Positions 1-32,000 of a DNA stretch of 32,000 nucleotides are shown in pieces. How positions within the stretch are numbered: position 1 is the first letter of the stretch; every line of letters begins with the position of its first letter. The stretch covers positions 1-32,000 of the forward strand of contig VGKT01000005.1 in assembly GCA_016866955.1 (NCBI GenBank), read 5' to 3'. Origin of the DNA: Candidatus Pacearchaeota archaeon. Its GTDB lineage: Archaea > Nanobdellota > Nanobdellia > Pacearchaeales > GW2011-AR1. The notes beneath the pieces were generated by a model. The model did not search any database, had not been told where the DNA came from, and saw only the letters and a list, made by a program, of their open reading frames with translations. The position numbers were made by a program, and so were the translations under genes.

Positions 1-1
1 G

Positions 2-508
2 CAAGATCTCTTGCGTGGGGATCCAGTGGTTATCAACATCATTCGCTATGGGGATGTTTTAATCGATGTAGGGGGTTTTTTCAATCCTTTGAAAGCCTTA
101 CTTCAACAAGGAAAAATAAAATCAACTATTGAATCAGTGTATACAGCATTAAGTCGCGCCCCCACACATCTCGTGAGAAGTAAAGCATCAAAAATGGCTG
201 CAATTGAAGGGACCTATTGGTGTATGGTTGATGCAGCACAAGCGGCACTTATCACTGTGGGTAAACTCCCTCCCAGTCCAGAACATATTCCAATGATGCT
301 CAAAGAAACCTTTGTTGATCAAAATATGCTTAACATGAAAGCAGTAACGGCAATGCGTGATCTCTATACCTTACATAAAAGTATTGCAAATGCAGAAATA
401 ACGGAAATTGCAGGTAAAGATATTGATCAATGGCAAGAAACGGCAGATAAATTTCTTAGTGATATGACGGATATTATTGATAAAATTCTCGAACAAAATA
501 AAAAGTGA
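2..508 (+). CDS. 3' part of a gene running off the left edge; helical (HEPN-like) domain that follows a nucleotidyltransferase domain; paralog of part of the 602-aa protein at 3497-5305
   Basis: The reading frame stays open upstream of the TTG at 11 to the window edge. AIEGTYWCMVDAAQAALITVGKLPPSPEHIP...LYTLHK aligns by eye with AMVDIYYGVVTPTQAMMMLAGEAPPVPKTMV...LFKQYE of 3497-5305. Confidence 0.6.
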   Translation, partial: QDLLRGDPVVINIIRYGDVLIDVGGFFNPLKALLQQGKIKSTIESVYTALSRAPTHLVRSKASKMAAIEGTYWCMVDAAQAALITVGKLPPSPEHIPMMLKETFVDQNMLNMKAVTAMRDLYTLHKSIANAEITEIAGKDIDQWQETADKFLSDMTDIIDKILEQNKK

Positions 509-585
509 ATAACTTAAAGGCCAAGGATCACCAGTGCATCTAATGTATCAATAAATTACAAGAGCAATTCTAAAAAGTAAAAAAA

Positions 586-1473
586 TTAAGCAACTGTTCG
601 ATACAAGAGTTCTCGAGCCTTCAAGTGATCATCAGTCGAACCCGCAATCATTGGAGCAAGACCTTGTGTGACATACCCTGCAATAGTGTGTACACCCTTA
701 TCCGCTTTCTGGAATGAGTCATATGCTTCTTTCGCTTGCTGAGCAAGTTTAGTAAGGACTTCTTTCTGAGCAGCAATAAAAGGGGCGTTATCTCGAACTC
801 CATTAAGAACCGCCTTTTTCTTCAATTCATAAAGGGTTTGTAAATGATCGCTATGGTATCGGTGACCATTCTTACTACGTTCAGTAAGATAGTTCTGAGC
901 AATAACCGTTGCAGCACCTTCATCAAGATCAATTTTTGTATTTTTCTTAAATGCTTCTTTTTCTTCTTTAGTCAATTCGCCTTTCCCAGCAAGCCCTTCA
1001 AAATAGGCTTTCTGCTCTTGAAGGCCCACATAATTTTGGAACCATACAGCATAGTCATCTGAAACATTTCGTTCAAGAAGAGGAGCTGTATCTTTTCCTG
1101 TTGCAAGTGCAACAAGCGTCTGTTCTTTTCCTTCTTTCACAATAGACTCTAAAGTTCCCTGCTCAAAAAGCATATTAGAAGCATCTTGAGAACGTTCACT
1201 TTGATACGTTTTAGCATAGGCAGATGCTTCAGAAAACGGCATTGCTTGAGGAGTAGGGAATTGTTGCATAAATGCATTCTTTTCAGCCGGAGTTGTTTGC
1301 TGACCAAGTTGATAGGTATAACCTGCTTGGAGAATAGCACCTTTAGCACCATCATGTACTACAGCACGAGGGTCTTTACTTGCAGTGTTAAAAAGATCAT
1401 CGAGGCTCTTGACATCTTTGAGAGCTTGCACGAATTCCTTTTTCTTGCTTGGTTCTGGAGGTGTATTTGTCAT
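586..1473 (-). CDS. hypothetical protein (295 aa), no recognisable motif
   Basis: Long ORF. ATG at 1473 lies 21 nt downstream of a TATA box (1495-1502, minus sense TTTAAATA). Overlapping plus-strand ORFs look like shadow frames. Confidence 0.65.
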   Translation of the reverse strand: MTNTPPEPSKKKEFVQALKDVKSLDDLFNTASKDPRAVVHDGAKGAILQAGYTYQLGQQTTPAEKNAFMQQFPTPQAMPFSEASAYAKTYQSERSQDASNMLFEQGTLESIVKEGKEQTLVALATGKDTAPLLERNVSDDYAVWFQNYVGLQEQKAYFEGLAGKGELTKEEKEAFKKNTKIDLDEGAATVIAQNYLTERSKNGHRYHSDHLQTLYELKKKAVLNGVRDNAPFIAAQKEVLTKLAQQAKEAYDSFQKADKGVHTIAGYVTQGLAPMIAGSTDDHLKARELLYRTVA

Positions 1474-1494
1474 ATAATTTCTATAGTCTGCCCC

Positions 1495-1502
1495 TATTTA
1501 AA
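1495..1502 (-). promoter_or_regulatory. TATA box for 586-1473
   Basis: Minus-sense TTTAAATA, 21-nt spacer to ATG 1473. Confidence 0.55.
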
Positions 1503-1547
1503 CCTTTCTATATGTAGTATCTAATAAGTAGTAACATATTAGATAGA

Positions 1548-1555
1548 TTTAAATA
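1548..1555 (+). promoter_or_regulatory. TATA box for 1578-2405
   Basis: TTTAAATA, 22-nt spacer to ATG 1578. Confidence 0.55.
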
Positions 1556-1577
1556 ATACTCTCAAGAGAGAGAGAAA

Positions 1578-2405
1578 ATGAAACCTTCACTCTCCCCTCA
1601 GCAATATAAGGCAATGCAAGAAGCAATTAGTACAGGAGAAAAAATACAAAGGACCTATCCCACGCTCCCCTTGGAATGGAAAGAGGGACGTACTTTTCTC
1701 GAACTCATTGAACAGTATCAATTAACTGGCGTGTATAAGAAAAGCGCGGCATTTCTCCAAAGAGCGTTGACGTATACTGTGCGAGGAAATCAAGACGCTG
1801 CGGGAGGCATCTGTTATCCTGGCGTGTACGCTCCAGAAGTATGTGATGAAATTGCACGACAGCACATGAGCGAACGAGGAACGAGGTGCTATATAACGAA
1901 AACCGGAATCTTCGGATTGGGAGAAACACAACAAAGAGCAATAAGAAAAAAAGGAGGCACACAGTCCTACAACCAAAGAAAAGGGATTCATAACTTAACA
2001 TCTGAAGAAAAAAGGGTCTTTGCAACGCAACGAGGATATGCTGCACTAAGAGATAAATCTGGTCTTTTTGGCCATTCAAAAAGAGAACGAGCAGCATGGA
2101 GAAAGAAAGGACTCGCAGCGATACAAAATCGTTCCCCTAGGGAAAGACAGATAGCAGCAAGGAAGGGAATAGAAACACGAGGTCAGAAAGTCTGGAGCGA
2201 TGCTGAAAAAGCCTACGTCACAGCACAAGCAGCAAAACCAAAGTATCAAATGGGTTCACGGGTAAATATAACCAGACTAGCTGAAGCAGTTAATAACAAA
2301 TTCTATGCAGGAAAACCAATAAGAACAGCGTTCGCTATTGGGCGAGCATTAGCGAAACAGCGAGAAAATTCACGATTAGAAAAACTTGCTGTGCACGAAG
2401 AATAA
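1578..2405 (+). CDS. hypothetical basic protein with tandem short G-hydrophobic...E-[KR]...KG repeats (NUMOD3-like look; possibly nucleic-acid binding)
   Basis: 275-aa ORF with a canonical TATA spacing. Internal repeats: GIFGLGETQQRAIRKKG / GIHNLTSEEKRVFATQRG / GLFGHSKRERAAWRKKG / SPRERQIAARKG. Confidence 0.6.
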   Translation: MKPSLSPQQYKAMQEAISTGEKIQRTYPTLPLEWKEGRTFLELIEQYQLTGVYKKSAAFLQRALTYTVRGNQDAAGGICYPGVYAPEVCDEIARQHMSERGTRCYITKTGIFGLGETQQRAIRKKGGTQSYNQRKGIHNLTSEEKRVFATQRGYAALRDKSGLFGHSKRERAAWRKKGLAAIQNRSPRERQIAARKGIETRGQKVWSDAEKAYVTAQAAKPKYQMGSRVNITRLAEAVNNKFYAGKPIRTAFAIGRALAKQRENSRLEKLAVHEE

Positions 2406-2436
2406 CATGCTACATAAAAAAGAGTACTCTGTACCC

Positions 2437-2973
2437 TTAACCTAACTTTTGAAATACAACTCTCGTCTTACCAGGCAATTTAGCACGTACTTGTCCCAAA
2501 GCATCACGAGCAACACGAGCAAGATCTTCGGTGGTAGTTGTAATCAAGAATAACACTTTTCCTGCAGCAACACGAGCAACACGTCCAATAATGATACCAT
2601 AGGATTGAGTCATACCTGTACTAATACGGTCTGCTCCTGCACCTGCTGCAGTCTTATTTTCACGTAAAAAGTGATGAGGGAAAATCTTTACTGCCATATA
2701 ATAATTGCCAGTTGCTTTTTCATCCATTGTTTTAGTTAATGCTTGACGAGCAGATTCAATAGCAGTGTCACGAATTTGAACTGCTTGTTCAGCAAACAAA
2801 GCAACTCCATAATGATGATTACCTAAGCGATGTTCTTTATAATTCCCTAAATGGAATTTAACGACTTTATGTGTCGGTACAGTCTTAATATAGGCCTTTC
2901 CTTTCTTACGAGAAATACGCGTATACGGGCGAGATTTCATCTTAGAATATGCTGAAGCCTTACGTATAGCCAT
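2437..2973 (-). CDS. rpl10e: 50S ribosomal protein L10e (uL16)
   Basis: MAIRKASAYS..RPYTR...FAEQAVQIRDTAIESAR...FLRENKTAAGAGADRISTGM matches archaeal L10e hallmarks. Its ATG (2973-2971) overlaps the TAA of the upstream L35Ae gene by 1 nt (TAATG). Confidence 0.93.
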   Translation of the reverse strand: MAIRKASAYSKMKSRPYTRISRKKGKAYIKTVPTHKVVKFHLGNYKEHRLGNHHYGVALFAEQAVQIRDTAIESARQALTKTMDEKATGNYYMAVKIFPHHFLRENKTAAGAGADRISTGMTQSYGIIIGRVARVAAGKVLFLITTTTEDLARVARDALGQVRAKLPGKTRVVFQKLG

Positions 2974-3227
2974 TATGCACCTTCAACAGGGGTAGCCATT
3001 GCTTGACCTGGTAATCCTGATTCAAAAATAGCACGTACTAACCCTTTATTTCCATGTGCATCACTTACTTTTCCTTGAATAACTTTTCCAGCACTCGATT
3101 TCCAAGCAACCTTTGCGCCAACAGCTTTTTTTGCTTCAGCACGATTTTGGAAACCTAAGTCTAAGAGATAATGTTTTTCCTTAATGCGATGTCTACTTCT
3201 ACGGAATTGAACCACAATGCCTTTCAT
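2973..3227 (-). CDS. rpl35ae: 50S ribosomal protein L35Ae (eL33)
   Basis: MKGIVVQFRRSRH...VAWKSSAGKVIQGKVSDAHGNKGLVRAIFESGLPGQA matches the archaeal L35Ae pattern (..LWKSPSGK...G.V...HG.KG.VRA.F..GLPGQA). Start placed at ATG 3227, 21 nt from TATA 3249-3256, rather than the TTG at 3242 used by the ORF track. Confidence 0.9.
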   Translation of the reverse strand: MKGIVVQFRRSRHRIKEKHYLLDLGFQNRAEAKKAVGAKVAWKSSAGKVIQGKVSDAHGNKGLVRAIFESGLPGQAMATPVEGA

Positions 3228-3248
3228 ATTCCGCATCAGCAAAACCCC

Positions 3249-3256
3249 TTTTTAAA
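3249..3256 (-). promoter_or_regulatory. TATA box for the rpl35ae-rpl10e operon
   Basis: Minus-sense TTTAAAAA, 21-nt spacer to ATG 3227. Confidence 0.55.
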
Positions 3257-3261
3257 CCTTA

Positions 3262-3388
3262 CAGCGCTTACCTGATGAGCAACTCTATCCCCTTTTATAG
3301 CGGCCCCGAATTGATAAGCGCTATACGCACAATACTGTCCTTGCTCACGATGAGTAAGGTCAGCGGGAGCGGTTCTTGGTATGCGTAA
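3262..3388 (+). rRNA. candidate divergent 5S rRNA-like structured RNA
   Basis: A non-coding gap of about 250 nt contains, in 5S order: CCCCGAA (loop C-like), GATAAGC, AATACTG (loop E-like AGUACUG), a 13-position hairpin CTGTCCTTGCTCA-CGA-TGAGTAAGGTCAG, then GCGGGAGCG (GGGAA-like). A terminal helix GCGCTTACC (3264-3272) / GGTATGCGT (3378-3386) has one mismatch. TATAGCG/CGCTATA forms a helix II-like stem. Caveats: there is no helix III, there are 23 extra nt after helix I, and there is no TATA box at the expected distance. Confidence 0.35.
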
Positions 3389-3496
3389 TATAAATTAAAC
3401 ACCACACCAATGCAACCATTCAACTCCCTACACTAAATGATGCGCCTGTTTCTGCACATATTAAGAAGCGAACAGTTCTATAAAAAGAAAGCAGTA

Positions 3497-5305
3497 TTAG
3501 AGTTCTAATTCGAAACTGCCCAATGCTTTTTGCAAGGTTGCAAACAAACTACCAGAAATCTTAGTGCTCAATTTTCCTTTATTATCGGCCAATGCTTTTT
3601 CAAATGCTTCTTTGGTACTTCCCACTATTTTTTCCCCTTTAATTTCTTGAATATTTTGTCCTTCAATAATAAAGTTTTGATTACCTAAAAGTACCAATTC
3701 GGCCTTACGTCCTTGATATGCAATCTGCATCATGCCTTTTTCAGCACTCACCAAGTCAGCGCGCTGAGCATATTCAGTAAGTGCGGCAATAAGTTCATAT
3801 GCATCTTTCTTAAGCGTGTCAGCTTCTTTAGCGCTCAATTTACCTGCCAGAATTTTACGCCGAGCTTTAACCAATTCAGGCAACACCTTTCCAAATCTAT
3901 TAGAAACTTTTCCTTTCTTAACCATCTGAACAGAAAATGCGCTCACGAGTTGTGCAGGAGATTTTTTCCCAAAGAATGTTTCAAGCAACTTGAACACTTG
4001 TTGATAGAGCTCTTCAGCACTTTTTTCCTGAGAACGTTGTTCCAATTGATTGCGGATTTTTTTCAAACGAACATTATACGCAAGACATTCTTTCAAAAAG
4101 AGATCAACTTCTGTTCCTGAAAATTCTTTCAATTTACCATATTCATATTGTTTAAACAAATGCACTGCTTTACCAACTAATTTCAAATCCTGAGCACTCA
4201 TGACCTTCTCACGTTCTACCAAAACATGCTTAACTTCCTCAACCATTGTTTTCGGAACAGGGGGAGCTTCTCCCGCTAACATCATCATTGCTTGGGTTGG
4301 CGTTACAACCCCATAATAAATATCAACCATCGCATCCAATAATCGTCGCTTAATGAATTCTTTCGTCTGATCTCCTTGTTTTACATACATATCAATTGCT
4401 TCAGGACTCGGTTTAATTCTACCCATCTTAAGCAACAATTTCCAAGGAATAAACGTTCCACGATCATATAACGGAATTCCATCCCGAATAAACGTAAAAG
4501 CAACAGGTTCGGCATCCTTCACACGTTGCCAGAAATCAGTCAATAACCAAACTTGCACATTTAACGGGTTCTTAACTCCTGCCAGAGCAGTTGCTTCCTT
4601 AATGTAATCATGAATAATTCCTCGTAAACGTTCCAATAATTCAACACGATTCATACGTTTCACGTCAGTATCATCAATTACCACGAAACAATCAATATCT
4701 GAATCCTTGCCCGCCGTTCCTCGCACTAAACTTCCTCCAATCACATAACTTGCAATGTACTTGTCAAATTTACGCATAACCATCGTTTTATGAATACTAG
4801 CTAAACGCAACGCGCCTAAGAAACCGTTATCGGAAATCGGAAATCCTTGTGCAACTGCATCAAGCAAATCAAACTTGCTGTCCAACCCATAATTGAATAT
4901 ATCTACAGGTGTTTTGATATGCACCCAGATATGCTCTTTCGTCTGTTTTGCAAGAGCAATAATCTCCGGTTTTATTTTGGGAATATGTTTGAAATCTTCT
5001 TCGGGTATTAACATCATAACATGAAGCGGTTTACTTTCCACCACTTCTTTCGGCAATAATTCATCTTCTTCAATAAGTAGAGATGCCTGAGGAGGTAACA
5101 AGACAAGTGCAAGAGTGGATTTATATTTTTTTAAAACTTCTTTCTTAAAGACTTCTAATTTTCCTTTTAATGCTTCCAAATTAAGGCTTGGTGCAGGTGC
5201 CCCTCCCGAAGCATTCGGTAGACCAGGGACATTCGGCGCAAGCGGAGAAGCGGGCACATAAGAAGGAGTTCCCGGTTTCATTTTTCCCGATAATGACCCA
5301 GCCAT
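3497..5305 (-). CDS. Pol-beta superfamily nucleotidyltransferase domain protein with long helical C-terminal extension (602 aa)
   Basis: NTase signature GGSLVRGTAGKDSDIDCFVVIDD (G-S/G...D-x-D). Pro/Gly-rich N-terminus. The downstream helical region is paralogous to ORF 2-508. ATG 5305 lies 21 nt from TATA 5327-5334. Confidence 0.8.
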   Translation of the reverse strand: MAGSLSGKMKPGTPSYVPASPLAPNVPGLPNASGGAPAPSLNLEALKGKLEVFKKEVLKKYKSTLALVLLPPQASLLIEEDELLPKEVVESKPLHVMMLIPEEDFKHIPKIKPEIIALAKQTKEHIWVHIKTPVDIFNYGLDSKFDLLDAVAQGFPISDNGFLGALRLASIHKTMVMRKFDKYIASYVIGGSLVRGTAGKDSDIDCFVVIDDTDVKRMNRVELLERLRGIIHDYIKEATALAGVKNPLNVQVWLLTDFWQRVKDAEPVAFTFIRDGIPLYDRGTFIPWKLLLKMGRIKPSPEAIDMYVKQGDQTKEFIKRRLLDAMVDIYYGVVTPTQAMMMLAGEAPPVPKTMVEEVKHVLVEREKVMSAQDLKLVGKAVHLFKQYEYGKLKEFSGTEVDLFLKECLAYNVRLKKIRNQLEQRSQEKSAEELYQQVFKLLETFFGKKSPAQLVSAFSVQMVKKGKVSNRFGKVLPELVKARRKILAGKLSAKEADTLKKDAYELIAALTEYAQRADLVSAEKGMMQIAYQGRKAELVLLGNQNFIIEGQNIQEIKGEKIVGSTKEAFEKALADNKGKLSTKISGSLFATLQKALGSFELEL

Positions 5306-5326
5306 ACTTTAGGATACGTAAAATGC

Positions 5327-5334
5327 TATATAAA
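5327..5334 (-). promoter_or_regulatory. TATA box for 3497-5305
   Basis: Minus-sense TTTATATA, 21-nt spacer. Confidence 0.55.
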
Positions 5335-5507
5335 GGTATTTATGAGAAGAGAACAAAAGAAAGTTTTAGAAGGAAAACGCAAGCTCTCATGAGGTGAGAA
5401 ACAGAGAAAATGCCCCTCTAGTAAAGGCAGATTTTCGTGTATTTGGAGCAATTGGCTTTCAAGATCTCTGGCTTATCTATCTCGAATAGAAACATAAAAT
5501 CAGTGAT

Positions 5508-5515
5508 TTTATATA
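5508..5515 (+). promoter_or_regulatory. TATA box for 5537-6046
   Basis: TTTATATA, 21-nt spacer to ATG 5537. Confidence 0.55.
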
Positions 5516-5536
5516 ATCTCTTTTCCTCGGAAATAC

Positions 5537-6046
5537 ATGGAAAAGGAGGATCAGAAAATAAAGCATGATTTTGCCCGGTTTGCATTCAGCACGCTCTCCG
5601 ACCAAATCAAACAAGCAGATACCAAAGCATTTGGAGTGTTAAGCATCGTAGGCGTATTAACTGCAGGATTACTTGCACGCCTCAATGCGATTAAATCTGC
5701 TGTTGGCTTAAACTCAACATGGATTATCCTCTTCATTATTTCTGCTGTACTTATCATCTTCACCCTCAAAGCAGTGATTCGTGTCATCTTTCCGCGGCTC
5801 GCAAATAATCCGCTGCACGAACGAAGCATCCTGTACTTTAGAGATATCGTCGCGCAACCAAAACAACACTATGTCAACCTCGCCAGTAGGTATACAAACG
5901 AAAAGCTACTCGAAGGGCTGTATATAGACGTGTACAATCTTTCCATCATCGCAGATGCAAAATTTGCTTCGTTACGTAAAGCACTCATCCTCACGGTTCT
6001 TACCTTCGCCTGGACAATCACTATTATTCTCCTTTCCTATAGGTAA
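5537..6046 (+). CDS. small 3-TM membrane protein resembling the DUF5706 / Pycsar-effector (PycTM-type) or SLATT-like membrane effector domain
   Basis: N-terminal motif LSDQIKQADTKAFGVLSIVGVLTAGLL (the ADTKA-then-TM pattern I associate with DUF5706). Second TM WIILFIISAVLIIFTLKAVI, soluble stretch, C-terminal TM ALILTVLTFAWTITIILLSY. At 169 aa it is domain-sized. Confidence 0.45.
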   Translation: MEKEDQKIKHDFARFAFSTLSDQIKQADTKAFGVLSIVGVLTAGLLARLNAIKSAVGLNSTWIILFIISAVLIIFTLKAVIRVIFPRLANNPLHERSILYFRDIVAQPKQHYVNLASRYTNEKLLEGLYIDVYNLSIIADAKFASLRKALILTVLTFAWTITIILLSYR

Positions 6047-6059
6047 CAGCAAGGTATTC

Positions 6060-6067
6060 TTTATATA
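6060..6067 (+). promoter_or_regulatory. TATA box for the VIT-family gene
   Basis: TTTATATA, 21-nt spacer to ATG 6089. Confidence 0.55.
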
Positions 6068-6088
6068 ATCCCCCTCGTTACAAGTAGC

Positions 6089-6616
6089 ATGTCCTTCAAG
6101 CATTATCTTCTCGAATATGTATATGGGGGGATTGATGGGGCAATTACCACGTTCGCAGTCATAGCAGGTGCACAAGGAGCCCAGTTATCCACAGCTATTA
6201 TCATTATATTAGGATGTGCAAATCTGATTGCAGATGGATTTTCAATGGCTACAGCAAGTTATCTTGCCACCAAATCTCAAACAGAATTACATAGACATCA
6301 TCGAGATTGGAAGGAATATCAAAAACAAGGAAAACACCCCCTAAAAACAGGACTTGCAACATTTTGTGCATTTGTGGGGGTGGGCAGTATTCCTTTACTT
6401 TCATTTCTTCTCACTTTTGTTATCCCTTATTCTAAAACAACCCAATTTACTTCTGCATTTATCTTAACAGGTGTTGCACTTTTCTGCATAGGATTTGTAA
6501 AGGGAATAATTGTCAAAAAGCACCCTTTACGCGCTGCAGGAGAAACGCTTCTTATCGGAGGTATTGCAGCTGGACTCGCATATGGAATCGGGGCATATAT
6601 GCAAACGATCGTCTGA
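6089..6616 (+). CDS. VIT1/CCC1-family iron/manganese transporter
   Basis: YGGIDGAITTFAVIAGAQGA N-terminal signature, ANLIADGFSMA, and multiple TM helices typical of the VIT family. Confidence 0.8.
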   Translation: MSFKHYLLEYVYGGIDGAITTFAVIAGAQGAQLSTAIIIILGCANLIADGFSMATASYLATKSQTELHRHHRDWKEYQKQGKHPLKTGLATFCAFVGVGSIPLLSFLLTFVIPYSKTTQFTSAFILTGVALFCIGFVKGIIVKKHPLRAAGETLLIGGIAAGLAYGIGAYMQTIV

Positions 6617-6737
6617 TCTAGAGGAAACAGACCCGAACCTTCTCTGTGAGGCTTGCGGTCATGAACTTGAACCCCTCAAATGTAAGCTCATGTGTAAAAA
6701 ATGTGGCTATTTTCGAAGCTGTTCAGATCTTTTCTAA
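6582..6737 (+). CDS. candidate small Cys4 zinc-ribbon protein (51 aa) overlapping the 3' end of the VIT gene
   Basis: CEACGHELEPLKCKLMCKKCGYFRSCSDLF (CxxC...CxxC). The ORF fills the gap between the VIT stop (6616) and the desaturase TATA (6740). The only in-frame ATG is at 6582, 35 nt inside the VIT gene and in the +1 frame relative to it. Confidence 0.35.
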   Translation: MESGHICKRSSDLEETDPNLLCEACGHELEPLKCKLMCKKCGYFRSCSDLF

Positions 6738-6739
6738 CA

Positions 6740-6747
6740 TTTATATA
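6740..6747 (+). promoter_or_regulatory. TATA box for the desaturase gene
   Basis: TTTATATA, 21-nt spacer to ATG 6769. Confidence 0.55.
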
Positions 6748-6768
6748 CTCTCCAATGTTCTATCTAAA

Positions 6769-7665
6769 ATGCCTCCACGAGACACACAAAAAAGAGTCTG
6801 GCGTTTACCGATTGTATTTCTCATCGGATATCACCTCCTTCTTGCAATAACCCTTCCCTGGTATCTCTCAACACGTACTCCCTCACTCACACTCCTGCTT
6901 CTTTCTCTCGCCCTTACCTCACTCGTCATGCTTTCAGTTACCCTTGGAGCACATAGGTTATACGCACATAAATCATTTGAACTCAGTAAACGATGGATAC
7001 ACTACCCGTTAGTCTGGTTCAACACACTTGGTGCACAAGGAAGCATTATTGAATGGGCTTCAGACCATCGTCATCATCATAAATCGGTAGACACTGATGA
7101 AGATCCTTATAGTATAAAAGATGGATTTTGGCATGCACATTTTCTCTGGCTATTTAAAAAAAGAAGGGGAACTGATTTACGTATAACAAAAGATTTATAC
7201 GCTGATCCTTTATTGAGATGGCAGTTTAAACGTTATGATCTCTTTTTCTTTTTCACTACAGTACTCACAACAGGGATACTTGCCTGGATAACCAAGGATC
7301 TTTTCGGAGCAATCGTCTTTGGATTTCTGGGACGCATTTTCATCGCCCATAATTGTACTTTTTTCATCAACTCAGCAGCGCATTATTGGGGAGAAAAAAC
7401 ATTTTCAAAAGAACATTCAGCAGTCAATAATTGGTTCCTTGCCTGGATAACGTTCGGAGAAGGATATCATAATTATCACCATGCCTTCCCTAACGATTAC
7501 CGTAATGGAATGCGCTGGTGGCAATATGACCCCACAAAATGGGCAATCTGGATGCTTGCCAAATTAAAACTAGCAAAAGACCTCAAAATAGTTTCAGAAG
7601 CTGAAATACAAGATCGTATACAAAGAGAACAAAATAATCTTTCAATCGTAAACCATAAATACTAA
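6769..7665 (+). CDS. membrane acyl-CoA/acyl-lipid delta-9-type fatty acid desaturase (298 aa)
   Basis: Three histidine boxes in canonical order: HRLYAH, HRHHHK, HNYHHAFP (with GEGYHNYHHAFPNDYR). TM helices lie before box 1. Start re-called to ATG 6769 (MPPRDTQKRVW...) from the TATA spacing. The ORF-track start at 6646 would overlap the zinc-ribbon ORF and the promoter. Confidence 0.85.
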   Translation: MPPRDTQKRVWRLPIVFLIGYHLLLAITLPWYLSTRTPSLTLLLLSLALTSLVMLSVTLGAHRLYAHKSFELSKRWIHYPLVWFNTLGAQGSIIEWASDHRHHHKSVDTDEDPYSIKDGFWHAHFLWLFKKRRGTDLRITKDLYADPLLRWQFKRYDLFFFFTTVLTTGILAWITKDLFGAIVFGFLGRIFIAHNCTFFINSAAHYWGEKTFSKEHSAVNNWFLAWITFGEGYHNYHHAFPNDYRNGMRWWQYDPTKWAIWMLAKLKLAKDLKIVSEAEIQDRIQREQNNLSIVNHKY

Positions 7666-7881
7666 GCACCTTTTCAAATAGCGTGAATTATAGGGAATTT
7701 TGGGGAGATATGAGGGAATTATATAATCCAGAAGGGACACTCCCAGAAAAAGTGTTGTTTTATCCTTGTGTATTGATTGTATTTGTGAGTTCCTCCTTTA
7801 TCGACTTATTTAATACTTCCCCTAGAACAAAAGAAGAGATCGCTCCCTCTCTTCTTGAAAGAGAAACTCTTACCTAAAGAA

Positions 7882-7965
7882 TTATTTCTTTTCTTTTCGC
7901 TCTTTATTTTGCTTACGCACCCATTTTGCTCGGCGCTTGCGTGCGATACGCGTTGATTTTCGCAT
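7882..7965 (-). CDS. candidate 27-aa highly basic peptide (eL41-like look) starting 2 nt after tRNA-Val
   Basis: MRKSTRIARKRRAKWVRKQNKERKEKK, with 15 of 27 residues K/R. The RAKW-RK core is reminiscent of eL41 (MRAKWRKKR...). ATG at 7965; the tRNA-Val discriminator is at 7968. It is too short for the ORF track. Confidence 0.35.
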   Translation of the reverse strand: MRKSTRIARKRRAKWVRKQNKERKEKK

Positions 7966-7967
7966 AA

Positions 7968-8039
7968 TGGGCCTAACCAGAATCGAACTGGTGCATGGTC
8001 GGTGTAAACGACCCGGTCTAACCACTAGCCTATAGGCCC
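7968..8039 (-). tRNA. tRNA-Val (anticodon UAC)
   Basis: Minus-strand sequence GGGCCTA-TA-GGCT-AGTGGTTA-GACC-G-GGTCG-TTTACAC-CGACC-ATGC-ACCAG-TTCGATT-CTGGT-TAGGCCC-A. Cloverleaf has one D-stem mismatch. No encoded CCA. A TATA box lies 23 nt upstream. Confidence 0.9.
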
Positions 8040-8062
8040 CTATACTCGTTTAGAACAAATGC

Positions 8063-8070
8063 TTTTTAAA
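8063..8070. promoter_or_regulatory. single shared (bidirectional) TATA box between tRNA-Val and ORF 8092-8559
   Basis: TTTTTAAA lies 21 nt from ATG 8092 on the plus side and 23 nt from the tRNA 5' end (8039) on the minus side. Confidence 0.5.
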
Positions 8071-8091
8071 CGTTGAGCTAAACGAAGAATC

Positions 8092-8559
8092 ATGAACGAC
8101 TATGCATTACGCGTAGAATCTTTTGAATATCTCTTCAGAGATCGCCTTGCTCTTTGTGTACGAGGGCTTGCAAACGTTACCGATGAAGAAACAGCTATTC
8201 TAAATCTGCTCTTTTTACAACAAATAAAAAGAGATCTAGAAAGAAATAAGGATGGGTTTATGGTTCGTTATTATCTTCATGCACTTCAACAAGAACATTT
8301 TCCTCATCACTCATTACGTCCTACATTCAGGCGTGCAGAACGCCTTATACGTGCGCGAGATAACGCCATAGGTATCCTTGCTGCAAACAGTGCACTTGCA
8401 GAATTAGAACAGACCGCTTTAGAACAAAAAATCCCTTCAACATATTTGGCAACAATGGATATGCGCGAGTTTGAAGAAATAGATACCCTGGAGAAACCAG
8501 AACAATATGCACTCAGAGATGGATTGTTATTAGATCAATTTGGTATCCGCATCTGGTAA
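8092..8559 (+). CDS. hypothetical protein (155 aa)
   Basis: ORF with canonical TATA spacing; no motif recognised. Confidence 0.6.
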   Translation: MNDYALRVESFEYLFRDRLALCVRGLANVTDEETAILNLLFLQQIKRDLERNKDGFMVRYYLHALQQEHFPHHSLRPTFRRAERLIRARDNAIGILAANSALAELEQTALEQKIPSTYLATMDMREFEEIDTLEKPEQYALRDGLLLDQFGIRIW

Positions 8560-8567
8560 AGAAGAGG

Positions 8568-9134
8568 CTAACATCGTTGTTGATAACATTTCTCAAGAGC
8601 TTTCAACACGGAAGGTAATTCAGTAATTCTGTCATCTGCACCAAAATGTCCTTTACCATCATCGAGCATCAATTCCCCTCCAAGTTCTGCCTGCAACTCA
8701 AGCACTTTTCCAAACGGTATGGCAGGATCTTTCCGTCCTCCAATCACGATTGTTTTCATCACTCGTTGCTTAATTTCTCCAAATGGAAAAGGCTGAGCAG
8801 TAAAGGAGTTAATCTCAGGAGCGTCAGATAAGGAAGAACAAAAACCCGCAACCAACACAATTCCTCCAATACGTGCATCACTAGGCAAGGTTGCAAGATA
8901 GCGCAAAATCGCCGGGCATCCTAGACTATGTCCTACAAAGTACGTATGCTTATCAGGATCAGGTATGGTTTCCTTCAAAACAGTCATCCACTCATCAATA
9001 GTGGGATGTTCCCCACCAGGAAATTGAGGCGCAATCCATTTCCATCCTTTCTTCTCAAGTTGTTCTTTGAGCCAAGGCTTCCAAGCGTCATCAGGTACCC
9101 CATCCCACCCATGCACGAGTACAACACGTTTCAT
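8568..9134 (-). CDS. alpha/beta-fold serine hydrolase, YdeN/RBBP9-like
   Basis: VVLVHGWDG..W..WL start, GHSLG nucleophile elbow, and a size of about 190 aa. TATA (9156-9164) lies 21 nt upstream of ATG 9134. Confidence 0.75.
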   Translation of the reverse strand: MKRVVLVHGWDGVPDDAWKPWLKEQLEKKGWKWIAPQFPGGEHPTIDEWMTVLKETIPDPDKHTYFVGHSLGCPAILRYLATLPSDARIGGIVLVAGFCSSLSDAPEINSFTAQPFPFGEIKQRVMKTIVIGGRKDPAIPFGKVLELQAELGGELMLDDGKGHFGADDRITELPSVLKALEKCYQQRC

Positions 9135-9173
9135 AAAAACCTAAAGAAAAAGGGATTTAATAAAGATACTAGT

Positions 9174-9416
9174 CTATCGTAATTCCAATCCTAAGCGATG
9201 TGCTTCTAATCGTAACGAAGGAACACATTTCTTCTTCGTAAACGCACAAATTACACAACAAGCAGAAGGAGGAGTATTTGTTCGATTCGCACATCCATCA
9301 CAATCAAAATAACCTGGACTTGCATCAGGAGGTACTTTTCGTTTACATATTTTCCCACATACTTGACAGATAATAGAGGCAAGAAGGGGGACACGCAATC
9401 TCTTTTTTCTTCCCAT
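9174..9416 (-). CDS. Cys-rich small protein (80 aa) starting 4 nt after tRNA-Gly
   Basis: MGRKKRLRVPLLASIICQVCGKICKRKVPPDASPGYFDCDGCANRTNTPPSACCVICAFTKKKC has 9 Cys including CxxC, CxxC and CCxxC. The ORF-track version (to 9461) would run through the tRNA, so I start it at ATG 9416. Confidence 0.5.
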   Translation of the reverse strand: MGRKKRLRVPLLASIICQVCGKICKRKVPPDASPGYFDCDGCANRTNTPPSACCVICAFTKKKCVPSLRLEAHRLGLELR

Positions 9417-9420
9417 TGAA

Positions 9421-9492
9421 TGCGGCCATCGAGAATCGAACTCGACTCTGCTCGTTGGCAACGAGCCGTTCTAACCGATGAACTATGGCCGC
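9421..9492 (-). tRNA. tRNA-Gly (anticodon GCC)
   Basis: GCGGCCA-TA-GTTC-ATCGGTTA-GAAC-G-GCTCG-TTGCCAA-CGAGC-AGAG-TCGAG-TTCGATT-CTCGA-TGGCCGC-A. Palindromic TATA TTTATAAA (9516-9523) lies 23 nt upstream. Confidence 0.93.
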
Positions 9493-9531
9493 GTACTATT
9501 CAGTCAATTATTGATTTTATAAAGATAAGTA

Positions 9532-9690
9532 TTAGTAAGAAATAGACCTTGGGCCATATCCAGAGGATACAGGAGAAAAAGAAGCATACGCAGGCTGAGG
9601 AACTTTTGAACCATAAATGCAAGAAGAATCAACTCCTCCACTCACCTGCTTAAATTCTCTAATCTTGACACAATTTTCAGCTTCGCACAT
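9532..9690 (-). CDS. possible small ORF (52 aa), uncertain
   Basis: MCEAENCVKIREFKQVSGG... begins 2 nt after the stop of the acidic ORF and ends at the tRNA-Gly TATA box. No motif recognised. Confidence 0.2.
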   Translation of the reverse strand: MCEAENCVKIREFKQVSGGVDSSCIYGSKVPQPAYASFSPVSSGYGPRSISY

Positions 9691-9692
9691 AG

Positions 9693-9821
9693 TTACCACT
9701 CATCATCCCCATCAAGATGGGGCTTTTTAGATTCAGATTCTTCATCATCATCAAAGAATGCTTCGTCCTCATCCATGTCGAAGTCATCTTCATCAGTAGT
9801 TGGTTTTTTCTTTACAGCCAT
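9693..9821 (-). CDS. possible small highly acidic protein (42 aa) with a strong Shine-Dalgarno leader
   Basis: MAVKKKPTTDEDDFDMDEDEAFFDDDEESESKKPHLDGDDEW. GGAGGTGAT lies 11 nt upstream of the ATG. TATA TTTATATA (9864-9871, minus sense) lies about 42 nt upstream, giving a leader of about 20 nt. Confidence 0.35.
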   Translation of the reverse strand: MAVKKKPTTDEDDFDMDEDEAFFDDDEESESKKPHLDGDDEW

Positions 9822-9968
9822 AGTAATACGCTATCACCTCCACCTCCCGCTTGAAAAAATGCTATATAAAGCTTACGTTCTCGCTATTCTTCAAAAACAG
9901 AAACATTTTGTCCTCAGTTATATAAACACCAAAATATACCCTCTCTCATACCAAAAAGAGCCCTCATT

Positions 9969-11441
9969 ATGATGCCCTCGTCGCTTCTATCTTCTGAAAA
10001 AAGAACAATTCTACTAAGTATGTTCGGAATACTGCTCATAATAGGTATACAAACAGCAATCTGGGGAGAACGGGGCTTTTTCTATGACGAAGCCTGGGTT
10101 GCAAATTCCATACACGAACCAACAATCAAGGAAATGCTCTTTTATGAAAAAGTCGCACAAAATACCCCTGTGGGACTCTTAGTGTTGATGCGTGGATTAG
10201 TTGCATTACTCGGAAATCATGAATGGGTTTTTCGCCTTCCCGCCCTTATAGCAACACTACTTTCTATCCCTTTACTCATACTCCTCTCTAAGACTCTTTC
10301 CCTCTCTCCAACCACACAAAAGTATACTCTTCTTCTTTTCATAACACACCCTCTCATACTTCAGTATAGTCAAGAAGCAAAACAATATCCCTTAGATATA
10401 TGCACTATCTTAGGCATATATTATTTCTACCTCCTTTCTCTCAAAAGACCTTCACACACCCATACGCTTCTGTTCATAAGTGTAAGCACCTTTAGTTTTC
10501 TCTTTTCATATGTCACTCCTTTCGCCTTGGGAGGAATTGCTTTCAACGAAGCACGAAAATGGTTCTCCACCCGAAAAATACCTCGAGAAAAGGGCATACA
10601 ACTCGGGGGTATCGCACTTATTCTAGGCATATGTTACCTTTTCTTCTATCGCCCCAATCATACACCTCATTTACATAAACTTTGGATACTCAATGGTGCT
10701 TTCCCAACGTATGCAACATGGTACGAACCTCTTTTCTTTTTCATCATCAGTTTTTACAAACTGTTTAGTGCATTTTCATCCTCTGTTCTTGCTCCCCTCA
10801 CCATACTACTCGCAGCAATCGGAGGATATAGCTATCTAAAAGCAAAAAAACAAGAATTGCTCTGTTATCTAGGAGGTATCTTTGGAACATTGATCTTCTT
10901 AGTCCTCGCAGGAGCCTATCCCTGGGCACAAAATGTCACCACCATTCGCATACAATTATTTCTCCTTCCGTTACTCATACTCTTCGTTGCGGAAGGACTC
11001 ATGAGAATCGAACAAAAAATCACGCACAAAAGACTATACACACTTCTTATTGTAATCGGACTCTGCACAAGTCTCTTTTTTTCAATTACAGTTCCCACCT
11101 ATGGACGCACCAATGATATCAGCTACATCGCCAAAGAATATATTCAACAATACGCAGGAGAACCGACCCTCATAGCAAATGCGCTCCAACCAGAATTTGA
11201 ATATTATGTGTCCGATCCTAAACGCCATCCCAACGTCACAATACTTCCCAGCAGATATGCTTCAATATACACTTCATTCATAGATACCTATATCGCAACG
11301 CACCGAAATCATTCATTCTGGTTTCTTCCCAGTCCAGCAACCACAGAACCACGCACCCATATACAAAAGTTCAAAGCAAACTGCACCATCAAATATAAAT
11401 ATCGCCATCTTACAAGTGAACTCTATAAAATACGTTGTTAA
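9969..11441 (+). CDS. polytopic membrane protein, GT-C fold glycosyltransferase family 39-like (ArnT/PMT_2-like)
   Basis: About 12 predicted TM segments. N-terminal FYDEAWVANS and HEWVFRLPALIATLLSIPLLILLSK resemble the DE...R-hydrophobic-P pattern of ArnT/PMT_2 proteins. Confidence 0.55.
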   Translation: MMPSSLLSSEKRTILLSMFGILLIIGIQTAIWGERGFFYDEAWVANSIHEPTIKEMLFYEKVAQNTPVGLLVLMRGLVALLGNHEWVFRLPALIATLLSIPLLILLSKTLSLSPTTQKYTLLLFITHPLILQYSQEAKQYPLDICTILGIYYFYLLSLKRPSHTHTLLFISVSTFSFLFSYVTPFALGGIAFNEARKWFSTRKIPREKGIQLGGIALILGICYLFFYRPNHTPHLHKLWILNGAFPTYATWYEPLFFFIISFYKLFSAFSSSVLAPLTILLAAIGGYSYLKAKKQELLCYLGGIFGTLIFLVLAGAYPWAQNVTTIRIQLFLLPLLILFVAEGLMRIEQKITHKRLYTLLIVIGLCTSLFFSITVPTYGRTNDISYIAKEYIQQYAGEPTLIANALQPEFEYYVSDPKRHPNVTILPSRYASIYTSFIDTYIATHRNHSFWFLPSPATTEPRTHIQKFKANCTIKYKYRHLTSELYKIRC

Positions 11442-11445
11442 AAAC

Positions 11446-11599
11446 TCCCCCCACCCAGAATCGAACTGGGGTAACTCGGGTTCTGTCATATTGTTCTCAT
11501 GAACAATCGCTGATCACGCTTCATCGTGCTTCCCAAAGGGAAACTCCGCGCTAGTCTTAGTGACTACAGCCAAGTGCTCTACCATTGAGCTATGAGGGG
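11446..11599 (-). tRNA. tRNA-Tyr (anticodon GUA) with an 83-nt intron at the canonical 37/38 position (intron 11481-11563)
   Basis: Exon 1: CCCCTCA-TA-GCTC-AATGGTA-GAGC-A-CTTGG-CTGTAG. Exon 2: C-CCGAG-TTAC-CCCAG-TTCGATT-CTGGG-TGGGGGG-A. C1-G72 is typical of archaeal tRNA-Tyr. The bulge-helix-bulge has a 4-bp helix CTGT/ACAG flanked by 3-nt bulges AG^T and AA^C. A T5 run follows the 3' end. Confidence 0.88.
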
Positions 11600-11760
11600 A
11601 CTGTGTAAAGAAAGAAGTACCGCGCCCCAATAAGGGAAGATGAAGCCTTAAGGAACCGTTGGTTTCTTACGCTCGCGCTGTACCGCATTCACTACATGTG
11701 TTCTCATAATCATGACTTTATAAATCTTGAGCTACTAGTTATCATCGATAAAAAGGAGAT

Positions 11761-13125
11761 CTATTCACTTTGCATCGTATCAGCAAGGAAAAACGCGCGA
11801 TTAGACATCACTTCATGCGTCTTACCTTTATGTTCAAAGACCGTTGTTGCAGCAGGTAATTCAAATCGGCCCATTGGTTTTATATCAGAGTACATAATAT
11901 AGGAAAAGACTCGCTCTTCACCTGCTTGTAATGCTCCCACATCCCAGAATATACGACGAGTAGCAGATTCAAGGCGATCAGGACGCAATCCAAATTGTTC
12001 ATATAACTTAGCCATACCAGGCAAGCGATCAATTACTTGTACGCTATCCACATGATGCTTTGCACGAACAACCAAACGCACCTTAAGTGCAAATTGTCCC
12101 CCTTTGGTCTTTACGTAAGAAACTTGCTTACGAACCACAACCGCAGTAGACGTATAGATATGCACCAAGAAACTAATGACTATCACCAATAAGAGAATAA
12201 GAAGAGGCAAGGTATAATTCGTAGTTACGGTTACAGACCAAGATTCTCCGGGCTGTAATTGCTCATTCCAAATATAAGAAAGAGATAACCCTGAACGCTT
12301 CACTTCAGCAGGAGCAGGGGAAGCAGAAGTAAATAAGCGAGAAATAATATCTTTCTGAATAGTAATGCTATCTGCCACAACAACATTCCCTGCATTTATT
12401 TTTTCAACAGTTTTTTGTCGAATCACAAATCCTTCAGAAGTTTCACTCACTGAAGTTCCTTGTTGTTCCAAATAATGTAATGTTCCTTCAATAACTCCCT
12501 TTCCTCCTTGTGGTTGAGCAACCTCAACTTCCACGATATATGCTCCTGCAGCAAGTTTACTTCGTTTTTCACTATCGATAGCAATCGTAACGTTAGCTGT
12601 ACCGAACGGACTAAGCGAAACAGATTTCTGCTCAGTAAAGAAAGGAGTTGAAAAAGTCAGAGTAAGATTTTCAAGACGAGCATTTTGATTATTTTTGAGA
12701 ATAAAAGTGAGAGAAGTATCAAGATATCGCATATTTACTGGATACACTTCAAGAGTGTCTTGCAATGAAGCAACACGTAATTGTAAGATGTCACTTTGAA
12801 TGCCTGAAAGTCTACTAGTCAGGAAATATTCGAAGGAGAAAATACCCTCTCGTTTACGAATATCTCTATTTGTGAAAGCTAATACATCAACTTTTTGCGA
12901 ACCATCTTCCACATCAAAACTTCCCCGAGGACTAAACGTGACACCAACTAAGGAATATAATTCTAACGTATCCTCTCCTCCCGCATTAATGGTAAACGAA
13001 TAACGTGCAGGGTTATCTAATTCAGCAACAACAACCGAGCCTTCATCAACAACTGAAAGAGATACTGCTCCCGCAACTAACGGCACAAGCAATAATAGAA
13101 AGACAAACATCACGCTCTTGAACAT
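11761..13125 (-). CDS. secreted/membrane-anchored beta-rich surface protein (454 aa), hypothetical
   Basis: Signal peptide MFKSVMFVFLLLLVPLVAGA, a long beta-rich ectodomain, TM LPLLILLLVIVISFLVHIY, and a C-terminal domain of about 130 aa. TATA lies 21 nt upstream of ATG 13125. Confidence 0.65.
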   Translation of the reverse strand: MFKSVMFVFLLLLVPLVAGAVSLSVVDEGSVVVAELDNPARYSFTINAGGEDTLELYSLVGVTFSPRGSFDVEDGSQKVDVLAFTNRDIRKREGIFSFEYFLTSRLSGIQSDILQLRVASLQDTLEVYPVNMRYLDTSLTFILKNNQNARLENLTLTFSTPFFTEQKSVSLSPFGTANVTIAIDSEKRSKLAAGAYIVEVEVAQPQGGKGVIEGTLHYLEQQGTSVSETSEGFVIRQKTVEKINAGNVVVADSITIQKDIISRLFTSASPAPAEVKRSGLSLSYIWNEQLQPGESWSVTVTTNYTLPLLILLLVIVISFLVHIYTSTAVVVRKQVSYVKTKGGQFALKVRLVVRAKHHVDSVQVIDRLPGMAKLYEQFGLRPDRLESATRRIFWDVGALQAGEERVFSYIMYSDIKPMGRFELPAATTVFEHKGKTHEVMSNRAFFLADTMQSE

Positions 13126-13173
13126 GTTTCTAAGATTAAGAAGAGATATTTAAAGATTTGTGTAGAAAAACAT

Positions 13174-13674
13174 TTATCGTCGACCAGTACTGTCAAAAAA
13201 AACTTTTAATTTTTCTTTAAAATTCTCAACCTCATTTTTTGTCATAGACTCCATAGCATCTATTCGTCCAGGGATAATATACTTAGAATATAGCTCGCGC
13301 ATAAAAGTATACGTGGGAGTTTCATTCCATTTTGAGGTTGGGTCTTGCACTAATGCCCCTTTGATATCAATACTTGCACGCCCTTTGTTGGATCTCTTTT
13401 TCTTGCCTTCATATTCAACTTCAACATCAGCAAGCCCAGAGATATTAAATTTAACTGAGATTTCTACTTTAAAATAGTCACCTACACTCTTAACGCATTT
13501 CCACTCCACAACAACATCTTTTGTCCCAGAAGCATGCTTTTCACTATACTTTTCTTCAGTTACCCCATATCCTTCTTCTTTGAGCAAGGTATAAGCATAC
13601 GAATACAAATCATCAAAACTAAATAAACCAGAATGTTCTAATTTTTCCTTAATCAACAAATCTTTTTCAGCCAT
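13174..13674 (-). CDS. hypothetical cytoplasmic protein (166 aa)
   Basis: The ORF begins 4 nt after the stop of the upstream metalloprotease gene. A GGAG lies about 8 nt upstream of the ATG, so it looks like an operon-internal gene. Confidence 0.6.
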   Translation of the reverse strand: MAEKDLLIKEKLEHSGLFSFDDLYSYAYTLLKEEGYGVTEEKYSEKHASGTKDVVVEWKCVKSVGDYFKVEISVKFNISGLADVEVEYEGKKKRSNKGRASIDIKGALVQDPTSKWNETPTYTFMRELYSKYIIPGRIDAMESMTKNEVENFKEKLKVFFDSTGRR

Positions 13675-13678
13675 TCTC

Positions 13679-14620
13679 TTACTCCAAGTTGCTTCCGCTA
13701 TTTAAAGGTTCTCTCGTCGCCAAAACAGCCCGATTATTCCGTAAGGATAATTCAGGTTCGGCAGTAAATACCGTAAACGTGACAGAAGATATTTCAGAAA
13801 CACGAATATTATCAACTGAAAAAATCTTACGTTTTCCAATACCGATTTCACCAATACTAAATTCTCGCTTGTTATCTCCTTCAACAACTAAAGTCACATT
13901 AGTAATGTCTCCTAATCCTTGATTTGCAACAGTCACCGCGAAACTCATATATCCTTTCGCAAGAGTCACATTTGCATCCCGTAACACCAAATCCCCATAG
14001 GGAGGAAAAGAATACAAACGAGTTAATTCTTTACTAATTGCATCATCTAATGTTTGTTTACAATCAGTAACGGGGAACATAATACTTCGAGGATCAGCAG
14101 TATGATCAAATCCTAATGCATGCAAAATTTCATGTAACGCTACGTGAGGAGTATCGCAAGTTTCTTCACGATAGAGCGAAACATTAGCTGATTGAATAAT
14201 GTAAAATGAACTTGCATTAATAGTTTTAGTGGGTCCTCCTTCACCTGCAACAAAATGACTTGCTTCTTCACCAGGCACCTCAAGGTCTTGACAGGAAATA
14301 AAGAAAACAGGGGTTCCTTCTGTTGTAAAACGCAAGGGAGTAGCTCGTTCAAGCATACGAAACGCTTCCAAAACAACCGCTTGTTTATTCTCTGAACATA
14401 CTTGTGCAAAGGAATAGGTAATTCTTGGAGAAACAAATCGCATATTAGCATAAAATTGTCCAGTATTGAAAGGCAATCCTTCTGAAATATTTTGCACAAA
14501 GGCAGCTTGAGCTTGCTGTTGTTCTACTAAAGGAACCGCTTGCAATAACAAAAATACCCCAAAGCCCGCAAGAACCACCAATCCCACAAGTGCAGCAGAA
14601 AAGAAGACCTCATTTCCCAT
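13679..14620 (-). CDS. membrane-anchored zinc metalloprotease, matrixin/metzincin (M10-like) with C-terminal CARDB-like domain
   Basis: HEILHALGFDH (HExxHxxGxxH) followed by the Met-turn SIMFP. N-terminal signal anchor FFSAALVGLVVLAGFGVFLLL. C-terminal VTVANQGLGDITNVTLVV resembles a CARDB domain. Confidence 0.8.
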   Translation of the reverse strand: MGNEVFFSAALVGLVVLAGFGVFLLLQAVPLVEQQQAQAAFVQNISEGLPFNTGQFYANMRFVSPRITYSFAQVCSENKQAVVLEAFRMLERATPLRFTTEGTPVFFISCQDLEVPGEEASHFVAGEGGPTKTINASSFYIIQSANVSLYREETCDTPHVALHEILHALGFDHTADPRSIMFPVTDCKQTLDDAISKELTRLYSFPPYGDLVLRDANVTLAKGYMSFAVTVANQGLGDITNVTLVVEGDNKREFSIGEIGIGKRKIFSVDNIRVSEISSVTFTVFTAEPELSLRNNRAVLATREPLNSGSNLE

Positions 14621-14642
14621 AGGACAAGAAAGAGAAAGACCA

Positions 14643-14651
14643 TTTTATATA
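14643..14651. promoter_or_regulatory. single shared (bidirectional) TATA box between the metalloprotease and archease genes
   Basis: TTTTATATA lies 22 nt from ATG 14620 (minus) and 21 nt from ATG 14673 (plus). Confidence 0.5.
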
Positions 14652-14672
14652 CTTGTCTCCCTCGTTCAAAGT

Positions 14673-15071
14673 ATGACTTTCACCTTCCTTGATCATGATG
14701 CAGACATAAAGATTCGCATTACCAGTCCAAGTGAGGGAGGCATTTATGAAGAGATAATTAAAGCACTCGCTACATACAGCGCAGATATGCCTATTAAAGC
14801 AGTAAAAGGCAAAACCATAACGGTAAAAGGAGATGATCGTAAAGCGCTTCTCTATGCATTTATAGAAGAGCTCCTCTTTCTTATCGACACACAACAGTTT
14901 ATTGCAAGCAAAGGAACTGTCACTATAAGGGGAAATAATCTCCAAGCAGAACTCTACGGAGACAATACAAAAAACTACGCTCTTGAAGCTATCAAAGCAC
15001 CAACCTTTGCCGAAATGCAGTTTGAAAAGACAAAGCAAGGTTGGGAAGCAATTATAGTGATAGATGTCTAA
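14673..15071 (+). CDS. archease (RtcB activator)
   Basis: FTFLDHDADIKIRI start (archease F..L.HTAD pattern), LLYAFIEELLFL, and C-terminal KAPTFAEMQF....WEAIIVIDV (KA.TYH...V......V..DV pattern). Confidence 0.85.
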   Translation: MTFTFLDHDADIKIRITSPSEGGIYEEIIKALATYSADMPIKAVKGKTITVKGDDRKALLYAFIEELLFLIDTQQFIASKGTVTIRGNNLQAELYGDNTKNYALEAIKAPTFAEMQFEKTKQGWEAIIVIDV

Positions 15072-15110
15072 CATCGGCATGTTTAAATAAGCATACTTTG
15101 CCGCATCAAT

Positions 15111-16043
15111 ATGCGCCTTATCTTTCATGGAGTACGTGGATCCTACCCACAACCAGATGCACGGATGATACAATATGGGGGAAGAACAACTTGTCTTCAG
15201 ATTACTAGTGCAGAAGGAAAGCACTATTTAGTTGATGCAGGCAACGGTATTATTCCTGCAGGAAAAAAAATGTACGAAATTGAAGGAAAGACAGGAAAAG
15301 TATCGCTTCTCTTTACGCATCTCCATCGCGACCATTTAGAGGGATTTCCCTTCTTTCGACTCGCATATGAAAAAGGATGGTACATTCATCTCTATGGGGG
15401 ACATACCGCGCTGCTTGAAGAACTAGATAAATTACCTCAAGCAACAGGAAAAATTATACAGAAAGGGAAGACAAGGAGCAATGCAGAGGATTTGCGTCAA
15501 GCCTTAAGAACATTGCAAGATACAAACAGAGGATTTTTTCCAATTCCACTAGCAGGTATGCAAGCGCGACTCTATTTTCATGCAGTTGCAGAGGGCATAC
15601 CTTTAGAAAATGAGGAAGAAATGCATATCACTCCCCACTATCATACTTTGCACCCACAGAATATGTGGGCATACGCTTTTGAAGAACATGGCAGAAAACT
15701 CTTCTTCACTGGTGACATCGAAACAACAGGTAGTTTAAAAAAAAGAGAAAACAATCGGTTAGTACGAGCAATGATGCATGTACACACACTTGTAGCAGAC
15801 GGACAATATACTCCTGAAGAATATGAAACCAGGCAGGGATGGGGACATTCCACATATGAGGGGATACTTACGCTTGCTGATCGGGCAGGAGTACAAAATG
15901 TCATCTTAACTCATCACGACCCTGACCATACGGATGCTGTCTTAGATGGAATAGAAATTCGTGCCAAGCGCTATGCACGAGAGACACTCAAATCACGGAT
16001 GAACGTCTCCCTTGCACGAGAAACAATGTATCGCGAAATTTAA
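15111..16043 (+). CDS. metallo-beta-lactamase-fold hydrolase (possible RNA-processing nuclease or phosphodiesterase)
   Basis: HxHxDH motif in LLFTHLHRDHLEGFPFF, a later TGD, and a distal ILTHHDPDH. TATA 15082-15089 lies 21 nt upstream. Confidence 0.75.
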   Translation: MRLIFHGVRGSYPQPDARMIQYGGRTTCLQITSAEGKHYLVDAGNGIIPAGKKMYEIEGKTGKVSLLFTHLHRDHLEGFPFFRLAYEKGWYIHLYGGHTALLEELDKLPQATGKIIQKGKTRSNAEDLRQALRTLQDTNRGFFPIPLAGMQARLYFHAVAEGIPLENEEEMHITPHYHTLHPQNMWAYAFEEHGRKLFFTGDIETTGSLKKRENNRLVRAMMHVHTLVADGQYTPEEYETRQGWGHSTYEGILTLADRAGVQNVILTHHDPDHTDAVLDGIEIRAKRYARETLKSRMNVSLARETMYREI

Positions 16044-16227
16044 TATGAGTAGTAATTCCTTAGTTTTACATTTTTGCGGTATCTTGGACACTTCTCACAA
16101 CTACGTGAATATCTTTCAGTACGTGAAGGTAAAACATGCCAGAAGAGGTACCGTTTACAGCTCATGAATCAATTCCTATAACTCCCTTCCGCCGAGCGTT
16201 TATAAAGCTTCATCCCCTTTTTCTTAT

Positions 16228-17640
16228 ATGAATCTTAAAGAAAACAAAAAAAATATCTGGGAACTCGAGCAAAAAGGAACTATGCATGTTCCTGGAAGAA
16301 TCGTTGCTTCCCAAAAGCTCCTCAATGGGATAACCAAAGATGGTAAAACGCTCCAACAACTTACCAATATGGCAAGCCTTCCAGGTATCCTCAATCCTGC
16401 GTGTGTTATGCCCGATGCCCACCAAGGCTATGGCTTCCCCATCGGTGGAGTTGCTGCATTTGATCTTCAAGAAGGAATCATTTCTCCCGGAGGAGTCGGA
16501 TACGATATTAATTGTGGGGTGCGACTTCTCAGAACAGGCATCAAAGCGAAGGAATTTCTTAAAAAACGCGAGCATATACTCCTTGATCTCCAAAAAGCGA
16601 TTCCCACAGGCGTAAAAACTTCCACTTTCAAACTTTCATTAGTACACCTTACCGCCATCTTGACAACCGGACTCTCCTGGGCAGTGAAACAAGGATATGC
16701 CACCAAAGCAGATCAAGCGTGTTGTGAAGACCAAGGAAGTCTGGAGGGAAACTCTCAAGCAGTCAGTCAACGAGCAAAAGAACGGGGATTGCAACAACTA
16801 GGAACGCTGGGATCAGGAAATCATTTTCTTGAATGCCAATTTGTTGAAACGATATATAACGAAAAAAAGGCAAAAATATTTGACCTTGCAGAGCAAGAAC
16901 TTGTTATTATGATACACTGTGGAAGCAGAGGACTAGGTCATCAAGTTGCAAGCGACTATATTATAAAAATGGAAAAAGAATACGGTTTCAAACATCTTCC
17001 AGATAGAGAATTAGCCTATGCTCCTCTCAACAGCAAACTCGGAAAAGAATATCGTGGGGCAATGAACGCTGCAGCAAACTTTGCATTTGTCAATCGACAG
17101 ATGATAACATATGCAATCAGAACAGTTTTTAGCAAATATTTCCCAGCAAATGAAATCACAGTTATTTATGATATTGCACATAATATTGCAAAATGGGAAA
17201 AACATGAAATAGCTGGGAAAATCTGTGAAGTCTGCGTACACAGAAAGGGCGCAACGCGTTCATTTGGCCCGGGACGAATAGAACTTCCTGCAAAATATAA
17301 TAAGATCGGATGTCCTATCTTTCTCCCGGGGAGCATGGGTACCTATTCGTATGTCTTGCATGGAACAAAAGAAGCCGAACAGCTCACGTTCGGTTCAACT
17401 GCGCACGGTGCAGGAAGAGCGCTCAGTCGAACCTTCGCCAGTAGCAATCTCCAACCTGAAACAATCAAAGCTCAGCTCGCTGAATCAAACGTAACACTCA
17501 AGGGGGCAAGTGCAAAGGGAATGTTAGAAGAAGCCCCACAAGCCTATAAAGATGTTAACGAAGTCGCTAAAGTAAGCGACGAGGCAGGCATTGGTACACT
17601 TATCGCCAGATTAAAACCTCTCGCCGTCTTAAAAGGATAA
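16228..17640 (+). CDS. rtcB: RNA 3'-phosphate/5'-OH ligase RtcB (tRNA-splicing ligase)
   Basis: PDAHQGYGFPIGGV, GGVGYDINCGVR, GSGNHF, HCGSRGLGHQV, PGSMG, HGAGR. TATA 16199-16206 lies 21 nt upstream. Confidence 0.95.
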   Translation: MNLKENKKNIWELEQKGTMHVPGRIVASQKLLNGITKDGKTLQQLTNMASLPGILNPACVMPDAHQGYGFPIGGVAAFDLQEGIISPGGVGYDINCGVRLLRTGIKAKEFLKKREHILLDLQKAIPTGVKTSTFKLSLVHLTAILTTGLSWAVKQGYATKADQACCEDQGSLEGNSQAVSQRAKERGLQQLGTLGSGNHFLECQFVETIYNEKKAKIFDLAEQELVIMIHCGSRGLGHQVASDYIIKMEKEYGFKHLPDRELAYAPLNSKLGKEYRGAMNAAANFAFVNRQMITYAIRTVFSKYFPANEITVIYDIAHNIAKWEKHEIAGKICEVCVHRKGATRSFGPGRIELPAKYNKIGCPIFLPGSMGTYSYVLHGTKEAEQLTFGSTAHGAGRALSRTFASSNLQPETIKAQLAESNVTLKGASAKGMLEEAPQAYKDVNEVAKVSDEAGIGTLIARLKPLAVLKG

Positions 17641-17684
17641 TCGACCCATATATTTAAAAGGGCCACTAAATCTTTTCACAAACT

Positions 17685-18449
17685 ATGGCAAATTACCACA
17701 GTGTACTCAATGAAGAACTCTGCCGTGCACTTCATGTTATGAATGGTACTCCAAAAGCTGCAATGATGCTGATAGTAGGGTCCTCAGAAAAGCTATCAGG
17801 ATCAGAAATATACGATACCTTACTATGTATCACTGAATCAAAAAAAGGAATTCCCCACAAAGCAGCATTTAGAAGCTATGGACTAGAGACCTTAGTGCCC
17901 TATGGATTTGCAATATCTCATAGAGAGCGCTATAATCTGCGGACGGATATCACCTATTTTAACCCCACTAAAAGAGGAAGAACGCTAGGATTTGGAGCAG
18001 CGGCCCTTGCACTTGATTTTGAAGCGCAAACAGGCCTCTCATTAGGAAAAGTACTTGGTGCTTCTGCAAGCAGAGAAGAACGAAAAGGTCCTGAAACGAG
18101 AGTACGGATACTCACATATCTTGCAACTGTCCCAAAAGCACATTTAAAAGAGATAGCTCAAGCAGCAGAAATCGACCCAGCTATTTTCAATAGACATAAA
18201 AAAGTATTAAATGCAGCAGGGATCATCACATGTAAGCAGCAAGGAAGATATGTTGAGGCATCTTTAACTGAACAAGGAAAAAAAGTAGTTGAAGAATGTA
18301 TCTATCCTTTACTCGGTGCAACGTATTCATCAACTGATTTAGAAAGACTTATTGAAACAGGACATGCACTACAAGACGTAATCATAGGAAAAACTCTGTT
18401 ACGAGACGCATTCGCTAGTCATTCACTTAAACAGCCGCGAAATAAATAA
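17685..18449 (+). CDS. winged helix-turn-helix (ArsR/TrmB-like) DNA-binding protein, hypothetical regulator
   Basis: RVRILTYLATVPKAHLKEIAQAAEIDPAIFNRHKKVLNAAGIITCKQQGRYVEASLTEQG has a wHTH pattern. The N-terminal half may hold a second degenerate wHTH. Confidence 0.5.
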   Translation: MANYHSVLNEELCRALHVMNGTPKAAMMLIVGSSEKLSGSEIYDTLLCITESKKGIPHKAAFRSYGLETLVPYGFAISHRERYNLRTDITYFNPTKRGRTLGFGAAALALDFEAQTGLSLGKVLGASASREERKGPETRVRILTYLATVPKAHLKEIAQAAEIDPAIFNRHKKVLNAAGIITCKQQGRYVEASLTEQGKKVVEECIYPLLGATYSSTDLERLIETGHALQDVIIGKTLLRDAFASHSLKQPRNK

Positions 18450-18506
18450 ATGGGGAGATAATCCATAAAGCATGCACTGCATGAAATACACTGTGAAAAA
18501 AAATTT

Positions 18507-18752
18507 TTAATGAATATAACTGGGGGGATTTCGGTGTACCGAGGGTTGAACAGGAGGAGAAAGGGCTTCTTTCACAGAATGAGAGGAAGTAGAAGGCGTA
18601 TGCACGATTTTTTGCAAGATAATTTTTCCTTCATGTTCAAGAATATGCAATACATCGCCTTCCATAATATCAAGGCGTTCACGCAAATGTAACGGCATCA
18701 CAATCTGTCCCCGACTACTCATACGTGTCACCCAGGTCCCCTTTTTAGGCAT
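18507..18752 (-). CDS. AbrB/SpoVT/MazE-family DNA-binding domain protein (81 aa)
   Basis: MSSRGQIVMPLHLRERLDIMEGDVLHILEHEGKIILQKI matches the swapped-hairpin SpoVT-AbrB pattern. TATA lies 20 nt upstream of ATG 18752. Confidence 0.75.
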   Translation of the reverse strand: MPKKGTWVTRMSSRGQIVMPLHLRERLDIMEGDVLHILEHEGKIILQKIVHTPSTSSHSVKEALSPPVQPSVHRNPPSYIH

Positions 18753-18981
18753 ATTTTAGTAAGATTATCTTACTATATAAGCCTTACGGCAAGAATATCC
18801 TAACAATACCCTAAAAACCCCGGTAATTCCTGAGATATCCAATCATAGCAAGCCTACTATATAAGCATTACCCCTCATTTTTCACGAGGGCAAAAGTTCA
18901 AAAACGTCAGCACCATCATCAAAAGAAGAGGTATGAAGACTTTTTTGTTGTTGTTCTTCGTCTACTCCTCTCACTCCCCCC

Positions 18982-20772
18982 ATGTCCATCACAACTGACC
19001 TCCCCATACCAACATTCAAAGAAAATATTCGTTCATATTTTGGACTCGTAAAAACAAGAAAAGGTTCCTGGTTAACAATTGCATTCCTTACCCTCATAAT
19101 TCAAGCATTTCTGATTGCTGATAAATTATTGTTTAAAGAAGTAGTAGATAAGAGTGCGCTCTATGCAGGAGGAGACATAACTACTCAGATACTCGCTCAA
19201 ACATTTATACTAATTGCTTGGATATTCCTCGGAGTTGCGGGAACACGCATGATCCTTAACCTCATCATTCAACGCATGAAACAACATTTAGAAGCAGGAC
19301 TCATACAAAAACTCAAAGAAGAATACACCGCCCACATTTTACAATTATCTCACAATTTCCACGTTTCACATAAAACGGGTTCTTTAATAACACGATTAAG
19401 TAGAGGGGAATCAGCTCTTGAAGATATCAACGGTTTCTTTGTAGACACACTCCTACCAAATATATTCAGATTATTCGTAACAGGCGCCGCTTTGTGGTAT
19501 TTTGATAAATCTTCCATTATTATCATACTGCTCACATTTGGAGGATTCGTAGGATATTCACTCTATATTCAAACAAAGCAAATACAAGCATCCGCATTCT
19601 ATAATGAAGCAGAAGACAGTGAAAAGGGATATACTGCCGAAGCAATAACCAATATTGATTCCGTTAAATATTATGGAAAAGAAATATTCGTGCTAACAAA
19701 AATGAGAAATTATTTCATAGAAACAAAAAAAAGATTACTTGCCTATTGGAAATATCATCTTCTCGCAACAGGAATACAACATCTGTTTCTCATTGGAGGA
19801 ACCGTGGCCATATTATATTTCCCCCTTATCAAAGTACTCGCGGGAGAAATGACCATTGGTACCGTAGTATTCATTTATTCGACTTATCTTGGTCTTCATA
19901 GCGATGCAGTTTCATTTGCTCGTCAACTTCGTATGTTCACCAGACGAGTATCTGATTTCGGTTCCCTCACTCGTTATAAAAAAGTGCAGAATGAAATCAA
20001 AGACATCCCCAACGCACCAGAACTAGCAGTCAAAGAAGGAAGCATCTCGTTCTCAAACATCACCTTCTCCTATAACAAACGCCCTATTTTCAAGAACTTC
20101 TCGTTAGACATAAAACCAAATGAGAAAGTTGCGTTAGTTGGGCATTCAGGTTCAGGTAAATCAACGCTCATCAAACTTCTTTATCGCCTTTATGATGTCG
20201 AACAAGGACGTATTCTTATTGACGGAAACGATAGCAGAACAGTTAAACAAGAATCTCTCCGTTCTGAACTTGCTATCGTCCCACAAGAAGCAGTATTATT
20301 TGACGATACCATCTATAACAACATTCTCTTCTCAAACCCTTCTGCAAGCAGAAAAGAAGTCCTCTACGCAATCAAATATGCTCAATTAGACAAAATTATT
20401 GCAACATTTCCAAATAAAGAACAAACGATTGTAGGCCAGCGAGGAGTAAAGCTCTCTGGGGGAGAAAAGCAACGTGTCTCCATTGCAAGAGCATTGTTAG
20501 CAAATAAACGTATTTTGGTATTAGATGAAGCAACGTCTGCCCTAGATTCACAAACCGAACATGATATTCAAACAGATCTCAAAAAGCTGTTAGAAGGACG
20601 AACAGCAATCATCATTGCTCATCGTCTTTCCACCATTATGCATGCAGATAAAATCATCGTACTTGATAAAGGGAAGATTGTTCAGCAAGGCACCCATCGG
20701 CAACTTATCACCAAACCTGGCCTCTACCGTCAACTCTGGAATCTCCAAAAGGGCGGCTATATTGGAGAATAA
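18982..20772 (+). CDS. ABC exporter, fused permease/ATPase (ABCB/MsbA/ATM1-like)
   Basis: Six-TM N-terminal half. Walker A GHSGSGKST, signature LSGGEKQR, Walker B ILVLDEATSALD, H-loop IIIAHRLST. Confidence 0.9.
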   Translation: MSITTDLPIPTFKENIRSYFGLVKTRKGSWLTIAFLTLIIQAFLIADKLLFKEVVDKSALYAGGDITTQILAQTFILIAWIFLGVAGTRMILNLIIQRMKQHLEAGLIQKLKEEYTAHILQLSHNFHVSHKTGSLITRLSRGESALEDINGFFVDTLLPNIFRLFVTGAALWYFDKSSIIIILLTFGGFVGYSLYIQTKQIQASAFYNEAEDSEKGYTAEAITNIDSVKYYGKEIFVLTKMRNYFIETKKRLLAYWKYHLLATGIQHLFLIGGTVAILYFPLIKVLAGEMTIGTVVFIYSTYLGLHSDAVSFARQLRMFTRRVSDFGSLTRYKKVQNEIKDIPNAPELAVKEGSISFSNITFSYNKRPIFKNFSLDIKPNEKVALVGHSGSGKSTLIKLLYRLYDVEQGRILIDGNDSRTVKQESLRSELAIVPQEAVLFDDTIYNNILFSNPSASRKEVLYAIKYAQLDKIIATFPNKEQTIVGQRGVKLSGGEKQRVSIARALLANKRILVLDEATSALDSQTEHDIQTDLKKLLEGRTAIIIAHRLSTIMHADKIIVLDKGKIVQQGTHRQLITKPGLYRQLWNLQKGGYIGE

Positions 20773-20775
20773 GTA

Positions 20776-21612
20776 TCACAATCGCATAGTATCAATTAAT
20801 CGTTGTGCTTCAGCAGCTTCCTCATACGCTTCATTATAAATATGGTTGACTAATGCACAATGTGCTGCTTGAAATTCTTTAACATGCCCGGGGCGACAAG
20901 AGGGGGCGACAAAAGCGCTACCTAATTCGCATAATGATTCTTCTAAATGAGTTCCTTTCCCGAATGCTTTTAATTCTTCTTGTAGCAACATACGTTCAGC
21001 AGAAAAGTTAGATGAAGAAGTTTCAATTAAAGGATATAAAAATCGATTAAATAAGTAAGGAATGAATGGAGTTTCTTCAGGTAAATCACTACAAGAAGTA
21101 ACTGCAAAAGTATGGGGTATCTTCTGAATCTCTAATTCCAGTCTTCCTGTGCGCGTTAAAGTTTCAGCAAGTTCAGTTTGATACAGGGTAGCTGCAGCAT
21201 GTATTGCTTGGTGTAATCCTAGCGGATTATGAAAAGAACCAACGTATATTACATCTTCATGAGGGGTAATTGGCAATACCTCTTCAGTTTGGCAGGGAAG
21301 CTCAACCATATAAGAAGGAAGGAAAGGTATTGATCGAAGCCCTCTTTGCTCTGCAAAAGCATGCAGTTTTTTAACGGAAGAAGCATGAGCTAGCTTAAAC
21401 GAGTCACCAGAAACTCCTGCTTTTTGTATCGCATCTGCAGAATGAAGCGTGTGTAACAATCCTTGTGTCTCTCGATTAGCCAAAACAAGAAAGGAAGGCA
21501 GTTCCCAGTAAGAGCGATCGGCAAGTGCTCGACTAGCATTATCAAACAATGAACCATAAATAATCGCTCGTCCTTTCGTATTTAGTGCAGTCCCTTGAAT
21601 CCATTTATACAT
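20776..21612 (-). CDS. hypothetical protein (278 aa)
   Basis: Long ORF. TATA lies 20 nt upstream of ATG 21612. No motif recognised. Confidence 0.6.
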   Translation of the reverse strand: MYKWIQGTALNTKGRAIIYGSLFDNASRALADRSYWELPSFLVLANRETQGLLHTLHSADAIQKAGVSGDSFKLAHASSVKKLHAFAEQRGLRSIPFLPSYMVELPCQTEEVLPITPHEDVIYVGSFHNPLGLHQAIHAAATLYQTELAETLTRTGRLELEIQKIPHTFAVTSCSDLPEETPFIPYLFNRFLYPLIETSSSNFSAERMLLQEELKAFGKGTHLEESLCELGSAFVAPSCRPGHVKEFQAAHCALVNHIYNEAYEEAAEAQRLIDTMRL

Positions 21613-21683
21613 AGTAAAAGAATTCCTGCACTATTTTTAAGCTCATCGGTATCTTTTTAAATCTTTTTTAAATAAGTTATGAA

Positions 21684-22334
21684 ATGCCTAAAATAGAAAA
21701 CCAAAAAATTCAAGAACGCTATGTGATAGATACCTGCGCATTGTTTCCTTTAGGAACCTCTAAAAGAACAACCGAATGGGACGAAGAGAGTTTTAGAGCG
21801 GGACTCGCCTGTTTAAGAGACGTACAAGAAGGCTTTATGAATAATATGTTCTATTGCATTCCGCAAATGCTTGAAGAACTTGATGCTATGACTTCTCTTC
21901 TACAAATAAGAGCAGATAGCTTAAGACCAAATGAGGATACAAATACATTTCTTACTTTGTTACGTAGAATACGAATTCGTTGTCAAACAGGAATATATGA
22001 ATGGCAACAAGAAAAAGGTGAACGTGCAACACTCGGCAAATGGATCCACCACTGGACAAAAAATCATCGCCCATATTTAGACAAAGGGAAACGGGGAGGG
22101 TGGATTCAAACTGATCGCCATCTGATGACATCAACGATATTGCTTGGATTAGAAGCTCCAGCAACGCTAGTCACTCATGATAGAGACTTACAAGAAAGTT
22201 TCCGCGATGTGATACGAACCGTAATACCCGGAGGGGGCTTGGAAGAAATGTTCCCACACCCTTTCCACATTTATTCCTTTCCATATGCAAAATCAGAATG
22301 TAAAAAAACAGTCTACGCCCATCCCGATAAGTAA
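21684..22334 (+). CDS. hypothetical protein with PIN-like features
   Basis: N-terminal YVIDTCALFPLG and C-terminal ATLVTHDRDLQESF resemble the first and last acidic motifs of PIN-domain nucleases. The middle region is unrecognised. Confidence 0.4.
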   Translation: MPKIENQKIQERYVIDTCALFPLGTSKRTTEWDEESFRAGLACLRDVQEGFMNNMFYCIPQMLEELDAMTSLLQIRADSLRPNEDTNTFLTLLRRIRIRCQTGIYEWQQEKGERATLGKWIHHWTKNHRPYLDKGKRGGWIQTDRHLMTSTILLGLEAPATLVTHDRDLQESFRDVIRTVIPGGGLEEMFPHPFHIYSFPYAKSECKKTVYAHPDK

Positions 22335-22392
22335 TAAGCGTTTTATTCAGAAAAAGAAAAAATCTAACTGCAATATGCACAACAACTAATCT

Positions 22393-22671
22393 CTAATTCA
22401 TCTCCACTCTCGACATGCCACGATGAACGCGTATGGGTTTCCCCATTGTTCCTTCATGATACACCACATAATTTCCCGAACCATACTCATCTAAAAATGG
22501 AAAAAGTGTCGTGAGACACAATCCTGAAATCCAAAACTGCAGAGGTTCATCCCGTTCGCCCGAATCATCGCTATGTATTTGTTCCTCATAAATGCGTCCA
22601 GGATACTCTTGCAAAAATGCTTCATACAAGTCAGGATCATCCATAACAACAGAAACCAAGGAGTTTTTCAT
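22393..22671 (-). CDS. hypothetical acidic protein (92 aa)
   Basis: Start re-called to ATG 22671 (MKNSLVSVVMDD...), 21 nt from the shared TATA box. The ORF-track GTG start at 22749 would overlap the neighbouring gene and the promoter. Confidence 0.5.
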   Translation of the reverse strand: MKNSLVSVVMDDPDLYEAFLQEYPGRIYEEQIHSDDSGERDEPLQFWISGLCLTTLFPFLDEYGSGNYVVYHEGTMGKPIRVHRGMSRVEMN

Positions 22672-22692
22672 GCTGTTGCTTCTACCCTTCAC

Positions 22693-22702
22693 TTTAAAAA
22701 TA
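22693..22702. promoter_or_regulatory. single shared (bidirectional) TATA box between 22393-22671 and the SPOUT methyltransferase gene
   Basis: TTTAAAAATA lies 21 nt from ATG 22671 (minus) and 20 nt from ATG 22723 (plus). Confidence 0.5.
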
Positions 22703-22722
22703 TACGCTCTCTTCATTGTTCT

Positions 22723-23295
22723 ATGAAACCAATCTATATTATTGAACACCTTGAGCCAGAAATCGGAACCTGGTGTATGTGTGAATATGAACGCATTTCC
22801 CAGCTAGTAGGCAAAGAAAATCTCTGGTTCACCAACATCTCCCAACCAACAAAAGAATTAGAAACATTAGGAAAAGTACTCAACACGTCAGTGAAAGACC
22901 TCAAACTTCAGAATGCCTGCGTTCTTGACCCTGAAGCACCTACTTTACTCACCCCCGAAAACATCAAACCCTATCAGTATATCATTATCGGAGGCATCCT
23001 CGGAGACTACCCTCCTAAAAAACGCACAACAAAAGAACTCACTCAATTCATCCCTAACGCCAAAGCCTACAACATCGGCAAGAAGCAATTCTCAACAGAC
23101 AACGCAGTCTATGTGGTAGATCGAATCGTAAAAGGCACTCCTTTCACCACCATCAAAACCAAATACAAAATTAGCATCAAAGTAGATGACATCGCTTCCA
23201 TCGATCTCCCCTATTGCTATCCCCTTGATGCCACAGGTCAGCCGTTAATGAGCCCTAAATTAGTCAACTATCTTAAAACAAAGGAAGGGTTTTAA
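22723..23295 (+). CDS. SFM1-like SPOUT-family SAM-dependent methyltransferase (190 aa)
   Basis: MKPIYIIEHLEPEIGTWCMCEY... and LDPEAPTLLTPENIKPYQYIIIGGILGDYPPKKRTTKEL parallel yeast Sfm1 (MKYIIEHMEE..., LLDPRA...FDYFVFGGILGDHPPRDRTKEL). Start re-called from the TATA spacing. Confidence 0.75.
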   Translation: MKPIYIIEHLEPEIGTWCMCEYERISQLVGKENLWFTNISQPTKELETLGKVLNTSVKDLKLQNACVLDPEAPTLLTPENIKPYQYIIIGGILGDYPPKKRTTKELTQFIPNAKAYNIGKKQFSTDNAVYVVDRIVKGTPFTTIKTKYKISIKVDDIASIDLPYCYPLDATGQPLMSPKLVNYLKTKEGF

Positions 23296-23303
23296 TCATA
23301 ACA

Positions 23304-24434
23304 TTACCTCCCCTCATACTCCCTAATAAACTTCTTTTTAAATTCCTTAAATTTCCCTGCGCGTATAGCTTTTCGTACTCTGCGCATCAATTCCTGCAAG
23401 AAATATAAGTTATGATAGCTCGCAAGCTGATAACCCACTCCTTCTTCATTTCGAATGAGATGGCAAATATACGCTCGTGAATACCTCTTACACACCATAC
23501 ACGCACATCCTTCATCCAAAGGCTTGAGAGAAGTTTTATATTCTGCATTCGTGACAATGTATTTACCCTTCCAGGAAAAAATATTCCCATGCCGAGCATT
23601 CATGGTAGGAAACCTAGAGTCAAACATATCGCATCCTCGCTCAATCGCTTCCAATAATTCAACAGGATTCCCTGCCCCCATCAAATAAACAGGTTTATTT
23701 CGAGGCAAATACCCTTGACAAACCTCAATCATCCGATATTCATCTTCTTTCGCCTCTCCCAATGCAAGCCCTCCAATTGAAAAGCCATCAAAATCGAGTT
23801 GCGTAAGTGCTTCAGCAGAAACACGACGCAAATCATCATGAATACCCCCTTGCACAATCCCAAACAACAATTGCCGTTTCTTTTTGGAAATCTTTTTCTG
23901 CAAAGCATCATGTGTTTCCTTGCATCGACATGCCCAATTCGTGGTACGAGTAACTGCTAAAGAAACTGCTTCTTTGGAATGGGCAATCAACGGCATGGTA
24001 TCAAAGCACATCGCCACATCACTTCCTAAGTCAAGTTGTAATTGCATATTCTGTTCAGGCGTCATAAAAATCCGCTCACCTGAATAAGGATTTTTGAACT
24101 CAACACCTTTGTCCGTTGAACCCTTATACAAGCTCGGGGAGTACATCTGAAATCCTCCCGAATCGGTAAACATAACACCCTTGTATGAAGATAATGCGCG
24201 AATGCCTCCCAATTTTTTCACGACTGAAGCACCAGGACGTAATGATAGCACAAAGGAATTGCTAATTGTTGCATTCACACCCATTGCTTCAAGCATCTCA
24301 GGAGAAACATGTTTTACTGCAGTCTTAGTAGCAACAGGCATGAAAAAGGGAGTCTCAACACTACCGGAGCGAGTTATTAATTTCCCTACCCGTGCTAACG
24401 AATGCTTGTCTCGTGCAAGTACCTTAAAGGCCAT
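23304..24434 (-). CDS. tgt: tRNA-guanine transglycosylase, catalytic domain only (archaeosine/queuine TGT family)
   Basis: ETPFFMPVATK, TDSGGFQ, SIGGLALGE, and zinc site CACMVCKRYSRAYICHL (CxCxxC...H). At 376 aa it has no C-terminal PUA-type domains. Confidence 0.9.
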   Translation of the reverse strand: MAFKVLARDKHSLARVGKLITRSGSVETPFFMPVATKTAVKHVSPEMLEAMGVNATISNSFVLSLRPGASVVKKLGGIRALSSYKGVMFTDSGGFQMYSPSLYKGSTDKGVEFKNPYSGERIFMTPEQNMQLQLDLGSDVAMCFDTMPLIAHSKEAVSLAVTRTTNWACRCKETHDALQKKISKKKRQLLFGIVQGGIHDDLRRVSAEALTQLDFDGFSIGGLALGEAKEDEYRMIEVCQGYLPRNKPVYLMGAGNPVELLEAIERGCDMFDSRFPTMNARHGNIFSWKGKYIVTNAEYKTSLKPLDEGCACMVCKRYSRAYICHLIRNEEGVGYQLASYHNLYFLQELMRRVRKAIRAGKFKEFKKKFIREYEGR

Positions 24435-24479
24435 ATAAAGAACATCAAAAAGTGTGCTTTAAAGCTATCGAAAAAAGAA

Positions 24480-24599
24480 TTAAGCTGTTTTAGTCGCAAC
24501 TAATGGTTTAGCAAAAATGCGTGCAAGCATATGTTTACCATTAGTAATCAAATTATGCTGCCATCTGCGATTTCGTTTACGTCGTGCTGCTTGTCTCAT
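24480..24599 (-). CDS. candidate 39-aa protein with strongly basic N-terminus, below the ORF-track cutoff
   Basis: MRQAARRKRNRRWQHNLITNGKHMLARIFAKPLVATKTA. ATG 24599 lies exactly 21 nt downstream of the minus-sense TATA box TTTAAAAG (24621-24628), the same spacing as the confirmed genes. Confidence 0.45.
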   Translation of the reverse strand: MRQAARRKRNRRWQHNLITNGKHMLARIFAKPLVATKTA

Positions 24600-24790
24600 G
24601 TCCTGCCCTAGTAAAAATACCTTTTAAACCTTACTTAAGAGATTCCCAGAAACATATGGACATTCATTTAAGAGCCTACCTTCAAGTAATTAAAAACTCA
24701 TAAAAATGGAGCCAAAAATATCTTAATAAATACTTTTTCCATGCGAAACTATGTAAAGGTTTAAATACTACTATTTTATAGTAACAACAA

Positions 24791-25318
24791 ATGAATTTAG
24801 TAAAAAGACTGAGAAATAAAGTATCTTTGGCTTTTTTAGCTGGAGGCCTTGCTTTAGGAACGTATGATGCAAGAGCAGAAGAATATACCACTACTGATTT
24901 TAAAAAAGATACTGAAAAAATGATTCTTGCACGTATGCTTTTTGGAGAAGCAAGAAACTGCTCAAGAGAAGAAAAGATTGCTGTTGCCTATACTGCAATA
25001 AATAGGGCCAATGATGGAAAAAAGTGGAATGGAAGTACTGTAAAAGAAGCTATACTTGTTCCAAAGCAATATAGTTGTTTTAATGAGAATGACCCAAATA
25101 GAAAAAAAATAATGAATCCTGAAAAATACGATAAACGTTCTTTTATTGAATGCCTAGACGTTGCTACACGAGTTTTAGAAGGTGCCTACCCAGACCCTAC
25201 AAAAGGAGCGACACATTATCATACTCTAAGTAGTACTCCCTCTTGGGCAAAAAGTACTAAAATTGAAAAAAAAGGTCGTATTGGAGATTCTAAACACATA
25301 TTCTATCAAGAAAAATAA
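24791..25318 (+). CDS. secreted SleB-like cell-wall hydrolase (Hydrolase_2 family)
   Basis: Signal peptide MNLVKRLRNKVSLAFLAGGLALGTYDARA. LARMLFGEARNCSREEKIAVAYTAINR...KQYSCFN...GATHYH...IGDSKHIFY matches the pattern (LA..V.GEA......AVA.V..NR...QFS....GAT.Y.......G.H.FY). Confidence 0.75.
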   Translation: MNLVKRLRNKVSLAFLAGGLALGTYDARAEEYTTTDFKKDTEKMILARMLFGEARNCSREEKIAVAYTAINRANDGKKWNGSTVKEAILVPKQYSCFNENDPNRKKIMNPEKYDKRSFIECLDVATRVLEGAYPDPTKGATHYHTLSSTPSWAKSTKIEKKGRIGDSKHIFYQEK

Positions 25319-25396
25319 TTTATTTCTTTAAAAGTACATAATCCTATATTTCCATAGATTAAGCTTTCTAACAAAACTACGTAAGACAGAATTAAA

Positions 25397-25469
25397 TGAG
25401 GCCACTGGGAATCGCACCCAGGCCGCCAACACCCCATGCTGGAATCCTACTAAGCTGGACCATGGCCCC
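25397..25469 (-). tRNA. tRNA-Pro (anticodon GGG)
   Basis: GGGGCCA-TG-GTCC-AGCTTAGTA-GGAT-T-CCAGC-ATGGGGT-GTTGG-CGGC-CTGGG-TGCGATT-CCCAG-TGGCCTC-A. TATA lies about 24 nt upstream. The T-loop reads TGCGATT rather than the TTCGATT of the other tRNAs here. Confidence 0.85.
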
Positions 25470-25509
25470 TCATCATCGTGCTAGAAAGTAGGGCTTTTAA
25501 GAATACTGG

Positions 25510-26409
25510 TTACTCTTTCTTCACAACCATATGTTTAACGGTTTCAACTGCACCAACCGATTTCTTCTTCAAAAGCTCATATAAGGTAAAGAACATAACC
25601 AACGCTCCCCCCAAAGTAGAAAAAAGAACAGCATTTTCTTTCAAAGTATCAAGAAAAGATTTCTTTTCAACAACACTTAATTGTAAAGAACGTAAAGCCA
25701 ATTCATCTTCCACCAATGCTAATGCAACTCTTGCCTCCAAAGGTTCTTGTCGAATTAAAGCTGCTTCAGCATCTCGCAAATAGTCTTTTGCATCATCAAG
25801 TAAAATAGAAGAAACAGCATAGCGTTCCTTTACTTTTGTCGTACGTTCCTGTTCAAGCAAAGCATATCGTTTTTTAACTTCATCCAACTCGAGAGAAACT
25901 GCATCAAGCTGTTCTTGAAGTACTTTTGCACTGTTCACAATCCCTACAAGAGCAGGGCGGATATGTATAGGAAATAGAAAAGAAGCTGAACCAACTTGCA
26001 CTGTCAAATTCCCCGTTCCTGCCTCCTCAAATTTCCCTGAAACCAACACAAATCCTTTAGCTCCTGGAGCTAATTCATCTAAAACACTTACAGAATAAGA
26101 AGCAAATCCAGGATAGACAAGTCCAACAGTAGAAGTATAGAATGGGGCCGTACCATTATTCACAAAAAGAATACTAAACTGTACATCCCCAGTACGTAAT
26201 AATTCAGGAACTACTTTCACAACAAGTAATTGGGGGGCAGAGGGAGTAACATTCATCGAAACATTTGAAGAACCAAAAAAAGAAGCAGGTTCAAATGACA
26301 CATTTGATTGATTGAAGGGAAGAAGGGAAGCATTAGTCACTTCTTCAGCACTACCCAAGGTACAAGTAACAAGTACAATAAGCAGAAAAATAAACTCTTT
26401 TCTCGCCAT
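25510..26409 (-). CDS. secreted, C-terminally anchored protein with beta-rich (CARDB-like) domain and coiled coil (299 aa)
   Basis: Signal peptide MARKEFIFLLIVLVTCTLGSA, a coiled-coil stretch LDAVSLELDEVKKRYALLEQE, and C-terminal TM VLFSTLGGALVMFFTLYELL. It lies 34 nt downstream of the MutS-like gene. Confidence 0.65.
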   Translation of the reverse strand: MARKEFIFLLIVLVTCTLGSAEEVTNASLLPFNQSNVSFEPASFFGSSNVSMNVTPSAPQLLVVKVVPELLRTGDVQFSILFVNNGTAPFYTSTVGLVYPGFASYSVSVLDELAPGAKGFVLVSGKFEEAGTGNLTVQVGSASFLFPIHIRPALVGIVNSAKVLQEQLDAVSLELDEVKKRYALLEQERTTKVKERYAVSSILLDDAKDYLRDAEAALIRQEPLEARVALALVEDELALRSLQLSVVEKKSFLDTLKENAVLFSTLGGALVMFFTLYELLKKKSVGAVETVKHMVVKKE

Positions 26410-26443
26410 AGTAAAAAACGCTTCTTTTCAAGGATTATAAAAG

Positions 26444-28168
26444 TTACGTTTCCTTCTTTTTTACTAAATAAGCATGCACAAACGTAAAATACTGGTTAGT
26501 TTGCGTTTTAGCCATACGTTCAATTATTAATTCAGGAGTAGAATGCGCCAATCTTCCTAACACCGGAGCATGATCAATGAGTAATTCAAAACTATCATCT
26601 AATCCCTTTGCTTCAATGCCATCTATCCGACTCCCTGAAGGAATATGGTGTTGAATTTCTTGTCCCAAGTGTGTTGCAATAATCATAAAGCATTCTTTTT
26701 CAACAAAATACTGTACAGTTGCACAAATAAGCATTCCCGCAACACCCGGTTCAGTTACGGCCTCTATTTCATCAGCAAGGATCAACGTTTGTGTACCGGG
26801 AGTAATACTTGCCAATTGAGTCAATAACGTTTCAAAGGCCCCTTTATTCATGCTTCCTTTATTTTTTGCAAAATAATACACTTCAGTAAATAAAGGCAAT
26901 TCAACCACTCCGCGTACAGGTAAGCCTAATTGATGTAAACTCACTAATTGAGTCACATGTTCTAACAAAGTTGTTTTTCCTCCGCTATTTGCCCCTGTTA
27001 AAAGTGAAGCACGAGTTCCCGTGTCAAGTAAGAAACTAATTGGTTGAGGGGCAGATAAAAAAAGATTTTTTGCTTCAAGTAATTTACATTGTGGACCAAT
27101 AGTTGGAAAACCAGAAGTGGTAGAAGTATATGATGCAACACCCGTACAAAAATCATACACCACTAAAGCACGTTCAAGAGCAGAAAGCAAGGAAGGAATT
27201 TTCATCACCATATGTGCTTGTTTACGTATTGCTTCAGCAATACTTGTAAATTGAGTAGCTTGTTGTTTTTTAATCAGTGCGTCCGCTTCTTGCTCTTGTA
27301 ATCTAACAGGGATAGTCTCGCTGCATAAATGTCCTGGCAACTCTGAATGTGCAATCGCTTCTCGTACCAACGTTTGTAATTGCGGCGGTAATTTTTCTTT
27401 TTGAACCAAGGCCAATAATGCATCTCCTGTTAAAACAATATCTTTCATACGAGTAGAAATAGTTGCATTGATGATTCCAATTCGTTCTTCAAGATCAGTA
27501 AAGGTAAGGGGAGTAAACGTACTCTGACGTGTTAAAGCAAGCAACGAAACCAATTGACTCACTAAGGTGCCTAACGCACCAGAAGATCCAAGAGAAGCAA
27601 GGCGTTCAAGTATTCCTTTCCATCGAGAAAGTAATTCAATATGTCGTTCAAGATATACCTCTTCAGTACTATCTAAAAAGATAGTTTGAGGAAGTCGTTC
27701 CAAAGTTTGTTGATATTGATCGCATCCAATAACTTGTACCACATCATAAGCATCAAGCGATTGCACGTCATATTCACTAATCAAATACTTTACAGGGCAA
27801 GCCAAATCTTTCAATTGGGTAAAGATTTTTTCATCTTCAGTCACCACCAAAACACCATACGGGGGTTTCCAAGAAGCCTTATGTAATGCAAGTTCAGCTA
27901 AAAAAGAACGATCTCCAAGTACAAGAGAACCAAAAAAAGCCTGCCTTCGTTCCAATTCACTAATACTTTGAGATAAAGGAAAACATCCCCATAAAGCCCC
28001 GGTATCAGAAAAAACAAAAGGTTTACTCAATAACGAAAGCACTTTTGTATGCACTGCTCGTCCATCTGCCGTTTTATACACTCCCGTACTAATACGCGAG
28101 GGGGTTTTCGTCTCATGAAACGGAGATAACCCATATTCTGTACAATATGCTTCCAATACCTCTTTCAT
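26444..28168 (-). CDS. MutS-family ATPase (MutS2-like core, no Smr domain seen), 574 aa
   Basis: Walker A LLTGANSGGKTTLL and Walker B LILADEIEAVTEPGVAG, typical of MutS domain V. Start re-called to ATG 28168 (MKEVLEAY...), 20 nt from the palindromic TATA box CTTTAAAG (28189-28196). Confidence 0.75.
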   Translation of the reverse strand: MKEVLEAYCTEYGLSPFHETKTPSRISTGVYKTADGRAVHTKVLSLLSKPFVFSDTGALWGCFPLSQSISELERRQAFFGSLVLGDRSFLAELALHKASWKPPYGVLVVTEDEKIFTQLKDLACPVKYLISEYDVQSLDAYDVVQVIGCDQYQQTLERLPQTIFLDSTEEVYLERHIELLSRWKGILERLASLGSSGALGTLVSQLVSLLALTRQSTFTPLTFTDLEERIGIINATISTRMKDIVLTGDALLALVQKEKLPPQLQTLVREAIAHSELPGHLCSETIPVRLQEQEADALIKKQQATQFTSIAEAIRKQAHMVMKIPSLLSALERALVVYDFCTGVASYTSTTSGFPTIGPQCKLLEAKNLFLSAPQPISFLLDTGTRASLLTGANSGGKTTLLEHVTQLVSLHQLGLPVRGVVELPLFTEVYYFAKNKGSMNKGAFETLLTQLASITPGTQTLILADEIEAVTEPGVAGMLICATVQYFVEKECFMIIATHLGQEIQHHIPSGSRIDGIEAKGLDDSFELLIDHAPVLGRLAHSTPELIIERMAKTQTNQYFTFVHAYLVKKKET

Positions 28169-28284
28169 TTTGTAAAAAGTCGCTACCACTTTAAAGGGTT
28201 ATGTGTAATCCAGCATAAAGATAGCGACGACATTTCAAGAGAGAGAGAAAGCCTTAAAAACCATTAAAGAGAAACATCGTTCCC

Positions 28285-28797
28285 ATGTATATACAAAAAT
28301 GGAAATTGCGAGCAAAAGGCAAAGGAGCCTACTTCAAATCAGACATCACATCAGCCACGTTTGACTATGAATGGTTATACGTTCATAGTCAAGACCAGCT
28401 GAAAAAAATAGGGATACTCGGCTGGCCTGAGAGAGAAAACTGCATGATTCAACGGGCACCCCTTGAAAGAAAAGCATTTGAAATTGTATGTAACGAACGA
28501 GAAACAACACTCAACACTACAACAACTTACCCACAAGGAATCATTAACGTGACTAGTTCTGGAAAGGAAGAAACACTAAAACTTATTGCCTTTCTAAGCG
28601 GAAAAGGCAAAACAACGCACCTTTATCGTGCATCACAATATAAAGAAGGAACGCCCGCGGATATCCTTGTATTTGATGAAGCTCCCCCTTCAGAAGAACT
28701 CTATCAATGCGAAAAGCAAACCCCCATTAATTTTGTAAGAAATAAAAAAACACTGCGAAACCTCGTCCGCGCTTATCATTGGGTAACTGGAAGATAA
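28285..28797 (+). CDS. hypothetical protein (170 aa)
   Basis: The ORF has an upstream TATA-like CTTAAAAA (28253-28260). No motif recognised. Confidence 0.55.
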   Translation: MYIQKWKLRAKGKGAYFKSDITSATFDYEWLYVHSQDQLKKIGILGWPERENCMIQRAPLERKAFEIVCNERETTLNTTTTYPQGIINVTSSGKEETLKLIAFLSGKGKTTHLYRASQYKEGTPADILVFDEAPPSEELYQCEKQTPINFVRNKKTLRNLVRAYHWVTGR

Positions 28798-28829
28798 TAT
28801 TCTTATAGTAACTCAGACTTATTTCCATC

Positions 28830-29213
28830 ATGGACGAAGCGCTGATTAAGAAAAAACTCTCCCCTGAAGAATATGCGATCCTGAGACAAGGGGGCACTGA
28901 ACGCCCGTTTACCGGACAATACCTTCATCACAAAGAAACAGGAGACTATCGCTGTAAAGTGTGTGGAAGCATCTTGTTTCCCTCAGATACCAAATTTGAC
29001 TCAGGTACCGGTTGGCCAAGCTTCACCGAACCTGCCAACACACACGCTGTCGCCTTGAAAGAAGACACTACACATGGAATGCAACGCATAGAAGTACGCT
29101 GTAAGACCTGCAACTCTCATCTCGGCCATGTCTTTCCCGATGGTCCAGAAGGAAAACAACGATATTGCATTAACTCTGCATGTGTAGTATTTCAAAAAAA
29201 AATAAAGAGATGA
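28830..29213 (+). CDS. msrB: peptide-methionine (R)-S-oxide reductase MsrB
   Basis: YRCKVCGSILF, GTGWPSF, CKTCNSHLGHVFPDGP, RYCINS. Confidence 0.93.
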   Translation: MDEALIKKKLSPEEYAILRQGGTERPFTGQYLHHKETGDYRCKVCGSILFPSDTKFDSGTGWPSFTEPANTHAVALKEDTTHGMQRIEVRCKTCNSHLGHVFPDGPEGKQRYCINSACVVFQKKIKR

Positions 29214-29342
29214 TTAGAACGTAGGACTATTTCCGCCAGAACTATGGCCTACTCTTGATTCAATGTCATCAACGCTTTTTTCTGCAGATTTTGAAACAAA
29301 ATAAATTCCCTTATCTTTAAATGGGAAAAAATCTTTCAAGAA

Positions 29343-29413
29343 GGCCCGTGCCGGGAATCGAACCGGACTCTGTCCGCGATAAGAATGTGTACTAGCCATT
29401 ATACTATTAGAGC
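29343..29413 (-). pseudogene. tRNA-like gene made of two non-matching halves (chimeric or degenerate tRNA)
   Basis: 5' part: GCTCTAA-TA-GTAT-AATGGCTA-GTAC-A, a good acceptor strand and D arm, about 31% GC. 3' part: C-GCGGA-CAGAG-TCCGG-TTCGATT-CCCGG-CACGGGC-C, a T arm with one mismatch plus an acceptor strand, about 72% GC. The total of 71 nt is tRNA-sized. However, GCTCTAA cannot pair with CACGGGC, and no anticodon stem forms. Confidence 0.6.
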
Positions 29414-29604
29414 TTCAAAGCCAGATAGAAGGAACAAGTTTTAAATGTTCTACTTACTAAGATAACACGAAGATAAAAAGTAAATCGCTTTATTCTAGCG
29501 TCATACTCGGACCAATAATTAACATAGCATTTATTTAGCCCCTTAATAAAATTAGAATAACGTAGTTTTTAATCTTTTATTTTTCTCCTTAGTGCTTGAT
29601 CTTG

Positions 29605-30669
29605 CTAAATAAGACTCAAGATGAAAGCAACTAGGCTAAAAAGCAATACAAATAAAATAGCTCTTTTCTTTGATATATGAAGGATTTTCTTTGAAAGGAA
29701 TTTAGTTGCACTGAATAACAAATCAGTATTGAAAAACCAAAATAAACCGATAATACTAAAAGAAACATAAGTAAATACTGCAGGAATAGCAGTCTTACCT
29801 ATAACAAGCCCACCGATAACTGCATCCATGACGCCGCCAAGGTTTGTCCCAATGAGATAAGGTATAGCTTTCTTAAGATTAATAAGCCTTACTACAATTA
29901 ACGGTATAAGCAGGGCAAGAGTTACACTTGTGGATGTCAAAATTAAGGCAATAATCAATCCAGTTAGAAAGGAAAAGTAATTATCCCCCATATATTTATT
30001 AATACTCTTTCTCAGATATGTCTCGCCACAAAATTTAACTATAAAATAAGGCATTTTCTTCAAACTAAAAATCAAAAAAACAATACCTAAAAAGGGAAAT
30101 AGATATGGTGGCACAATAATATCTAACAATTTTATTAAAGGAAGTGTAATGCTATCAATAGAAATAAATTCAAAGGGAATTTGAATGCTGATAAAATAAT
30201 TTCCTATATTTGAGAAAAAAGAAAAGAGATATTCCATGAAAAACATAAGAACTGCTATCGGTAATGCATAGACAATATTTGCCAATCCGATTTCGAATCC
30301 GTGCCTAAAATCACGTTCTTTTGCAGAAATAAATAGTGCTACTAGAAAGAAAGTTATTGTTGTTCCGATTCTTGTTCCTATAACCATAAAAACCAAAAGT
30401 GTTTGCTCTATAATTCCTGCAGAATTTATGGCTGCTAAAGCAGATGTTGTAGCCCCGCTTGATTGCAGTATCAGTGTTAAAAGCCAGCCAATGCCAAAAG
30501 CGTTAACTTCGCTTACGTTGTCGTCAAGCAATCTTAGAAAAGCTATTTCGGCACCACTGAAAAAATATTTTATTAACTCAAGAGAAAGAAAAAATAAAAA
30601 GAAGGAAAGCAATAAACCTAAAAGATAAATAACTTTTTTTTGTTTACTTTCTGCTAAGATAAAATTCAT
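29605..30669 (-). CDS. Na+/phosphate cotransporter family (NptA/PF02690-like) membrane protein
   Basis: GIGWLLTLILQSSGATTSALAAINSAGII (QSS-containing repeat) and a second repeat IGTNLGGVMDAVIGGL. It is polytopic and its coding sequence is AT-rich. AGGAG lies 9 nt upstream of the ATG. Confidence 0.7.
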   Translation of the reverse strand: MNFILAESKQKKVIYLLGLLLSFFLFFLSLELIKYFFSGAEIAFLRLLDDNVSEVNAFGIGWLLTLILQSSGATTSALAAINSAGIIEQTLLVFMVIGTRIGTTITFFLVALFISAKERDFRHGFEIGLANIVYALPIAVLMFFMEYLFSFFSNIGNYFISIQIPFEFISIDSITLPLIKLLDIIVPPYLFPFLGIVFLIFSLKKMPYFIVKFCGETYLRKSINKYMGDNYFSFLTGLIIALILTSTSVTLALLIPLIVVRLINLKKAIPYLIGTNLGGVMDAVIGGLVIGKTAIPAVFTYVSFSIIGLFWFFNTDLLFSATKFLSKKILHISKKRAILFVLLFSLVAFILSLI

Positions 30670-31063
30670 ACTTGAATCTCCTTTTTTCTATGTAAATTTC
30701 AAAGGAAAATACGTTTTATATATGTAACGAAATAAAAATTATTTTAGCCTAGAAGTATCTTATAAATTATTATCAAAAAAAAGGGGTTTAAAGTAAACTG
30801 CTAGGATAGTATGGTGCCAGTATCTCTGGCAAATCTAATGCGATTCAAAAGTTTTTTCTTTTTAATGGAGAATATAATTCTACTGTTTCTGCGGATTATT
30901 TTTCTTTTCATTTTTAATTTTGATCGACAAAATTATGAATTAATATTCTCTAAATTAATATCTGAATTTAAGATAAATAATCATACAAAAATATTAAAAA
31001 AAATCTTAGAAGAAACATAAGTAAAAACAAAATAATTAAATAAGCAATCTTCGTTTAAAATTC

Positions 31064-31495
31064 ATGGAAGAATTAAAAAAAGAGCCTTGGTTAAAAGAAT
31101 CTGCTCGAGACCTCTTAGCTCTTGGAAGCCTTGCAATAGGCCTAGCACTTGTAGCTCGTTCTACGTTGGGAGGTTATTGGAATTTTGTTTATTGGGTTCT
31201 ATTCTCATTCATCGTTCTTTTTGGTTTAAGCTTTATAATAAAAGATTACGAAAGACATCTTGCAAGAGGAATAACTCTTTTATTTTTTACAATTTTATTT
31301 TATAAGGCAGATAGTGATATAACATTTTTGGCAATCTTTTTATCTATTTTATTTATCGTAATGATTGCATCGGCATTTTATCTCAAAAAAGATACAAGAA
31401 CTATTGTAAGGGGAATATTTATGGGCGTCTTTGCTACTGCACTGAGCTATTATATCTCTCTCCCTCTTGCAAGGTTACTCGGACTACCATTTTAA
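31064..31495 (+). CDS. hypothetical 4-TM membrane protein (143 aa)
   Basis: ORF with four hydrophobic helices, AT-rich. No motif recognised. Confidence 0.5.
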   Translation: MEELKKEPWLKESARDLLALGSLAIGLALVARSTLGGYWNFVYWVLFSFIVLFGLSFIIKDYERHLARGITLLFFTILFYKADSDITFLAIFLSILFIVMIASAFYLKKDTRTIVRGIFMGVFATALSYYISLPLARLLGLPF

Positions 31496-31652
31496 GTATA
31501 TATTTAATTTGAAAAATGAAAATAAAAGTCACCTCTTAAAATAAGATTTTATCAAAACGGTTACAGCCCTTGATAAGATTGCTTTTCTATAAACTTCAAT
31601 ATTTTAGTGAAAGTGAAGGTAAAATAACAACTGCTTGACTGGGAGAAATTGA

Positions 31653-31940
31653 AGATTCGAAAGCAACTATAAGTTTCGTGCAAGGGAGATTATGGAAGGG
31701 CAATGGGCTGCTTCAACGGGCAGTGACGCCCAGCCCTATTTTAGAATATTCAATCCGTGGAGTCAGCAAAAAAAATTTGATCCCGAATGTAAGTATATCA
31801 AGAGATGGATTCCTGAATTAGAAAAATACAACTCAAAAGAAATACATCAATGGCAGGGCGATAATTCATATCCCTCCCCAATAGTAGACCATAATATTGA
31901 AAGAAAAAAAGCTTTAGAAATGTTCAAAGAGATATCTTAG
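31653..31940 (+). pseudogene. C-terminal remnant of a DNA photolyase/cryptochrome (FAD-binding domain tail)
   Basis: GQWAASTGSDAQPYFRIFNPWSQQKKFDPECKYIKRWIPEL....YPSPIVDH matches the photolyase C-terminal consensus (GGWQW.A..G.D..PYFRIFNP..Q..KFD..G.YI..W.PEL...YP.PIVDH). An in-frame stop at 31650 and an unrelated gene upstream leave no room for the roughly 350 missing N-terminal residues. Confidence 0.75.
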
Positions 31941-32000
31941 AATGATATTTATTTTTCCTTTTGAATTTTTCTATTTACTTACTTTATAATCAGGGGATTT

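Follow-up and report, generated by a model that had tools for sequence, protein, structure and literature searches.

The divergent gene pair at positions 3497–6046, one member encoding a 602 aa nucleotidyltransferase (NTase) and the other a 169 aa membrane protein of the PycTM (DUF5706) family, represents inherited synteny; it is neither a chance juxtaposition nor a new archaeal defence system. We consider it likely that these are two functionally independent genes in an old shared neighbourhood, where an orphan PycTM occupies an accessory slot beside a core NTase. The sequence-only reading of this DNA had seen the logic of a defence system in an NTase next to a small TM effector. That proposal fails on the NTase, which groups with MNT/KNTase/ANT proteins and not with the CD-NTases or Pycsar cyclases.

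Layout of the locus

The features relevant here, in the window (the whole 32 kb stretch of DNA analysed), are:

11–508, plus strand: C-terminal part of a shorter (approximately 262–303 aa) paralogue of the NTase and helical-domain module, in an ORF truncated by the window edge
2437–3242, minus strand: ribosomal protein genes L35Ae (2973–3242) and L10e/uL16 (2437–2973), downstream of the NTase gene and on the same strand (Pfam)
3497–5305, minus strand: NTase, 602 aa (ORF; Pfam NTP_transf_2; AF2 model)
3971–4408, minus strand: helical domain after the NTase core, aa ~300–445 (AF2 model helices; weak Foldseek matches)
4622–4768, minus strand: NTase catalytic core, aa 180–228, with G191-S192 and D203-x-D205 (extent of the Pfam match)
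5306–5536, no strand: divergent spacer of 231 nt with two TATA-like boxes (sequence and pattern search)
5327–5335, minus strand: TATA-like box CTTTATATA, approximately 26 nt upstream of the NTase ATG
5508–5516, plus strand: TATA-like box TTTATATAA, approximately 25 nt upstream of the PycTM ATG
5537–6046, plus strand: PycTM/DUF5706-family 3TM protein, 169 aa (Pfam PF18967, PADLOC, hydropathy)
6059–6616, plus strand: VIT1 iron/manganese transporter-family gene (ORF 6089–6616; Pfam VIT1, E=2.2e-35), with a TATA-like box at 6059–6067

The length of the spacer, the 602 aa ORF with its Pol-beta core and the VIT transporter on the other side of the TM protein gene had all been described by the sequence-only reading, and our analysis confirms them. 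The same is true of its remark that no cyclase gene lies next to the TM protein, as no Guanylate_cyc, cyclase or CD-NTase was found among the ORFs scanned with Pfam across the 32 kb window, and of the DPANN context it assigned, as the close relatives are all Pacearchaeota, Woesearchaeota or Nanoarchaeota MAGs. The two TATA-like boxes in the spacer would provide separate promoters for the NTase and PycTM genes. In phmmer searches, the truncated ORF at 11–508 matched the 602 aa NTase and also the ~275 aa NTP_transf_2 genes found at the equivalent position in relatives. Of the 44 NTase loci where the downstream sequence extends for 9 kb or more, 24 include the short paralogue.

The 169 aa protein is a PycTM family member

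The 169 aa protein matches Pfam PF18967 (PycTM) with E=2.4e-12 and a score of 47.6 bits, well above the Pfam cut-off of 27.2, in agreement with its earlier recognition as DUF5706-like. The PADLOC PycTM model PDLC02364 was matched by residues 8–165 (E=9e-23), and positions 4–151 of 160 in the PADLOC PycTM models are covered. Hydropathy analysis revealed three hydrophobic segments (approximately aa 31–49, 61–81 and 148–167), the second and third separated by a helical loop of approximately 65 aa. The sequence QADTKA (aa 26–31) is found just ahead of the first segment, so the ADTKA motif leading into TM1 had been placed correctly. On these profile matches, the protein is a complete member of the PycTM (DUF5706, pJV1-SpdB3-like 3TM) family. 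It resembles the Pycsar effector PycTM in size (~165 aa), in its three TM segments and in its above-threshold profile match, and likewise has no separate cNMP-binding domain. That absence was rightly noted in the earlier reading but is not unusual, because the family consists of stand-alone pJV1-SpdB3-type 3TM proteins (bioRxiv 10.64898/2026.08.12.744502). A suggested resemblance to SLATT 2TM effectors was not borne out: PycTM was the sole Pfam family reported at E<=1, with no SLATT family among the matches, although HMMER filters may mask very weak ones. The PADLOC CBASS 'Effector 2TM' models also match the protein over its full length, with E-values down to 2e-17.

The gene is under purifying selection, with a dN/dS of approximately 0.13 for the L001–L007 pair, and an alignment of 12 PycTM sequences contains 20 invariant columns although identity falls to 26%. 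These data bear on whether the gene could be left over, in a state of decay, from a Pycsar system that has lost its cyclase. The lack of a cyclase in the window and in the neighbourhoods of relatives would fit such a history, as would a patchy distribution among related genomes. Set against this are the degree of conservation and an ORF that is intact and full length relative to the PADLOC models. Moreover, PycTM and the NTase have diverged in step across large evolutionary distances, from which we conclude that the gene has been long maintained. The purifying selection led us to reject decay, an explanation that we consider extremely unlikely.

The NTase and its predicted fold

The NTase matches Pfam NTP_transf_2 with E=1.6e-8 and 35.3 bits (cut-off 21). 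The segment GGSLVRGTAGKDSDIDCFVVIDD (aa 190–212) contains four residues, G191, S192, D203 and D205, that are invariant among 30 homologues. D257, downstream of the core, is nearly invariant in the same set and is the putative third carboxylate. Judged by these residues, the protein is a minimal Pol-beta nucleotidyltransferase whose catalytic site is intact. From the N-terminus, it comprises a disordered Pro/Ala-rich stretch, an alpha/beta domain, the minimal Pol-beta core, a putatively HEPN-like helical domain that includes a long helical region, and, at the C-terminus, a small beta domain. The helical domain is probably HEPN/UPF0332-like on the basis of the model, and JGI labels relatives of the NTase 'nucleotidyltransferase/UPF0332 family'. 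In Pfam there was no HEPN match, and profile matches were limited to NTP_transf_2 and Polbeta.

The AF2 model of the full-length NTase has a pLDDT of 72, and one restricted to the NTase-helical core was poorer (pLDDT 58). When the latter was used to query structures with Foldseek, the two-domain enzymes ANT(9)/AadA were returned as weak matches (E ~0.01), and the HEPN protein AF_0298 was returned with a probability of 1.0 but E=0.22. The closest NTase-type folds were ANT(9), AadA and ANT(3'')(9), with CdnE lower (E=0.14, probability ~0.3). The full-length model retrieved nothing from the PDB below E=1e-3. Its top matches were to ribosomal protein eS7 (E ~7e-3, TM score 0.27, rmsd ~17 Å), and we rejected them as unreliable. 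A profile search of PDB sequences also returned nothing significant. As the models are of moderate to low confidence and no Foldseek match fell below E=1e-3, exclusion of a CD-NTase-like enzyme on fold is soft.

The NCBIfam CBASS_cyclase_b model scored 14.9 bits (cut-off 200), and CBASS cyclase models, with cut-offs of ~200, scored 13–15 bits and matched at the catalytic loop only. The PADLOC Cyclase model gave E=0.012 over ~60 residues, while weak NCBIfam matches include MntA and ANT(9). We conclude that the NTase is neither a CD-NTase nor a Pycsar-type cyclase and that it groups with MNT/KNTase/ANT-type NTase-HEPN proteins. With ANT(9)/AadA/KNTase and MntA-HepT it shares the GS...DxD minimal core, followed by a helical domain that is probably HEPN-like as in those proteins, though the structural likeness is weak throughout (E ~0.01). 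It differs from them in its length of 602 aa, with added N-terminal alpha/beta and C-terminal beta domains, and in that its gene belongs to the highly conserved core and lies with ribosomal protein genes; it is also one fused polypeptide and not a toxin-antitoxin pair. Literature searches on Pacearchaeota with NTase and HEPN, and on DUF5706, found nothing.

The NTase is widespread and syntenic with ribosomal protein genes

More than 3143 homologues of the NTase were found, the best 120 of which share 61–84% identity over ~600 aa, and the family falls into 702 clusters when grouped at 50% identity. The gene is present in at least 580 species-representative genomes of Pacearchaeota/Woesearchaeota. 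Some relatives include N-terminal TPR arrays, and dN/dS values are 0.07–0.10. The L35Ae gene lies 3' of the NTase gene and on the same strand at 53 of the 61 loci for which 3 kb or more of downstream sequence is available, and L35Ae and L10e form a same-strand block there. The NTase thus appears to be a lineage-wide, housekeeping-type core gene tied to ribosomal protein genes. On its other side, the divergently transcribed neighbour in other genomes is usually VIT1, present in this upstream position at 24 of 64 loci.

Linkage between PycTM and the NTase

Conserved co-occurrence and adjacency of the pair, on which a shared function would depend in the earlier reading, were not observed. A PycTM relative was found near the NTase at only 2 of 64 species-representative loci, even with a widened profile included, and in most relatives that have both genes, some other gene intervenes. 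The intervening material is VIT1 or YdjM, a 157 aa ORF, or three genes. Nonetheless, PycTM is found within ~2.5 kb of the NTase, always divergently oriented, in five archaeal lineages, with PycTM identities down to 35–41%, and the pairwise identities of the NTase and PycTM proteins are correlated (r=0.83, Mantel p ~0.001). As the two proteins have co-diverged, we conclude that the shared neighbourhood is an ancestral position from which PycTM has frequently been lost. The earlier suggestion of coincidental adjacency was closer to the mark than a two-gene system, but the pair reflects inherited synteny rather than chance. In a crude NJ tree the PycTMs adjacent to the NTase are not monophyletic, which would suggest repeated independent insertion at this locus; we did not adopt it as our main explanation, given that the divergences of the two proteins are correlated.

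That the two genes form a true CBASS/Pycsar-type system, in which a nucleotide signal made upon infection or stress opens the 3TM effector, is very unlikely. The divergent adjacency in the window, the recurrence of PycTM in the vicinity of the NTase in five lineages and the intact catalytic residues would all be expected of one. Pairing with an NTase-type signal producer also has a precedent, given that the TM protein is matched by the PADLOC models of CBASS 2TM effectors; as in CBASS, the adjoining gene here encodes a Pol-beta-superfamily NTase. However, an NTase present in at least 580 species has a PycTM close by at very few of its loci. It is extremely conserved and syntenic with ribosomal protein genes, whereas defence genes are fast-evolving, and its sequence shows neither a CD-NTase signature nor that of a class III cyclase. 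The genes are divergent and not in an operon, with apparently separate promoters and, elsewhere, intervening genes, and their co-occurrence is inconsistent. Moreover, relatives of PycTM are found in bacteria and at other archaeal loci where this NTase is not close by.

A variant in which PycTM is retained for a reason at the NTase locus as an effector without a cyclase, gated by the nucleotide product of the NTase, by nucleotidylation or by a host-cell signal, appears similarly improbable. If true, it would represent a Pycsar/CBASS-like abortive or membrane-gating module built upon a housekeeping NTase-HEPN enzyme in ultra-small archaea.

Distribution and neighbours of PycTM

The PycTM subfamily is rare (36 clusters) and restricted to DPANN archaea and to bacteria similar to the ultra-small CPR; its members mostly sit among housekeeping genes. 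Genomes carrying it include GCA_964202635.1 and GCA_030648375.1. Relatives were found at EF1A/EF2, MetRS, rpoC-dnaG, RuvX/PilM and VKOR loci that include neither an NTase nor a cyclase. The relatives L058, L090, L092, L093 and L095 likewise score above the Pfam PF18967 threshold. No match was found when PLSDB plasmids were searched with PycTM by tblastn, no relative was present in the IMG/VR viral contigs scanned, and PHROGs yielded only one weak family of unknown function. In its rarity and its restriction to these groups the 169 aa protein differs from the Pycsar effector PycTM. It also differs in that no PycC-type cyclase adjoins it in the ~16 contexts examined; a class III-type cyclase (PycC or PucC) is absent beside it here and among the genes flanking its relatives. 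As no cyclase or CD-NTase adjoins PycTM in any of these contexts, we conclude that it is an orphan whose trigger is encoded elsewhere or is not a nucleotide.

Membrane protein genes recur beside PycTM, and this raises the question of whether it is a non-defence protein that acts with them, for example in the ion or envelope homeostasis of these ultra-small cells. A co-oriented gene for a small membrane protein always adjoins it. This neighbour is VIT1 in the window, L004/L009, L093 and L104; YdjM in L001, L007 and L089, where start and stop are 1–2 nt apart; DUF1761 in L101 and the P0142 locus; and VKOR in L092. The housekeeping, rather than defence-island, contexts at most loci and the purifying selection also agree with such a role. 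However, none of these partners is conserved, genomes differ in whether PycTM or VIT1 comes first, and VIT1 has its own TATA-like box. VIT1 is also mostly found without PycTM (24 versus 2 of 64 loci), and the sole characterised role of the PycTM family is as a defence effector (bioRxiv 10.64898/2026.08.12.744502). We regard a non-defence role as unlikely, though less so than a two-gene defence system.

We therefore favour two independent genes, with PycTM filling an accessory slot in the divergent cluster of membrane protein genes (VIT1, YdjM) upstream of the NTase. This slot would be ancestral in part of the clade and lost from most lineages. The NTase has a minimal Pol-beta core fused to a probably HEPN-like helical domain, in the MNT/KNTase/ANT architecture, and additional domains at both termini. 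Its most likely activity is nucleotidylation of a housekeeping substrate, which the L35Ae/L10e synteny suggests may be related to RNA or translation. By homology, PycTM should oligomerise in the membrane and, upon receiving its trigger, permeabilise or perturb it; a pore or membrane-perturbing activity is what its family membership would predict. Counted against this reading are the association on the PycTM side, which is not negligible (five lineages, divergent, within ~2.5 kb), and the non-monophyly of the NTase-adjacent PycTMs in the crude NJ tree, along with the CBASS precedent for pairing such a TM protein with an NTase-type signal producer and the softness of the fold-based argument against a CD-NTase.

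Implications

A working system here would have given DPANN archaea their first PycTM defence module driven by an NTase. Instead, our data indicate an ordinary case of an accessory gene adjoining a core gene. They also reveal a small, conserved orphan PycTM subfamily common to DPANN archaea and CPR-like bacteria, with no cyclase beside any member examined. As such a subfamily exists, a match to PF18967 alone does not signify a Pycsar system. Few uncharacterised genes in the clade are as well conserved as the one for the ~600 aa NTase-HEPN-like protein, and with its link to ribosomal protein genes it is a sensible target for functional study.

Organization of the locus

The NTase and PycTM ORFs, their motifs, the spacer between them and the VIT neighbour were all found in the window as the sequence-only reading had described them.

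Features at and around the NTase locus (window coordinates)
11–508 (+), shorter NTase paralogue, cut by the window edge
586–1473 (−), ORF of 295 aa
1578–2405 (+), ORF of 275 aa
2437–2973 (−), L10e ribosomal protein gene (Pfam), downstream of the NTase gene
2973–3242 (−), L35Ae ribosomal protein gene (Pfam), downstream of the NTase gene
3497–5305 (−), NTase, ORF of 602 aa that includes GGSLVRGTAGKDSDIDCFVVIDD
5327–5335 (−), TATA-like box approximately 25 nt upstream of the NTase ATG
5508–5516 (+), TATA-like box approximately 25 nt upstream of the PycTM ATG
5537–6046 (+), PycTM, ORF of 169 aa with QADTKA immediately ahead of the first hydrophobic segment
6059–6067 (+), TATA-like box approximately 25 nt upstream of the VIT1 ATG
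6089–6616 (+), VIT1 gene (Pfam E=2.2e-35), after PycTM

The NTase and PycTM genes are divergent, with a 231 nt spacer. As NTase, PycTM and VIT1 each have their own TATA-like box, the sequence suggests three separate leaderless transcripts. Among the remaining ORFs in the window (90 aa or longer), Pfam scans identified RtcB, TGT, an ABC transporter, hydrolases and the like, and no cyclase or CD-NTase. The 295 and 275 aa ORFs, which separate the paralogue from the ribosomal genes, had no significant match in Pfam, NCBIfam or PHROG, and the sole homologue of the former is in the closest relative, locus L009. The G+C content of positions 30001–32000 is 0.28–0.32, against approximately 0.40 in the rest of the window, a drop that could mark foreign DNA or a stretch rich in intergenic sequence.

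NTase is a core gene

NTase has more than 3143 homologues, and the best 120 are all approximately 600 aa, 61–84% identical and from Pacearchaeota or Nanoarchaeota MAGs. An exhaustive profile search returned 702 clusters at 50% identity, and relatives were confirmed in at least 580 species-representative genomes. Among the best 80 NTase loci, 61 extend at least 3 kb downstream, and in 53 of them NTase is followed by L35Ae on its own strand. Of the 64 that extend at least 2 kb upstream, 24 have VIT1 as the divergent neighbour on that side. A PycTM relative is near NTase in just two of these 64, L058 and the closely related L009; even a widened profile detected no others there, the next best match having E=0.12. 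The dN/dS of NTase (0.07–0.10) reflects strong purifying selection. Given this wide distribution, ribosomal-gene synteny, rare linkage to PycTM and dN/dS, NTase looks like a core, housekeeping-type gene rather than a defence gene. The proposal that NTase and a small transmembrane effector form a CBASS- or Pycsar-type system is not supported, and co-occurrence is not conserved when viewed from the NTase side.

A paralogue of approximately 262–303 aa, with an NTase and a helical domain, lies a few kb past the ribosomal genes, a position it keeps in 24 of 44 loci (e.g. L001, 1046–1957; L004, 2175–2963). Some NTase-core relatives (P0215, P0224, P0226 and P0243) are 1083–1340 aa; in these, a long array of TPR repeats precedes the NTase-helical module in the same polypeptide. 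In L072 (DAOTCN010000001.1), a contig recorded as 'Candidatus Paceibacterota bacterium', the archaeal NTase precedes L35Ae and L10e, and the record is probably a mislabelled Pacearchaeota genome.

NTase type

The only Pfam matches of NTase were generic minimal-NTase profiles, at aa 180–230: NTP_transf_2 (35.3 bits, cut-off 21) and Polbeta, slightly under threshold. G191, S192, D203 and D205 are invariant across homologues and D257 is nearly so. In an AF2 model (pLDDT 72), the NTase fold and a long helical region are flanked by an alpha/beta domain at the N terminus and a small beta domain at the C terminus. In Foldseek searches of the PDB this full-length model matched nothing at E<1e-3, and its NTase-type matches were ANT(9), AadA and ANT(4''). 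For a poorer core-only model (pLDDT 58), ANT(9), AadA and ANT(3'')(9) were again top-ranked, and the HEPN protein AF_0298 gave a target-normalized TM-score of 0.63. Relatives are named 'predicted nucleotidyltransferase/UPF0332 family' by JGI. Profile matches, fold rankings and this naming point to an MNT/KNTase-like architecture (NTase plus HEPN-like domain) with added domains, though the structural evidence is soft. A CD-NTase identity was not borne out: CBASS cyclase models scored 13–15 bits, over the catalytic loop only, and CdnE ranked below the ANT/AadA enzymes (core-only model, probability approximately 0.3). Overall, NTase is a core enzyme of MNT/KNTase-like type that is linked to genes for ribosomal proteins.

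The top matches of the full-length model (m73226a1e0590) were to the eukaryotic ribosomal protein eS7 (E approximately 7e-3, probability up to 0.97, TM approximately 0.27). Intriguing given the ribosomal-gene synteny, this likeness is too weak to be trusted.

PycTM identity and distribution

The assignment of the small protein to DUF5706/PycTM was correct, as it scored 47.6 bits against PF18967 (curated threshold 27.2). PADLOC PycTM models cover it almost end to end (PDLC02364, E=9e-23, residues 8–165), and several PADLOC CBASS '2TM effector' models also match. The suggested SLATT resemblance was not recovered, no Pfam SLATT family being reported at E<=1. Hydropathy revealed three hydrophobic segments (approximately aa 31–49, 61–81 and 148–167). 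A cNMP-binding domain is indeed absent, but this is the family norm and no anomaly, because PycTM proteins are described as stand-alone 'pJV1-SpdB3 family three-transmembrane' proteins paired with class III-type cyclases (bioRxiv 10.64898/2026.08.12.744502, 2026 preprint). A dN/dS of approximately 0.13 and 20 invariant alignment columns, among sequences falling to 26% identity, show that PycTM is maintained by selection.

A single-sequence search found 7 PycTM clusters and a profile search 36, with proteins of approximately 120–210 aa, most 160–180 aa.

Contexts of PycTM genes (L numbers and P0142, loci of relatives)
At the NTase locus:
window: NTase(−), PycTM(+), VIT1(+)
L004, L009, L093, L104: NTase(−), VIT1(+), PycTM(+)
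L001, L007, L089: NTase(−), YdjM(+), PycTM(+), 48 aa ORF
L102: NTase(−), 157 aa ORF, PycTM, 288 aa ORF, YdjM
L058: three genes between NTase and PycTM
Elsewhere:
L101 and P0142 locus: archaeal, EF1A/EF2 interval, DUF1761 gene adjoining
L100, L095, L103: archaeal, MetRS locus
L099: bacterial, rpoC/dnaG-rpoD interval
L090: bacterial, with RuvX, PilM, Fic
L092: with VKOR, MacB
L098: with glyoxalase, SWIB

PycTM is within approximately 2.5 kb of NTase in five archaeal lineages, divergent every time. The adjacency is not random; coincidence, the other possibility initially raised, comes nearer to the facts than a two-gene system but is not exact. The pairwise identities of the co-located proteins correlate strongly (r=0.83, Mantel p approximately 0.001). 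The correlation indicates that the two were inherited together at an old syntenic locus, with PycTM later disappearing from most lineages and changing place in some, although NTase-adjacent PycTMs are not monophyletic in a crude NJ tree. VIT1 or YdjM accompanies PycTM in several of these arrangements; a non-defence membrane role linked to either is unlikely. No cyclase was present in any examined neighbourhood of PycTM relatives, and it is highly improbable that NTase or an unlinked enzyme acts as the trigger. We conclude that PycTM, both rare and an orphan, occupies the adjoining membrane-protein slot as an accessory gene.

Some relatives have genes of mobile or defence type just past PycTM: a phage integrase and AbiEii in L007 (8756–11427), and an AAA_14/DUF4143 ATPase and an IS200-type Y1 transposase in L001 (8844–10945). 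The slot thus borders a variable region on that side. Neither the viral contigs of IMG/VR nor the plasmids of PLSDB yielded a PycTM relative. A narrow subfamily (30–45% identity) is common to bacterial L090 and L099, which have CPR-like gene contexts, and to L100, L101 and L103 from DPANN archaea, suggesting movement between domains among ultra-small organisms.

Both proteins are ordinary members of known families, and their neighbourhood is uninformative. Of minor interest are a DPANN/CPR subfamily of PycTM genes with no neighbouring cyclase and an NTase that is highly conserved yet uncharacterized.

Follow-up and report, generated by a model that had tools for sequence, protein, structure and literature searches.

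The results of our analysis indicate that two short protein genes, one for a very basic protein of 27 aa and the other for a Cys-rich protein of 80 aa, lie immediately behind the genes for tRNA-Val and tRNA-Gly, with no recognizable promoter of their own and no terminator separating them from the tRNA, and that both are maintained by selection at junctions that persist among relatives. The best reading of this arrangement, to which we would give somewhat better than an even chance, is that each ORF is co-transcribed with its tRNA, released by an RNase Z-type cut and then translated from a nearly leaderless mRNA. In the following, the window denotes the whole stretch of 32,000 nucleotides that was analyzed, which belongs to a DPANN (Pacearchaeota-like) archaeon with a small genome, and the relatives with which it was compared are designated by L numbers; the features discussed are collected in table 1.

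Table 1. Features of the window discussed in the text (positions refer to the whole stretch)
Feature	Position	Strand	Basis or remark
Very basic 27-aa ORF, MRKSTRIARKRRAKWVRKQNKERKEKK + stop	7882..7965	−	Homologues in L002, L030 and L031
Decayed remnant of codons 28-45	7826..7881	−	MAFFT alignment with L031, L002 and L030
Spacer UU, 2 nt, discriminator to AUG	7966..7967	−	Same in relative L031
tRNA-Val(UAC), 72 nt	7968..8039	−	ARAGORN (Val(tac)); Rfam RF00005, 60 bits
TATA box GTTTAAAAAG, tRNA-Val promoter	8062..8071	−	32 nt before mature tRNA 5' end
Ser_hydrolase gene, 188 aa, next co-oriented gene	8568..9134	−	Pfam PF06821, E = 7e-25
Intergenic region 3' of 80-aa ORF	9135..9173	−	Sequence reading
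Cys-rich protein, 80 aa	9174..9416	−	Conserved DPANN family
Spacer UUCA, 4 nt, discriminator to AUG	9417..9420	−	Read from sequence
tRNA-Gly(GCC), 72 nt	9421..9492	−	ARAGORN (Gly(gcc)); Rfam, 64.7 bits
TATA box CTTTATAAAA, tRNA-Gly promoter	9515..9524	−	32 nt before tRNA 5' end
tRNA-Tyr(gta), contains intron	11445-11600		
MBL-fold protein, 310 aa	15111..16043	+	Pfam Lactamase_B_2, E = 6e-13
tRNA-Pro(ggg)	25397-25469		

Junctions between tRNA genes and ORFs

Read on the minus strand, the acceptor stem of tRNA-Val is closed by a discriminator A at 7968, after which TT leads to the ATG at 7965, and that of tRNA-Gly by a discriminator A at 9421, after which TTCA leads to the ATG at 9416, each ORF lying on the same strand as its tRNA; in the same reading, CCA is encoded by neither tRNA gene. 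ARAGORN, Rfam and the minus-strand reading together confirm the placement of the two start codons 2 and 4 nt past the tRNAs, which had been the starting point of the original prediction, and also its count of two tRNAs in four, the tRNA genes of the window being those for Val, Gly, Tyr and Pro, the first two of which carry abutting ORFs. As a check on chance, an ATG lying 0-5 nt away leads into an ORF of at least 27 aa at only 3.8% of the positions in the window, and into one of at least 80 aa at 1.4%; the conservation described below is a stronger argument for the reality of both ORFs than these chance statistics. Fold predictions suggest that the tRNA cloverleaf forms independently of the ORF sequence: that of tRNA-Val keeps forming when 50 nt of downstream sequence are added, and that of tRNA-Gly survives in the fold of tRNA plus ORF (z = -2.7). 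At the 5' ends of the putative mRNAs, folding does not differ from that of shuffled sequence (z = 0.48 and -0.29).

The mRNAs of this genome appear to be largely leaderless, as had been anticipated, because at least 14 of the 29 window genes have a TATA 10-mer whose start lies between -30 and -33 relative to the ATG; by a simple position weight matrix (PWM), a high-scoring TATA at -30 is missing in 15 of them. Both tRNA genes have such an element, with a PWM score of 10.7 for tRNA-Val (matched by 0.7% of random 60-mers) and of 9.0 for tRNA-Gly (matched by 1.6%). The TATA element of tRNA-Val also lies upstream of a divergent gene of 155 aa (ATG at 8092). The two ORFs, scanned for canonical TATA boxes, have no TATA-like element, their best PWM scores of 3.3 and -1.0 being equalled or beaten by 30% and 84% of random 60-mers, in line with the claim of a promoter located only upstream of the tRNA. 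An oligo-T stop right after the tRNA had been named as a finding that would speak against read-through; none is present at the Val or the Gly junction, where the longest T run within the first 15 nt is of two, and downstream of tRNA-Tyr and tRNA-Pro the sequence reads TTTTT and TTTAATT, respectively. In a survey of the tRNAs of the window and its relatives, a T run of at least three follows one of the five tRNAs with an abutting gene versus 28 of the 43 others, a modest contrast.

Conservation of the two protein genes and of their junctions

The 27-aa ORF, the stop codon of which lies at 7884-7882, is a C-terminally truncated copy of a very basic orphan protein of 45 aa found in four lineages, the last 18 codons having been lost. 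What is left of these codons is a remnant with in-frame stops and a 12-nt deletion, within which a scan for terminator-like elements located a hairpin (7856..7831) followed by TTGTTC, possibly the end of the transcript. All six pairs of the family show dN values of about 0.09-0.13 (0.09-0.10 for the 27-aa ORF) versus dS values of at least 1.2 (saturated), with dN/dS below 0.1. Compared with L002, codons 10-27 of the window have ten synonymous and no non-synonymous differences (0, 0 and 10 at codon positions 1, 2 and 3), and the whole of the 27 retained codons, compared with L031 and L002, has 10-13 synonymous and four non-synonymous codon differences with no frameshift; the ORF is identical in sequence across nine strain-level contigs. 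Judged by these substitution patterns, the basic ORF is a real gene under purifying selection. The start at 7965 is thus sustained, as is conservation, which had been proposed as a check, with homologues in three relatives, but the ORF first described is a truncated copy and not the full-length form. The present function of this copy is less certain, and because the last 18 family codons are lost it could be heading towards a pseudogene.

The family appears to be very small. When 5.8 billion proteins were searched with a profile, only L030 and L002-type copies were returned, and an exhaustive comparison with 1.84 billion representatives by HMMER recovered nothing beyond one of the query sequences. 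Among JGI metagenome contigs, a back-translated pattern gave 410 matches, none of which was confirmed as belonging to the basic family, and a stricter DNA pattern gave none. An identity with eL41, prompted by a RAKW motif, was dropped for want of Pfam, NCBIfam or PDB support: the 27-aa ORF has no match in Pfam or NCBIfam at E up to 10, the 45-aa forms have weak unrelated matches in Pfam (E of at least 0.04) and none in NCBIfam at E up to 0.01, and a phmmer search of the PDB yielded no eL41 and a sole match to an eL14 chain (E = 6.3), a weak negative given the difficulty of detecting sequences that are so short and so biased in composition. In L011, tRNA-Val is followed by rps6e, and a descent of the small-ORF C-terminus from the N-terminus of rps6e was considered but not relied on: a 10-residue match between the two is seen for L002 only (pairwise E = 0.001) and is absent for the small ORFs of L030 and L031. 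(The gene calls for the window's own contig omit both ORFs, and those for the L002 assembly omit the 45-aa gene.)

The 80-aa ORF, with its stop codon at 9176-9174, encodes ten Cys in the pattern CxxC...CxxC...CCxxC...C and its product is predicted to be zinc-ribbon-like. The 30 homologues of this protein are spread DPANN-wide, are all of about 80 aa with 53-78% identity, and have an invariant M1 in the conserved start MG(R/K)KK. The check on conservation that had been proposed for this ORF gave dN/dS values of 0.12-0.19, which mark it as a real gene under purifying selection. The protein matches the GDCCVxC domain of NCBIfam (NF041374) over profile positions 2-54 of 58 with 30.5 bits (E = 3e-7), the cutoff being 40 bits, and the family motif (A/S/G/Q)CC(V/I)IC, in which CCxIC is invariant, lacks the GD of that domain. 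The transcription elongation factor Elf1, a name attached to homologue P0021 in one source, was rejected, with no match to the zinc-ribbon family Elf1 of Pfam at E up to 10. An AlphaFold model (pLDDT 76), compared with the PDB by Foldseek, had no match reaching E = 0.001; it resembles, weakly, small proteins in ribosome entries (E of at least 0.15), and a function was not assigned from the fold. The intergenic region beyond the stop codon contains a T5 run (9151..9147) and a TATA-like CTTTATTAAA (9165..9156) assigned to the gene that follows; the usual form of the TATA box before the 80-aa homologues is TTTATTAA(T/A). In most relatives this following gene, encoding the Ser_hydrolase, keeps its synteny with the 80-aa gene, and read-through transcription may extend into it. 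For both ORFs the dN/dS values imply translation in the lineage, with the reservation that the 27-aa copy is truncated.

The fused junctions themselves recur in other species, which answers the synteny check suggested at the outset. L031 has the Val junction in identical form (...GGCCCA-TT-ATG), followed by an intact 45-aa ORF with a dS of 1.24 and a dN/dS of 0.07 versus the window; the tRNA-Gly junction recurs in L002 (spacer of 10 nt) and L025 (14 nt), and is possibly present in L021 too, with 25 nt. Junctions of 10-14 nt behind tRNA-Gly or tRNA-Val are found in L002, L025 and L017. Among strain-level contigs, the Val junction is identical in nine and the Gly junction in seven. With the Val-UU-AUG junction kept at dS above 1, the comparison suggests that the tRNA-fused arrangement is able to last for long evolutionary times; its retention under purifying selection lends indirect support to a primary transcript that would span tRNA and ORF. 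The Gly junction, by the same kind of evidence, is kept but not universally, since in L029, which by its 80-aa gene (78% identity) is the nearest relative, this gene is not preceded by a tRNA. Without an adjoining tRNA, the small ORF has a canonical TATA at about -30 (L002 and L030), as has the 80-aa gene in L013-L017, L020, L022-L024, L026 and L008; in L029, L005, L011 and L018 the latter gene abuts a protein gene at 1-8 nt. Because most relatives have either their own TATA or an adjoining protein gene, the situation looks like opportunistic capture of a tRNA promoter and does not support a conserved dedicated system; in evolutionary terms, the promoters appear to have been captured at a tRNA cluster prone to rearrangement. 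Of the mitochondria-like punctuation put forward in the original prediction, the anatomy and the lack of ORF promoters and of terminators are retained.

Proposed origin of the mRNA 5' ends

Under the preferred reading, two short protein genes would have lost, or never had, their own promoter, each being placed directly behind a tRNA. RNA polymerase would start from the TATA box of the tRNA (at -32), meet no oligo-T stop and enter the ORF. Since the tRNA genes lack CCA, the tRNA 3' end needs an endonucleolytic cut after the discriminator; a tRNase Z-type enzyme would provide it directly past this base, and the same cut would create the 5' end of an mRNA beginning pUUAUG... or pUUCAAUG... As the AUG would lie only 2-4 nt from this end, with no Shine-Dalgarno sequence in front of it, initiation would then depend on the 5' end in the leaderless manner, as in the rest of the genome. 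We infer co-transcription, cleavage and translation of the product from this anatomy. A bona fide RNase Z was not found within the window, which contains a distant MBL-fold protein only; this protein of 310 aa has its best matches among RNase Z models, with 39 bits for RNase_Z of NCBIfam (TIGR02651) versus a cutoff of 293, and can be regarded as no more than a candidate tRNA 3' endonuclease. RNase Z leaves a 5'-monophosphate on its products. The binding of leaderless mRNA in S. solfataricus is aided by a 5'-triphosphate, and the toeprint obtained with monophosphorylated mRNA is intermediate (PMC11698992). The 2-4 extra nucleotides present here could provide a -1 base in place of the 5'-triphosphate.

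The junctions might instead be by-products of deletion or rearrangement at a tRNA hot spot, with the 27-aa ORF a decaying pseudogene, the 80-aa gene silent or redundant, and expression of both poor or nil. We consider this unlikely, even if the truncation and 3' decay of the 27-aa ORF are in line with it, as are the great differences among relatives in how the genes near tRNA-Gly and tRNA-Val are ordered and oriented, and the tiny size of the small-protein family (four lineages, no others among the 1.84 billion representatives). Decay is difficult to reconcile with the intact 45-aa ORF behind the identical junction of L031, with the preponderance of synonymous differences and the lack of frameshifts in the 27 retained codons, with the low dN/dS of the 80-aa gene, which has stayed intact while fused in at least three species, and with the fixation of the fused state among all strain-level contigs examined.

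Translation of a co-transcript that is uncleaved, or in which only the 5' end of the tRNA has been cut, would make the tRNA a structured, stabilizing 5' UTR followed by internal initiation. For this we see no Shine-Dalgarno-like motif in the spacers of 2-4 nt, nor an accessible site upstream, because the acceptor stem is base-paired; moreover, with no encoded CCA, the making of each functional tRNA demands a cut precisely at the junction, and termination-reinitiation, the likely route behind a protein gene, is impossible behind a tRNA. These points render the proposal quite unlikely despite archaeal precedents, namely T. kodakarensis TK0306 with a tRNA-Lys inside its 159-nt 5' UTR (PMC4247193) and N. 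equitans valRS with the 5' tRNA-His half as its 5' UTR (PMC3491384), and despite the position of the 80-aa gene as a distal cistron in L029, L005, L011 and L018, where internal initiation may be possible. A cryptic, non-canonical promoter inside each tRNA gene, which would produce an independent leaderless mRNA with a 5'-triphosphate, is improbable in our view: the region from -35 to -20 of both ORFs is conserved T-arm (GTTCGATTC) with a score at random level, the unfused copies of both genes carry canonical TATA boxes, and a highly transcribed tRNA gene would occlude an internal promoter. The 15 of 29 window genes that lack a high-scoring TATA nevertheless indicate that weak or atypical promoters exist, and in L021 tRNA-Gly is directly followed by TTTATTAT, which lies 25 nt upstream of the ATG. 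Finally, a non-coding RNA after tRNA-Val(UAC), such as the C/D box sRNA of Nanoarchaeum equitans, is effectively refuted by the absence of C (RTGATGA, TGATG) and D (CTGA) boxes in 7800-7967 of the minus strand, by an Rfam search with no match better than E = 0.7 and no snoRNA match, and by the codon-periodic substitutions in codons 10-27.

Should the release of near-leaderless mRNAs from tRNA co-transcripts be confirmed at the RNA level, tRNA processing, and not transcription initiation, could create both the 5' end and the translation start of an archaeal mRNA; otherwise, the locus would be an ordinary rearrangement product near tRNA genes. A wider proposition, which we put forward tentatively and at slightly less than even chance, is that in compact leaderless DPANN genomes tRNA genes act as promoter-and-processing cassettes, tRNase Z routinely yielding 5'-monophosphate, near-leaderless mRNAs that are translated, as an archaeal counterpart of the punctuation known from mitochondria. 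If true, this would contradict the textbook view by which mRNAs of archaea undergo no post-transcriptional processing (PMC7531240). The question bears on whether archaeal leaderless initiation truly requires a 5'-triphosphate, on gene expression after promoter loss in genome-reduced DPANN archaea, and on the frequency of overlooked small proteins beside tRNAs.

Comparison with known systems

Our literature search retrieved no direct report of archaeal tRNA punctuation yielding leaderless mRNAs, only partial precedents. The tRNA punctuation of animal mtDNA was reportedly described by Ojala, Montoya and Attardi in 1981. Common features are that the tRNA abuts the ORF (0 to a few nt), that the ORF has no separate promoter, and that 3' processing by RNase Z would set the 5' end of a leaderless or near-leaderless mRNA. 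The present case differs in that each unit consists of one tRNA plus one short ORF, driven by the TATA promoter of the tRNA on an archaeal chromosome, and is not a genome-length polycistron, in involving only two of four tRNAs, and in having ORFs closed by an ordinary stop codon with T-rich sequence behind it. If confirmed at the RNA level, tRNA-UU-AUG could be a simple natural model for the evolutionary origin of mitochondria-like punctuation.

Bacterial tRNA-mRNA operons equally place a protein gene on a tRNA promoter, and the protein of tyrT-tpr is very small and highly basic, but they have sigma-70 promoters and leadered mRNAs, and their proteins have no similarity to those considered here. 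In H. volcanii, tRNase Z cuts a t-element to make the 5' end of 5S rRNA (PMC4326828), so that a functional RNA located downstream obtains its 5' end from an archaeal tRNase Z, although the element is tRNA-like and not a functional tRNA, and the product is rRNA or crRNA, not mRNA. Another precedent is the dicistron of N. equitans, in which C/D sRNA8 lies directly behind tRNA-Val(TAC) and RNase Z makes the 5' end of sRNA8 (Randau 2012, PMC3491384); this is again a DPANN archaeon with the same isoacceptor and a downstream gene without promoter, whereas the downstream element described here appears to be protein-coding, with codon-periodic selection and no C/D boxes, and the released RNA would have to be translated. 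In T. kodakarensis, the 5' UTR of TK0306 includes tRNA-Lys (TKt3) (Jäger et al. 2014, PMC4247193), a case that shares with N. equitans valRS, and presumably with the junctions of the window, the co-transcription of an archaeal tRNA sequence with a protein gene from one promoter. Those mRNAs reportedly have long leaders containing the tRNA sequence, whereas here the AUG follows 2-4 nt past the tRNA and the mRNA, if processed, would be essentially leaderless.

Junctions and promoters of the tRNA-ORF units

The window contains four tRNA genes (Val, Gly, Tyr and Pro), and the tRNA ends obtained with ARAGORN and Rfam, read on the minus strand, agree with the original prediction in both the coordinates and the description of the two tRNA-ORF junctions. 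The acceptor stem of tRNA-Val ends at its 3' side with ...UAGGCCC and the discriminator A at 7968, followed by TT and the ATG at 7965; that of tRNA-Gly ends with ...UGGCCGC and the discriminator A at 9421, and here TTCA separates the discriminator from the ATG at 9416. CCA is encoded in neither gene. As a chance expectation, 3.8% of window positions have, within 0-5 nt, an ATG with an open frame of 27 aa or longer, and 1.4% have one with 80 aa or longer.

Features of the window considered in this analysis
Feature	Position	Strand	Remarks
PycTM gene	5537-6046	+	169-aa protein; PycTM (Pycsar effector transmembrane) domain, E = 2e-12
27-aa ORF	7965-7882	-	MRKSTRIARKRRAKWVRKQNKERKEKK; stop 7884-7882
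tRNA-Val(tac)	7968-8039	-	ARAGORN and Rfam
TATA element	8062-8071		GTTTAAAAAG / CTTTTTAAAC
80-aa ORF	9416-9174	-	10 Cys; stop 9176-9174
tRNA-Gly(gcc)	9421-9492	-	ARAGORN and Rfam
tRNA-Tyr(gta), long intron	11445-11600	-	Rfam and aragorn -i; missed by default ARAGORN
MBL-fold protein	15111-16043	+	Best NCBIfam matches are RNase Z models, 39 bits (cutoff 293)
tRNA-maturation cluster	15111-17640	+
tRNA-maturation cluster	23304-24434	-
tRNA-Pro(ggg)	25397-25469		ARAGORN / Rfam

The proteins of the window (GC ~40%) have homologues in MAGs of DPANN archaea, namely Pacearchaeota, Nanoarchaeota and Woesearchaeota. In the 60-nt segments preceding 29 ORFs, a (C/G)TTTA(A/T)ATA box recurs at constant spacing from the ATG, and in 14 or more of the 29 genes the TATA PWM derived from these boxes finds a 10-mer whose start lies between -30 and -33; leaderless mRNAs are therefore the norm in the window, as originally presumed. 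The same PWM scores 10.7 for the promoter of tRNA-Val (GTTTAAAAAG) and 9.0 for that of tRNA-Gly (CTTTATAAAA), each starting 32 nt 5' of the mature tRNA end, whereas 5' of the two ORFs no score rises above random (3.3 and -1.0), in line with the claim that the ORFs have no TATA box of their own and that the only promoter lies 5' of the tRNA.

For leaderless genes the box starts at -30 from the ATG, whereas for the two tRNAs (8039-8071 and 9492-9524) it starts at -32 from the mature 5' end, a difference that would leave the tRNA primary transcripts with 5' leaders of just ~1-2 nt. Such short leaders recall Nanoarchaeum equitans, which transcribes leaderless tRNAs and is devoid of RNase P. In the 52-nt gap (8040-8091) that separates tRNA-Val from a divergent 155-aa gene on the plus strand (ATG 8092), there is only one TATA element, nearly palindromic, which is conserved with its next 15 nt in the related DPANN loci L029 and L031; with 32 nt to the 5' end of the tRNA on one side and ~21-30 nt to the ATG on the other, it may be a bidirectional promoter common to both genes. 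Elsewhere, the PycTM gene is syntenic in L002, L005 and L031, and GC falls to 0.28-0.32 in 30001-32000 versus ~0.40 in the rest of the window, a segment that may be foreign or intergenic-rich DNA.

Conservation of the two ORFs in related DPANN loci

The 80-aa ORF has 30 homologues with full-length identity of 53-78%, every one of about 80 aa, starting with MG(R/K)KK and retaining eight invariant Cys; its dN/dS is 0.19 versus L002 and 0.12 versus L029. The uniform start and length, together with the low dN/dS, therefore identify the ATG at 9416 as the true start, and conservation in relatives, which the original prediction had named as a check, is borne out. Against the NCBIfam GDCCVxC domain the protein scores 30.5 bits, below the cutoff of 40; in its AlphaFold model (pLDDT 76) two helices come after short beta-strands, and a Foldseek search of the PDB gave no significant structural neighbour.

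Across 19 GTDB DPANN species (L010-L028), the gene nearly always has both tRNA-Gly(gcc) and tRNA-Val(tac) at a distance of 1-3 kb or less, in variable order and orientation, so that the region is at once a conserved neighbourhood and a rearrangement hot spot. Most copies have a TATA box of TTTATTAA(T/A) type ~30 nt 5' of the ATG. The tRNA-Gly-to-ATG spacing is 4 nt in the window, 10 nt in L002 and 14 nt in L025 (51% protein identity only), too short for such a box; in L021 it is 25 nt, starting TTTATTAT. In L029 (78% identity), L005, L011 and L018 the gene begins 1-8 nt past a protein gene. TATA-less copies are thus always tucked directly behind a co-oriented tRNA or protein gene, the pattern expected if they depend on upstream transcription. 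The tRNA-Gly(gcc) of L030 (4968-5053, minus strand) has a 14-nt anticodon-loop intron according to aragorn; its window orthologue is intronless.

The very basic 27-aa ORF has homologues of 45 aa in three other lineages: the L002-type (a Lake Baikal Pacearchaeota MAG), L030 and L031. In all six pairs dN is 0.09-0.135 and dS at least 1.2 or saturated, and over codons 10-27 (KRRAKWVRKQNKERKEKK) the 10 sites that differ between the window and L002 are all third-position and synonymous. Judged by these substitutions, the family is a genuine protein-coding gene, and conservation in relatives is borne out for the smaller ORF as well. Gene calls omit both ORFs on the window's contig and the 45-aa gene in L002. 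An identity with eL41 was discarded after negative searches of Pfam, NCBIfam and PDB, which gave no family match, and HMMER, run exhaustively over 1.84 billion representative proteins, returned the query sequences only. The C-terminus of the L002 ORF (PFKIHIQKG, 7186-7223) resembles the N-terminus of rps6e (MPFKINIAEKG, L011 4975-5010), which lies directly 3' of tRNA-Val(tac) in L011; this 10-residue match (E = 0.001, pairwise search), absent from the L030 and L031 copies, may be either a relic or coincidental.

The gene occurs in two states. Unfused, it lies 43 nt past tRNA-Val(tac) in L002, with its own TATA GTTTATAACC starting at -30, and at another location in L030, with its own TATA CTTTATAATC at -31. 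Fused, it shows an identical ...GGTTAGGCCCA-TT-ATG junction in the window and L031, at a small-ORF dS of 1.24 and 67% identity of the neighbouring 155/170-aa proteins. The L031 ORF being intact (45 aa), the promoter-less fusion and purifying selection have therefore long coexisted, a persistence that constitutes the strongest in-silico evidence for expression of the small ORF from the tRNA promoter. In the window copy, codon 28 is TAA, and the decayed remnant behind it has lost 12 nt and contains another in-frame stop; all eight strain-level contigs reaching codon 28 share the truncation (a ninth is a single base too short), and 9/9 have an identical junction and identical 27 codons. That the ORFs are non-expressed or decaying is plausible mainly for this truncated copy and unlikely overall, even if it ranks first among the alternatives.

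Proposed release of the mRNAs and its alternatives

The comparative evidence for the tRNA-ORF arrangement is solid, and the best-supported account of both junctions would combine co-transcription, cleavage and 5'-end-dependent translation. Transcription would initiate at the tRNA TATA box and proceed through the tRNA into the ORF; an endonucleolytic cut after the discriminator, obligatory because CCA is not encoded, would free pUUAUG... or pUUCAAUG..., to be translated by the route serving the rest of the genome. Folding predictions give an undisturbed cloverleaf in the tRNA-ORF RNA. Among the alternatives, translation of an uncut precursor in which the tRNA acts as 5' UTR comes second in probability and is unlikely. 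A cryptic promoter within the tRNA gene, where the -35 to -20 region of both ORFs is the T-arm, follows as another improbable source of the ORF transcripts. We consider a non-coding RNA 3' of tRNA-Val highly improbable, because C and D boxes are absent, Rfam gives no match and substitutions are codon-periodic.

Flanking sequences were surveyed for 48 tRNAs from non-redundant loci and the window, scoring T runs of at least 3 within 15 nt: such a run follows 28 of the 43 tRNAs that no gene abuts, and only one of the five that a gene abuts. In the window, TTTTT directly follows tRNA-Tyr and TTTAATT follows tRNA-Pro. A further candidate tRNA-fused gene, from a different species, begins 11 nt past tRNA-Val(tac) in L017 (JAUYMA010000009.1, 6335-6350); its ORF (MEKAPIFVHPGFLRRPD...) is 129 aa or longer and has neither TATA box nor T run.

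RNase Z scores are far under threshold, so that the MBL-fold protein is only a candidate for the tRNA 3' enzyme; its cluster includes the adjoining gene for the tRNA-splicing ligase RtcB and a more distant one for a tRNA-guanine transglycosylase. In S. solfataricus, a 5'-triphosphate aids leaderless mRNA binding by mimicking a -1 base, and monophosphorylated mRNA has intermediate performance (PMC11698992); the 2-4 leader nucleotides of the window mRNAs could replace the triphosphate in this role.

Comparison with known systems

Our literature search yielded no account of tRNA processing giving rise to leaderless mRNAs in archaea, and a recent review holds that archaeal mRNAs undergo no post-transcriptional processing (PMC7531240). 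Partial precedents for the proposed co-transcription and release exist. In N. equitans, also a DPANN archaeon, tRNase Z makes the 5' end of C/D sRNA8 behind tRNA-Val(TAC) (PMC3491384), the same isoacceptor that precedes the 27-aa ORF; in H. volcanii it makes the 5S rRNA 5' end behind a t-element (PMC4326828), and in T. kodakarensis tRNA-Lys is co-transcribed with the TK0306 mRNA (PMC4247193). E. coli tyrT-tpr, with a small protamine-like protein on a tRNA transcript (PMC3141248), is a bacterial analogue. Functionally, the window units would be akin to mitochondrial tRNA punctuation and to the N. equitans tRNA-sRNA dicistron; unlike either, they would release an mRNA, be driven by a separate tRNA promoter in each unit and represent an opportunistic rather than a genome-wide arrangement.
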